Assembly: GCA_020536535.1 (NCBI GenBank)
Contig: JAHLWZ010000530.1
Span: 124,001 to 188,000 of the forward strand
Direction of reading: 5' to 3'
Length of the DNA stretch: 64,000 bases
Source: Pelomyxa schiedti
Lineage: Eukaryota > Protista > Evosea
This document shows, in pieces, positions 1-64,000 of the stretch; the stretch's first letter is position 1; every line of letters begins with the position of its first letter. The notes beneath the pieces were generated by a model, which made no database searches, was not told where the DNA came from, and saw only the letters and a program-made list of their open reading frames with translations. The position numbers and the translations under genes were made by a program.

Positions 1-121
1 CTTCAAGTGGATCGGCTTTGATGTTGTTTCGACACACCTCTTCGGGGGTCTCAACACACCAAACACTGTCACGCCTGAACAAATGGCTGAAGTGGCTGCA
101 GCAGCACCCAAGTTACTCTAA
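1..121 (+). CDS. 3' end of a gene truncated by the window edge; product unknown
   Basis: Frame from nt 2 reads FKWIGFDVVSTHLFGGLNTPNTVTPEQMAEVAAAAPKLL* with TAA at 119-121; convergent with the next gene. Confidence 0.35.
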   Translation, partial: FKWIGFDVVSTHLFGGLNTPNTVTPEQMAEVAAAAPKLL

Positions 122-209
122 CAACACCCCGCTGAGGAGATTGAACAAAATTAGTTGAAAAATCTATGGTTGTTTGAAAAGAACCAGCCACTCCTCAACA
201 ACAATTAAT

Positions 210-3200
210 TTATTGGTTTCTTACATCCAAAGTGAACAACAGGGCAGAAGAGTCCTCAACGAGCACACCAAAGTGGCTGAATTCCTTCTCTGTTGTACGG
301 CCGAAGTTCACAACGCACCTGCACCCCACCACAACAACAGGCGCGCTTCCTGTTACCTTCTTCCTCCCCATGTCTCTTACTCTTGCTTGCACTCTGTAGG
401 ATCCAGCCTGTGCCGTCTTGAGAGTGTACTCCCATGGGCCCATCCCAACCGAACTTCCTCCTGACATCCTCCCACCAATTGCAGTGTGATTGTGCCACAT
501 GCTGCAACACTCACCCGATGGTTCGGTAACCTTCATTTCAACGTCATAGTCCTCACAGTGAGCCCACATTATCACACGGAAATCGAGTTCCGGCACAGAA
601 GAAAGCCCTTCTTGATCATAGGATTGACTTGGTATTGAAGGGTTTGATGAGGCCGTATGGCAAATCAAATCCAACTTTGCACTAACCTGCAGACCAAGGT
701 TAGCCGGCTTGCACCTTGTCTCACCTGAAGCCATGGATTGCAGAACTGATACTGCTTCAGCAACAGCACCGCTGCTTCTGTCATTTCTCGATTCTTGCAT
801 TCTCATGCAAGTAATGGCAGCATGATATGAATATTGCGGCTGCAATTTTCTCAGAGAAGAAGAAGCCCTCCACGCTTTGTGAGCTTGTGTCCACATCCCC
901 AGTGCTTGGAATACTGTTCCAAGAGCACACAACGGCTGAACCTCACCAGGGAAGTGCTCCGCAATATTGCTGAGAACCCGGCATGCAGCCTCCCACTGAC
1001 CAAGTGAGGAAAGGTACAGTGCACTCCCAATGATAAACGCATAAATTGGCTGACCTATCTGAATCACATAGTTATACAGGTTTGGATACATCCGAAGCAA
1101 AGATGAAATGTCTTGGGTTCCTTGGCGTGAGAGTAAGTTGGAGCAGCTGGGAGCACACTGTGTGGCTGAAGTGAGTCTATAAGCAACAACTTTTCTCCCA
1201 AACGGGCTCTCAATCTCCATCCGGCCGTTTTGCTCTGGTACATTGCCCGCATAGCCAGGGGTAACATCGTCATCAAGACTTCTTCTCTTCAGAGGCATTT
1301 GGCTAAGCTCATCACCGAATATATCTGTCCGTTTTGCTGCGAAAGACTGTAGGTTAAGGCTACATATATGTGCGCTGGAGATGCGTGGTGCGGAAGTGAC
1401 CTGGCAATAGCTCTCATCAATTGGTAATAGACATGTTTGGATGTCAGAACCAGTGCTGGTGCTGTTACCAACAGTTCCTCTTGGAGGGGAAACAGTATTA
1501 CAACGAGACCTTTTCCCCCCTCTACGACGACTCTTTGGTTGTACTTCGGGGGGCGGCGTGATTTGCTCTCTGCTTCTTTCATGTGCTAAAAAGAATTTTT
1601 CAGCTTGGTGAAGGCTCGCTGTGTGCCATGATTTCTTTGAAAGGAAGTTTTCTTGTATTGGGAGTCGTTGTGGTTGAGGGGTGAAAACAGGCCGGTCATC
1701 AATATCCTGGCTATATCTGGCCAATAGTGCATCACTCCTTGTTGTGAAACCCACAGCACCACGCCCCAGTGAGGCTTTGTATCCAGGAGGGGGTGTTTGT
1801 GATGCCCATCGAGAAGACGGAGCTGGCATTATTGTTGGAGGATGGTAGGCTTCTGTTGTGTCAGACAACATGCAAAGAACCTCCGCATTACTAGGAAGGC
1901 TTCTTTCCTGGGGAGGACCGACATCAGACCCATCTGCAAAGTCAAATTTGTATCCTCGGCCAGAGTAGCCATACGGTTTATACTCTCCCGAATCCCGCTC
2001 ACGTGTCATTTGAGTTTCCTTGGGAGGAGAACTGGCCTCAGCCGTATCTGCCAAGTCAAACTGGAATATGCTCCCAGAATAGTCAGATGTTCGAGACTCT
2101 CCCAACCCCTGATTGCATGTCATCATTTGAGATTTCAAAAAGGAGGCAGGCTTAACCTTACTCTCACGCAGGATTGACTCAGCCGTTATCTGGATTGGTG
2201 GCAGGGCTTTATCCTTCACCCTTCTGGGAATTTGAGCAGGGGCGAAATCAGGAGGAAAGTATTTTGTAAGTGTTGGAGGTGCTTTAGGTACTTCCATTGG
2301 GAGAGCAGCAAATTGAAATGGGTAGCCTTGAGGAGAGGAGGACATTGGCAGAGGAGGCTGACCTTCCACCACCGATGACGGAATTATTCTAGATATCTTA
2401 TTGGGGGGTTCGTTGAAGTCCGTTGAAGGGATTAACAATTCCTCCCGTGAAACAAGATCTGAGTGGAAATATAATAGCTGAGGTTGTTTTGCTCTTCCAT
2501 CATATTCGTTTGAGAGCCATTTGCAGAAGTGCTTCCATAAAGTGGCTGCAACTGTTTTGGATTGAGTATTCAGTTTTTCGTTTCTTTGTTGCTCTTGATT
2601 GGCGCGCAGGTTTGTTGTTCGCCAATACTCAGCGCGAACAAAAGGCATGGAAGGTGGAGGTGGAATGTGATGCTTCAGAAATTGCTCAAGTGTGCGTAAC
2701 ACAATGAAGGAGCACTCGGGGGCACAGAGATTGTATTGTTTGCAAACATCTTTCAGAAGTTCACTCTTGGTTTGACGCAACTGCTCGATTTTCAGCATTG
2801 CCCACCTCCTTCCCAATACAATTCCGAATTGATCTTCGTTGTACATACTTTGGCTAGGGAGAGAAAATGCCACCCTCTGATCGATTCCGCATGGAGAAAA
2901 ATCGACTTGAAGAGTTCCGGGTGTGGCATACTCGTCAAACCGCCCATATATCACATGCGGGGTGCAATGGGACACTTCGGACTGCAACGCCTGTGCAGAT
3001 ACTCCTTGGAGTATAATCTTTGGATTTGCCATCCTTCCTGTCAGGCATTCTACAGCATCCGCCGCTGTGCAGTTAGATAGATCGAGGTATCTACCGTTGT
3101 TTTGATGGGCTATCTTTCGTAAAATCAGGTCACTGTACTGTTCCGTGGCAGAGCAGTCGCACAAGCAATGAGTCACTGCACCGAAAGAAAGATTCTCATC

Positions 3201-4580
3201 ATTTCCTGAAACAGGCAAAGTGTCCACTCCATCTGAGAAGAGGATCCAAGAACTGTACTCAGGTGACTTACTTCTGCACCATGTTGCGACCTGGTTCAAA
3301 TCAGTTGCACCGGAATAGGTCAGTGACGAAATCAAGTCTGCCAAGTTTTCAGGCTGCACATCAGAGGCCACGTGCCGCACCTCAATGTCGAACCTGAAGA
3401 GATCCAGCTGAGCCACATATTGCAAGGCCAAATTCTTGACCAAGTCTAGCTCAGAGGAGTGTGACGCCTGAACTCTACTGTAGGAGGTATCCCAAAGAAT
3501 GCCTATTCGAGTCAATTCTTGATTGTTGGAAGAATTATTAGATTTGAGAGCAGTGGGAACTGCAGTGCAAGCGCACATGAAGAAGTAATCATTATCTCCC
3601 ATAGATAGAAGAGGTCTTGACCACTCCACTGCAAGAATGCACTGAGGTATAGAACTCACAGAAAAGTCAAGACAATTCTCAGTCACTGCAGCTGGCAAAT
3701 CCATTGGAGATATCTTCACGGATGCTTCAGTCCAAGAGCCCCGGTGAATGAAACGTAGTGGGGAATTCACTGATGCCGGATTCACAATGGGAATTATCTC
3801 TGAGTTTGTTGAGCAATCTAAAATACAGTCCACTCGAGTGGACATCTCCAAAGACTGCAAATCCTTGTGCTCGGAAAGGTCAAACGGGAGGGCATATAAA
3901 GCCGAATTCGTAGTTCTTTCAAATCTCAGTTGCTGTGTGTACCTCACCGAAATCTGTAATCAAAAATAAGAATCAGCCTTCAAATATGTTGGTACTTTCT
4001 TATTCCTTTACACTCAATGCATTTATTATCGAAGATAATTGGTGAGTGGCTGTGACGAAAATACAAACAAACAAACAAACAAACAAACAAAACAAACCTT
4101 TGTTGGCAGAGCGGCTATTATTGGGAACACCTTGCACTCGTACACATTCGACGCGGCCACGTTCGCGGAAACCGCCGCGCCCTCCCCCCCGGCCCGGTGC
4201 TCCTCCTCGTACGCCTCCCTGGCCTCCTCCGCGTCCACCACCGCCGCCTCCCACGTCGCCCCGTCCCTCGCGTCCGTCACGCTGTACCCGCACACCGTCC
4301 CCGTGGCCGGCAGCGGCACCCGCAGCGTGCCCTCTCCCTCCCCCTCCGCCTCCGCCTGCTCCCCCGCTGGCTCTTGGTGAGCCTGCTGCTGAGGCAGCCA
4401 CGTGGTGGTCAGGCTGGTCTCGGCCGCGAGGAGGCCGACGACGCGCACCGACACACTGAGGCCAACCAGGGACATGTTGCATCGTGAGGGCGTTGTGAGG
4501 CTGAGCCTCGGTCTCTTACTGCTCATGCTCTTCATTTTAATATGCTGTTGTTGTCGTTCCACAACCGTTTTTTCTCGCAT
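210..4580 (-). CDS. VIT-VWA-(disordered insert)-TPR-DUF2135/YfaP-like protein, 2 exons
   Basis: Exon 1 (4580-4098) has a VIT signature (EGTLRVPLPATGTVCGYSV...AAVVDAEEAREAYEE...VFPI). GT-AG intron 4097-3954 joins in frame (PTK|ISVRY). Exon 2 has a VWA MIDAS-like ILWDTSYSR, GATDL and LFSDG, then TPR-like helices and a DUF2135-like C-terminus (DFRVIMW..DVEMKVTEPSGE..GGRMS..GMGPWEYTLK.A..GSYRV). Confidence 0.85.
4064..4097. repeat. (CAAA)n microsatellite at the 5' end of the intron
   Basis: Direct reading of tandem caaa units. Confidence 0.85.
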
Positions 4581-4683
4581 TTCTTTTTTTGTGGTGAAAA
4601 GAAAATTCCCCTACGCACACTTGTGATGACAAGGAATATTCACCTTGGGTCATAAGCTTACAATTTAATTGGGCTTTGTCAAA

Positions 4684-7329
4684 TCACCAATGATAAAGAC
4701 AAAATGAAGAGGCGTCAAGGGAGGGAGGGATGCACTTCAGGCAGTAGTCAATGTCTTGCTGTCTGTCTGTTACACTGTAGCCACCAGCTAGCTTCACTCC
4801 ACAAACGTCACATGAAAAGTCAGAGCGGATTACCTTAAACCTGTGCTGCTGCAGCGGGTGTGGGTGTAGTTCAGCACAGTTGCTGTGGCATTTGTCACAC
4901 AGGTCATACTCACATTGCTTGCATGACCAACTGCTCCCTGTGTTGACAACGCGGCCGCAAATGTGACACGTTGTGGTTCCAGGTCTGATCCAGGTGCTTC
5001 TGACAGGTGGCTCTTTTTGTACAACATCCACTGGGAATTCCAAAATTACTGCATCATTCATTTTGGTGGAAATTTCAACAGAATACAATCCAGGAGGAAC
5101 TGATGTTACAATACAAACTGCATTCCAAATGGAGCCACTTGGGCACTGCAGCCACTGCACCTGTAGTGGTGAAGTGTGAGATTTTAGCTTGAGAAACTAG
5201 CTACTTACTGTTTCAGCACCACTACGACTCATAAGCACAGCATCAACCTCTTGAGGGCCAATACACCTTCCTGACCAGTTGGAAAGGCGCAAGAAAAAAA
5301 GTACCTGTTGGTGATTGTCGATAATAGTCTGCTCCGCTATCACGTAAGGAACCACGCTTTTGAAGAGAGAATGCTTTTCAGGACCATACTTTGCAAAGAC
5401 TTCAACTTCAGTCCCAACAAGCGCAACATTCAGTAGGCTGCTGTAATCCCATCTTGTGACATAGGAAGAAGAGGGGCCTCCTTGAAAAGGGATGGTTCCA
5501 CCAGATTCACAGCTTCTTATTTCCACTTTTGGAGGTGTGTCACAAGGTGGTTCGGAACCAATCTGAAAGGAGAAACTTTTCCCGGGAGGAGAAATCAACA
5601 CTGGGATTGTATAATTCAATTCCAGAGTGGAGCCAACAGAGGCTTCAATATTTTCGGGCCCAGTCACTTTGATGATAGTTGCTCTCCTGATTGGGCCCTC
5701 AGGTAAAGGCACAATTCTGGAGAGAAATCGGTTTTGGAAATTCAGGTGGTACTCCTGAGTGATACTATTTCGGTCCCCGATTGTGTATTCTGTTTTGCAG
5801 TTGAGAAGAGAAAGCCGGGATGTACAACAATACCAATAAAACAAGTAACTTCGAGAGGGTCATCAATCCTAACGGGAGTTGCCATTCCAGTGTGCAGGTG
5901 CCTGACAGTTGCATTCGCTATCTGGGGTTTTTTTGGGTTTATTGATGCAGTTTATTGTATGAAACCGCACCACTTTTATGGTGCTCTCAGGGGAAACGTA
6001 CACCTAGTGCTGGGTGTGAATGAAACGGTTTATTGGAGTTAGAACTACTAGTTTGAAATCAACACGGAACCTCTTGGGTGAGTGAAGGAGATACGATTTT
6101 CCATCCACGTGAATATCTATTTGGGAATATTGTCACTCACTTGAGTGAAGAAGAGTTTTGGGTGCGTGCACACACCAACCCATTCTGCATCATTAAGGAA
6201 GCATTCCAACTTTTGTGTGCCAGTGTTACGTTCATGCCTGACAATAGGTGCACGGTGACACTCTGGTGGTCCATATTCAAAGGTGATGTTCCAGAATCGT
6301 TTTCCTTTGCTGTGAAGTATCACCCTGCGGTTGGGTTTTCGTGTAACTGTACGACCAGGACAGTCAAAGTGACAGCATGGCGGCGCTGTGGTGGTAGTCA
6401 TTTGTTAGTGGCCACCAAAATAGGAAAGACACACTATTTGTTGACGTCATGGTCGAGTTCCCAACGTTGTAACTTGATGGAGTCCAGCTCTTGATGGCCT
6501 TCCACGACACGCTAAAATTGTGGGGCCTAATGAAGCGCTGCTCCTCTGAGATGTATATCAGGGCACAAAAAGCTTTGTACAAAGTCTTCCACAACCCACC
6601 CCCACTGTAGGTAGGCTGGCTAATACTGACTGCAGGAGCGTCTTGGTGAGATAGGAACAAAGTATGCCACAAAGGATCAGAATCGCACACCCTCCTCATG
6701 TAACTGCAGGTGCTCGACAGCGAGAGAGCCAGCTGGACAGCCAGCCCGACGGCGCGGGAGGTGGCCCCAACCGCCTCGATCGTGAGCCTCACGGCCTCGC
6801 CCACCGCGGCCAAGTGCATGCCGTAATCCGCCCTCCAGGGCTCCTCGGAAGAATCGCCGCCGGGGGCCGTGGGTTCCGAGGAACCGGGCGAGACCGGGCC
6901 CGCTGTACGGCACTCGCGCGGCGCGACGCTCACTTGGCTGGTGGGTGGCGGGCGTTGCTGCGGGCGTTGGGACTCGCGGTAGTCGTAGTTCGGTATGAGC
7001 AGAACTGTGTCGCTTAGGTGCATGCCTGGCGATATGCGGTCTGCAAACGAGACGGTTCCCGGAGGTGCCGCGTACGCCGCGGCCGCGACGACCCACACGT
7101 CCGCGCAGGGCAGACGCGCGTACGTTGGCACTGTGACGCGTAGATGAACGAGAGGCGTGGCACCGCCGAGAAGGCCCCCTGTATCTGCTGCAGTGCTGGT
7201 GGGGGATTGTTGTCGTGTCGTGCTAATGATGTGCATAACTGGATCAAGGGGCGGAGGTTTGGGTGAAGCCTTCAAAGCAGAAAACACGAACTGTGCCGAG
7301 GTAGATTGGGTTGGGATAGTGACCACCAC
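4684..7329 (-). CDS. Multi-exon protein with an F-box-like segment and C-terminal ZZ/C1-like zinc fingers
   Basis: Colinear ORFs 6364-7329, 6117-6401, 5197-5844 and 4684-5160. F-box-like LSLSSTCSYMRRVCDSDPLWHTLF. C-terminal CHICG..WSCKQCEYDLCDKC..HPHPL and CDVCG..DIDYCLKC. Start uncertain. Confidence 0.6.
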
Positions 7330-8855
7330 ACTGTGAGGTGTGCTGGGGTGTTGATGGTTGTTGTTTTACTTGTGTAGTAAGGGAGAAAGAAGCCCGAATA
7401 CAAACACAAGAGTTTATTGTTTATTACTTTAGCTTTTTGCTTGCTATAACTACGATGGTGTTGTTCCCGCCTTATAAAGGCGCTAGAATCAGTTCTAGGT
7501 GTCGCCTGGATCTCCCTCAGGGTCCCAACAGATTCGCAGTAGTTTTCCCAGAAATCCATCAGTGATTAGAACCGTACTTAGAACTACAGCGACGCGAAGT
7601 CACCTCGCCACACGTGCCGTCTCTGCTTTTGGCCGAGATAACACCTCGGAAGTGGGCAGTAGATTATGGGTTCGGCTGCCGATGAACGAGGAGGACAGTA
7701 AGAACACCACGCTGACCGGTAGACGTGCTGTAAGCGGCATTGTGGTCCGTCGGTGGCTCATCGTCTCATCCGCGCCAGGGTCCAGTCGCAGATCTGTTAA
7801 ATACCACAAGTTTCCCACAATTTGAAATTTTCTCCTGGGAAGTGGTACCGCGGGTGCCATAACAAAAAAAACCCTCTTTTCCACAACACCACACAACAAC
7901 AAATAAAAACAACAAACTCTAAACAACAAATACCACTTACACCAAGTCACAGTCATTTCCGCCATCAAAACCAACACCAAGTCTCACCAAACAACAAACT
8001 CCCACATCAACCCTACTACATACACCCCTTGCAAAGAGTCAAGCACAATCACAGTCAAAACCTCCCCACATCTTGCAAAGAGTCATCAAGCACAATCACA
8101 CCAAGTCTCATCACAAATTCCTGATAAGTTGAATGAGAGCCGCCCCTGCGTATTGTGGCTTTTGTGAAACTAGGACCTGCGAAGTTCTATGATGTAGCTT
8201 GGAGGTTGCATAGTTGAAAAATGACATAGATTTGAACCCTCTTAAGCTCTAACTTAACCCACTATTGATTTCTTGGGCCAACACTGCATTGTTCCCCGTG
8301 ACACTAAGGTACCTTTGCCGCAAGAATTTGAAAAAATACTCTTTTAGATGCAACATTCTTGTGGACCATTACCCCGATGGGGTGCGCAAGTACGATTTCA
8401 GATTGCTGTTGTGACCGAGTATTCCGATTTGAGTTTTCTGCTGGGAAAGGCAAGGAGCACTGGGGTGCCCCAGGGAACATACCGCCAGAACTTCTGTTGA
8501 ATACTGCAACAAGCGCCTCTGCCGTACACAACGCAGCAGATACACCTGAAGCCACCAACACTTCGGCTCCGCCGCACCCTCTTGCAGAACAGTTTTCTAA
8601 CGCAAAGCCGAAGCCGATTCCTATGCGGCAGCCAGAACTTTCTGGCTGCTGATGTGCGAAGATCCCGAGAGTACTCAGCAAGGGTTGCCACCACACAACT
8701 GATGGAGACATACCGTGTCCCTGCTGGAAAGTCTTCGGCTCACAGACTTTCGGAAAAGACTACTATCTCTGCCGAGAAGCTCCGCACCAAAAAAAACAAA
8801 CGTCGAAAAAAAAACCACCAAATTGAACCATCAAATAAAAAAGACTTCGTGGAAA

Positions 8856-11796
8856 ATGTCCCTGTTGTGTGTTGCAACAGCCACAACCTCTGCGGAGGTG
8901 CCGGGGTTTAATGCCAAAAACTCCAACTTGGAGCGAGACGCCACGGACCTGGCGCGCGGCGTGCGCCCCGACGGGCTCGCCGCGTCGGTCGCGTGGGACG
9001 CCCTCGAGGTCGACAAATACGACGGCGCCGACGCGCGGCCCCACGTCCCCATGCGCAAGCGAGCGCCGGGGTGCGACCACGACGTGCACAACGGCGCGGC
9101 GCTCTCCCAGATCCGCGGCACCTTCCGCCCCGGCACCGTCACCCCAGGCGAGTACCTCGTGTGCTGGCGCATCCACCTGGAGCACAAGGACGACGACACG
9201 GGCGATGTGGCCAGCAGGAAGCCGGCCCACCACGCCGAGAAGGGAGACGAGGAGGGCGTGCTGTGCACGGTGGGCACAGCGGGGCCCGCGGCGTCCCTCG
9301 AGTGCCCCTCTAGCGTGTGGCTGCCGCCTGTTCTGTCCAAGGGGGGCCAGGGCCGACCCGCAGCGCCCTCTGCTACTTCCAGCACCAGCACCAGCACCAG
9401 CAGCACCAGCACTAGCGCTAATGGTTCCGCTGCGGCGCCTGGGTCTGGGGCAGTGTTGGAGGAGGAATGGCGGGCACTTGTGATTCCATGCAAGGTGGTC
9501 GTGGCGGGGAGGGAAGCCGTGAGGGCGTCACTGTCGGACATGAGAGGTAATTATGGGCTTGGTTTTTTTGGGGGGTTTTTTGTTTTCCAACAATTTTGGC
9601 TGCAAAGGTGGTATATCACATTTACAGTAACTCCTTTAAGGTAGCACACTGAGTGGTTTGTCATTTGCATCTCTGCATCTCCTGAGATGGGACATATTCA
9701 CTGCTCTGGTATCTTTATTGCTTTCTATCTTTTTTTTTTTTTTGTACCAACAATGTCCAAATACAGCCGTACAAATGTGGCCTTGATGCAAACGACTTCG
9801 CAGAGTGCAGGGACCTTTACAAACAAGGCAGGAAAGCTGAAGAGAATAAAGAATACAACTCTGCTTTGAGGTTTTTTGATGATGCCAGGACAAGGTTGAA
9901 TGCACCTTGCAAAAGATGCAGATACAAAGGGTGCTCATCCTGGGAGCTGGAATTTCGTCGTGATTGCCCCTGTATCCAGGTTGGTGCATCCCTCATTGCT
10001 TGGCGAGCTTGGTCTTTGGTGGCTCTAGCTAAGTATGAAGAAGCTCTGGTTGCAACAGATGAGGCAATCAGGATGTGGCCTCATGTTGATGTTCATGCAA
10101 CAAAGGCAGCTGCCCTAATCGCATTGAAGAGATATGAGGAGGCTGTGAAAGAATCAAATTCAGCCATGATGCAAGAAGGGAAATGGGACCTCTTCTCAAA
10201 AATGTCTCCTTCTGGAATACCAAGAGAGCAAATTCGTACCATGTCTGAAATACTCGCTAACAAGTGCTTTGCGCTTCATTGTTTTAGCAAAACAGAGGAA
10301 GCACTTGCAACGTTGGAACTTGCTGAGACAATTTCTCCCGATTTTCCAGATATTGCTAAATTACGACAACTATTATCACCAGATGGAAAATCGTCCTGGA
10401 AGGGCGTTGCGTGCGGGAGTGGGAACGAGAGCACAGCATCAGCTACAATGACCCCGTCACAGGGGTCACAAGAGTGCGCAGAATTCCTACAAGCAAACAT
10501 GGGACCGCTTAGGACATGCTGTAATATCCAAGAGTTCCAACACCCCAAATACAAAGGATGTGGCAGTTTCTCTGTTGTGTTTAAAGCTAGGCACCCTTTT
10601 CTTGACGGTTTTCTCTGCCTTAAAATTTTGATCACTATGGAAACGGAATCTGATTCCGCTACTGACTTGTGGAGGAGGTGTGTCCTACCTTCGTTTTAGA
10701 GGATTAACCTGATTTCAGGAAGATAAGTGAAATGGGTAACCTTTCACGACTACCTTGTAACAGTCATATATTGACCCCTTTATCTGCCTTCTTTGGATCC
10801 CTACCAACCAGTTGGAGCGATCAGATCTCTGGTTTCATTTAACTACATGCCAACATTCAAGTTAACACGTTATATTAGCTCCTGAATGGGCTCGGCTATG
10901 TAAAACTCGTACAAAATGCTTAATTTTTCTGATGCGTTATGGAGGTTTTACTGACTTTAGATACTTAATTTCATACATTTTACATTTCCTCATACAAACT
11001 ACAATCCAACTTTTTGCAGGCAAACCATTAGACAAGTGGTGTAGTAAGTATAAGCTCGATAAAGAAGACTGGTCCTGCCTTTTCAAGCAAGTCTTAGAAG
11101 CTCTGGGGTGCTTGGCCAGGAACTCTATTGTTCACCGCGACCTCAAGGTACTTTTCCCGTCCCAATGAGTAATGATATCACCCTTTGCTCTAGAGTTCCA
11201 ACATTCTCGTGAGTGGTACTCCACACGACCTCCCTCCACATATCCCCCTCTGTCTGCGGATAATTGATTTTGGCATTTCCATTAGGACCACGGGTGAAGA
11301 TATGTGCTACCCACTTGGCAATGATGAAGCCCGATGGGGGTGTCCCTTGACCGTTCCCCCTGAGATTGCGCAGCTACAAAAAACCTTAGCTCCCCCCAGC
11401 CCTTGGCTACCCACAATGACTGCCATATGCGCATCCGCCGCATCACCCACACCTACTACTACACCCACGCCGGCACCACCAGCGTCCACATCCACACCTA
11501 CACCTGCAACGATCAGTACCCCGACATCATCCTCTGCACCACCAGCAGCAATCCCCCTCACCCACGTTTCCTACGCCAAGGCTGATTCCTACGCCGCCGC
11601 TGTCACGTTCTGGAAGGAGATGTCTGAGCCCTGCAAGGTCTTCTCGCCGGCATCACCCCCCCCACTGTGGCCACACCTCAGGGGTGGACAACTCGAGGCT
11701 GTATTGACTGCCATGATGCTACCCGACCCTGTTGACAGGATGTCAGCAACTGCCGCACTGCAGAAGCTCAGACAGACCACTGTGGACCAACTTTAA
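8856..11796 (+). CDS. TPR-containing Ser/Thr protein kinase, multi-exon
   Basis: TPR helices (ALAKYEEALVATDEAIRMWP; ALKRYEEAVKE); kinase motifs GCGSFSVV, LCLK, VHRDLK (~11130), IIDFG, PPE, YAKAD, DPVDRMSA. Linkage of the 8856-9546 exon is inferred. Confidence 0.75.
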
Positions 11797-11811
11797 CAAC
11801 CAGTAAGGGGC

Positions 11812-13282
11812 TGATTGTTGTGTAGAATGTGATACATGTTTTTTTTTTTCTTGTTACTCATTGCCTTGGGTGAGTTGGGTATCTGATGTTGGGAAGTCAA
11901 GGCCCCAGTAGTCAGGGGGTGTACTTGGGGCTTCGAATTGGCTCCTGTGTCGAGAGCACTCTTGGAGGATTTCTCTCGCTTCCTGCTTGGTTCTTTCACG
12001 GGTGTTTGGGGAGTCGTCATCACCTAAAGTTGAAACCTTTAGGACTGGTTGTGCTGTGTTGGGTTTATACCTGCAAGAAAGTCAGGCAGAGCCTGCTGAA
12101 AGGAAGCGCATTCTGTGCAGGTCTGTTTCATACAGCAGTTAGTTTCCTTATCAGTGGAAAATTTATTGATACATGGCCTGTAAGTTTTTCCCTAGCACTC
12201 TTTTTTCTTACAACCTCAACAAAAGGTTTGACTGTCTTTGTAGGCGGAAGTTTTGTTATATCTCGAGCTGACGCTGCGGATTGAGGTACATTTCTGGCTC
12301 CTCCTGTTGGAGGCAGAACAATTTTTTGGGAAAGAAGTGGATCACCTCTGACAATCGGGTCCAGATGTGGGGGCTCAGTTAACTAAAAGCCCGGAATTAA
12401 AAATTGTGAAAGGTTGCACGTAGGTACATTCAGGAGAGGGCTATCAGTGCCTACACAGAGAGGTAAAGCCGGAGGCAGCCCGGCTGCATCCACATTTCTA
12501 GTATTACTTAGTGTATTGTTTGAATGTAAGGACGAAACTGTAAAGTGAGGGCAGTAGGTCCGGCATTGCTAGAGGCCTTTTTACGGGCGTTCTCTGCACT
12601 AGCAAATGTTGTGAATGATAGTTTTCGAGGTGACAGACAAAGTCGCACTTGTGGTGGTAAGGGCGTTGGTTGTTTTACTTCTGCTTGCTGAGGTTTATAT
12701 TTCTTTGGCGTAGGAGGCAAGCAATCAACTTTGAGAAAAGTATCAGATAATCAAGAGAGTGAAGCCCAACCAAAGTTTGGGATTAGGTACTTGCGTCATC
12801 CACATGGATTTTCGTTCTCTTTGCAGTGTCAGTATGAGTCGAAGCAGCATTTTGCGGTGGATTCCTGCTAGATTTCGTTTGGCATTTCGTCTGCTGGGCA
12901 GTGTCTGATTCCAATTTTCGGGACAGCAGAATGGCGCATCTCTTGAGTTTGTGTTGCAACGTTTGCACTTCGGCCTTAAGTTCCTCGTTGTGGTGCTCCA
13001 GTTCCTCGCACTTTTTTTTGTACGCGTCTATTTTCTCGGCCCAGCGAGTTCTGGACTTGTTGTGCCTCTCAGACAACGTCGTCACTCGTTTCGCCAACTC
13101 ACTAACTTCTTGGTTGTGTGCCGCCTCTAACTTACACCAGTTTGAACGTTGGAGAAAAAAAAAAAGAAAAGACACACCTGTAGCAGCAGAGAACTAAAAC
13201 TACTTGTTGTCGTGGGGCCAACGGCTGTGGTCGCCCCGTTGTCGTCGTGGCACTGGTCGTTGTCCCCGCAATCATCTTTCAT
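11812..13282 (-). CDS. Hypothetical coiled-coil/low-complexity protein, multi-exon
   Basis: Coiled-coil ORF 12783-13175 (KKKCEELEHHNEELKAEVQTLQHKLK) followed by Pro/Lys/Ser-rich ORFs 12508-12720 and 11793-12023; boundaries uncertain. Confidence 0.45.
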
Positions 13283-13829
13283 GGAAAATTATTTACCTGG
13301 TGGTAACTGGCCGCGATTTGATCTACCCCTGTAGTGGACAGGCAATACTCTCCTGTGCAACAACAGAACCACGAAAGAAGGAGGAAAACTAAAACACTAC
13401 GGCACTGTGTTGCTCCGTTTGGACGGAAAAAGATCTTTTCAAGGGGCACCAACTTGCCTCAATTGTTTGTCCCAGGAGGAGGAGGCGGCGGCGGAGGAGT
13501 ACGCGAGGAAGCGCCCTTCCGAGCACAGCACGGGTTCACAGGATACGAAGACCGTGGTAGCGGTGGGGGAGGGGCGCCGCTGACGTCACAAGCCAGGAAG
13601 GCGGCGTTCATGGGAGGTGGCGGAGGCGGTGGGGCCGGGGGTGCCGAGGATTGCTCTGCTTCGTTTGACGACATCGTATCGTGTCGAGAGGATGCAGGGG
13701 TTCGATCTATTATTTTTTTTTGTCAGAGAAAAAAAGTGGAAGTGGTGGAAAAGTTGCATCAGACAACTCAAATTACAAAAAAGAAAACATAAACATATTG
13801 CAACGATCGGCATTTGTTTGCGTGACTAC

Positions 13830-14347
13830 ATGAAGGTGTTCATCGAGTACTGGTGTGTATTTGGTGTTTATTGTAGCGTCTTTACGCTGTCGTTTTTCCT
13901 CTGTCATTTGACCTCACCTTTTGCTACAGCCAAGTCTGAAACTTTCATGTTTGTACCACTTTTCCTTCATTTTCTTTGATTTCATTTTGTTACAAAACCT
14001 AAATCCCCTATCAGCCCGCCTTCCTCAGGGTAAAGGAAGAGGTAAAACACGGTCTTCATGCACAAAAACCATTTTAACTTTACACTATATAGCTCGAAAA
14101 GAGCTTCCCTGGGGTAGTGGTTATTGGAAACAAGACCGCTCCACGCACTGGGGCGTTCGAGGTTACTGATGAGAGGGGCACATTGTACTGGTCCGCATTT
14201 GATGGAGATTCTCACAACCCTAAGGTATTCCTTTCCCAGTTGCCTCTGTTTATGTTTTCCATTTACAAAAACCAAAACACCTTATCTCGAACCAAATAGA
14301 CTGGCGCTGTTTCCGCCCGCATGCGCGAGCGCGGATTCTCCTCCTAA
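13830..14347 (+). CDS. SelW/SelH-like (Rdx family) selenoprotein, 5 exons, in-frame TGA read as Sec
   Basis: Exons 13830-13852, 13930-13948, 14015-14041, 14093-14224 and 14300-14347, all with GT-AG introns, splice to MKVFIEYCQVUNFHPAFLRVKEELEKSFPGVVVIGNKTAPRTGAFEVTDERGTLYWSAFDGDSHNPKTGAVSARMRERGFSS*. CxxU (TGA 13937-13939) and the Rdx tGxFEV motif are present; SECIS downstream. Confidence 0.9.
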
Positions 14348-14480
14348 AGTGCCCTCTCTTTGTGCCCCCCTGCGTGGACTGTGCATGCTGTCATCATCAA
14401 GGTGCTGAGGCAGGTTGATTGGCCCTGTGGCTCGTTGTGCAGAGTGGAGTAGCCCGCTTCCCGTAGTCCTGTTTTGCACA

Positions 14481-14545
14481 GTGCATAGGTGATACTGATG
14501 TGCCTCAAGCGTAACAACGTCGGCACATTCCGTTGATGTTTGCAC
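14481..14545 (+). promoter_or_regulatory. SECIS element (form 2) in the 3' UTR
   Basis: Helix I gtgca/tgcac; core GTGAT(14489)...TGAT(14534); helix II actgatgtgcc/ggcacattccgt; unpaired AA; apical minihelix gcgt/acgt. Confidence 0.85.
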
Positions 14546-14851
14546 CACAACCGGGACTTGAGCGGCTCGCCCCTCTGCGTTCTGCACCACAACACAATCC
14601 CAATTACACCTCCACAACAGCACCACAAACACAGCCCCCGCGTAGACTTCAACAAAGAATTCTATCACATGATGCACATTGGTCCAAAAAAAGCAACAAT
14701 CACGGGGCCAAAAAAAAAAAAGTGAATGTGTGACGCTCCAGGCGACACCTCGAGCGCGATCGGCGCCGAAACAGCCGAACAGACCCACGGTGCGTAAACA
14801 AAAGAAAAAAAAGAGAAAAACACCATGTTGCCCTCTTTCGACGTCACCACC

Positions 14852-14920
14852 TAACAACAAACAACAAACAACAAACAACAAACAACAAACAACAAACAAC
14901 AAACAACAAACAACAAACAA
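14852..14920. repeat. A/C-rich simple repeat (aacaaacaac units)
   Basis: Direct reading. Confidence 0.85.
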
Positions 14921-15051
14921 AAAAAGGCACGCACACGCCGACGCGAGACTTCTCCCTCGCCATAGCGGAGGAGTGCGAGTACGAAACAACCACGACCGCG
15001 ATAATACCACCGCACCAACACGAGAGCCAGCAACGCCGCCGTAACTCCGAC

Positions 15052-15264
15052 GTGTTCGTCGATGTGACTGGGACTGGGACTGCCAGCAGTGTACTGCAGC
15101 AACTCGGACTGCAAAATCAAGTTGTGGGAGAGTGCGAGGAAGACACCAGCGAGGTGGAGCTTGTGAGTGAGGTGGATGGGGACTACGAGCCAACGGGGAG
15201 CACGCCGCCCGCGGCGGTACCGGCTCAGCAATTGCAATTTGCCACGGAGCCACGTGAAATCAAC

Positions 15265-15307
<43 letters not shown>

Positions 15308-17595
15308 CCACAACACCAGAGGGGGCCTGCGGGACATATACTGTTGCCAATGTCAATTCTAATGCCGTGGACGATGCTGAAGGGGAGGGAGAGGCCAGGG
15401 GCTATGGCCTTGATGTTACCAATTCAAGCGTGGAAAGTGCTGCGGAATTGCAGGGTGGGAACACAGAGGGGATGAGTGGTGGTGGTAGTGGTGTGGCGGG
15501 GACAGAAAATGGAAGTGCGATTGCAGGAGTTTGTGGGGGAAGGGGCGGGAGAGAGGGAGGGAATGATATCGACGAGAGGGACATTGACGAGGTGGAGGGG
15601 TTTGATGAGCTGTCGTCGGGAGTGTCTAATAATGGAGAGGGAGGTGGTGTGGGGACTGATGAGAACGTCTGCTCGCCTTATTTAGCACAGTCGAGGGAGG
15701 GTGAGCAACAACACGAGCAAGCCGACCAAGGTGGTGGCACTACTGAGAACCTTCAAAATTCCACTGTTGCAGGGAGCCCCTATCTGCTTAGGAACAGGAA
15801 CCGTTTTGCCTTACTGAAATCTCTCCCGTATTCAGTTTGCTACATTCCACCATATTTGTTTACTTAACTCTGAACACCCCCAAAACAGTTGGACTCCCTT
15901 GAGTGGGATGAGAATCACATGTTCAACACCGATGATGTTTACTGCTACTGTGGTGGCGGGAAAACGGCTGACATGCTTCTATGCGATAACTGTTGTGCTA
16001 GATTTCATCAAAGTAGGCATTGTGTTATCTGAAGGAAGCCAATTCTCGCAATAGGTTGTGTGCCCATTCTTGAAGGAAAGCAAAGGCAACTAACTGGAGA
16101 TTGTGGATATCGCTTTATATGTCTTTTTTGTGGCGCTGGAAAAGAGTCTTTCACCCGTATCCAAAAAACTTGGTAGTGTATGTCACAATTTACAATGTAC
16201 ACTAAACTTTTAACCCTCCTGACAGGGCGCACATACTTGAAATTACCCTCTTCAATCTCTCGGAGAGCCGCTCGAGTTCAACACCCGGGCGACGGAAGTT
16301 ACAGTTTACTATGAAAGGTGAAATTCTCCCTTGGATTCAGAATCACTGGAATACCTCTCTATGCCACGGGAAATCAGGTATAACATATTCACAGCACAAA
16401 AACTGCTTATCATATCCTAGCAGAAAACTGGGAACAAGAAGTCCGTGAAGCTGCCAAAGATCGAAAGAAGTTCAAAATTCACTGTGGTTTGTTGTTCTCT
16501 TGTGCTATTAACACTGAAGAGACAACTACCTTTTAGCCAAAGTCGCTCGTACAAAGGATACCAATCCTTGGTTACTGTATGACACTCCAAATAAACAATT
16601 CCCTGAGGAAATGTATGCCCTATTTCCTTCACACATCATTCTCATTCTTAGAAACTACCAGCGAAGAGTCAAACACAATCAGTAAAAAACACCAAAAAAA
16701 AAAACCTGCACAAGGAAAAAACCATCGCAAAAGGCGCTGTGGCTCGTGTGAGGTTTTCCCATTTCTTCAACAAAACACTCTTCTCACTCAACAAAAAAGG
16801 CTTGCACAAGGGAAGATTGTGGAAAATGTGTAAATTGTCTTGATAAAGGGAAATTTGGAGGTCCAGACCACAAGAGACAGTCTTGCGTTCTGAGAAAATG
16901 TGTGAACATGCAGTACACTACAGAAGGTAATTTAGCTGTAATTCTGTTGCACTTATAATGAAAAAATGCAAAAAGTTAGAAGAGCAAGTAAGGCACACTA
17001 TAAACCCAAAAGAAGGAAAATAGCACCTAAGAAGAGAACTCACGATGACCCGGAATTGTCCTCGTCATCTTTCTCAGCTGAGTCGTCGTCTTCCTATTCA
17101 GACGCAGACTATCCAATCTACCATTCGTCATCCTTAGACGATGATGCACCATCACCACTTACCCCATCATCCGCATCAGGGGGAGAGGAACCATCACGTC
17201 CCCCTAGCGGTTCACACGACATCCCCGGCACACCCCCAACACCACCCAGTGACACTCCACAGCAACAAGAAATCCAAAAATCATCTAATGCAAAAAATAC
17301 AAGAAACCGCAGAAGTTCAAGAATCACACCCAAATCCTCATCCAGGGCTACTTCAGTATACACTACCTCAACAACCGCAACCACAACACAAGCATCAACC
17401 GGAACTAAACAAAGACACAAAACTGCACACACCGCACCAAAACAAACAACAACAAGCGTTGATGGGCCCAATGGCTCCAACACATCCACTCACAACAAAC
17501 CTGTGCCATTAGGCCTTGTTGAGCGAGTCTCAGGCCCCAGCCTCCGCACACCCTTCTTCTTCCAACTGAGACGACTTCTCCACACTGCACTGTAG
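15052..17595 (+). CDS. Chromatin protein: atypical PHD + winged helix (PCL/ASH2L-like) and CXXC zinc finger, multi-exon
   Basis: VYCYCGGGKTADMLLCDNCCARFH...GDCGYRFICLFCGAGKESFTRIQKTW...ITLFNL...EILPWIQNHWNTL (15940-16370). Spliced CXXC CGSCE|ACTREDCGKCVNCLDKGKFGGPDHKRQSCVLRKC (16738-16900). Low-complexity flanks; start uncertain. Confidence 0.7.
15265..15313. repeat. (ACA)n microsatellite encoding poly-Thr
   Basis: Direct reading. Confidence 0.9.
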
Positions 17596-17758
17596 AGAGG
17601 CCCTTGAAAGGCCCTAAGTGTGCATATCACCCAATAAAATAGCAGTAGCACCACCTTGATGTCAATACAAACCAAAATGGTGCCCGAAATTTTTTTTTTT
17701 TTGGAGTTGCTCAAGGCTCAAGTTTTCAAACCACAACCCAAAAAAAAAATACCTCAAC

Positions 17759-18818
17759 ATGACGCGGCACCGTGGTAGCCTTGTACTGGTGCGAAATGCA
17801 GAAAGCCACGGGTTCTCGCGAGCATGTGGGGGTGCCAAGGCGATGAATATGAATGCAACGAGGCAGGAGAAGCAGTGCGGGTCAAAGGGGGGTCTGTTTC
17901 GTGGTGAGGGAGTGGCCCGGCGGTCATTGGACGAGTGTGGGCTGTCACTGGATTCGGTGCTGGAGCAGCTTGGGAAGGCTTGTTCTGTGGAGGGTCGCAA
18001 TGCTGTTGGGGAGGCCCTCGGGGGATGCAATCGCGATTGCAGTGGTGGTGGGGGAGTGCATGGGGGGAAAGAAAAGGAGTGCGTGGGTCCTTTGCCTCCT
18101 TCTGTGGGTGACAGTATCTCCTCGCTGTATGTACTATTTGTTGGGGATATGTCCAGTTGATTGTGATTTGTTTGCGCTTAACTGGTGAAGGAGTGCAACG
18201 AAGGAGGGCATGAGAGCGAAAAAGCTGGCTGTCAAGACTCTGAAGAAATTATTCCCAGAAACGGCCGCTTATGAAGAGGGAGTCACACGCGGAAATGAAA
18301 ATGCTCAGAACATCCAGCCGGAATCTTGTCTGAGTTTCTTGTGTGAGCCGCAGTCCACTGCCACCAATCCCGTTTTAGAAGCATCAACTTTGATGGAGAA
18401 TTCCAGCACCCCAGAGAAAGTTGCCGAGGGAGTATTTGTAGAGGAGGCTGAAAAGAGGAGGGTTTATCCGGACGATGCACTGATCCAGGAGCTTCAGAGG
18501 CAAGTGGAAGAGATCAAACTCATTGTCCAACAGAATATAGCCATCGCTACTGCCAATAGAGAACATGTAATAACACTCATAATAATATATGGATTTATAC
18601 TTACTTTACTGTAGGCTGAAGTGCTCAAGAAGAAGAGTGAAGGGCTCAAATTTCACTCCAGCCTTTTCAAAAAGAAAGGTGAGCAACTGAAAAACCACTT
18701 CTGGAGGCAGAATGCAACTCTGATAATCATCATCGCCCTCATTGTAGTTGCTGTAGCCATTGTCCTTGCCATGATATTAGGGGCAATGACAGCCATGATC
18801 GTAGTGTCTTTGCTGTGA
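17759..18818 (+). CDS. VAMP/synaptobrevin-like SNARE with N-terminal extension and C-terminal TM helix
   Basis: IQELQRQVEEIKLIVQQNIAIATANREH|AEVLKKKSEGLKFHSSLFKKKGEQLKNHFWRQN followed by a hydrophobic tail; follows the synaptobrevin pattern. Confidence 0.7.
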
Positions 18819-19112
18819 ATTCCTATCTTCTAGAATTCTTATTCCTTCATTTCTAGTGGCGTTGATGCCCTAGTTCGCTCACTTCGTTTTTCTTTGAAGG
18901 AGAACAAAAAGTATTGTCTGGCCAGAGGAAAACTGGTATTGTGCTGCGTGTGGCTAACAAATGAGCGTATTGGAATTGTGGGGTACGAAACCAACAGCGA
19001 CGACGTCCCGCAGTTCGCCGTCGCCACTCACAACTGATTCGAATTGTTCCCAATTTCGTGGAAGGCAATTATGCAGAAAACCGAACCAACAACAACTAAA
19101 AAAAACCGAAGT

Positions 19113-22100
19113 ATGTCGTTGTCGGTTCCTCCCGCAACTGCAACAACAACAACGCCCCCGCCCCCGCCCCCACCGCCCCCGCCTCCCCTGCACGGCGCGG
19201 CACTGCTCGTGGTCGATGGCAGCGGCCCCCCGCCGCCTCCCCCTCTGCCGCCTCCTCCGCCTGGCCCTGGCCGCGGCACGGGCGCACGGGGGGGTGCTGC
19301 GGCTCTTGCCCCTGCTATTCTTGGTGTTGGGGGCGGGGCTGCCCCGCCTCCCCCTCCTCCCCCTGGGACAAAGTCGGCTAAAAAGTCGTGGAGGCAAGAA
19401 GCCCCTGCTGCCATAGGCAAACAAGGTTTGGTTTTTCCCTTCTCATTTTTTGGGTGGGTGTATTTATTATTGCCTAGGAGAAAGAATTTGTAGTATTTTT
19501 TTTTTATTTATTGAGTATTGTTAGAATTTCATTTCAAAAGATGCAAATTGCCCGAAGTTGTAAACTGGCGAGCTGCTACAGACTTCACGCGGTCATCAAG
19601 TGGGAGTGCTGGAGTGTTTTTTGTAAACACTCCTGATGGAACTGTTGTGCTAAAAGGGTGCACTGATGAGGTACTGGTTCTGGAGTTTACTTGGTGTCCC
19701 TCACCCATATAAAATGTGAACAGCCCCAGCAAATATTTGCTGCACTGCTGGCAAAGGAAATTGGCGTGAAAGTACCTGGACTTCGTCTTATTGACTATAG
19801 CAGTCCTGACAATGCAGGCAACACCTCATTTCTCTCCTCCTATATTTATCTATTTAAAAGAATGGGGACTGGTGAAGAATATAATCATCCCACTGGCAGA
19901 AAAGATGCACGGTGTTGTTGAGAAATTAAAGGTACCACGTGTGCGATATTCAATCACTAATCAATTCCAGGTGGAGAAAGAACTCAATCGTGCCTATTTC
20001 ATTGTGATGGAATTAGCTCCAGGTAGTTCGCTTGACTCTCTCAGTGCCGAAAAAGCGAATTCTGCATTTTCCCCATTTAGAACTTTGCAGGTTTTATTTG
20101 ACTTGACTGTCATTTCCCTCAATTACAAAAGATATCCTCACCAGAGATGCAACATTCTGTAATGCAATCAAATACCCATCTTCGTGAAATTGGAAGGCTG
20201 CTTCTCTTTGATATTCTGTGTAACAACTGGGACAGAATACCTCTCGTTTGGGAAAATGAGGGAAATGTAGGAAATATATTTTTTGACCCAGATGAAGGAA
20301 TATACGGGATAGACAACTCTGTGACAGCCATCCCCCCTGGCCCAAAGGTGAATATGTTGACTCACCTCTCTGACTTGACTCCATACAGAGAACTCGATAC
20401 TATGAGAAGATTCAGCATATCCTTGAGTCAATTGTTCAACAGCCGCAAAAACCATGTAGGGAAATGCAGAGTGTTTATGAGTTTCTGAAGGCATTCTCAT
20501 TTGTCACTCTGACCGAGGAATGTTGTGTTCAGGTGCAACTGGGAATGCTTGAGTGCCTCTCCTCAGTTTGTGAGGCATGGCAAAGAACTGCACAACTATT
20601 ACTGAGAGATATCAAAAATAAGGTAATAAACAAAACAGATGAGGAAGTTTAAAAAGTGGGACATTAGGTACAAAAAATGATCCATTACGACTGGGAACGT
20701 GTGTGGGCAACCGAATTGAAATTGATTGACTTGGAGTTTATGACAAAGATTGTAGAGATTTTCTCGGAATACCGTGACAAAGCTATTTCCATCCTGCATG
20801 AGGTTCGAACCTTTCTTGAAGCAATTGATAGTTACTTAAATCTCTGCAGTGGCCAGTCCACCGTCACTTTGTCGCCGAAAAACCACACACAACTAATTTG
20901 GAGCAAGCTAAGATTTTGGTCTTCCAACAACGCTTCGAGGGAGAAAAAACGATACGAGACCTTGATGCCATTTTATCCGGGCCAGAAAAGTGAGTGTTTT
21001 ATGCCAAGGTTTTTCAGTGATTGTATTCAGTTCAGGGAAAAAGACAGATATCATTGTATCTCCTGAAGTATGGCTCTCTTATTCAGGCCCCGCTACCCTT
21101 GAAAATCCCGATCTTGCTTTATTTTCCCCTCTTGCTGCCAAGTACGTTTGGGAGTGATTATGGGCAATGAGCGTTGTTTGGCACTTAGGCTTTATTAGGC
21201 ATCAAGTTTTCATAGTGCTAAGTTTCGAAGAAAGAGCTGGTTCGCACCGACACATCTCGGCTGTGCTTCTTGGCCCTAGTGGCACAATTGTCGGATGTTA
21301 CAGAAAGCAACGCCCTTTGAATAGTTGTCACACTCCGGGAAATTCTCCTGGCGTAACTATTTCCTTCCCTCTACTTCCAATGACTTTAAATGAAGGTGTT
21401 TGATACGCCATATGGTAAAATTGCCCTGCTCATTTGCTTTGATATTGAAAATGAGGATGTTCTCCAAGCCACCCTTGCATTAAATCCCTTTTTAATTTTG
21501 AACCCCGTTTTCATTCCAAGTGGAATGGATTCTGATTGGCAATCACCTGTTGCGCGAACAAAATGGGCTGGTATCCACACTCCCTCTCTCATCGATGTAC
21601 TTATGGTTTAGTGGCACGTGACTCGATGAGAAGAAAGTTTGAAGCCCTCATGGGGGAGAAGATGATTACTCTTGTCAGATGTGATATGGCTTTCTTCCTT
21701 GGTGCCCATCAATGTTATTTCCTTGTTAATCTGAAACAAATGAAGGAGGAAATGGCTCAAGCCAGTCAATTGGCCCATACAATACAGTTATGGCTCCTAC
21801 AATTCAGGACTGTCACTTTTACACCTTCGCGGATATTCCTCCCCACAACTTTTGGGTAGGCCCTGTTCCTGAGCGATGTCGCACTGCAAAGGTGACCAAG
21901 TATTCTTCTTACCTTTATCACAGTCCAATCTCTAGGAAGACAATACAGGGAATCGTTACCTTGTTAAACTACTACCAGTGCCCAAGGAAACAAGTCTCAT
22001 TTCAGCAAGTGGGAAATTGATTGCCACAGCCGCGCTCACAGGCTCCAGAGTAAGGTGAGGTTTCAACTTCCTTCACATCCGTAATATTCTTCAAAGAATT

Positions 22101-23257
22101 TCAAGTACATTTACGTGCGCGGAGCTTTGTAGCGTGCTTCCTCCAGATGGCTCTACCACGTCAAACGTCACTTTAGTTCACTTGATAAACAGCACACCAA
22201 ATCCACCCACTTTTACGCTCATCAGCTTTTGGGGGTGCCTGATTACCATATCACAGATTAAACCTTCCCCCAACAGTGCCACTGCTGTTGTAGAGACAAT
22301 AGCTTCCACCAAGACACCGACAGCGGCAACATGTTGTGTAAGTAAAAACTTCTAGTTTGTATATTCGCTCAAAACTACTGCAGATCCGAATGCTATCAAA
22401 CCTTGTCATAGGTATGTTCTTTTTTGGGAGCTCGAGATGACACACTAATGAACAAAGGAACCCAATCTGGTTCAGTTTTAGTACTTGACTTGCAAACCCA
22501 TTGTATTGTGGGAAGTGCACTCCCTCTCCACGGATCCCCCCTCGTTGAACTGCTTGACATAGTATACTGCCAACTGAGATTTTGAAGTGACTCAACCTTG
22601 TAGGGAGGTAATAACCTCGTTGCTGTGTTTGAAGATGGCAGCATGGCAGTAGTGATCCTGCACACAGATGCAAGACTCGAGGTTTGTAGTCACTTTTGCT
22701 GTGTCAGTATGGCTTACTCCAGGTTAGGGCAAGTTCTTTACAAGAAATGCCACAACCTCCCGAGGTCTAACGCACGCCACATGGTCTCCCCTGTGTTGTT
22801 GTATTATTGCTGGATTTAGCAACGGAAGCATTGAAGTAATTTCAGTGACTTCGGGGGACAACTTCCAGTTTGGAACTGGAACAGTTCTAACAGCACCAGC
22901 AACCAGTTCCGCACCTATTACCGGAATAATGGCGGTATATATTATATTCCCTTTGCTCCTATTCATTTTAATTTCTTATTTCGGTTTTAGGTTATTGATA
23001 GCCCATTTATTGTTGTGTCACAACAATCACCCACCAACAACCTGTACATACGGAACCTCAGACCGGCCAACCCCTCTGTTCCGGTAATTCACCATCAATT
23101 CCATGGCCACACTACATCTATTCTGGGCATGTCTTGTGCGGAAGGAATGAACATTGTAACGATAGATGAAAGTGGTCTGGTTGAAGTACGTGAGTTCATA
23201 CAGAATGCCGTGCCTCTTCCACTACACAAAATGGTAGTGCCATCACAATTCCATTAG
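19113..23257 (+). CDS. Poly-Pro + actin-fragmin kinase domain + carbon-nitrogen hydrolase domain + beta-rich (propeller-like) C-terminus
   Basis: AFK motifs SSGSAGVFFV..VVLKG and IGRLLLFDILCNNWDRIPLVWENEGNVGNIFF..GIDN. CN-hydrolase triad DIIVSPE / CYRKQRP / KIALLICFDIE. Many short exons. Confidence 0.75.
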
Positions 23258-23313
23258 AAAAGCACAACATCTAGTAAATAGGAAAAAAAGGTGTTTCCTT
23301 TTTTTTTTTTTGT

Positions 23314-26300
23314 TTAACTAAGAGGTGGAAAGAAGTTGGGGTCGAGCTGTACAGTTTTGGGGTCCACCTGGGGTAAGGACTGAAGAAGTTGAGGGGGCAT
23401 TGGGTGTGGTGAGAAGTTGTCTGGGTGGAATGAGTGCGCCATATGTGCTATCTGGCTGGGGGAGAGTGCCCCAAACGCAGTTGTAACGGCTGCTGCGTCA
23501 AGAAGCACGGTTTTATCTAGCACCAAAAAGTTGGCTACTTGTTTGATCTGTTCCAGGAGGTTCCTTGTTTGGAGTGAACTTGGATTTTAGTTGGTGAGGG
23601 GGTCGGATACCTAGCCCCTGAAAGGTAATCGAATTTTGATATAAATTCTTCCACTTTCGATAATACATATCGTATTTGGAACCCATTGCCACAAGTACCT
23701 GGAAAATGGTTTCAAAAACCCGTAACAGGCGGGACGTGCATACAAAGCTCTGGTTTAGTCACCAAAGAGTTGAATAGTTCCACATTTATTCCATAGCAGA
23801 CCAATGCAAAAAACTGCATACAAAGGTGTTTGGGGATATTATTAGAGCGCAGGCGATCCAAAATTGCTTTAAGTGCGCCCAATATAAGATCTGACTTGTT
23901 GGTCTTGGTTCTAGGTGTTTTGTTAATGCAAGATGGAACAGACATAGCATTTGGTGGAACTACCGGTGGGCCTCTGTGGCAAGGACGGCAGACTTTTCGT
24001 CAAAAATGGCTTGACTCACAAGCGGAGAAATTTCCTGAGTGATAACTGGTTAATTTTAAGTATGGATGGGAAATGTGGTACATGAACAGTGTGTTTGACA
24101 CATAAATCAAAGACTTTAAGGACAGTTTGCTTTAGCTCATAAACAAGTTCTTCCTTAACAGTGGGATTGGCAGGTTGTGCGATAGGCTTCAGTAGGACAT
24201 CTCTTCTTTTTTCTTTGGAGGTTCTGATAAGGATGAGTTGGTATTGAAGTGGTTTAAGAAATTAACTCTGCCAGTCCATCTGCAAGTTCTGCTTCTATTA
24301 AACTTACAAGATTCCAAGTGATGGATAGTGTGTAGAAGCTCAAAGTGGGATTGTGCAAACTTGCCTTTGTAAAGTCAACAAACAAAGGGTGCGAAAAAAC
24401 TTGACCCAAACACCTTGGTAAGAAGGACTAGTGCTGCCATGATTTTCTTGAAGAAAACAAAATCAGGGTGCTCAAATCCGTTCCAGGTTTTGAGTCTACC
24501 CAGAACTGTCTCACAAACACATGGTATTCCAGAGGAGTCGAATACTGGTTCAGTAATGTAGTACAAGGTACCAATGACAAAGTCAGTTGTAGCAAGTTCG
24601 TGGGTCAACTTTTCGACATGGGACTGTTACGAAGCAGTGAGGACAGGTTAAATCCAAGTACACAAAAACCTTATAAGCCTCAAGTTCAGCCCTCTCCACT
24701 TGAGCCTTTTTTGTTGTTGTTTTGTTTTGTTTTTAGGACAAAAGGAAAGAGGAGATGTATTTCCAACTTGTATTTGTTTTTGAATACACTCAGTTGTGGC
24801 TTGCAGCTTCTCCATAACTTGACTCACTTCTGTTGTGAGATTCAGCCTTAAAAGCTCAATCATCTTCAGAGTGTCCTCGTACTTGAGTTGTATCTTTTGC
24901 TTTTCTGCCAGGATTTGATCTTTGAGATGCATTATCGCTGTTTCAAGCTGCTCGTTTCTTTCATGAGCTTCCGTTAGCTGATTCGATAGTTCGGAATTTT
25001 TGTCTGTTAGCTCCGCTATTTTGTGCAAAGCAACTTGCTTTTCTTTGTCCAAAGTACACAGTCTTTCTTCAGATTGTCTGTGGGCTTGTTGAGAAGCCAG
25101 CTGACAAGCATCCAAGGAGGAACTTATTTTCTCCACTTTTGCTTGAAGGAGGGAGTTAGCCTCACTGAGTCGCTTGCTGTTGTCAACTTCTTTTATGAGT
25201 AGCATGGAGTGTTCTCGGCATAAAGCAAGCTGTTCGGAATGGCGCTCCTTACAAGTTTTCAGTTCCTTCTGTAGCAAGACCATAGCACGTTTGCACTGGG
25301 CCACCTCGACTACACTTTGGTTTGCGGTATTGAGTTGTTCCTCTGAAAGCTTGAAGCATGCTGTCAACTCAGTGCAGTGTTGACGAAGTTGTTGATTCTG
25401 AACCATGGCTTTCTCATTGACGAGTTTTAGCTGTAGATTATCTGTGAGTATTTCTTGCAGTTTTTGTTCCAGCAGTCTTATTTGCTCCTTGTCGGCACGT
25501 GCTAAAAAAAGAAAAAGAAAAAGTGGAAATATTAAGTTGCATCATTCAAGTAGCACAATTATCGACATGTAATCTCAACAGTCAAACACACCAAACCTGT
25601 GCTGACAGCTGCAACTTGGTCCACGTCAAGTAAAGGTGTTGTGCCCTCACAACTTGTTGCCTCATTACTATTGGGCGTAGAAACGGCAGAACAAAAGCGT
25701 GATATCAACTCATCACGGTGGTGCTCAGCTTGGGTACGTTTCTGCTCAGCAATTTGCTGGCTTTCTAAAGCCTTCTGAGAAAGGGCTTGAGACTTGTGGA
25801 GATTGGAAAGAAGTTCTGAGGTCTTTATATTGAGATCCGAAATTTCTTGCTTCTGAAGGATGTTATTTGCCACGTCTTATGAAATAAAACAACGGTATTA
25901 CCATGAGGTCTTTTTCTTCTTGCCACTTGGTTGTTTTTTCTTGAAGCTGAGTTTTTACTTTAGAAAGTTCTCCTGGAAGTAGTAAGTTAGGCAAGGGATG
26001 TACCCTCCAACATGCCTTTGGTGAAGCTTAGAATCTTTGTTAATTTGTCTCGTGAAATTCCTACTTCCGCAGCTTGATCCCGCTCTACAGCGATCTGCTT
26101 AGAAGTTTCCTCGATAGATGCTTGAAGCTTGGATATTTCTCCTTTTTTTGCTTCTAACTGGCTTCCAAGCTCAGTTCGCTCATTGCTCAGAGAGGTTACA
26201 GCAAGCTGGAGCCGATTTATTTCATCTGGTGAAGTTCTTCATTGAGCACAATTGTAGGTTTTTCTAAATTGAACACCTTGCAACTCTTGAGTGGACTGCG

Positions 26301-27227
26301 GTGTGACAGAAACTGCAGCAGGAATGGAAGCAGGAGTTATCATCCCTGGTGCACAGGCTTTTGTGTTTGTGTCATCCGCATCAGCAAACACATCTGTGTC
26401 TGGAACTTCTTCATCCACTTCCTATGTAAGGTCAGACTATAAAAGGCTTCTACCCATAACTCAACTAGTTCCGATTTGAGAACTTCCGTTTCGTCATCAC
26501 TATATCCATTGGTTCAGAATAAATACCCCTCCCCAAAAAGAAGAATACCCAGAAAGTCCGGTATTTTCAGACGAAATGGTTATCTGAGGTTTTTGAGATG
26601 CGGCGTTGGAAGGAATATACCATAAGTGTGACAGATTTGTGCTGCCCCTTTTTCATTATTAAGGTTGCAGACCTGGTTGCACCAGCAAGGTCAGCATACT
26701 GAGCTAAATCCAGAGAGGCTTTCCCCAAAAGAGCTCTCTTCCCCTTTGGGAGATCCTCATACAAGGACATCACCATTAATTTTTCGTCCTGCAAGAAATG
26801 TCAGGTGGTGTGGTGAATCCAAGCATAACCCCCAACCACTTGTTGTGTTGTGTGCATCAGTGCGACGCACATAACTGGACCCGGTTTCTTTGAACAGTGT
26901 GCACAACAGCGTAACGACTTCGTTCCATTCGCACACCCACCCACCTCCTCCTTCATTGTTTGCCGTAGATCCACTCGACCTAGGAGATCCGCAAACAACA
27001 GGAGCCGCTGGCCTGCACGCGGTGCGTCCTTGGTTTTCTTTTTTCACGCCTCGTTTCCACTCCACAAACAACGATCGCGACGCAGAGTACGACGAAGATG
27101 TGCGCGTGGCGTCATCCTGCGGTTGTTGCAGTCGCTTAGATGCCGATGACGAGTGCTGTTGCAGACTGAGGGCAGCTGAACAGAACGTGATACGGTACCT
27201 CTGCTTCACTCCCTTCTTCTTGAACAT
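23314..27227 (-). CDS. NT-C2 (EEIG1/EHBP1-type) + long coiled coil + DIL (dilute) domain protein
   Basis: LFVEWKRG..WNEVVTLLCTLFKE..LLGKASLDLAQYA; coiled coil ~24800-26220; DIL-like FFALVCYGINVELFNSLVTKPELC..GNGFQIRY..IKQVANFLVLDK..LSPSQIAHM. Confidence 0.75.
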
Positions 27228-27420
27228 AAGATCCAAAAAAAAATGGTTTCGGCTTGCTTCGTATCCAAGCTGGCAGTAGCACACCTCGTCTTGGAAGAAA
27301 ACTAGGACCACAATGGCAGCATTCCCCTGCGCAAGTGTCAGAGCCAGTTTTGTTCAAAAAACAAACCGAAGTTTGCACACTAAAACAGATCTGGTAATAA
27401 TACCCGACTAGCAACGAGGC

Positions 27421-30400
27421 ATGGACCGTGGTGGTAAAGGAGGAGGAGGTAGGGGGGCGTTTTTTCGGGGCCGAGGAAGGGGGGCATTCTGGAGGGGCCG
27501 GGGAAGAGGGATGAGAGGGAGGGGGAGAGGAAAAGGCGACCCACAGCAGACCCAGGCGTCGACCGGCGGAGACGAACCTCACGGAGGAGGCCCAACTGTT
27601 CCGTTGGCGAAGCGACCAAAACGTTCCTCCCTGGTAAACTTGTCCCCGTACCCTTTTGTGTTCCATTTATGGGGTTTTTTTTCCCCTCATTTTGCATTTT
27701 AATTGAATTTAGTTTTTGGTCGTTTAATGAAACTGTCAGGGAGGTAGAAATGGGGTAGGTTTGCAGCTGGTGAGCCTTGACTTTGTGGGAACAACTAACT
27801 TCCTTTCTCCTACCGCAATGCAAGTGATGTCTTCACTCTCTGGATCCATAAGAGGTGTGGCAAACAACCTCCAACGTAGTCTCACAATCCCAAATGCAGA
27901 CGATAAGGAAAGAGAATGGCGTTTCCCTGTCTCCCAACATGACGCAGTTGTAAAAAAACTTACGGCACAAGGAGAAAATGTTACTCCTGTCCCAAAAGAA
28001 GTATTTGCAACAATTGTATGAACACCAAGAGTCCCTAGTTGCATTAACTCCCTAAGGCTCGCTCCAAAGAAGATCCTGTGACTGATATCTCCAAAATTCC
28101 CGAATATATAATGTCGACTCTAATGCCTTTTCAATTGAAAGGCTTACTGTGTGTTATGTACAACACTGTAACTAATGGATTTACTGTTGGACACAGTTTT
28201 GGGATTACACATGGTGGAAAGTGTCTTATTGGTGACGAAGTGCGAGACCTTGTGTATTTGTTCAACTGAACTCAAATCATTAAAGATGGGACTGGGGAAG
28301 ACTATACAAGCAATTGCCATAGCTTCATATTTCCGGGAAGAATGGCCTCTCCTTAGTACTTGATTTCTACCATTTCTCTTTCTTACAACTCTTAAGTCAT
28401 TTGCCCGTCTTCCCTTCGCCTCAACTGGGCTTCAGAAATCACCAAATTCATTCCGGATATAGGTGCCTTTTCTAAACTTGTAATTAACAAATTAGCACTG
28501 CCAATAACCCTCACTTAGATCCATTCGAAGTTAAAGCAATCATGAAAGGAAAAGATGCACCTGACACGTTAGTGAACATCATTTCTTATGACTTAGTTTC
28601 TAAGGTTCGGTATTTACCACTGTAAAGTGTACCTGATGTAATCAAACAGATGGACTTCAAGAAGTTCACATTCAAAGTAATCATCGCTGATGAAAGTCAC
28701 TACCTTAAGAATCCTACAGCATTACGATCACAAGTCACTATTCCTTTACTCAAAGTACCTTGTCTCTCCTATCTCATAACACACCAAGCCACTCAGGCAG
28801 CCCACCGAGCAATTCTCCTAAGTGGCACCCCAGCTTTATCAAGACCCATTGAGCTTTTTCCACAACTTCAGGCGTTGGGGTGCCCTATTTTCAAAACTCA
28901 GAATGCCTTTGGAGCCCGATACTGCTCAGCACACATGGTGTGCGCCAGAATTGAGGCCATTTCATCTCATTGTTGTAGGGTCCATTTGGGATGGACTATT
29001 CTGGACACTCCAACTTAAAGGAACTTCATACTGTGCTTCAGGTGTGAGGAGCACTATACTTACTGTTTCAAGTGTTCACATTGTTATTCTGGCACAGAAA
29101 ACTGTAATGATACGAAGATTAAAAGCAGATGTCTTACGAGAGTTACCCCCAAAGCTTAGGCAGCAGGTAAGGTGAGCGGGTTATTTTATAATTAAATAGT
29201 CTTCCACTCATTGAAATAAATAGGTGGTCATCACTCCAGCAGAGAAAGACTTAGTTGAAATTAAAGAGAAGTTGAAGTGCATGGATGCAATAAGCAACGC
29301 CCTCACCCATTGTATGTGAGGGTAAAAAAAATGGGCTAATAAGCCAAGCAGGTCAAGGAAATCTAGCTTCTTTGAATTCGCAGAAGAGAGCCATGATGAC
29401 CGATATTTATCAAGAAACAGCTCGGGCCAAGCTTCCTGCTGTAAAGCAGTATATAAAAGAAATGCTGGAGGGGGATTACAAGTTTTTACTGTTTGCTCAT
29501 CACCAAGTTATGTTAGATGGTTTGGAAGAAGCTCTGGTAGTTCACCCTTCCCTTCCTTTTTTTTTCTTTGATAAAAAACCCACTCCAAAAAAAAAAAGAA
29601 TAAATGCAAATATATCAGAATCGATGGTTCGACTTCCCCAAAATCACGTGAGGAGCAAGTGCAGCAATTTCAGGAGGATGAAGAAACAAAAGTCACCCAT
29701 TTGTATTTGATTAGCCTAACATTGTTCAGTGTGCCCTTCTGGGAATAACAGCCGCTGGCACTGGTTTAACTCTTTCCAAGGCTCAAGTTGTTGTGTTTGC
29801 TGAACTGTACTGGAATCCTGGGTACCTCAAGTAATCCAATGTTTGATGTCTCATATTGCCAAAAAGATCACTAATGCAAGCTGAGGACCGTGCACATCGT
29901 ATTGGTCAGACAAACTCCGTTCTTGTGCAGTATCTGCTATGTCACTCCACTCTTGATGACTTTATATGGTATCAAGAATGCAGATCTCTATCTTGTGTTT
30001 GATCTTGTACCCAGGCCTCTTGTGGAGAAGAAACTTGAAGTCTTGGGCAAAGTGGTGGATGGAGCAGAACGCTCTCTAGATGCAACTAAGGCTAGTACTG
30101 GTGATGTTTCACAACAGCTTGCTGCACTGGAAGAATCTGATGGAAAACCACCAGTACAAACAGGAGATAAAAAGAGGCAACTTCCAATTTCCATGTTCAG
30201 TGTGAGAAAACCTGATGAGACTACTAATACCGAAGTAAAAAAACCTAAGCACCATGGAACCCTCGATTCCTTTTTTAAACCAGCACCATCAAGTGCCAGC
30301 AAGTCTTGCAATACCAGGAGTCCTGATATTGAAGGCTCTCTCAAAACCAACACTAGCACAGACGATCTGGACGTGAACTTTGATATAGATCCAGCAGACT

Positions 30401-31683
30401 TGGACTCCATCTCATTTCCTGCCAGCTCTTCAGACACATCTCCCACTAAGACAAATTCCACCAGCCCTGTTATTCTTGCATATAATTCCGACGATGAAGA
30501 AACAACAAAGCGTTATATGTACAAAATACCCTCCCTGCCGAAACATGATTTCTCAGCTTCCTCCCTTAAAGGAAGGACTTTCAAGATACTGATGATACAA
30601 GCTTTGACTTGCCCGATAGCCCCCACCTCAATGATACAGTTTACGTTGCCGATTCTAGCTATCCTACTTATCTTCTTCCTGATAACTCTCTGGTTAGTTT
30701 ACCTTTTACTACCTCGTAAATCAACCTCCTTTTAGGATGAAGTCCATCTAGGGCATACTGACTCGCCACAGAATGACATAATATCATCCCCGTCAACCTA
30801 TTCTCATACGGAAGTGTCAACACCCCAAGCAAGGCTGGAGTTGGACTCTCCCCGAATGAGAGTCAAACCACCGATGTGGCAAGACAAAATCTCTAAGACA
30901 GTGGAGAAAACACCAAAACAGCAACTTTCTACCCCCACAATGCCGACTTATACTACTACTTCCAGTGTTCGGGCGAAATCAAGTGAGTCTAGTTCTAAAC
31001 CCCCTAGCAAGGAGAAATTGTGCTTCAGCCAGGCACTTGGTGGCATCAAAACTGTATTGTCACAATACACATGCTCTCCACCCAGAAACTCTCAAGAAAA
31101 CGAAGAAGAACCTACTACCTATAGAGAGGCCAATGAACAATACAGTGAAAACAACCAAGAGGCAGAAAGTGGCTGTGCTTACGATTGCCAAGCCACCGAG
31201 GATGAGAACACCGAAGGTGATGATGACCAAGTTACAGCAAACCAGGACACTACCAATACCTCTGTGTCTTGTTTGTGGCATGAATCAACAAATACTGGGC
31301 AAATGGCGGCTCAACCCAACAAACAGGAGGTGCAAGAAACCTCCACAAGTCCAACCACCAATTATAGCCAGCCTGAGCACACACAAGTGGTTCCAACACA
31401 GCCAACTACTGCTACATTAGCAACAACCAATACAAAAACTGACCTTCCGTCCAGTACCAAAGCCACACCCACCCACACAGGAATCATCACCACGCCGTCC
31501 ACAACGCCGTCACCACTTCCCAAGCAGCAATGTGATGGAGGGCAAGCGGGTGAGGAACCTGATATCTTCAGTTGGTTTGATGATGACGATGCAGGCTGCT
31601 TTACTGTCAGCAGCACCAAATTTGCCCCCCAAGACACCAACTTTGACAATGACCTACCTACCTTCACCCTCGATCATTCGTGA
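27421..31683 (+). CDS. SMARCAL1: SMARCAL1/ZRANB3-family SNF2 annealing helicase with a long disordered C-terminus
   Basis: LMPFQ, GDE|[83 protein letters not shown]; about 15 short introns. Confidence 0.85.
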
Positions 31684-31915
31684 CAGGCCAAAAAATGGAA
31701 GAAAAAATTCCAAGTTTGGTGTTTTCCATCTAGAAAGCTATTCCCTTGACAGATACATGTCAGTCATTTTTTTGTTTAACAAGTTGGTTGTAGACGCGTT
31801 AGAGGGTTGGTGTTCTCACATCACGCAGGTCATTGAGGACAACGATGAGAAGAAATGGACACAGTGGTATGTTTCCGTTCGTGTTTTAAGTCTTTTTGTC
31901 ATCATCTCAGAAGCA

Positions 31916-34351
31916 CTAGAGGTACCTAAGACTGTGGTGAAGTGTTCTTGTGCCAGAAATTGGAATGCATTGCGTGTCGCCCTTTGTGGTCACTTCTGCA
32001 GAAGAGAAGTCTGCAGCAAAGTGAACTGTCATCATGTGCTCATCCTTGGGAATGTAGTCTGGGGCTTTGCAACGGAAGTCTACAGCAAACCAGTCACGCA
32101 ATTTCAGAATTTGGTAAGCCCCTTCTGTGAATCTCTTACGGTGTCCTCAATACCTGGTTTTTTTTTAGGATGTCTTTCACTTTTAAAGGGAAGCAGGTAC
32201 CTGTGCCCTCCCTGAGTACCTCGATGCCCCATTTCACTTTGTCCGCAAAAAGGTCAATGTAGCCAGTGCCGTGCGTCCCAAAGCATCCAACATTGCTGCT
32301 TACATAGATGTTAGTTGGCAGATGCATCACCAAAGCACGGTAAAGTTCTGAAACGTAGCAACTCTCGCAAGGGTACCCATCCTCTGAGTAAGTTAGTATA
32401 GCAGATCTTCCTTGCATAACTTATAGACGTACGGAACCATCGAGGGAGGATATCGCCTTCAGCAATAATTCTTTCAGGGACGTTGGATCCACGACTCGCA
32501 AATTGGGAATCTCAAGCAATTTCCTAATGTCTAGAAAAATTGTTAAAACAGAGAACCAACACACAACGCGTACATATAGACTCTATAAGAGGGGATGCAA
32601 AAGCAAATTTAGCAGAGGAATCCCCAGACTGTGAATAAATAACTCCAGTTTTAAGCAGTTGCGACATCAACACCCCTGGAAGGGAGGTGCTACCTACAGA
32701 ACTGGGGTTCATAACCAGATTGCTCAAGAACCGTATAATCGCCTCTTCTTCTTCTACGGAACAGTTGAACTCATGGAAAACAGAAAAGAAGAGGTTTGGA
32801 ACTGCTCTGGTATTCTCACATTTCCATCGCACATTATCTGGAACTGTTAATCATTGGGGGAAAAAAGGAGGTATTGAACCAGAAACCAAGATCTCCATAA
32901 CTTCACTGTCTGGAGTCTCCCGAGAGAAGGTTTGAAAAAGAAACGACAAAGTTGTAGCTGAGAACCCCACATGAAGGCCAACGCGTTGTGCAATTGCTTC
33001 AGCAACTCCTGCACTCACTCTGAAAGAACCAGTGCTATTACTATTCATACTCGCAACAAACTCATCAAATTCCTCCTGTTTCCTATGTGACAAAGTGTTT
33101 CAGATAGAGAGTGAAAATCACCTTGCGGAAGAGAAGAAACTTGGCATCCAAGTGGCAGTCCTCGAAGTGTACAGGTGTGTATCGGGAGCTTTGGCAGTAT
33201 CCTTGAAATTCCCCAGAGGCTGCGAAGAGTACAATTCGCACTTTGAGGTCTTCAGGTTGACAGTTCTTCAATTGTTTGATTAATGCCCAGAACGCGCTAT
33301 TGGGATCGTCGTAAGCGATTTGAACCTAGAGAAAGTTTATTAGTCCTTGTCCAGTGGTATGTATGATGCTATACCTCATCCAAAATAAGCACGAAAGGTT
33401 GTTCTCGATTATTATCTAGAGAAGATGCCCTAGTTACTTTTTCTGTCCATTCAGCTAGAAACGAGTCCAGGGGCATGGAAGGAGGCTTCCCAAGCAAAGT
33501 AACGAGCTCAACCTGGCAAATAAAGGAAGTTGGTGGATTTCCAACAAACAGCGAAAGAATGGTGATGGGAGTCAACAGTTTGGGCGTGCACATTACCTCC
33601 CATCTCTTTTCTTGAAGTAATAGAGAAAACAGTTGTGAAAGGCTAGTCTTGCCCGAGTACGGAGGTGCCCGAACCAGAGTAACACAGTGCTCAGTCACAA
33701 ACTTGAATAACTCAAGGCAAGTTGCGTTTCTTTTGGTGTACGCACATCCAAAGCTAAGCCCTTCAGTCTGCAGATGTATTGTCAGAGGACCACCTGTGGG
33801 TTTCCTTATAGGTTTCATTGAGGTTTCTGTGCTCAAGTTAAAAAAACCAGGGAAAAAAAGAAGTGCTTTGTTTGACCTGGAACACCAAGCACAGATAAAA
33901 TCAGAGGGCAGGTGTCAATGCATCCAAGTTTCAGAATAGTATCTTGTGGGGTCATCGCAGCCAGTTTGACCGCCACAACCCCCACTTTCCGTGGTGCTGA
34001 CTCCTGGACTATTTGGATAACTTTTTCCTCGATTGTTTTGGCTTGCGTTGCTTCGTCATGCCTGGTTTGCTCCAGCCTAATCTTTCGTGTTTCAAACTCC
34101 AACATCAGACTTTGTAATAGCTTGCGAGCCGATTCCTTGGCGACTTGGGAATTTTGGTCAGTCGGTGCTTTCTGGAACGCGCACGCGTCATCATATGCTT
34201 TGTTGAGCCGCCACATCAGTGCACGAGCCTCGGGCCGAATAAGACCCTCAAACTCCATCAAGACAACGCTTTCGTCCCTATCCATTATCTTCACGATCGC
34301 GTCCACCATCTCTTGCGTGCTCCTTGACTGAACCGGGGGAATGCTTGCCAT
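31916..34351 (-). CDS. Crinkler-type effector: N-terminal helical domain + P-loop NTPase + PD-(D/E)xK restriction-endonuclease fold
   Basis: Walker A VRAPPYSGKTSL, Walker B FVLILDEV|Q, FAFASPLI, and REase-like ESCYVSELYRAL..GYIDLFADKVKWGIEVLREG..WFAVDFR. The 3' end may extend to ~31738. Confidence 0.75.
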
Positions 34352-36022
34352 GACTCTGCTGCGTAACGGAGATCTTGTTACCTTGAATATTTAAAAAAAA
34401 TGACCCCGCTGCTCCAGAATAGCCATGAACTCAGTTGAGGATGTAGGATTCTCTCAGACTGCGTGTTGGTAATGGCGTAGGTCTGTTGATTATTGTCGTC
34501 ATTAGTTGAACGGAAAATGTGGCGAGGGTTGCGTATGATCAATGCAATCCGCGCCAACAGAAAATGTACACCAAGTTGGTTGGTGTTTCCGGGTGCGTCA
34601 TCCCGTTGAAGCAGTGGGAAGAGGAGACCATCATTGGGGCATCGAAACTTACTTCGACTTAGTCTTGGGAGAAGTCATGGACGAAAAGGAATGTTCACAG
34701 AATTTTCGTACGAAAATTCCTTTCTGATTGGTTGTGCTTCAAGCTTTACGATAGTGGCCTACAGTCATATCTAGATCAAAGGGCGGCTGTTTTTTTGGCC
34801 TGTCAAATTCCTGTAAAAACAGCCGCAACAACAACAGTACTCTGCCTCAGTCTGCAGCAACAGATTTGTCCAGTCTCCGTTTTTTCAAAACGATCAGGAA
34901 AGGCTGTTGGTGTCGATGTGGGTGTCGGCACCCACGTATGTGTAGGTGTCGAGCGGCGGTGTTGGGAACAACAGCAGCAACAGACCGAGTGAAGGGGTGA
35001 AGGTTTACCCAACAGCGCCGGCGCCCACGCCATCAGCTGTGCCACTGAGGCCTACAGCGACGCCAGCCCCTCACCACCAGGGCTGACCGGACTCCACGTA
35101 ATACACCTGCACCTAAGACGCCGACGACGCCTACACCTACGCCAACACCGACGCCTTGCCTGCACTGAGGCCAACACAAACCCACACCAACACCCTCAGA
35201 ATAACTTGCCCAACACTGACACAAACACACTGAAGAACACACAACACACAACACACACAACAAGAAACAAGAAACAAGAAACAGAACCCACACTTAACCA
35301 GCACACTGTAAAAACAGCCCCCCAGCCACCCCTCAAGTTTTAATAAGGAAAAAAAAAAATAAAACAGCCACCTGGGTGGCTGTTTTACCAATGGGGAAAA
35401 GCCATTGTTTTTTCACTGTTTTTAACAGGTTTGAGTCTGCAACATGTAGAAAAGGTGGGCAGTTGGTATTTCTAAGGGGAAAATTTTTTTGTTTTGTGAA
35501 GAACATATGTGGACCCTTGTGAAAAAACAGCTGCCACCTCACACCAAACAAGTGCAAGGTAAATTTTTGTATTGTTACAGTGCATTATCCTTGTGCAACC
35601 TTTCCTTTCTCTTTGATTACTTATCTCCAATTAGTTGTTTGTGTTTTTGGTTTGTTGGTGCCAAGCAGGAGATGGGGGGTGAGTGGAGGGGAGGGAGGAG
35701 AAGAAAGGTTGGTCTGAGCATCTTGGATGGCATTAATGTTGGGAGAGTTTGTGTGCACACTGTGTCTCAAGTCCTCCACCTTCTTTACCACTGTCTCAAT
35801 GCCTTGGTTTTTCATTATGATTGCTGTTGATTTCTATGATAATGTTACAATCAACCTGTACCTTGCGCCTTTGCCCTGTGGTGTTGACAACAAAATTCAC
35901 AGAAAAAAATTTATCCGTTTTTTCCCCAGGCCCCTCTGCCGAAAACCTACTGAAGGACCCGAAAACCTTCTTTCAGTAGACTTGACATTCAAGTAACTGT
36001 TGAGAATCCACTAAGCGTATGT

Positions 36023-38368
36023 ATGGCGTCAGTCTTGGCTGCCTGTGAGTACCAGCTCGGGGAACAGTACTACTGGGGAGACTTCGATATCCCACGAGAT
36101 GCAGGCAAAGCGGTTGCTTTGTGGGTGCAGGCGGCGCGCCTCGGGTCGCCGTTGGCCATGGTTTCCCTGGGCTGGTGGTGCTACCACCGCGGCGTCGGGG
36201 TCGGCCGCAATCCAGAGGCGGCCGCCGAGCTCTACGCCCACGCCGCCTCTCTTCCCACCTGCCCGCGGGCAGTGCACTGCCAAGCAACCGCCTGCCTCGG
36301 CGTGTGCTCCTTGCGGGGCGAAGGCGCGCCGAGGGACTGGGAGAAGGCCGCACAGCTGCTGCAGCGGGCTCACGAGAGCATGCAGCTGGTGGCCGAGCAA
36401 CTGGGAAAGCCTGCCAGGGTGGACACACTTTGCTACGAGAGGCTGGCGCCTTGCAGGCACCTTGGGTGGTGCTACCTCTGCGGATGCGGGGTGTCGCGGG
36501 ACCCCGAGAGGGCAGTGTCTCTGTTCAATTATGGGCTCAGTTTTTCGTGGAAGGACTGGGGTTGTGCTATTTACCTCGCTCATTGTTACGAAACTGGCGA
36601 GGGTGTTGCGAAGGACACTGGCAAAGCACAGGAGCTGTATGGCATGGCACTTAATGCCAAAGATAGTGCAAATCGTCCCATGCTGGGATTTGGCTCCCCG
36701 GAGGCTTTCGCGGAACTTGGATTGTACCTCCAGAAAGGTCTGTGTGTTGACCGAAATATTCTCAAAGCGTGTTCATTATTCGAGAAGGGTGCTATAGCTG
36801 GTGACCCTGTTGCAATGTTTCACCTTGCATTGTGTGAGACTACTCACAGACGAAGGAGATTTGACCTTCTTACACAGGCTTCCTCTCTTGGCCACAAACA
36901 ATCCTCCCAAATTCTTGCAACCGAAAAGCCATATCCAATTTTACAAGCACTGGTACCTCCGGGCATAACGCCACTACAAGCTGTCAATCAACAGGCAGTA
37001 TGTAACCATTATGCTGGCAAATATATTTAACAAGCAGTCAGGACGTAGAAGAATTAATCATAGAACTTACATCAAAGCTGGAAGAGGTGTGCTTGCATCT
37101 ACAATGTATGTCATAAAGAAAAACCTCATCAGGACAGTATGCGTATTCGACAACTCCAAGAAGAGAATAAATTACTACGCTCTGATTATGCACGCTGTCA
37201 AGTTAGTCGACTAAGTCAACCCTGATGTCCTCACCCTAAAACACAGGAAGTTATTAACACGATGTCGTCACTTATTACTGCAGACATTTCAGACTTCATT
37301 CCGCATGGCCTCCTTGGAATGGGAACAAACACTGCAGCATTTGAAGTGCACTTCAATATACCACTCCCTTTTGACATCAAACTCGGAATCACAACACTGG
37401 TCATGAAAGTTGTCTTCAACATGCGTAATACCAAAATTCCAGAGTACAAGATTCTTGCATCAATTCCACATCACCCTAATGTTATTCACACACTTGGTGA
37501 TATTGCCATCCCACGGTTGATACAATCATTGATATACACCAATAATATCGGCTTATAGGTTACCAAATGAGTTTATTGAAAAGCTAGAAGGACCCATTTT
37601 CCGCCGAATGGCACTTGACCCGTCTCTTGCGTTTCTCATGCCTTTCTGTGGGATCACTCTGTCAGCTTATTTATCTTCTGTATCTCCGGTCAGTACAATT
37701 CACAATCTGATCCTGTACTCACTCTCAGCCTTGCAGACTAGACTCGCCAAAAAGGCCCAGAATATTTTTTTGCAAGGCACAAAAGCAATCCATCATATTG
37801 AAACCTTTTGGGTTGTGCACAGGTACGCCATCTAGCATATTTCTGTATTCACCCTCGCAGGGATATCAAGCAAAGCAACTTATTGGTGGACCCAACAGGG
37901 AAACTCACCTTGATTGACTTTGGTGACGCGACTAAGTGCCTCAATGCTAACTTGGAGTCAGGGGTTTCTCCAACCACACAGTTTTGGGCCAACCCAGGGA
38001 CAATGCCCCCAGAGCTCCACATGTTCATCAAGGCTCTCACCAACGACGTTTCCAGCCGTGGCATTTCCTCCAGCACCAGTAACAAGTCCACCACGTTCTC
38101 ATACTCCAAGTGTGACTCTTTTGCACTGGCCCTCACATTCTACAACACACTTCTTCCCGCTCACGCCAAGTTTATCGGCAGTGAAAAAAACTTCTCCATG
38201 AGCGACTTCACAACGGAGTCACTTGTGACGAATTTCCCACTGCCCGTCCCACAGGGTACACGTCTCACCGGTATACTCATTTCCATGCTGAACCCTGACA
38301 AAGGGCAACGAATGTCAGCTTCTGCAGCCATTGAAACAATCACTCGTGCAACAAAGAACCACCTTTGA
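36023..38368 (+). CDS. Sel1-repeat protein kinase
   Basis: Sel1 repeats (LGWWCYHRGVGVGRNPEAAAELY; LAHCYETGEGVAKDTGKAQELY); kinase GMGTNT, VMK, HPNVI, VVHR|DIK, LIDFG, MPPE, YSKCD. Confidence 0.85.
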
Positions 38369-38507
38369 CTAGACTTGTTCCTTTGACACTTAGTTCTTTG
38401 CAAAAAAATTTGTTTTAAATAAATATATCACGCAAGTTACTGTAACACTCAGAACACAGAACCACAATCAACATGTGATGCTGGTGCTGTGGCAGGTTAT
38501 ATTACTC

Positions 38508-41500
38508 CTAGTGCCGTTTTTTGTTGCTCTTGGATGATGATGTATTAGTAGTGTGCTTGCTGCTGCTATCTGTTGTGCTGGTGGATGTAGTGGTGGATGT
38601 TGTTGTTTTTGTTGGTGAGGTGTTATTGTGGACCCCCTCTGATACAATCAGGGATGCCAGTTCTTGTTTTCCTTGGAGGCAGCTGTGGCTTTCAATACTG
38701 GGTGATGCGGAATGGAACGGGGCTATGAGAGGGTGTTGAAGCAAGTCTGTGGCGTAAGGCCGGGCGTTGGGATTCACTTCAAGGCATAAGTTCGAGAACG
38801 CCGATATAGAAGTGGACCAGAGTGATGGGTTCAGTGGTGGAGGGGACGTGTTTTGGGCCGCTATCAAGAGTAGGGCATTGAGCGGCGGGTGTTGGATGAA
38901 AGGTGGTGAACCATCAATCATTTCCATCACCATTATTCCGAGACTCCAGATGTCCACCTTTTTTGTGCATTCATTGTAAGGAGCATGCTTACGGATGTCA
39001 ACCAAAATGCTATACCTTACAGTTGTATTCTTTTGTCTTGACAACTTCTGGTGCCATCCAATAGGGTGTGCCGACAATCTTGAAGAAAAAGGGATTAAAA
39101 ATGCAATTGAGTGGGTAGACAAGTACTGAGTGCCGGACTGATTTGGAACTTGACAAAGTAGAAACATAACCAAAGTCACCAATTTTACAGGTACCATCCC
39201 TTCCCAGAAGTGTGTTGTCGCTTTTTATATCTCTTTTTGATTATCTGTTAGTATAGTGTGTTTGCAGTGTAGTCTTGTACCTATGAATTTTATTGTTGAT
39301 GTGGAGATATTCCAGTGCTTTTAGTACACAGTAACATACATAACCTATTACACTTGTACTCAGTGGATAGTGATTCTCGATAACATCAGTCAAAGTTCCG
39401 CCGTCCATGTACCTATTTTTCTTCAATCTTGACAATGGACTTGTTGGAGCGATATCAATTTCTGAACTTACTCCATTATAATGCGGATTTGGTCCCCCTT
39501 GGTGAAGCAGTCAATGAACTTCACGAGATTTGGGTGATGTGACGTTTTCATTGCAAATACTTCCATTGTTATCTATGGGCGTTAGAGTTCAGAGATAAGA
39601 AAAGAAGTTGAAGTACCTGCTTTCGATTTTTATCTGCTAGAGGTATCACCTTAATTGCAACTTTTTTCTTGGAAGCTTTGTGTAGTGCAGAGAATATCTA
39701 TTCAAGTGAGCCTCGTTTGGCATAACGAATTGGGGAATTGTACCTTACCAGCAGAGCCTTCGCCTATCAATTTAACGTCACCGTACTCGGCCATTGTGGA
39801 AACTGCAGGTGCTAGATCTAGGATGTCAAGGGGGGTCTGTGCATGGCCTTTTAGCTCCACCGCTGTTGGTGGCGGGGAGGCACTGGGTGTTTTCTCATTG
39901 GCGGCACTAGTTTTTCCATGTATAGTAAGCTCCCAATGCTTGGAGTCTTGAACACCAATTCCCCCTAGCAAGCCAGTAAAAAGAACGTCCAGCATGGCAC
40001 CTCTCACGTAGTTGCTGGGGAAGCTTGGAGATTTTTCACTTGAGGCAGAGGTTTCCCCTTTAAGAGTCGTCGAACTGGGTGACTTGGAAGTGGGTGGCTT
40101 GAACAGCTTTTTGGATATACTTCTTAAGAAACCATGCTGTGATTCATCGGGCTTGATGCTTGGGGTAGTTGATTCTGCAGGCTGTGGCACAGGTCGAATG
40201 ATTCCCGGTGGCAATTCAGGCTGTGATGGCGGGGGAGAGATCGGGACTGGTGTTTGTTGTGGTAATTCTTTATCTTCTTTTTCCTCTTTGAAATTCCCCC
40301 AGCTCCGAGATCGATGATGGGATTTAGTCGAATTAGTTGGTGGTTGAAGATGATCCTTGTAAAAGTGAAAAAGAAAAATTACAGGCAGGTACCGTACCCC
40401 AGAGAGTCTCCGTTTTAGTAACTCGATCGTGGCATCTTGGTTGCTGATTTTCTCCTCCAAGATTTGGAGTCTTGAAGACATTGACACCAATTGGCTAGAA
40501 AGCTTTTCGTGATCCTTGTATAAGATTAGTGGTTCGAGTGTTCCTAGTTTAATTGCATGACATACTTTGGCCTTTTGCTCAGCAATGTGCTTCTGTTGTT
40601 CTTTTATGGCTTGTTTTAATTTATTTTCTAAATCTTTTTGTATCTGTATGGGATTTTGAAGAGCGAATTGCTCGTTGGTAGCCAGTCCATTATCCTGGTT
40701 ACTGTGAATAAAAAAAAACCACAAAATTTACAAGGAAACCGTTACTGTGTGCTCCCGAACGTTGTTCCCTTCATGTATTTCATTCCCTTTAATACGTTGA
40801 GTCTGGGAAGTTAGTGACAAATTTGAAGCAGCGTGGATTGGTTCTAGATAGGCAGATTTCTTGGCCGTCAAGTTTTTTTGGGAGGGCAGAAGAATTTGAG
40901 ATGATAATGTTGGAGAAGGGGAAGTGTGTGTTGGAAAGGCAAGATTGGATCGTGACTGGTGGGCTGATGGATCTTGAAGCTCCCACCCCGTTAAACTTCT
41001 TTGCAGTGAGGAAATATCCCCTTTTTCACATGTGAGTGAAGTAGATAAAAGTAAAGATAAGTGTTTACCAATGTTTGATGGTGAGTTACTAGGTGGGGCT
41101 CTGTGCTTTCTGTTGAAATCAGCTTCTCCGCATACTGAAATAGATCTCGTGAAGGCACCATAGTTGGCAACAACAGAAAGGTTATCAGAACTTTTAATGG
41201 AAGGAAATCGAACTGCTGAATCCTAGCCATTAAAATGTTGGAAGAAGTATTTCAAAAGAATATCCTAATACCATGGGATAGGGGGTGTCGGGAAAATTGA
41301 TTTCCATTTTGCTTTTTTTTTGTGTTAGTTTGAGAGAATTTCTTGAAGTAAGCTCACGAAGTTGTTAAAGATGTTCGTGGACACGATTTAGACCTCATTC
41401 TAGCCTCAGCTAGTTTTTTAAAAAAGTTAACAAGTAACAACCAAATCAAAAAAAAAAAAAAAGTCACCTTGGGGTGAGGACACACGGTCTACCGGTGTTT

Positions 41501-42662
41501 GTGTAATCGAGATGGAGGGTACTGTACATTCCGTCATTTCAGGACTCGCTCTGGCAGGTGCGTCCTTAATGCACAAGTCAAACCACAAGTGCGCCAAACC
41601 CTCAAGCAAGAGAAGGGATAATACCCGTGGGGAAGGCTGGCTGCAGTTGTGCCTGTGCTTCCCCCGTGGCGGCGACTCGGACGAGTGCTGCTGGCACGAG
41701 ACGATGTGGTGCTCCAGCGCCGGGAACGGCTGCCTCGGGGGGGCATCCTCGTGGTGCCTCCGCGACTTCCTCTTGCGCTCCTGCTCCCCGCCCCCGCTGG
41801 CCCCGCCCGCCCCGCTGCTCCCGGGGAGCTGGTCGCCGGTGGGGCTCTGGTTCGAGGCAGAGGCGCCGCAGCCGCCGCCGCATGTGCTGCCGTAGATCGC
41901 GGGGAAGTGCGTGGTCAGCTCGGACTCGTGGCGGCGGTGGAAGGTGGTGTGGGGCGAGGGCGAGCACGAGGAGGAGACCTCGGACGAGGACGAGGAGCTG
42001 GGCAGCCGGGCCTTGGAGGGCGAGGGGCACGGGGACCGCGACCGCGACACGGACGGCGACAGCGCCGCGGGCACCGCCGAGCCGACGTCGTCCTCGCTCG
42101 AGGTGTCCTCGACGACGAGCACGGGGTTGTCGCTGCCGAGGTGGCTCACCGTCGACGATCTCACGGGCACCGAGGGCGTGGACAACGACAAGGGGTTCCT
42201 GCTGCTACCTGCGCCGGGCACCACTGCGGCAACAGAAAGGCACGCCGAAGACTGGTTCTTTCTGAATTGTGGGTTGCTGTAGGACTTCTTGTGCCCGCTG
42301 CCGTGTACCCTCTCGGTCGTTGGACTCCGGTGTCCCCTCGGCGATGATGTTGTTGGTGGTGTGTTGTTGCTGGCGTTGGTGATACTGAGACTGGTGCCGA
42401 GGCTACTGTTGGTTGTAGTTGTCGTTGTCGATACTTCCGGTGGACCGTCCATCGTCAAATGGAGACGGTGGTCTTTGGTTTTCTCTGTTGATTTTCCCCT
42501 TGTGCACTTTCGTTGTTTATTGACGCTGTGGAAAAAACTGGGCGATAACAGATCAAAAAAAGTTTCCTTCCGTACCGCCGTTTTTGTTCCTTTCTTCTCG
42601 GTGGAGAGGCTGACCTGGGACATGGTTGTACTCTTTGGTGTTGGCGATTCCGTTTCTCCCAT
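38508..42662 (-). CDS. STE20/PAK-like Ser/Thr kinase with a long low-complexity and coiled-coil N-terminus
   Basis: [75 protein letters not shown]. Confidence 0.85.
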
Positions 42663-42684
42663 TATGGGATCATGCGACGCGGTG

Positions 42685-44437
42685 TTACGGTGAACTCCAC
42701 AGGGGATCTATGCCTAACTCAAAGTAGGTGTTGAGCCACCCAGCTGTGGAAATGTGGGTGTTGGTTACAAGCTTCTGTACAATGTGGGTGAGGTTGGGAA
42801 TATCTCCCTTTGTGATTCCCAGGTTGACCACCAGCCACTTTACCACAGGAAGCTGCCCGTTTGCAATTGCACTTCGCAATCCAGGCCGCGAAATAACATC
42901 TGATTTGGTGCATCGCCGTTGTAAAACAATCAGTTTCACAGCTTCTAAGTGGCCTCCTGCACAAGCTGCCCACAACATTGCTGGAAAAACCTCTTCTCTG
43001 TTTGGATCCTTCATGTAGTTGGCAAGATACCACTGCACTGCATGTGTGAAACCATGCAATGCAGCGTTTATTACCCCTGAGCCTATTATAAAGTACCCTG
43101 GTGCATATGAATCAAACAGAGTCATCATATCAGGATTGTGCTGAGTACATGCAAGTCCAAACCATTGCCTAACAAAGCTAGACTGAGAAAGTTCAGGAGA
43201 TTGCTGTAGAGCAAGTGATAGTGCTTCTTTGGCGAGATTCAAATGCCCCCCCGAGATTGCCCCTCTAATAATTGCACAGTGGTAGTGTCTACAAGGGTGG
43301 AGCTCGAGTGATATTTTGTTGCTGAACCAGGAAATCAGTTCTCGGTCTCCCACTTTTCCAAGGCTCTCCAGTGCTGTTGAATGGCAAGTAACACTATCTT
43401 CAAACGGTTTCGAGGCAAACCAAAATATCAGGTCCCTGTTTCCTGTGCTGCAAACTGCGCTCAACAAATCAGAAGAGGTTTCCCAAACTGAAAATGAGTC
43501 AGCAAGCCATTTTGCAACTTCAAGATGTCCATTACGGCATGCAGATCGAAATGGTTCGTTTCTAAAGTATTGTACTTGATCTCTGCCGTAGTGAAAGTAA
43601 CTTGCAATCCACTTGGCAACGGACAATTGCCCACTGGAGCATGCTCTGTTGAATACCAAGTTAAACAAATCCAATACATCTTCCATCCGGAGTGAAAACT
43701 TCCTCGCCATCCATTCTACAGTCTTCAGAGAGCCAGCTTCACTTGCACCAGCCAGAGAGTATAAAATCAGTCCCTTGTTACGGTGAGGCTGTGACGCCTC
43801 CAAAATCCATTCCAGGGTTTCTTTGTCTTGGCAGTTCTTGAAAGCTTCCATCAACACTTCTCCCCCATTGGCTTTTTTCTTGTATGGCCTGTTGCTGAAG
43901 TCCATCACTTGTTCAATACAGTCATGCAGCTTGATGTGGAATTTTTTTGAGAACAATTTGGCAGCTTGTATGCGAACCCTCATTACCGCGGTGACCATAA
44001 GGTGATATTCAGCTATTGTGGGGCATAGAACCGCTTTCCTAAGATGGTCATACAGCCCCTCACTGTGTGAAGTATAATTCTGCATGGGGTTGAGTGGAAC
44101 AAACAAAAAAGTGTCTAAGCAACATAGGGGGGAAAAAAACCCATTGATCTGTGTAAGTGACAGGCGGGTTGGTGGCGAACAGCAGTCTGGCTTGTTTGAC
44201 AGAGGCCTCGCACAGCAACCAACTTACATCGCACAGAGTAACCAGTGCCTCAAACGAGTCGAGGATGGGCACTATGTGAGTTACCAAAAAGCCGCAGGTT
44301 TTCACTGTATCTGCTATTTGTTGGCTCCTGCTGAGTGGGGCACAGCCTCCTTGCAGTGTTGTTGGCGCTGCTTCCTCTGTTGTTTTGTCACTGTGTTGCG
44401 GTATCGGTTTTTTCCCCCTCGACTCCTCACCGCCCAT
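42685..44437 (-). CDS. Ankyrin-repeat protein
   Basis: Repeated ACxxGxLxVAKW units (ACSSGQLSVAKW, ACRNGHLEVAKW, ACAGGHLEAVKL, AIANGQLPVVKW); upstream exon ~44437-44148. Confidence 0.8.
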
Positions 44438-44500
44438 TTTTTTATCCACCCGGGTCTCGTTTAACTTTGCCAAAGCAGTCCTTTTCTGCTCCTTTGATGG

Positions 44501-45055
44501 GTGCGACAAACTACCGCCTCCCCACGGGCTTCACCTTCGTCGACGTGGCCCGCGAACGCTGCAGATACTACCTCGTGGACAGCGACTGCGTCGTGTGCAA
44601 CCGCTCATGGATTGCAGCAGCAAGGTGGTCGAACAGGGTGGATATCTGGGAAGGGCGAGGAGGAGGGGGGAAGAGGAGCACGACTCCTTGAGGGGGTCCG
44701 TCGTTCGGGATTCCAAGCAGACGACCGTTCATTCCCGGGAGTCACTGGGGCTGGATTCTTGTATCTTTTTAGCACTGTACTCCAGACTGTAACACTCACT
44801 TATGTGGACTTGCCCTGCTCCTCTTCTGGATTGCTTGTTGCTGTGAGTCCGCCACTAGTGTTTCACATGCCATTCAGGTCTATATACACCATAGGTGGTG
44901 CTATGTTTGCTGGAGGTGTCATTCTACTTTTACTTGGAACTGGGAAACCCAGTAAGAAAAGACTGTTGTTTACTCCACCAAAACAAGGAAAGAAATGGAA
45001 AGGGGGAAAGGAATCACTCTCTTTAATAACCTATCTTCCACAAAACCTATTTTGA
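44501..45055 (+). pseudogene. Possible gene fragment or small hypothetical gene
   Basis: Coding-like GC-rich patch (GFTFVDVARERCRYYLVDSDCVVCNRSWIAAARW) continuing in a shifted frame; no clear start. Confidence 0.25.
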
Positions 45056-45374
45056 CCCTCCCCCATATTATACATGCCAACTGCCTAACAAGGTTTTGCA
45101 CATTGGAATCCAACACTCCCATTGCTAACAGTGCACATCACACACCCCCCAACACAGACAACAATTAGATTTTTTTAATGGTGCCAGCCACATCAACTTT
45201 CACATCTCACCATAAACTCCATGAACCAAAATAAATTGGTAAACACTCAAACTCTGGGGTTCTCACCCAGTTGGGGGACCCCCAGAGTTTCACTTTTACC
45301 GTGAAGTATTTTGACAGATGAACGAAAGCGTTTGGAAGTGTAAATTATTAAAACTACTAATTTAATCAGAGGCG

Positions 45375-47387
45375 ATGAGATCTGCCCTTTGTGCGGTTGG
45401 GCTTTGTTTGTGCTTGTGGCTGTCCGTGTGTGCAGGATCCGCCACAATTAATGCTGTTACGGACATTCCTGGTGTCGGTATGTCTCTTCTCCCCTTGGCC
45501 CACGGTCTGACCTTTTTTTTTTGTTAGACCCATCAGAGTACACTTTTTCAATGTACTCTGGATATGTTGGTGTTGGTGATGCTTCGCTTGGCCACAGATT
45601 GTTTTTTTACATTGTGGAGAGCCAGCGTGATCCTGCCAACGACCCAGTTATTGTAAAAATTGGTGGGGGGCCAGGTTGCTCAGCCGTTGGGGAGGGGTTC
45701 TTTGAAGTGGGACCCTTTGTAGCGGAGCCGGATGGCGAATCCCTCAGAGTTAATCAGTGGAGTTATAACACAGTTGCCAACGTATGCTATAATAAAGGGT
45801 AGGATAAGTATTGTATTGAATTACGAGTAATAATTCTCCCCCTATTTTTATGTAACCTGCTCCATTAAGCTGATTTATTTGGACTCTCCTTGTGGTACTG
45901 GCTTCAGCAAGGTACTTCCTCAATTATGTATTATTCAATCTAAAGTTCACAAGCCGACAATCGCTGGAAATATAGTCACTTCTGATAGCGTAGCTACCTC
46001 AGAAGCCTTTGATTTTCTGACCCAATTTTTTTCTGTTTTAAGACCCGATTGGATAACTAAGTATCATCCTTTCACTTAATATTAAGTTGTTAATCATTAC
46101 AGTCCCCTTTGGTTAATTGGGGGGAGTTATTGTGGTCACTACCTTCCTCAGGTTCCCTTTTTTTCTTTTTTTTTTCTTCTTCTTTTCTACCACCCTTTTG
46201 CATCGCTAAATGGCTCCCAAGTTAGCCAACTACATCCTCGAACACAATGGAGAAAACGGGACAAAGTTAAATTTTGCCGGGTTAGTGAAGAGAGCTTTTT
46301 CTTTTTTGGCCAACCCACAACTATCAGATTTACACTTGGAAATCCTCTCACTGATTTAGCCTATGACCAGTTTGCTCAAATTGTTGTCGCACTTGACTTC
46401 ACACTGTACCTAATGCTACTTTTCAGGATACTCTTTATACCCACACAATTATTTCCTCTCAGACATATAATTCGGCTGTAGCCAATTGTGATTTTTCCAT
46501 CGAGGGATTACTGGTGCCGCCCCCTTTGAAGAGCAAATGCACAGTTGATAACCAACAATATATCAAGCTCTTAATCTCAAATAGGCAGCCCTTCTTTCTA
46601 TAATGACTGAAATGGGGAATATCGATTCTTATGAACTCTATGGAAATCCTTGCACTGACAATGTACCTCTCATTCTAGATCTCATTGATGAGCAAATTTA
46701 TTCTAATAAGAGGTAATTTTTGCAGGAAACAATTTGGGCAAAACCTCAGCCATATTACCAACCCTGTATAGATTCTTTTGTTGAAGCTTGTAAGCTTACT
46801 GTTCTACAATTAATCTCTCAACTCAACTCTCCCCCAAGATATGAATAGAGCTGATGTGCAAAAAGCCTTCAACATTGATGGCACTGTAGTTTTTTCACAG
46901 TGCAACATGGATGTATGCGACCCTCTTCTATTCCCTTATTAACACTCACCAAGACTTTCACTTTCTGGAATGCAGATGACTTTGCTCGCAGCATGCTCCC
47001 TCTGTGGGCCACTCTCCCGGAATCTGGAATCAACATTTTAGTTTATGGAGGCGACGTGGACGACGTGATACCAACCTCGGGAACTAGAGCCTGGGTTGAT
47101 GGCCTAGCACTTCCGGAGGTATCTAGCTGGAAGCCATGGCTAGTTGAGGGTTTGGTGAGTAAATGCCTATTCCGTCTTGTTGCCATTTGGTTTACACTGA
47201 TGGAAGGTTTCTGGTTACTCACACCACTACCAAGGCCTTACATTCGCCACAGTGAAAAATGCAGGGTACACGATCTCCACCCATTTCAACCACCTAATTT
47301 AAAGCACAACACAGGCACATGGTTGCGTACTGCCAACCCAAAACCACATTCCACATGTGGAGCAACTTCATAGCCGGCCAGTTCTAA
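45375..47387 (+). CDS. Serine carboxypeptidase (peptidase S10) with signal peptide, multi-exon
   Basis: MYSGYVGV..LFFYIVESQRDPANDPV..GGGPGCS..EVGPF, DSPCGTGFS, nucleophile GGSYCGHYLP, YGGDVDDVIP, TVKNAG|HMV. Confidence 0.9.
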
Positions 47388-47499
47388 GTTTACCTACACA
47401 ATCCACATCACCCAAAAGAGGGAAAAAAAAACGAACAGGGAAGCAGGCCTTTTTTTGTTTGTTTCTTTTTTGTTCTTGTGAAACCTGGAGCTTTTTGGG

Positions 47500-49405
47500 G
47501 TGTCGTCACGAGCCACGACAAGGCACCTGATACGAGGCAGGTGGAGGCTACTCATTCTTTTTGTAGTCGTTGCGTACCTCGGCGTTACACTGTGGTTTCT
47601 CTACTCAACCCTGCATCCCATGTCGGCCACTCCCACGATTGATACTGTTATCACTACTACTACTACTACAACAACCACGACAACCAACGGCGACGATAAC
47701 GAGGGCCATGACGGTTCGGGGGCGAAGGGACACGACCATGGCCCAGGCACAAAAGTGGATGTTGGGCTGAATGAGAATGATGGGACGGCGGCAGAGGTCA
47801 CTGGTGAGACTGACATAAACAAGGGGGGTACTGCTGCTGCTGTTGCTGCAACTGTGCCAAATATTATGCACCCTAGAGTGCATGTGTTTTATTACCCTTG
47901 GTACGCTTCTATGGAGTATGATGGGAGGTGGTCACACTGGAACCACAGAATACTTCCTCACTGGAACCCAGTCACTGCTAAGGGGGTGTGCTCTTTTGTC
48001 CTCTTCTTTCGTTTGCTTTTGTTCATAAGAAGCTTGTTACCTGCAGTTATAACATTCTCCCTGAGTTTCAATTTTTAGTCACTGATTGGTTTCTTAGTTC
48101 CCGACAGGGTTCAATTACAACCCTCCTGATGACATAGGAGCAAACTTCTACCCAGCACTTGGTCCATATTCATCAAGAAATGAGGTTCACACCATCTGCT
48201 TTTTTGCTTTCCCCAATTCACACTTTACAAGTAGACAGTAATTGCACAGCATATGTCTGACCTTTCCGGCTATATTGTGGTTGTATCGTGGTGGGGAATA
48301 CCATCCCGGCGTGTATGTCCTCACGGAAATTCGTAAATTTAAATTGACACCCACTGTTTTAGGCTAGTGCCGACGGGGAAGGGTATACTACAGATACAGT
48401 AATGCCCCTTCTGTTGAGTGCAGCAGAGACTGCTGGATGTAAACTGGCAATCCACCTGGAACCGTATCCTGGCAGATCTGCCTCTACTGTGAAGGAAGAT
48501 CTTAAATATATTTCTAAGCAGTATGGAAAGCACCCGGCCTTCTATCGCACTCCTGATACCCACTTGCCCGTGGTTTATGTGTATGTTACATATTTTGAGG
48601 TACATAAATGTAAGCATTTTTAAGGTACGATTCTTACCAAACTGAAGCAAGTGAATGGGCAACGCTACTCAAAGTTGATGGCAGTAGATCAATTAGGGGG
48701 ACTGACCATGATGCAATCATGCTGGCTTTGCTTGTTGAGCAAAAGGACTGGTTACTGGTTTCGGCCGGCTTTGATGGTGTCTACACTTACTTTGCTGTAC
48801 GGTTTCATACCAATACTGTACGTTAAATTAATCTTACATAGGCAGATGGATTTACATATGGATCATCAAGGCATAACTGGGAATCCATTGCAACAAAAGC
48901 TAAAACAGAAGATTGCTTCCTCTCCCTGAGTGTCGGTCCAGGATATATTGATACAAGAATAAGACCATGTACTCCTTTTTTTTTTTGGGAGAATTGCTAA
49001 ACATTAATGCCAAATGTCACTAGGGAATGATGCCAACACACATTCAAGGAAAAACGGTGCGTATTATGAAGATGCATGGAGAGCAGCAACTTCCACGCAA
49101 CCTGGTATGGTCTAAATACAAAAAATTATTTCAACATTCTCACTGAGGCACCAGATTTCATTTCTGTAACAAGTTACAATGAGTGGCATGAAGGTAGAAC
49201 CTAAAATTCAAAAAAACCAGCTCACTTAACACGAATTCAAGGAACTCAAATAGAAGCCGCTGTTCCAAAAAAAATAGGCACCTCAGTCAACCCCACGTTC
49301 GAAAGTGGATACACATACTCGGACTATCAACCCCATGAGCCGGATTTCTACCTTACAACAACCAGAAACCACGCAATGCAATTTGACCCTCCAAACAAAA
49401 CGTGA
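47500..49405 (+). CDS. MANEA: GH99 endo-alpha-1,2-mannosidase (MANEA-like), type II membrane protein
   Basis: N-terminal TM helix; HVFYYPWY, HWNH, DDIGANFYPALGPYSS, VVSWW, HLEPY, SVGPGYIDTRIRP, SVTSYNEWHEGTQIE. Confidence 0.9.
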
Positions 49406-49460
49406 AAATGAAAGTGTTGGATGCTTCCAAATAATTTAGATCACTTTACTGTTGCACAAA

Positions 49461-51110
49461 TTACCAGGTATAAACCCAGGAATAGCTGGTAACATTGGAA
49501 GCCATAGGTGAGCCATTCAGTGTACCTCCTGATTCTATCATGCACTTAATTCCGGAGGCATCATACATTTCACCATTCCTCCATACTGTTTTTGTGTTCA
49601 TAATAAACAAAATCTAGGGGGACTGTGCACACCAAGTCTGAATCCGTCACTGAACATGATTGGGTCCGATTCATGGAATCTGTATGCGGACCACTGTGCT
49701 AAGTCATTGTCATTTCCGTTGTGTGTGTATCCACTGACGGGCATGTCTGGTTCCGTAAATTAAGCACAAAGGGAATTGGTATCGGCGTATTGGTTGGAAT
49801 TTCGTACGGAATTCTCCTGCATTGAAGTACCACCCGCTATCATAATAGTCTTCAGTTCCAGTACTAAGCACAATGCCTGACATTGTGAATCAAAATGCAG
49901 TGGGTATGAAGTTACCTGGGAACTTGGTGTAAGTATTTGTGTACATATGGAAGCAGCCTTCTAAGAAGCTAAACAGGGATTAGAACAATGAAGTCTTTTC
50001 GACTGAAACACACTTCCAATTGCCACTTTCAACCATGAGAGTAGACATAAAGTGCATGCCATTCCCTGAGGGCACATTGACCTAAACCTTGTTGTTTGGT
50101 GGATGGGCTAAAAAAGAAAAAAAAACCATTTCCACGAAGTCCAGAGCATCATAGGTTCCTTCTACAATAAACTGACGGAGTCTAGAGGTCTGTGGGAGCT
50201 GGACACCGAGGAAGTTGAGAGGAATATCTAGCTAGGGTTAAAAGAAAGGATCCTCTCACGAAGTTGGCACACACTTGCACCACCACGAACAATCATGTAG
50301 AGACTCCAGCAAGTATTTGGGTGTTGTATTGTTACTCGGATGCTAGATGAAAAAGGAACCCGGAAATTCCAGAACCAGGCAGCATCGAGAGCTCCTTTGC
50401 CAAACCTGAATGAGTGTAAACTCTCATTTTTTGGAAGGAAAGAGGAAAGTAACCAAATAGTTCCCCAAGGTGCTTGCTGAAATTACATATTAGTAATTCA
50501 AATATCTAAATGTTTTGCGGCATACGGAGTCATCAAATCCAACACCACAAGCCATTGCCGGTGAAAAAGCAATACTGGCTTCTTCCTCTTCATCTACATA
50601 ATAGCGCACCTGTGCTTTGCGTTAGTTAAAGAGTACCCCCTCTATTGAAATACAATGAGATCTTTTTCGTTCCCGTCTGGCTAAAAGTGTGTTAGCATTA
50701 ATTGTTTGGTGGGGTGTTACAATTGTCATCCAAAAGTGTGTCATTGCCCCGTATTGCCCTGCATCGTGTGAGGGGATTGTCAATGTGAAAACGAAGAACC
50801 AGAAGCAAGCCAATGCTGATAGAGAGTGGTTTCAGTTGGTGTTACAACACCCTGAGAATAGCCAAAACCAAATGTCAAATCGTTCACTGAAGGGTCATCA
50901 CATCTAATGAAATAAGAGGAAGAATTTGATAAGAGTGAATGATTACTTGCAAAGCCTTTGCACAGTTGGATAGGATGCACCGCAGTACACTCCTCCAGGT
51001 ACATCAACATACCCGAGGCACTGATAGTAGTTGCTAATCAAAGGGGTGAGAGGAAAAAAACCTTTTTGTAATCAAGTGACTTGGGGTCCGAAACATAGTT
51101 TGGTTGGTCA
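49461..51110 (-). CDS. DUF2961 / GH172-like glycoside hydrolase, highly intron-fragmented (mostly missed by the ORF track)
   Basis: Spliced reading gives [97 protein letters not shown]. 5' end uncertain. Confidence 0.75.
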
Positions 51111-51652
51111 GAGCTTGTATACTTTTCACCTGTGGCAGCTGTCCTACAATTTATCCCCAACTTCAAGTAAAAAAGAAAAAGTAAATGTGGGATGCCAGGA
51201 GACTGGAAAAAATAAACAGAGGGAGCAAAGCCAACCTGCGTGAAAAGGTCGACTGTGTTGTTGGTTTCAATTTGTGGATTGCAATTCTTCTTGATAGAGT
51301 GGCAAAAGTCGGTGCACGATTGTCCCTGGTTGCTCTGCCCAAGAACTCCCCATTAGATAGGACTTTAATTTTTCATTTCAACAGCGCTACCATGTAGTAG
51401 GTAGATTCAGCAATGGAGTACATCCCAAAACACATAACCACCCAACCAACAACCCCTAGGTGCCCAGCCATGATTTTTTTTTAAAGTTTCGTTGTGTAAA
51501 CGGCCGGTGGTGCCTCTTACCAGAAAGCTGGATGGACTTCGAAGACCAGAAACTGATGAATGGGTGGTTTTGGATTTGGCATCAGGAGGGAGGAATCCGA
51601 CCGCTGGGGAATGTCGTTAAAACGGAAAGCAATTTTTGGCCTTGGGCTTGAA

Positions 51653-51855
51653 TAAAAGTGGGAAAAAGTGCTTGGCCTTGGGCTTGAGACTTGAGAGGAG
51701 GAGTGTAAGGCGGAAGTAACAAAATCGTGGCACCTAATTACAAAGGGGAAAATTAGGCACAAGATTAGAACTGGAAATTACCTTGGACTTCTTGCTTGAC
51801 CTCTTGAAATCGAGACAAAGTTGTAAAAGTGGGAAAAAGTGCTTGGCCTTGGGCT
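51653..51855. repeat. 32-bp direct repeat, 2 copies (51653-51684 and 51824-51855)
   Basis: taaaagtgggaaaaagtgcttggccttgggct occurs twice; a partial ttggccttgggcttga lies just upstream. Confidence 0.8.
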
Positions 51856-54547
51856 CGAAAGTTGTAATTACACAAATGCTAGATCAAGCAGGGTATGCAG
51901 TTTCCAGCGGTGGTAGAAAGGATACTAGGTAGCTCCATTCAGTTGGCAGCAAACAGCTACGAGATTAGTTATTAGTGCATTGCCATGAGCGATTAATTGC
52001 AAAACGAAATACCATGAAAAAAAACCCACAACAAAAAACAAGTGGTAAGTACGGCTGTAATACCTGTGTTTTGTTGCTGGTACCGGTGGCTGGTTTTTGA
52101 TTTTCTGACTCGATTTGTTTGTTTTACAAAATAATGCGGATCTGGATCCCAGAGAATTAAAAGGCGCGAAACAGTAATTAAAAAGCAACTGTGCAGTTGA
52201 GCTATTTTAATTTTTGGTAATTCTACGATGGTGCGTACTCAATGCCGTGCCGACGTACAACGAAATAAACCTGATGTTGCGCACATTGTTGGTGCCGGCG
52301 AATTCGAAGTAGTTGGATCTTGTGCCAATATTCACAGTCGCAGTGTTGAGGAGGTTCAGAAGTTTGGTCGAAGGCTGGAGAACTGGGGAGCCTTTTTGGT
52401 TTTTTTTGGGAGGATCACGCTCGACCTGTTCCTCAGTACTTATTTTTTGCACCTCGTCTCTACTGCCCCAATAATCATCACTCGTTTGGTATGTGCTCAT
52501 GGCGCAGTGCGAATTTTGGGACTGCCCAAACTTTTTCGGTGTGCACACGATCAAAAAACGAGCGTTTTTCTGGGAAAACAGTGTGCACACAGTTTGCAGC
52601 ACGCCAACGGCCAACAGACACACCAATGTGCTTCCCACCCCAAAAAAATCAGGCACAGCCTGGACCATTTTTTTGTTTTTGTCGATTTGGGTCCGATCGG
52701 ACTTTCTACACTCTTTCACGCGCGAGATGGTTCGGTCCTGAATGCTTTGTGATGTTGTTCAGGACCGTGTGTGTTTGAGTGCATTTTCTTATACTAGGGC
52801 TTGTTTCTGCTAAAAGTGAAAGACATCCGATTCTCAAACACCGGATTTGGGGTGGGATCCCTTTTCTCGGCGGGCTCTGTATCTGGTTTGGTAGGTTGTT
52901 TGGGAGGGCAGTTGGGTTGTTTGAGAGTGTTGTTGTTTCTTCCTTTTTTTCTGCGTGGGTGTTTCTGGCTGCTGATTGTCAGGCTGCAAATGTGAAGATG
53001 GTGGGGAATATCCCTGAGGGTGGTGAAGGGATTGAACTCCTACTTGTGGAGTGGGAAGCTGTTCCATGAGAGACAGAGGTGGTGGTGTTTGGGGAATGGA
53101 TTGTGGTGGAGTTGGAGGAGGAGGAACAGGCAGTGGTGGAGGAATAGGCTGTTGTTGTGTTTGAGCTGGGGTTGTTGAAAGGGTTTCACTATGGAAATCT
53201 AGTGTTTCTTGTGGCACAGGAACATCTGTACTTGAAGGTGGAGGACGCTGTGCAGATGAATAAATAGGACATTGTAGAGAGAGACACTGTGAGGGAACAA
53301 TGAAAAAAAACATTGTTATTGCTGAAAGTGGTAACACTGTGTGATTCTGGTGGATATCAGTCTGCCATGGATCAGGAGGCTGTTGAGACATTGGTTGCAG
53401 TCCAAACTCTTGATTAACAGTGTCTGTTAACACCAGAGCATGAGGTAGATTGACAGAGATCTCCTGTCGTGTCCTTGAATTTGGGTGTGCATGCCATTGC
53501 TCAGAGAGGGTCAATTTTTCTTTACTAGCTTTCTTTTTAGCAAGTTGGAACTGTTCCAGAGAATACTGAGTTGAACTCTGGTGTATAAGATCACACAAGG
53601 TAACAAGTTCCTCAAAGCAGTCTGGCTTCGCGGTGTTTGTCTTTTCAGGGTTTTGTTAGCTTCTGTGGGCTCGAGAATAAGTCCCACAGAGGAAGAAAAC
53701 GAGTGAGAGTGAAGAGAATAAAGGGTTCTCTTGTTTGTTCTCGTCGTTGTTGTAAGGGGATAAAAAGGGAGTGTGTAAAATCTCGCAGAGCGGTTGTGCG
53801 ATTGGGTTAAAAGACCACGATGTTCAAATGGATTCTCGGACAAGTGTGCATGTAATCAAAACCGCCTGCCACGTTGTTGTTGCTGTATTTGTGCGCCCAG
53901 CTGCGCTGTGCGCTGATCATTACCTTCGCTGTCTCATTCTGGTAATAGTCCAGATTCGGCTCAGTCCTCAGTCTCTCCAATCATCCCGCTAAAGTGCGCC
54001 AGACTTCAGAGCCTCGCGAGCAAGGCCGAGTTCGTGTACTTTGTGGAAGTACACAGAATCAAAGTGTGCCCACTTCAATCCACGTGTGCCTTTTTCATGA
54101 TGAAGAGGTTTTGAAGAGGTATACATACACCTGTATGGAACATGTTGTTTTTTTCTCTTTCCAGTTGCAAAGAAGGAACAAAATGTATGCTGTTTGGTGT
54201 TGCTTGTGACTTGTTGGTAGCAGAGGGTGGAGGATTTGTTCAAAAGAGTATGATGTACAATGGGGGGCACATACATCACCCTGTTAGTCAAAAGTACCCC
54301 AGGAAAAGATATAAGATGAAAATTACACACTGCCTGGGTTTGCAGGCAATCCATCCCGTTGCCAAAGCAGTCTCAGACAACAAACCCTCCTTGGGTCGTG
54401 GACCTCACACCTTCCTCCAATCCTGTTGAGAGAAAAAAATGGGAATTTTTCAAAGTGTGTGACACATACATCATGGGTTTTCAATGAAGGGCTACAACTT
54501 GGCTGTGTTGTGTTTGAAAAAAAATTTCAAAGTGACTTATTATTTTA

Positions 54548-56701
54548 TTAACTGTCAGTTGTGTTTTGATGAGGGAACTCAGAGTCCTTGCCATGCTTTC
54601 CACAGGTGTTGTCATGTGACCACTCACCTTGGTACGTGTTCCCATTGGCATACTTGCACACACCATAGCCCTCCCTCACATTGTTGAGCCAGTGGCCAGA
54701 GTACTCGCTCCCATCAGGCCACTTGTACACCCCTGTGCCCTCCCTCTTGTCCTTCCTCCAGTCACCATGATACACATGCCCGTTGGTGTATTTGCACACA
54801 CCCTTTCCCTCCCTCTGGTCAGCGACCATGTCACCATTGTACACTCCGCGGCCGAGATAGGTGTACTCCCCTTTGCCATCCATCTTGTCATTCTTCCAGT
54901 CACCTGTGTACTTGTTCCCATTCGCGTAGTTGCACGTTCCACGGCCCTCTCTGCGGTTATCCACCCAGTCTCCTTCGTACACTGCTCCATCACCCCACTT
55001 GAATGTGCCCTTGCCATACCACGCATCGTTCTTCCACTCGCCATCATACACTGACCCGCTGATGTACTTGCACACGCCCTTGCCCTCCCTCTTGTTGTTC
55101 TTCATCTCACCCTCGTACACATCACCGTGGCTGTACCTGTATGTGCCGTTCCCTTCCATGGTGTCATTGGTCCAGGTACCTTCATAAACATTGCCATTGA
55201 AGAAGTTGCACACGCCAAATCCCTCCCTCATGCTGTTTATCCACTCGCCTTCATACACATTGCCATCTGGCCACTTGTACACCCCATTCCCGTGCCACAG
55301 GTCATCCTTCCAGTCACCGTCATACAAGTGGCCATTGGCGTACCTCCCAACGCCCTTCCCGTTCCTCTTGTCGTCCTTCCACATGCCCTCATAGGTGTCA
55401 CCATTCAAGTACTTGCAGACGCCATTCCCCTCCCTGTGGTCATCCTTCAGCTCCCCCTCATACACGGCGCCATTAGAATACCTGTAGATTCCCTTCCCCT
55501 CCATCTTGTCATTCCTCCACTCGCCATCATACTCGTTCCCATTCGCAAACAGGCACACGCCTCGGCCGTGCCTCCCATTCGCAACCCACTCTCCATCGTA
55601 CACATTCCCATCAGGCCAAGCAAACACGCCATTTCCCACCCTGAGGTCTCCCTTCCAGTCGCCATCATAGGAGCACCCGGTGGAGTAGGTGCACCTGCCC
55701 TTCCCGTCCCTCAGCGCCCCCTTCCACTCCCCGTCGTACACGTCTCCTCCCTTGTAAGTGTACACTCCCCTCCCGTTCATTGTGTCATTCTCCCAGTTCC
55801 CATCATACACGGTCCCATCAGAGTACTTGCACACCCCGTGGCCCACCCTCACTCCATCGACCCAGTGGCCCTCGTACACGTGGCCTGGTGGTGATGATGA
55901 CACTCCACCTTTGCCTCCTTTGCGGCCTGCACCCCACTTTAGTACGCCTATGCCGTTCCACTTGTCGTTGCTCCACTCGCCATCATACACGTCTCCCCCG
56001 GCGTACCTGCACACGCCCTTGCCCTCCCTCTTGTCGTCCCTGAACTCGCCCTCATACACACTCACACACTCTCTCTCTTCCTCCTCCTCTTCCTCATTCC
56101 CATTCTCATGACCATCACCACCATGATCCTTGTCTTTCTTCTCCTCACTCCCCTTTCCCACTTCCTCTTCATCTGACCCTGATGATGATGATGAAGATGA
56201 GCAGGACGATGACGATGATTTGGGGGTCGAGAATGATGACGACGACGAGGAGGAGGAGGTGATGCCGCCTTCGTGGAAGTAGTAGTACACGCCCGTGCCG
56301 TGCATCTTGTCGGCGACCCAGGCGCCGTCGTACTCGTTGCCGTTGGCGTAGAGGCACCTGCCGCGGCCGTGGCGCAGGCCGTGGGCCCAGTCGCCGTCGT
56401 ACACCGCGCCGTCGTCCCACGTGAAGGCGCCCTTGCCGTGGTACTCCCCGGTGGCCGGGTCCCTGTCCCCAGAGTACGCCGCGGCGCTGGTCCGCGTCCG
56501 CTTCCTCGTCTTCGTCTTGGTAGTCGCCGGCGCCGGCGCCGTGGCGCCACCACTCCCCTGCGTGGTTGCCATTTCTGGTGTTGTTGGTGTTGTTGGTGTT
56601 GCTGACGGAGGCGAGGCCGCATCGGGTTGTGGTTGATCATCAACCGCGCTCTTGTCGTTGGTGAGGCCTTCTTTGACGTTGTTGGTGTCGTTGCTGCTCA
56701 T
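54548..56701 (-). CDS. MORN-repeat protein (>20 repeats)
   Basis: Tandem 23-aa YxGxWxxxxxxGxGxxxyxxG units with an acidic/Ser-rich insert; likely start MSSNDTNN at 56701. Confidence 0.95.
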   Translation of the reverse strand: MSSNDTNNVKEGLTNDKSAVDDQPQPDAASPPSATPTTPTTPEMATTQGSGGATAPAPATTKTKTRKRTRTSAAAYSGDRDPATGEYHGKGAFTWDDGAVYDGDWAHGLRHGRGRCLYANGNEYDGAWVADKMHGTGVYYYFHEGGITSSSSSSSSFSTPKSSSSSCSSSSSSSGSDEEEVGKGSEEKKDKDHGGDGHENGNEEEEEEERECVSVYEGEFRDDKREGKGVCRYAGGDVYDGEWSNDKWNGIGVLKWGAGRKGGKGGVSSSPPGHVYEGHWVDGVRVGHGVCKYSDGTVYDGNWENDTMNGRGVYTYKGGDVYDGEWKGALRDGKGRCTYSTGCSYDGDWKGDLRVGNGVFAWPDGNVYDGEWVANGRHGRGVCLFANGNEYDGEWRNDKMEGKGIYRYSNGAVYEGELKDDHREGNGVCKYLNGDTYEGMWKDDKRNGKGVGRYANGHLYDGDWKDDLWHGNGVYKWPDGNVYEGEWINSMREGFGVCNFFNGNVYEGTWTNDTMEGNGTYRYSHGDVYEGEMKNNKREGKGVCKYISGSVYDGEWKNDAWYGKGTFKWGDGAVYEGDWVDNRREGRGTCNYANGNKYTGDWKNDKMDGKGEYTYLGRGVYNGDMVADQREGKGVCKYTNGHVYHGDWRKDKREGTGVYKWPDGSEYSGHWLNNVREGYGVCKYANGNTYQGEWSHDNTCGKHGKDSEFPHQNTTDS

Positions 56702-57479
56702 TTTTTTGTTTGAAACTTTCTTTGATTGATCCCAACTTAGAAGGAAAAATCTGTGCGGGGAAACCAAGAGTTGGGAGCTTCCAAAGAGGGATGCACGTGG
56801 CGCCTGGGAATTCATTCTCATTGACCAAAGTTCTTCATCAGAGCTTCGGACCAACCGTCCCAGACTCTGATGGTGCAAAAAAACAAACAAAAGCAAGACG
56901 TCGTTCTTTTCGGCGCTTGGTTGGGGGACAGCGGGGCGGGTTGGGCCGTGGGCGTGGTTCTGGGCCGCGTTTGGCGGCGAGTCCGACAAACTGGCCGTCC
57001 TGCTGGAACGGGACTCAGGCCTCATCGATTCGGTGAACGACGGGAATCAAAAAGTGGTGCGTGCGTGTGCCATGTGGGTCTGTGCACCGTTGTGTTTTGC
57101 TTAAGCTTATTTATGAATATGAACTGAACACTCACTAAAATTGGTAAATGGCAGTAGAACTTTACTTACTTGCGTTTTTTTACAAACTAAACGACCAGAC
57201 TGCATTGCATGCGGCTGTGTGCGGTGCGTCGAGTTTCTGTTGTCGGCGCACATCAAAGTCGGTGCCCAGGTTTGTTGTGTTCTCTCCGGCTCATCACTAA
57301 ACAATGGTATCATCACACAGATTGTGTGTACAAATCCCCGATATGTGTTCTCGTTTACTCTCCACTTTGACATTCACATTCATCTTCTTAAATGAAAAAC
57401 TAAAACCCAAATCCCTCCCTGTGCCATCCCCAGGGTAAAAATGTAAGTATACTACTATCTTCCGCTCAGATCTATTTTT

Positions 57480-58265
57480 TCATGATTTTCCCTCTCTTGC
57501 TTGGGCCTTGGTGCGCTTTCAGGGAGAGGTAACTGCCCCAGACAACCATATTTTTGCATGATTCACCAATTTCTCACTCTCTTTCAGGTTAATGGAGTAT
57601 GTTTGTTCTCCACCATCTGAATTATTCATAAATTTCTCACTCACTTCAATTTCCCTTATACTCTGGCCTTGGTGGGCTTTTAGATTGTGTGTACCTGCCC
57701 GCACCCTATTTCGCATGCAAATTCGTCAATTTCACCAATTTCCCTCTTTTGCCTTGGTGCGCTTTTAGTATGTGCGTGTTCCTGCCCCATCTTGTATTGC
57801 ACGATTCATCAATTTCTCACTTTTGCTTTCAGGGAGTATGTTAACTGCCCCCAACCCTATTTTGCCTGATTGGCCAATTTCTCACTTGCTTTAATTTCCC
57901 TCTTTCATGTTCAGGGAGTATGTCACTGCACCCCAACCCTATTTTGCATTGTTTGATCACTTTTCTTTCTCTCTTTTGCTTTTCCTTGGCCCGCTTTTAG
58001 CTTGTGTGTGATAGGCCAAACCTATGTTGCCTAATTCGAAAATTTTTCAGGGAGTATGTTTCTGCTGCCCCTATTTCACTTTATTAGAAGTAGTTTTTCG
58101 CTAACTGCGATTTCTCTCTTGTACTTTCCCTTGGTGCGCTTTTAGTATGTGTGTAACTGATCACAATCCTATTTCGCCAATTTCTCACTCACTTCAATTT
58201 CTCTCTTTCGCGTTCAGGGAGTATGTATACACTTCCCCTCAGCCCTATTTTGCCTGATTCATCAT
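57480..58265. repeat. Degenerate minisatellite array (~60-90 bp units, roughly 10 copies)
   Basis: Recurring blocks ttggtgcgctttt, ttcagggagtatg, aactgcccc..ccctatttt(g)c and ccaatttctcact. Confidence 0.7.
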
Positions 58266-58498
58266 TTTGGATATATTATAATCTGTATGATCTGCATGAT
58301 CCCACGGATTGTATGCACTTTCGAGCATGTTCATTTTACTTACTTTTGAACTTGCGCAGGAAGTATGAGTTTCTTTTATTGATGCCTTGACTTATTTGTT
58401 TTCTTGGGTGCTCTCTTTTTTTATCCAAAGGGTGACGTACGTATCCAATTACTTTTTTGTATGCGTTGGCAACTAACAGTAATTTTCATCTCTGTCAG

Positions 58499-61436
58499 AC
58501 CGCACTTCACCTTGCCTGCAGAAACGGAAAGGTACAAATTGTGAGACAAATTCTCTCATCTGCGGGTGTTGACACTCACATCAAGGTTTCTTTCCCCCCT
58601 TTGACTGTGTGTGGGTTCTGTGCTTTAATTTTCCTGTGTACTTCTGCCAGAACAAGGATGGAGAAACAGCACTCGAGTGCTCGACAAGTGATGAAGTCCG
58701 GCAACTATTCCAAGCCATGTGTCCAGCCACACCAACAACAATAGCGCGGACAGTCTCCACTCCCAAGACACCACAACAGCAACAGCCCCCACAACCACAA
58801 CCACCCTCCGCTGCAAACAAGCCACCATCATCTTCATCATACAACTCCCCACAACCAACAATGACGGCGACAAAACCAACAACAACACCAAACACAATCA
58901 GGACTAGCCAGGTGATCTCCAAAGCTCTTGAGGGAGGTTATGATGCCGGCAGCAGCAGCAACAACGTTGTTGAGAAACGAGAAAGAGACTTCTGGGAAAT
59001 GACGGCAAAGCAGAAGAGTGAGAGAAACTCCCCCCTCTTTAAGTCAAACTGCACTCCTCACACTTTGTGTTAAGATGACGAGATCACGGAACTGAAGGCG
59101 CGAATCACACAATTGGAGGATCTTCTCCATGATGAAAGGAAATGCAGACAAGTCGAGGAACAAACATACAATGAAATGAAACAATTCTATGAAGATGAAA
59201 GTGCAAAGACCCTGAAAACCTTTTGCGATGAAAGAGCATATGACCAACAAAGATTTGTTGATCTCCAACACTGTTTGTGCCTCCACTCAACACCCCTTTT
59301 CTCAATAGACTACATTTTTTTTTACCATTCTGAGTGCCGAACAGACATTGAAAGCATGAATCACGTGACGTCACATTTTAAACACGGAGAAGGCGGCACC
59401 TGGTGCAACATTCTTCCTGAAAACAACAACAGCTGCAAACGGTCACAAATCAGCATTGCTTTTGAGAACCTTTCCCCTTTTAATGAAATTGTGTGCAGTT
59501 TCTGCCCTCTTCAAATGGTGCTTTCCTCGTTCTCTCACTTTCTGAAAGTCAACAAACGCACACAGGTTGTGAACTTCATAATTTCAAGGAAGTTTGGAGT
59601 CGAACCGACTCAGCAAGTCATTTTCACTGTGGGTACAGATAACTCGGAGGAACTGTTGACAGATTCATCCAGAACCTTGGATGACAGACAACAACAGCAA
59701 CAAGGCAGCGCAGTTGTTGTGTCAATCAAGGTGCGAATCAAACCAATCACATTAATACAAGAGAAAGACCTGAAAGTTGTTTCAACACTTGGAGTTGGAT
59801 CTTATGGAACCGTTTTCAAGTACACCTTCCTCCACAACACCGCCGCCACTTCCTCCTCCTCATCGGAACCAACAACAACAACATTCGTTGCAGTGAAAGC
59901 ACTTCATGAAGTCATTCGGAGTGATTTCAACATCACCCAATTTCAGCAGGAAGCTGTGGTGAGTGAGTGAGTGAGAGAGAAACCTTAAACAACCAATCAA
60001 ACAAAAATAGATGACTCACCATACTGTAATCCAGATTTCGTCAAGTTTGAGGCACCCCAACATCGTGAGATGCCTTGGAACGTGCACAACAAGCACTGGG
60101 TCACTCTTGATTGTCTCTGAGCTCATGGAAATGAACCTGACGCAGCTCCTCCATCATGTTCCTCCTTCTTTCACAATCTTGGGGAATTAATTGTTGGTGC
60201 CTTTGCAGAAAAGTTTGATGTTCACAGAAATTGTTGCAGTCTCTTCAGGAATTTCCAAAGGGATGGCTGCACTTCACTTGTTTGTTTTCTTTCCCCTGAT
60301 AAGTTTCACAAATGCATGAACTCATGGAAACACAGGAGGAATTACATGCACCGGGACCTGACATGCAACAACGTTCTCATTGATTCTCATGGAACTCCGA
60401 AAATCGCTGATTTTGGTATCCTCCTCTTTCCTCTTCAATATAAATAGGTTCATGAAATGACTGACATGTTCACAGGAGTGTCAAGAGCTCTCCCAAGTTA
60501 CGCTGAGTCTTATGGTGGTGGCCACCGCATCACCCCAGCTGTTAGTTTTACAAACGGGGCCGGCACACTAAATTATCTGCCACCACAGATGCACACCCGT
60601 CACTACGGACTCAAAGGGGTGTGTCTGTCTCTGTTTTCTCTCATGGTGGCACCAATTCTGACCAAACAACACAATGCCTGCCACAGGTGACATGTGGGAG
60701 TTTGCAGTCTTGTTGGGTGTGCTTCTCGATGTGCCAATACCACAAGTGCGCGAACCGAAGTCCGCGAACGAAATAACCGAGTTTTTGGCGGTCCAACGAG
60801 CTTCACTCTCCTCATCCGAAGTTGCCGGTTCGTTTGTTAACTCGAATGAATCATTTATGTATTGGCCGATAACTTACATGCACACACAGAATTGAACCGG
60901 CTTTGCCAAAGTGACCCTGGAGAACTTATTGTTGTGGGATGCCTCAGCCGGAGGAATGCCGTCATTTCTTCCTTGCGTTCTGATCCCCGGATGGGCAACG
61001 TGCACCCTGCATGCGTTGGTCTGTTCTCACTCGTTGTCGAGTCGTGACTCTCGATCCTTGGTTCGTTTCTTCCCCCACCCACAAGCTCCAACTCATCACA
61101 CACACAGAGAGCAACCGGCCGGCAATCGAGAGAATGCTGATGACATGTGCCGGCATCCTGTTTGAAGGTTCCACAACAACAACCAACAACAACAGCATAA
61201 GCAACGATGACGCCATTGTTGTTGCAACAACCACGCAATCGGCATCCGCAGCGGCCACGGCACCCTCCACAACAACAACAACAACGACGAGTGACAACCG
61301 CGAGTTGGCGGCACGCATCGCGGGGTGCCTCGCGGAAATGGCGGCGCAGAGCTTCCCTTGCCATCTCAATCCATCATCAACCACAACAACATCACCAGTA
61401 ACTGCTTCTGCTGCATCATCTTTCTTTTCATCATGA
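58499..61436 (+). CDS. Ankyrin + coiled coil + ubiquitin-like segment + TKL-group kinase (5' exons unresolved, possibly from ~57100)
   Basis: TALHLACRNG, NKDGETAL; LGVGSYGTV, VAVK, LRHPNIV, MHRDLTCNNVL, KIADFG, GTLNYLPPQ, GDMWEF. Confidence 0.8.
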
Positions 61437-61529
61437 CGACCAGACAGCCACCATGGCACCATCTCAACGAAAGCACAACCAATCAAATCAATGATTGCAA
61501 GTTTTTATTTTTTTCGTCGACGAAACATC

Positions 61530-64000
61530 ATGACAACACACCAGCAGTGCGAGGAGTTGGGATTTGCGTGCTCGACTGGCACCATGCCCGAGTTGCCGTC
61601 ACCCACGTGGGACATCAACACCCCCATCGACGGTAGTTGGACCATGCTCCACATCGCGTGCTATTACGGGAACGAGTCGGTTGTTGGGCAGCTCCTTGGT
61701 GTGGTGGGTGCCTCACGCAGCCCCCCAATCGACCCAAACAAAACCGACAGCCATGGCCGAACGCCGCTGTGTTACGCTGCTTGCCAGGGCCACGAAGCAG
61801 TGGTGAGGATGTTGGTGGCAAGACCCAATGTGGATGTGAACAAGGGGTGCCCACTGGTCGAGGCATGTAGTAATCACCGCATGAAGGTGGTGGTGGCGTT
61901 GCTTGAGTGCCCACGTGTGGCCGTCAACTTGTTGCAAACAGCAGGAGACCAGCAGTCACACAAGGGTCAAACAGCACTGCACATGGCCTGCGAAATGAGA
62001 TTCGTGAAAGGGGTGAAGGTTCTGCTCCAGGTAAATGGAGTTGACACAAACCGCAAAAACATCAATGGTGAAACACCACTTGATGTGGCAACAAGAAGGA
62101 AGGTTTCAGATGGCAAATACACTGATATATGCAACCTCTTGAAGGATCACAACGCGAGAATTATTCAATCCTCAAGCCACACGTTACCGCCACCACAACC
62201 ACAATCACAACCCACAGCAACCACGATGACAGAAACGGTTCCAACTGCCACCAGGACCGCCACCAGCAATGTGGTGTCCAAAGCTCTTGGCATCATTGAC
62301 AGCAGTAACAACTGGGAAATCGCTGCAGAGCAGCAGAAGAGTAACCCTTCCTCCATTGTGCCACACACCTCACTCACACTTTGTGTTGAAAAGGAGAAAT
62401 CACAGAACTGAATGCACGAATCACACAATTGGAGGATGAAAACGCAAAGAACCTGAAGCTTCTCCATGATGAAAGAAAATATAGACAGAATTCAGAGGTG
62501 TGTGTTTGCTGGTCTTATGACGGATTCGTCGATAGTAATAACCTCTTTTGACAATGCATTCCACAGATGGAACTCCAAAGGGTGCAAGAAAAAAACGTGT
62601 TGGACATGACTGCAAAGAACAACGGTTTTTTGACACACCTTTTCTCCTCCTCCTTTTTCTCTTGTTTTGAATTCAAAAGTGAACTCAAAACCCTTTTTTT
62701 CCCCTTCTTCCAAACACAGAAATCATGGAACTGGAGGCCCTTATAACAACATTGGAGGAAGAAAGTGCCAAGAACCTGAAGATCTTTTGTGATGCAAGAG
62801 AGTTTTCACAACAAAGATCTTGTGATCTCCAACAGTGTATGTGCTCACAAGATCCTCTTTTTCAACCAACCACATCACCATGCTTCATTCTAACTTTAAA
62901 GCAGGCATGAATCACATGATGTCACATTTTGAACAAGGAGAAGGCACATGGTGCAACATTCTTCCTGAAAACAACAAAAGCTGCAAGAGATCACAAATCA
63001 GGATTGCATTTGAGGATTTTCCCTCTTTTGAGGAAATTGTGTGTGCCTTCTGTCCTCTTCAAATGGTATGTGACTGTGCTCTCCTTTGGCATTTCCCCCC
63101 ACCCCCCCCCCCCCCCTTTGTTGTTGTTGTGATGTTGGTCACTGGCTGGGTGCATGGAAAAATAACGAGACAAACAAACACAGGTTGCAAAGATTGTAAT
63201 CTCAAAGAAGTTTGGAATTGAACTGGCCCAACAAGTGATTTTCATTGTTGGCCCAGGAAACAACAACTCTGATGAGGAACTGCTGACGGATTCGTCCAGA
63301 ACCTTGGATGACATTCAAAAACTACAACAACAAGAAGGAAGCAGCAGCACAAACATAGCAGTTCAAATCAAAGTTCGAATCAAATCAAGCATGACAATAC
63401 AAGAGAAAGACCTGAAAGTTGTTTCGACACTTGGAGTTGGATCGTACGGAACTGTTTTCAAGTGCTCCTTCCTTCACAACGTGGCCACCCCTTCATCATC
63501 ATCAGAAGCAACGACAACAACGTTTGTGGCAGTGAAAGCACTTCACGAAATCATCAGATCAGAGTCAAACATCACACGATTCCAGCAGGAAGCTCTGGTG
63601 AGTGCCACCCTGTGTTTGAAAACAAATTCATTCATCCACTCACCATCTCACCAGATTTCATCAAGCTTGAGGCATCCCAACATTGTGAGATGCCTTGGAA
63701 CGTGCATTTGCACGAGCACAGGGTCACTCTGGATCGTCTCTGAACTCATGGAAATGAGCCTCAGGCAGCTCCTCCGTCATGTTTGTTTTCCTCCTCCCAC
63801 TTTGAAAACATATGAACATTCAACAAACACAATCAGAAAGATTTGACATTCACAGAAGTTGTTGCAGTTTCTTCGGGAATTGCCAAGGGGATGACTGCAC
63901 TTCACAGGTTTCAATCTTTCTGTTTTTTCTTTTGCTTGTCAAACCCACAACATCAACTCTAATTTTTCCCAATACGAAAAATGGATTTGCAACAAAAACA
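61530..64000 (+). CDS. Tandem paralog of the ankyrin-Ubl-TKL kinase, truncated by the window end
   Basis: Ankyrins (WTMLHIACYYGN, GRTPLCYAACQGH, GQTALHMAC, GETPLDVA); shared GTWCNILPENN.SCKRSQI and QEKDLKVVSTLGVGSYGTVFK..LRHPNIVRCLG. Confidence 0.85.

What the first reader, a model, noticed from the sequence alone, without database searches (positions are those of the whole stretch)
1300..2280. Spliceosome-motif mosaic (candidate bait/decoy region) inside a VIT-VWA-DUF2135 protein
Seen: between the VWA module and the TPR/DUF2135 end, a disordered stretch of one exon carries back-to-back short motifs. Each resembles a conserved segment of a different spliceosomal protein (references recalled from memory). 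TLTKYFPPDFAPAQIPR (~2273-2223) ~ YJU2/CCDC94 N-terminus VLNKYYPPDFDPSKIP. RVKDKALPPIQITAESILRES (~2222-2158) ~ CRNKL1/Clf1 N-terminus KVKNKAPAEVQITAEQLLREA. GYSGRGYKFD (~1970-1941) ~ DDX46/Prp5 GFSGKGFKFD. PPPGYKASLGRGAVGFTTRSD (1793-1731) ~ PRPF6 N-terminus [45 protein letters not shown] (~1650-1578) ~ CWC25/CIR N-terminus LNLKKSWHPQTLRNVEKVWKAEQ. PPPEVQPKSRRRGGKRSR (~1556-1502) ~ PRPF31 PAPLDGQRKKRGGRRYR. LQSFAAKRTDIFGDE (~1352-1308) ~ SF3A1/Prp21 LKQLAERRTDIFGVE. Established: these factors act at different spliceosome stages and are normally separate genes; the VIT-VWA protein ITIH4 traps proteases through a bait region; yfaP lies in the E. coli alpha-2-macroglobulin locus. Inference: this may be an integrated decoy that senses or traps viral/symbiont effectors or proteases targeting the spliceosome, or a multivalent spliceosome regulator built from captured gene fragments. 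I know of no described protein with this design.
Basis: partly seen in the sequence, partly recalled or inferred. Interest (0 to 1): 0.92.

Follow-up and report, generated by a model that had tools for sequence, protein, structure and literature searches.

The report
Amoeba scaffold protein displaying splicing-factor mimics
In the anaerobic amoeba Pelomyxa schiedti, a cytosolic copy of a bacterial-type scaffold protein carries a long floppy loop holding short, selectively preserved copies of the most conserved bits of at least six splicing-machine proteins. Sister genes carry actin, Rab, SNARE, ESCRT or other splicing pieces at the same spot, which looks like an undescribed family of built-in baits or decoys.

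Summary
The window lies in Pelomyxa schiedti. ORF 210-3947(-) is the large exon of Pelo_6792, a VIT-vWA-TPR-DUF2135-type protein. Its roughly 400-470-residue insert is predicted disordered and carries motifs matching PRPF6 (Pfam PRP1_N, E 3e-6), YJU2, a Cir_N/CWC25-type protein and SF3A1; these four beat every one of 2000 shuffles against the amoeba's own genes. CRNKL1 is supported by PDB hits. The PRP31-like match is weaker (p about 0.01). The DDX46 resemblance could not be verified.

Synonymous sites between the motifs and the own genes are saturated, so the copies are old and kept by selection. DNA contigs of three runs span the region, and RNA contigs cover parts of it.

Paralogs carry other cargo at the same site:
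- splicing pieces: DHX8, SLU7, SNW+BBP-KH, G-patch+MFAP1
- other host proteins: CHMP1B+Rab, synaptobrevin+Rab, actin, tubulin, DnaJ

Bacterial homologs have signal peptides and no insert.

Best reading (about 0.45, untested): an integrated bait/decoy panel on a MIDAS-bearing scaffold, analogous to ITIH4's bait region and plant NLR integrated decoys. Main rival: docking motifs for normal regulation.

The scan had already noted sister genes of this family on other DNA of this genome. I found no published description.

The parts
4098..4535 (-). Exon 1 of Pelo_6792: start codon at 4535-4533, N-terminal part of the VIT domain. There is no signal peptide, and a KRPR basic patch sits near the start.
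   Evidence: Sequence read. The public product P0001 begins MKSMSSKRPR and joins ...PTK|ISVRY. Pfam VIT matches at P0001 63-151, E 6e-7. VIT exon hit. Bacterial homologs have signal peptides and the amoebal ones do not.
3954..4097 (-). GT..AG intron of 144 nt between the VIT exon and the large exon.
   Evidence: Sequence compared with P0001. It contains a short repeat at which read contigs break.
210..3953 (-). Large last exon (stop codon at 210-212). It holds the end of VIT, vWA, a beta/helical anchor, the mosaic insert, TPR and a DUF2135-like sandwich.
   Evidence: ORF. It is 99% identical to P0001. DNA contigs of 3 runs span 150-4053 without a break.
3033..3515 (-). vWA-like alpha/beta domain with intact MIDAS residues: WDTSYS at 3477-3494, then GATD and FSDG.
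   Evidence: AF2 pLDDT is 84-92 for model residues 100-260. The MIDAS motifs are conserved in amoebal and bacterial members.
2484..2933 (-). Conserved 'anchor' just before the insert (SFIVLRTLEQFLKHHIPPP...AEYW... and a long helix).
   Evidence: Alignment A2. The profile finds 8 strong and about 9 weaker loci in the genome. The long helix spans model residues 390-433.
1269..2477 (-). Variable insert (mosaic cassette), about 400 aa. It is predicted disordered, with short helices at some motifs.
   Evidence: Boundaries from paralog alignments. pLDDT is below 50 over ORF aa 483-954. Bacterial homologs lack it.
2223..2300 (-). YJU2 N-terminus-like motif (LTKYFPPDFAPAQIPR).
   Evidence: Against the own YJU2 exon: score 66 against a shuffle maximum of 53, p 1e-5. 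PDB hit to YJU2 residues 6-24. Conserved in C469.
2157..2222 (-). CRNKL1/Clf1 N-terminus-like motif (RVKDKALPPIQITAESILRESK).
   Evidence: PDB hit 9l5r_J residues 6-32. The colinear C469 motif matches human CRNKL1 at E 0.003. Block score 64 between the paralogs.
2109..2156 (-). In-frame 48-nt GT..AG stretch that the public gene model removes as an intron. Unverified.
   Evidence: P0001 compared with the ORF and the DNA. No RNA contig covers it.
1932..1973 (-). 'YGYSGRGYKFDFAD' cassette, said to be DDX46/Prp5-like. A second degenerate copy lies at 2046-2096.
   Evidence: Conserved in C469 (score 56) and present in P0021. The source protein is not verified.
1692..1793 (-). PRPF6 N-terminus-like motif (PPPGYKASLGRGAVGFTTRSD...QDIDDR).
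   Evidence: Pfam PRP1_N 1-32, E 2.9e-6. PDB PRPF6 residues 12-48, E 0.01. Own-gene shuffle p 3-5e-4. An RNA contig covers 1713-1866.
1575..1649 (-). Cir_N (CWC25/CIR-type) N-terminus-like motif ([25 protein letters not shown]).
   Evidence: 10/10 identical to the own Cir_N gene on C514, p 2e-5. It also matches the own C427 gene, p 2e-5. A helix is predicted there.
1502..1556 (-). PRP31-like basic motif (PKSRRRGGKRSR), possibly a nuclear-localisation signal.
   Evidence: Against the own PRP31 (PKKRRGGKRY): p 0.01. An allele carries a 2-residue insertion just before the RRRGGKR core.
1314..1355 (-). SF3A1/Prp21-like motif (NLQSFAAKRTDIFG).
   Evidence: Against the own SF3A1 (NLYHFARKRTDIFG): 11/14 identical, p 6e-4. 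An RNA contig covers 1208-1515. The paralog C469 carries a DHX8 piece at this place instead.
648..1109 (-). TPR-like helical repeat.
   Evidence: AF2 model helices 64-217. The PDB profile finds TPR proteins. Foldseek and VIA hits are to TPR proteins, including T3SS class II chaperones.
219..587 (-). C-terminal beta-sandwich homologous to DUF2135 (YfaP-type) domains.
   Evidence: AF2 strands 238-360, pLDDT about 90. It aligns with the DUF2135 regions of bacterial homologs. The Pfam model itself does not reach threshold on this protein.

Best explanation
Pelo_6792 belongs to an Archamoebae-specific expansion of a scaffold acquired from bacteria (VIT - vWA with MIDAS - helical anchor - TPR - DUF2135 sandwich).

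Shown here:
- The scaffold has lost its signal peptide.
- It has gained, at one fixed site between the anchor and the TPR, a long flexible loop carrying copies of conserved host proteins or of their most conserved peptides.
- In this gene the cargo is a panel of short motifs from at least six spliceosomal proteins that act at different stages (U2: SF3A1; tri-snRNP: PRPF6 and PRP31; NTC: CRNKL1; step 1: YJU2 and a Cir_N/CWC25-type protein).
- The copies are old and maintained by purifying selection.

Inferred, not shown:
- The loop is an integrated bait or decoy. A foreign factor (an effector, protease or modifying enzyme from an intracellular bacterium or a virus) that recognises these conserved host peptides would engage the loop instead of, or as well as, the real target.
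- The MIDAS-bearing vWA and the TPR would then hold or report it, in the way cleavage of ITIH4's bait region leads to MIDAS-dependent trapping of the protease.
- The basic PRP31-like and KRR elements would bring the protein into the nucleus.
For: - The motifs are real and match the organism's own genes far better than shuffles do.
- Codons for identical residues are mostly different (16/57 identical; [10 protein letters not shown] is 10/10 aa but 21/30 nt). Similarity is therefore kept at the protein level and not by recent conversion.
- The motif blocks are conserved and colinear between paralogs C530 and C469, while the linkers diverge and one cassette is swapped: SF3A1 in C530, DHX8 in C469.
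- Paralogs carry other host cargo at the same site: SNW+BBP-KH, SLU7, G-patch+MFAP1, CHMP1B+Rab, synaptobrevin+Rab, actin, tubulin, DnaJ. From general knowledge, this list resembles the target range of intracellular pathogens' effectors.
- A panel drawn from many spliceosome stages is hard to explain as one docking event.
- The integrated actin has altered phosphate-binding loops (judged by eye).
- In P0021 the BBP-KH insert is about 75% identical to that of P0002, while the scaffold is about 29% identical. The cargo is held close to the real protein.
- The VIT family is expanded to about 50 or more loci.
- MIDAS is intact in all members checked.
- ITIH4 sets a precedent for a bait region after VIT-vWA, with MIDAS-dependent trapping (PMC7793589).
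- The host harbours several intracellular prokaryotes (PMC10579272 abstract).
- The loop is disordered and so accessible.
Against: - No functional data exist.
- No recognisable signalling, death or enzymatic output domain is present. There are no hits to PADLOC defence models.
- No effector or protease that targets these spliceosomal peptides is known to me.
- The synaptobrevin+Rab architecture is shared with Mastigella, and synonymous sites are saturated. The cargo is therefore ancient and stable, not rapidly turning over as many arms-race loci do.
- Some cargo may still be functional: the KH domain keeps its GxxG loop, and the permuted Rab keeps its G motifs. That fits working modules as well as decoys.
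- The DUF2135 fold gave no functional clue.
Confidence: 0.45

Rival explanations
1. Docking adaptor or regulator. The motifs are working short linear motifs that bind the same partners as in the source proteins (for example Prp8, DEAH helicases or snRNA). They would tether the VIT-vWA-TPR scaffold to spliceosomes or to free spliceosomal subunits as part of normal physiology: an assembly chaperone, sequestration, quality control, or a global brake on splicing. Sister genes would do the same for actin filaments, ESCRT-III polymers, SNARE bundles and Rab partners.
For: - Purifying selection acts on the motifs.
- Helices are predicted exactly at several motifs, as expected for binding elements.
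- Some cargo may be functional: the KH GxxG loop, a G-patch, and permuted Rab domains with all G motifs.
- The architecture is ancient and shared with Mastigella.
- NLS-like elements flank the cassette.
Against: - The motifs come from factors of mutually exclusive spliceosome stages (general knowledge of the splicing cycle), so one protein cannot use them all in a single complex.
- About 50 or more scaffold genes with cargo from unrelated machineries would need many separate housekeeping roles.
- The family is restricted to Archamoebae among the best 150 of 2675 homologs, which is unusual for core regulators.
- The actin cargo shows changed nucleotide-binding loops.
Confidence: 0.3
2. Dominant-negative mimic used offensively or for self-control. 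The protein would display host-like peptides to jam conserved machines, either in engulfed eukaryotic prey or competitors, or in a subset of the amoeba's own nuclei or compartments in this multinucleate cell.
For: - The motifs are the most conserved segments of their source proteins and match human proteins almost as well as the amoeba's own, so they would act across species.
- The bacterial ancestors of the scaffold are secreted.
Against: - The amoebal proteins have no signal peptide or other export signal.
- There is no evidence of delivery.
- The gene is expressed at low level in a single-cell transcriptome taken without any stated prey context.
Confidence: 0.1
3. No function. The resemblances would be chance matches in low-complexity sequence, or the gene would be an assembly or annotation chimera or a decaying pseudogene.
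For: - Single-cell MDA assemblies can be chimeric (general knowledge; the genome source is PMC8887013).
- Individual PDB E-values for YJU2 and Clf1 (1.6 and 2.4) lie at the noise level seen elsewhere.
- Pfam detects only one of the seven motifs.
Against: - The shuffle tests.
- All PDB hits are spliceosomal for two paralogs and all are ESCRT-III for a control paralog.
- The ORF is intact at 1245 aa.
- Contigs of three runs, including a second allele with an in-frame indel, span it.
- RNA contigs cover it.
- The motifs are conserved between paralogs and in other organisms.
Confidence: 0.03

Closest known systems
Bacterial VIT-vWA-TPR-DUF2135 proteins (YfaP-type C-terminus; Pfam PF08487 + PF09906)
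   Same: They are homologous over the whole scaffold (E down to 1e-19 by phmmer; 2675 profile hits). Domain order and MIDAS residues are the same.
   Different: The bacterial proteins have signal peptides, are about 1000 aa long and have no cargo between the anchor and the TPR. Their function is unknown, and no paper in the searchable library mentions DUF2135.
ITIH4 and inter-alpha-inhibitor heavy chains
   Same: A VIT + vWA(MIDAS) module is followed by a long, variable, protease-susceptible 'bait' region. Cleavage there leads to MIDAS-dependent trapping of the protease (PMC7793589).
   Different: ITIH4 is a secreted vertebrate plasma protein. Its bait is not built from copies of host proteins. 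The amoebal protein has no ITI heavy-chain C-terminal domain hit and has TPR+DUF2135 instead. Cleavage of the amoebal loop has not been tested.
Integrated decoys of plant NLR receptors (for example the RRS1 WRKY domain and the RGA5/Pik-1 HMA domain)
   Same: This is a paralogous family in which a fixed position holds copies of diverse host proteins that are typical effector targets (concept from general knowledge; family pattern).
   Different: There is no NB-ARC/NACHT, LRR, TIR or CC domain. The cargo here is a mosaic of 10-25-residue peptides from many proteins, not one folded domain. No genetics link it to immunity.
Alpha-2-macroglobulin bait region, and the E. coli yfaS-yfaP locus
   Same: Both involve a flexible multi-site bait loop on a large scaffold. 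DUF2135 is the YfaP domain, and from my own knowledge E. coli yfaP lies in the alpha-2-macroglobulin operon. Pfam DUF2135 rings only in E. coli among the control genomes.
   Different: No macroglobulin or thioester domains are present. The operon link was not tested here.
NLRP1/CARD8 'tripwire' linkers that mimic viral protease cleavage sites
   Same: A disordered linker mimics sequences that a pathogen enzyme is built to recognise (general knowledge).
   Different: The scaffold and output are unrelated. The amoebal motifs mimic host proteins, not viral polyprotein sites.
PRPF6/Prp1 (Pfam PRP1_N)
   Same: The first 32 positions of PRP1_N are matched above the curated threshold.
   Different: Only 32 of 144 positions are present and there are no HAT/TPR repeats of PRPF6. 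The genuine PRPF6 gene lies on another contig and has an intron inside the motif.

Membership tests
VIT-vWA-TPR-DUF2135 scaffold family (bacterial type) | N-terminal VIT domain | tested here: met
   Pfam VIT E 5.9e-7, 30.1 bits against a cut-off of 26.5, on P0001 63-151.
VIT-vWA-TPR-DUF2135 scaffold family (bacterial type) | vWA fold with MIDAS (DxSxS...T...D) | tested here: met
   WDTSYS, GATD and FSDG are conserved with the bacterial homologs. A confident alpha/beta model was obtained. Pfam vWA models do not reach threshold on this protein.
VIT-vWA-TPR-DUF2135 scaffold family (bacterial type) | TPR repeats followed by a C-terminal DUF2135 domain | tested here: met
   TPR is shown by the profile and the model. 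The C-terminus aligns with bacterial DUF2135 regions; the invariant and near-invariant columns of A5 include Pro, Gly-Glu, Gly-Gly, Ser, Gly-x-Gly-Pro and Glu. Whole-protein homology E is 1e-19. The Pfam DUF2135 model itself is below threshold here.
VIT-vWA-TPR-DUF2135 scaffold family (bacterial type) | Signal peptide / extracytoplasmic location | tested here: not met
   Eleven of the 12 bacterial homologs inspected start with a signal-peptide-like hydrophobic N-terminus. P0001 and 8 other amoebal members do not (judged by eye).
Inter-alpha-trypsin inhibitor heavy chains (ITIH) | VIT + vWA followed by the ITI heavy-chain C-terminal domain; secreted | tested here: not met
   VIT and vWA are present, but there is no ITIH C-terminal Pfam hit and no signal peptide.
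Inter-alpha-trypsin inhibitor heavy chains (ITIH) | Cleavage in the region after vWA triggers MIDAS-dependent protease trapping | not testable with these tools
   This needs biochemistry. The precedent is PMC7793589.
NLR receptors with integrated decoys | NB-ARC/NACHT nucleotide-binding domain plus LRR or similar sensor | tested here: not met
   There are no such Pfam hits on P0001 or P0002. The weak NACHT/AAA hits in P0018 lie on GTPase P-loops.
NLR receptors with integrated decoys | An integrated domain that copies an effector target, varying among paralogs | tested here: inconclusive
   Cargo that copies host proteins and varies among paralogs is shown. That these proteins are effector targets in this organism is not shown.
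PRPF6/Prp1 splicing factors | Full PRP1_N domain plus HAT/TPR repeat array | tested here: not met
   Only profile positions 1-32 of 144 are matched. The genuine gene is elsewhere in the genome.
Alpha-2-macroglobulin family | Macroglobulin domains and thioester | tested here: not met
   No Pfam hits.
Known anti-phage defence proteins (PADLOC) | Match to any PADLOC model | tested here: not met
   Zero families for P0001 and for two bacterial homologs.

The most novel reading that the evidence does not exclude
Archamoebae would possess a previously unknown class of intracellular surveillance proteins. These are bacterial-derived VIT-vWA-TPR-DUF2135 scaffolds whose loop displays integrated baits copied from the host's most conserved machines: the spliceosome, actin, tubulin, Rab, SNARE, ESCRT-III, chaperone and ubiquitin components. 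They would neutralise or detect effectors of intracellular bacteria or viruses by MIDAS-dependent capture after the bait is bound, cleaved or modified. The window's gene would be the first case of a multi-epitope decoy for the spliceosome, which would imply that the spliceosome is a regular target of microbial effectors in protists.
Probability: 0.35. Interest if true: 0.95.

Novelty: categorically new. Interest (0 to 1): 0.85.

Why it matters
If the bait reading is right, this is an innate-immunity architecture independent of NLRs. It would have evolved in amoebae, the natural training ground of intracellular pathogens. Its cargo list would then be a ready-made catalogue of which host proteins, and which exact peptides, microbial effectors attack, with the spliceosome unexpectedly among them.

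If the regulator reading is right, it is a new way for one scaffold family to address many cellular machines through copied peptides.

In either case it shows three things. A secreted bacterial scaffold was domesticated in a eukaryote. Short conserved peptides of at least six spliceosomal proteins can be kept for a long time outside their native proteins. And these peptides, several with no assigned function, are autonomous functional units worth testing.

Tried and rejected
- Pfam on the insert alone finds only PRP1_N. The Saf4_Yju2, Cir_N, Prp31_C and PRP21_like_P profiles did not pick up the window in whole-genome scans. Motif support for those therefore rests on the own-gene shuffle tests.
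- A first shuffle test against six-frame 3-kb loci was underpowered. I replaced it with an exon-level test.
- DDX46: PDB phmmer with the C469 motif gave only an unrelated hit. For the same reason only 8 of about 17 anchor-type loci, and none of the about 50 other VIT loci, were read.
- A possible SF3B1-like 'SRWD..P' element (about 1767-1841) got no PDB support and is not claimed.
- The word-based search with the mosaic alone found no second mosaic protein in 5.8e9 sequences. Only PRPF6 orthologs appeared, at E about 3.
- The last word-based family search was swamped by actin words and added little.
- DUF2135 fold: Foldseek and VIA-align returned only TPR matches, so nothing can be said about the sandwich.
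- PADLOC and NCBIfam gave nothing useful.
- Literature searches for DUF2135, YfaP, 'integrated decoy' + amoeba, and VIT in Archamoebae genome papers found no description.
Searches used the single-exon ORF by reference and the public product P0001 that a tool returned.
Full report
ORGANISM AND GENE

The window is contig C530 (124001-188000) of a 52-Mb eukaryotic assembly. The 1245-aa minus-strand ORF at 210-3947 is 99% identical to 'hypothetical protein Pelo_6792' of Pelomyxa schiedti (P0001, 1377 aa). P. schiedti is an anaerobic archamoeba whose genome came from single-cell sequencing (PMC8887013).

The public model adds one upstream exon at 4098-4535, with the start codon at 4535. That exon holds the first part of a VIT domain, and a 144-nt GT..AG intron follows it. 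The model also removes an in-frame 48-nt GT..AG stretch at 2109-2156. I could not check that intron because no RNA contig covers it.

I searched the large exon by reference and joined no exons myself. P0001 is the database product that a tool returned.

ANATOMY

Pfam finds VIT (E 6e-7) and PRP1_N (E 3e-6) on P0001. Alignment with paralogs and bacterial homologs and two AlphaFold models give this order:
- VIT.
- A confident vWA-like alpha/beta domain with intact MIDAS residues (WDTSYS, GATD, FSDG).
- A small beta module and a conserved helical 'anchor' (window 2484-2933).
- About 470 residues with pLDDT below 50 (ORF aa 483-954). Short helices appear only at the CRNKL1-like motif, the tail of the PRPF6-like motif, the Cir_N-like motif and the SF3A1-like motif.
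- A TPR-like repeat (648-1109).
- A C-terminal beta-sandwich (219-587) that aligns with the DUF2135 domain of bacterial homologs.

THE MOTIFS

A phmmer search of the insert against all PDB sequences at E<=10 returned five sequences, all spliceosomal. They were human and yeast PRPF6 N-termini (best E 0.01), the YJU2 N-terminus (residues 6-24) and a Clf1/CRNKL1-type N-terminus (residues 6-32). Hits at E of about 1-2 are at the noise level for this tool.

I therefore fetched the amoeba's own PRPF6, YJU2, Cir_N, PRP31 and SF3A1 genes by Pfam scans of the genome. I compared each motif-bearing exon with the insert using 2000 residue shuffles:
- YJU2: score 66 against a shuffle maximum of 53 (Gumbel p 1e-5).
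- Two Cir_N genes: p 2e-5 each. [10 protein letters not shown] is 10/10 identical to the gene on C514.
- SF3A1: p 6e-4.
- The two PRPF6 exons: p 5e-4 and 3e-4.
- PRP31: p 0.01.

From my own knowledge, the PRP31-like basic stretch coincides with PRPF31's nuclear-localisation element, so it may simply be an NLS.

The PDB search with the better-preserved C469 copy found nothing related, and I could not fetch the amoeba's own DDX46. The cassette is nevertheless conserved: it occurs twice in this gene, once in C469 and once in P0021.

AGE AND SELECTION

At the DNA level, codons for residues identical between a motif and the own gene are mostly different (16 of 57 identical). [10 protein letters not shown] has nine nucleotide differences, all synonymous. 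The copies are therefore old, and the similarity is kept at the protein level. This is not recent capture or gene conversion.

The own PRPF6 and Cir_N genes have introns within or directly after the motif, and the mosaic has none. That fits an origin from processed transcripts but does not prove it.

CONTIGUITY AND EXPRESSION

Contigs assembled independently from three runs of one sample span 150-4053 without a break. One of them is a second allele, with ten coding substitutions and an in-frame 6-nt insertion just before the RRRGGKR core.

A single-cell transcriptome run has contigs at 674-1515, 1713-1866 (across the PRPF6-like motif), 2836-3316 and 3408-3606, with no splice joints. Contigs cannot exclude DNA carry-over, so expression is supported but not proven.

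PARALOGS

Searching the genome with the flanks, with an anchor profile and with Pfam VIT shows 8 strong and about 9 weaker anchor-type loci, and about 85 VIT matches at 50 or more loci. The members I could read carry different cargo at the same site:
- C469: the same colinear set (YJU2, CRNKL1, the GxGFKFD cassette, PRPF6, Cir_N), but with a DHX8/Prp22 segment (residues 449-512, E 5e-4) where the window has SF3A1. All nine PDB hits are spliceosomal.
- C184 = P0002: a SKIP/SNW fragment (E 2e-16) plus a BBP/SF1 KH domain (E 4e-23).
- C828: a SLU7 fragment (Pfam E 8e-15; PDB E 2e-10).
- C815 = P0019: a G-patch plus an MFAP1 fragment.
- C954 = P0018: a near-complete CHMP1B (E 3e-5) plus Rab-like domains.
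- P0025: synaptobrevin plus Rab.
- P0053 and P0045: actin.
- P0100: a tubulin fragment.
- P0099: DnaJ and a weak E2 hit.
- C292: only Q/M/P-rich low-complexity sequence.

The C954 result also serves as a method control. The same PDB search on a similar-length insert gave 9/9 ESCRT-III hits and no spliceosomal hit.

BEYOND PELOMYXA

A profile search of 1.84e9 representatives found 2675 homologs. Most are about 1000-aa bacterial proteins with VIT, TPR and DUF2135, a signal peptide and no cargo.

Among the best 150, long inserts occur only in Pelomyxa, in Mastigella eilhardi transcripts and in three metagenomic eukaryote-like proteins:
- The Mastigella transcripts have the same synaptobrevin+Rab architecture as Pelomyxa P0025.
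- P0020 carries an SNW fragment.
- P0021 carries a BBP-KH domain plus a GKGFRFDD cassette.
- P0047 carries a WH2 motif.

In P0021 the KH cargo is about 75% identical to that of P0002, while the scaffold is about 29% identical. A word-based search with the mosaic alone found no second such mosaic. The next hits were genuine PRPF6 proteins at E of about 3.

INTERPRETATION

Shown:
- A real, conserved, accessible loop displays peptide copies of at least six spliceosomal proteins.
- The same loop position holds other host proteins in sister genes.
- The scaffold is of bacterial type, has lost its signal peptide and keeps MIDAS.

Inferred: what the display is for.

I favour a bait/decoy function (0.45) for four reasons:
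- The panel samples factors from mutually exclusive splicing stages.
- The family's cargo list resembles the usual targets of intracellular pathogens' effectors.
- The cargo is held close to the genuine proteins while the scaffolds drift.
- The only VIT-vWA protein with a known mechanism of this type, ITIH4, uses a variable region after the vWA as a bait, followed by MIDAS-dependent trapping (PMC7793589).

Pelomyxa is also permanently colonised by intracellular prokaryotes (PMC10579272).

Against this reading:
- There is no output domain.
- No effector is known to attack these peptides.
- The cargo is ancient and stable, not fast-evolving.
- Some cargo may still be functional.

The main rival (0.30) is that the motifs are working docking elements that tether the scaffold to spliceosomal partners for housekeeping regulation. 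An offensive or dominant-negative mimic (0.10) and artefact or chance (0.03) are less likely.

COMPARISON WITH KNOWN SYSTEMS

By homology the protein is a member of the VIT-vWA-TPR-DUF2135 scaffold family, but it lacks that family's signal peptide. It is not an ITIH, an NLR, an alpha-2-macroglobulin or a PRPF6, because defining features of each were tested and not met (see Membership tests). It may work like an ITIH4 or alpha-2-macroglobulin bait, or like an NLR integrated decoy.

I found no paper describing this family.

EARLIER NOTES OF THIS SCAN

After I had formed this reading, the scan's notebook showed that other agents had noted sister genes on other pieces of this genome. These include a spliceosome-mimic cassette, ESCRT-III plus GTPases, a dead ubiquitin-E2, a Qc-SNARE, Snf7+PH, a mu-homology domain, eIF5A and a PARP-VIT-vWA. 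These notes are unchecked, apart from the ESCRT/Rab gene, which I examined independently. They agree with the family picture and extend it.

LIMITS
- The DUF2135 fold remains unassigned.
- No binding prediction was possible, because no partner sequences were available.

Noticed in passing
P0018 aa 905-1085; P0025 aa 1040-1205; P0035 aa 865-1030 (family members, not in the window): The integrated Rab-like domains are circularly permuted. They start at switch I (TIGADF/TIGVDF), run through the G3, NKxD and SCK motifs, and end with beta1 plus the P-loop (GDSGVGKT). The same permutation occurs in Pelomyxa and in Mastigella.
   Followed up: partly
window 2109-2156 (-): The public gene model removes an in-frame 48-nt GT..AG stretch as an intron. 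It contains no stop codon and lies between the CRNKL1-like motif and the first GxGFKFD-like copy. No RNA contig covers it.
   Followed up: partly
window 1531 and 330-3841: A contig of run X4 is a second allele of the gene. It has 4 synonymous and 6 non-synonymous substitutions and an in-frame 6-nt insertion that turns PKSRRRGGKR into PKTGSRRRGGKR.
   Followed up: yes
L001 (G000:C808) and L037 (G000:C514): The genuine PRPF6 gene has an intron between GLGRG and ATGFTTRSD. The genuine Cir_N gene has one right after KKSWHT. The mosaic copies are intron-less.
   Followed up: partly
P0053 aa 676-1040: The integrated actin aligns over almost the full length of Acanthamoeba actin. However, its phosphate-binding loops are changed (DNGSG to DAGHG, DSGDG to DIGDD) and its D-loop is shortened, which suggests a nucleotide-dead mimic. 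This was judged by eye from one alignment.
   Followed up: partly
L075 (ENA ERZ21831265 ctg81923l) = P0021: An unidentified eukaryote in a metagenome has a family member whose BBP-KH cargo is about 75% identical to that of Pelomyxa P0002, while the scaffold is about 29% identical. It also carries a GKGFRFDDTE cassette.
   Followed up: partly
G000, about 50 or more loci: Pfam VIT gives 85 exon-level matches in this 52-Mb genome, a very large expansion. Only a minority of the loci could be read.
   Followed up: partly
P0190 (Glandiceps talaboti 'PARP4-like'): A hemichordate VIT-vWA PARP4-like protein is listed with 14-3-3 and actin Pfam hits. This could be a gene-model fusion or a parallel case of cargo on a VIT-vWA protein.
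   Followed up: no
window 4684-5160 (-) and 5197-5844 (-): The neighbouring ORFs appear to belong to another gene. The first is Cys/His-rich with CxxC...CxxC spacing, reminiscent of ZZ-type zinc fingers (judged by eye).
   Followed up: no
window 13830-14545: The scan's notebook lists a first-reader note of a SelW/Rdx-type selenoprotein gene with a SECIS element in this window. I did not examine it.
   Followed up: no
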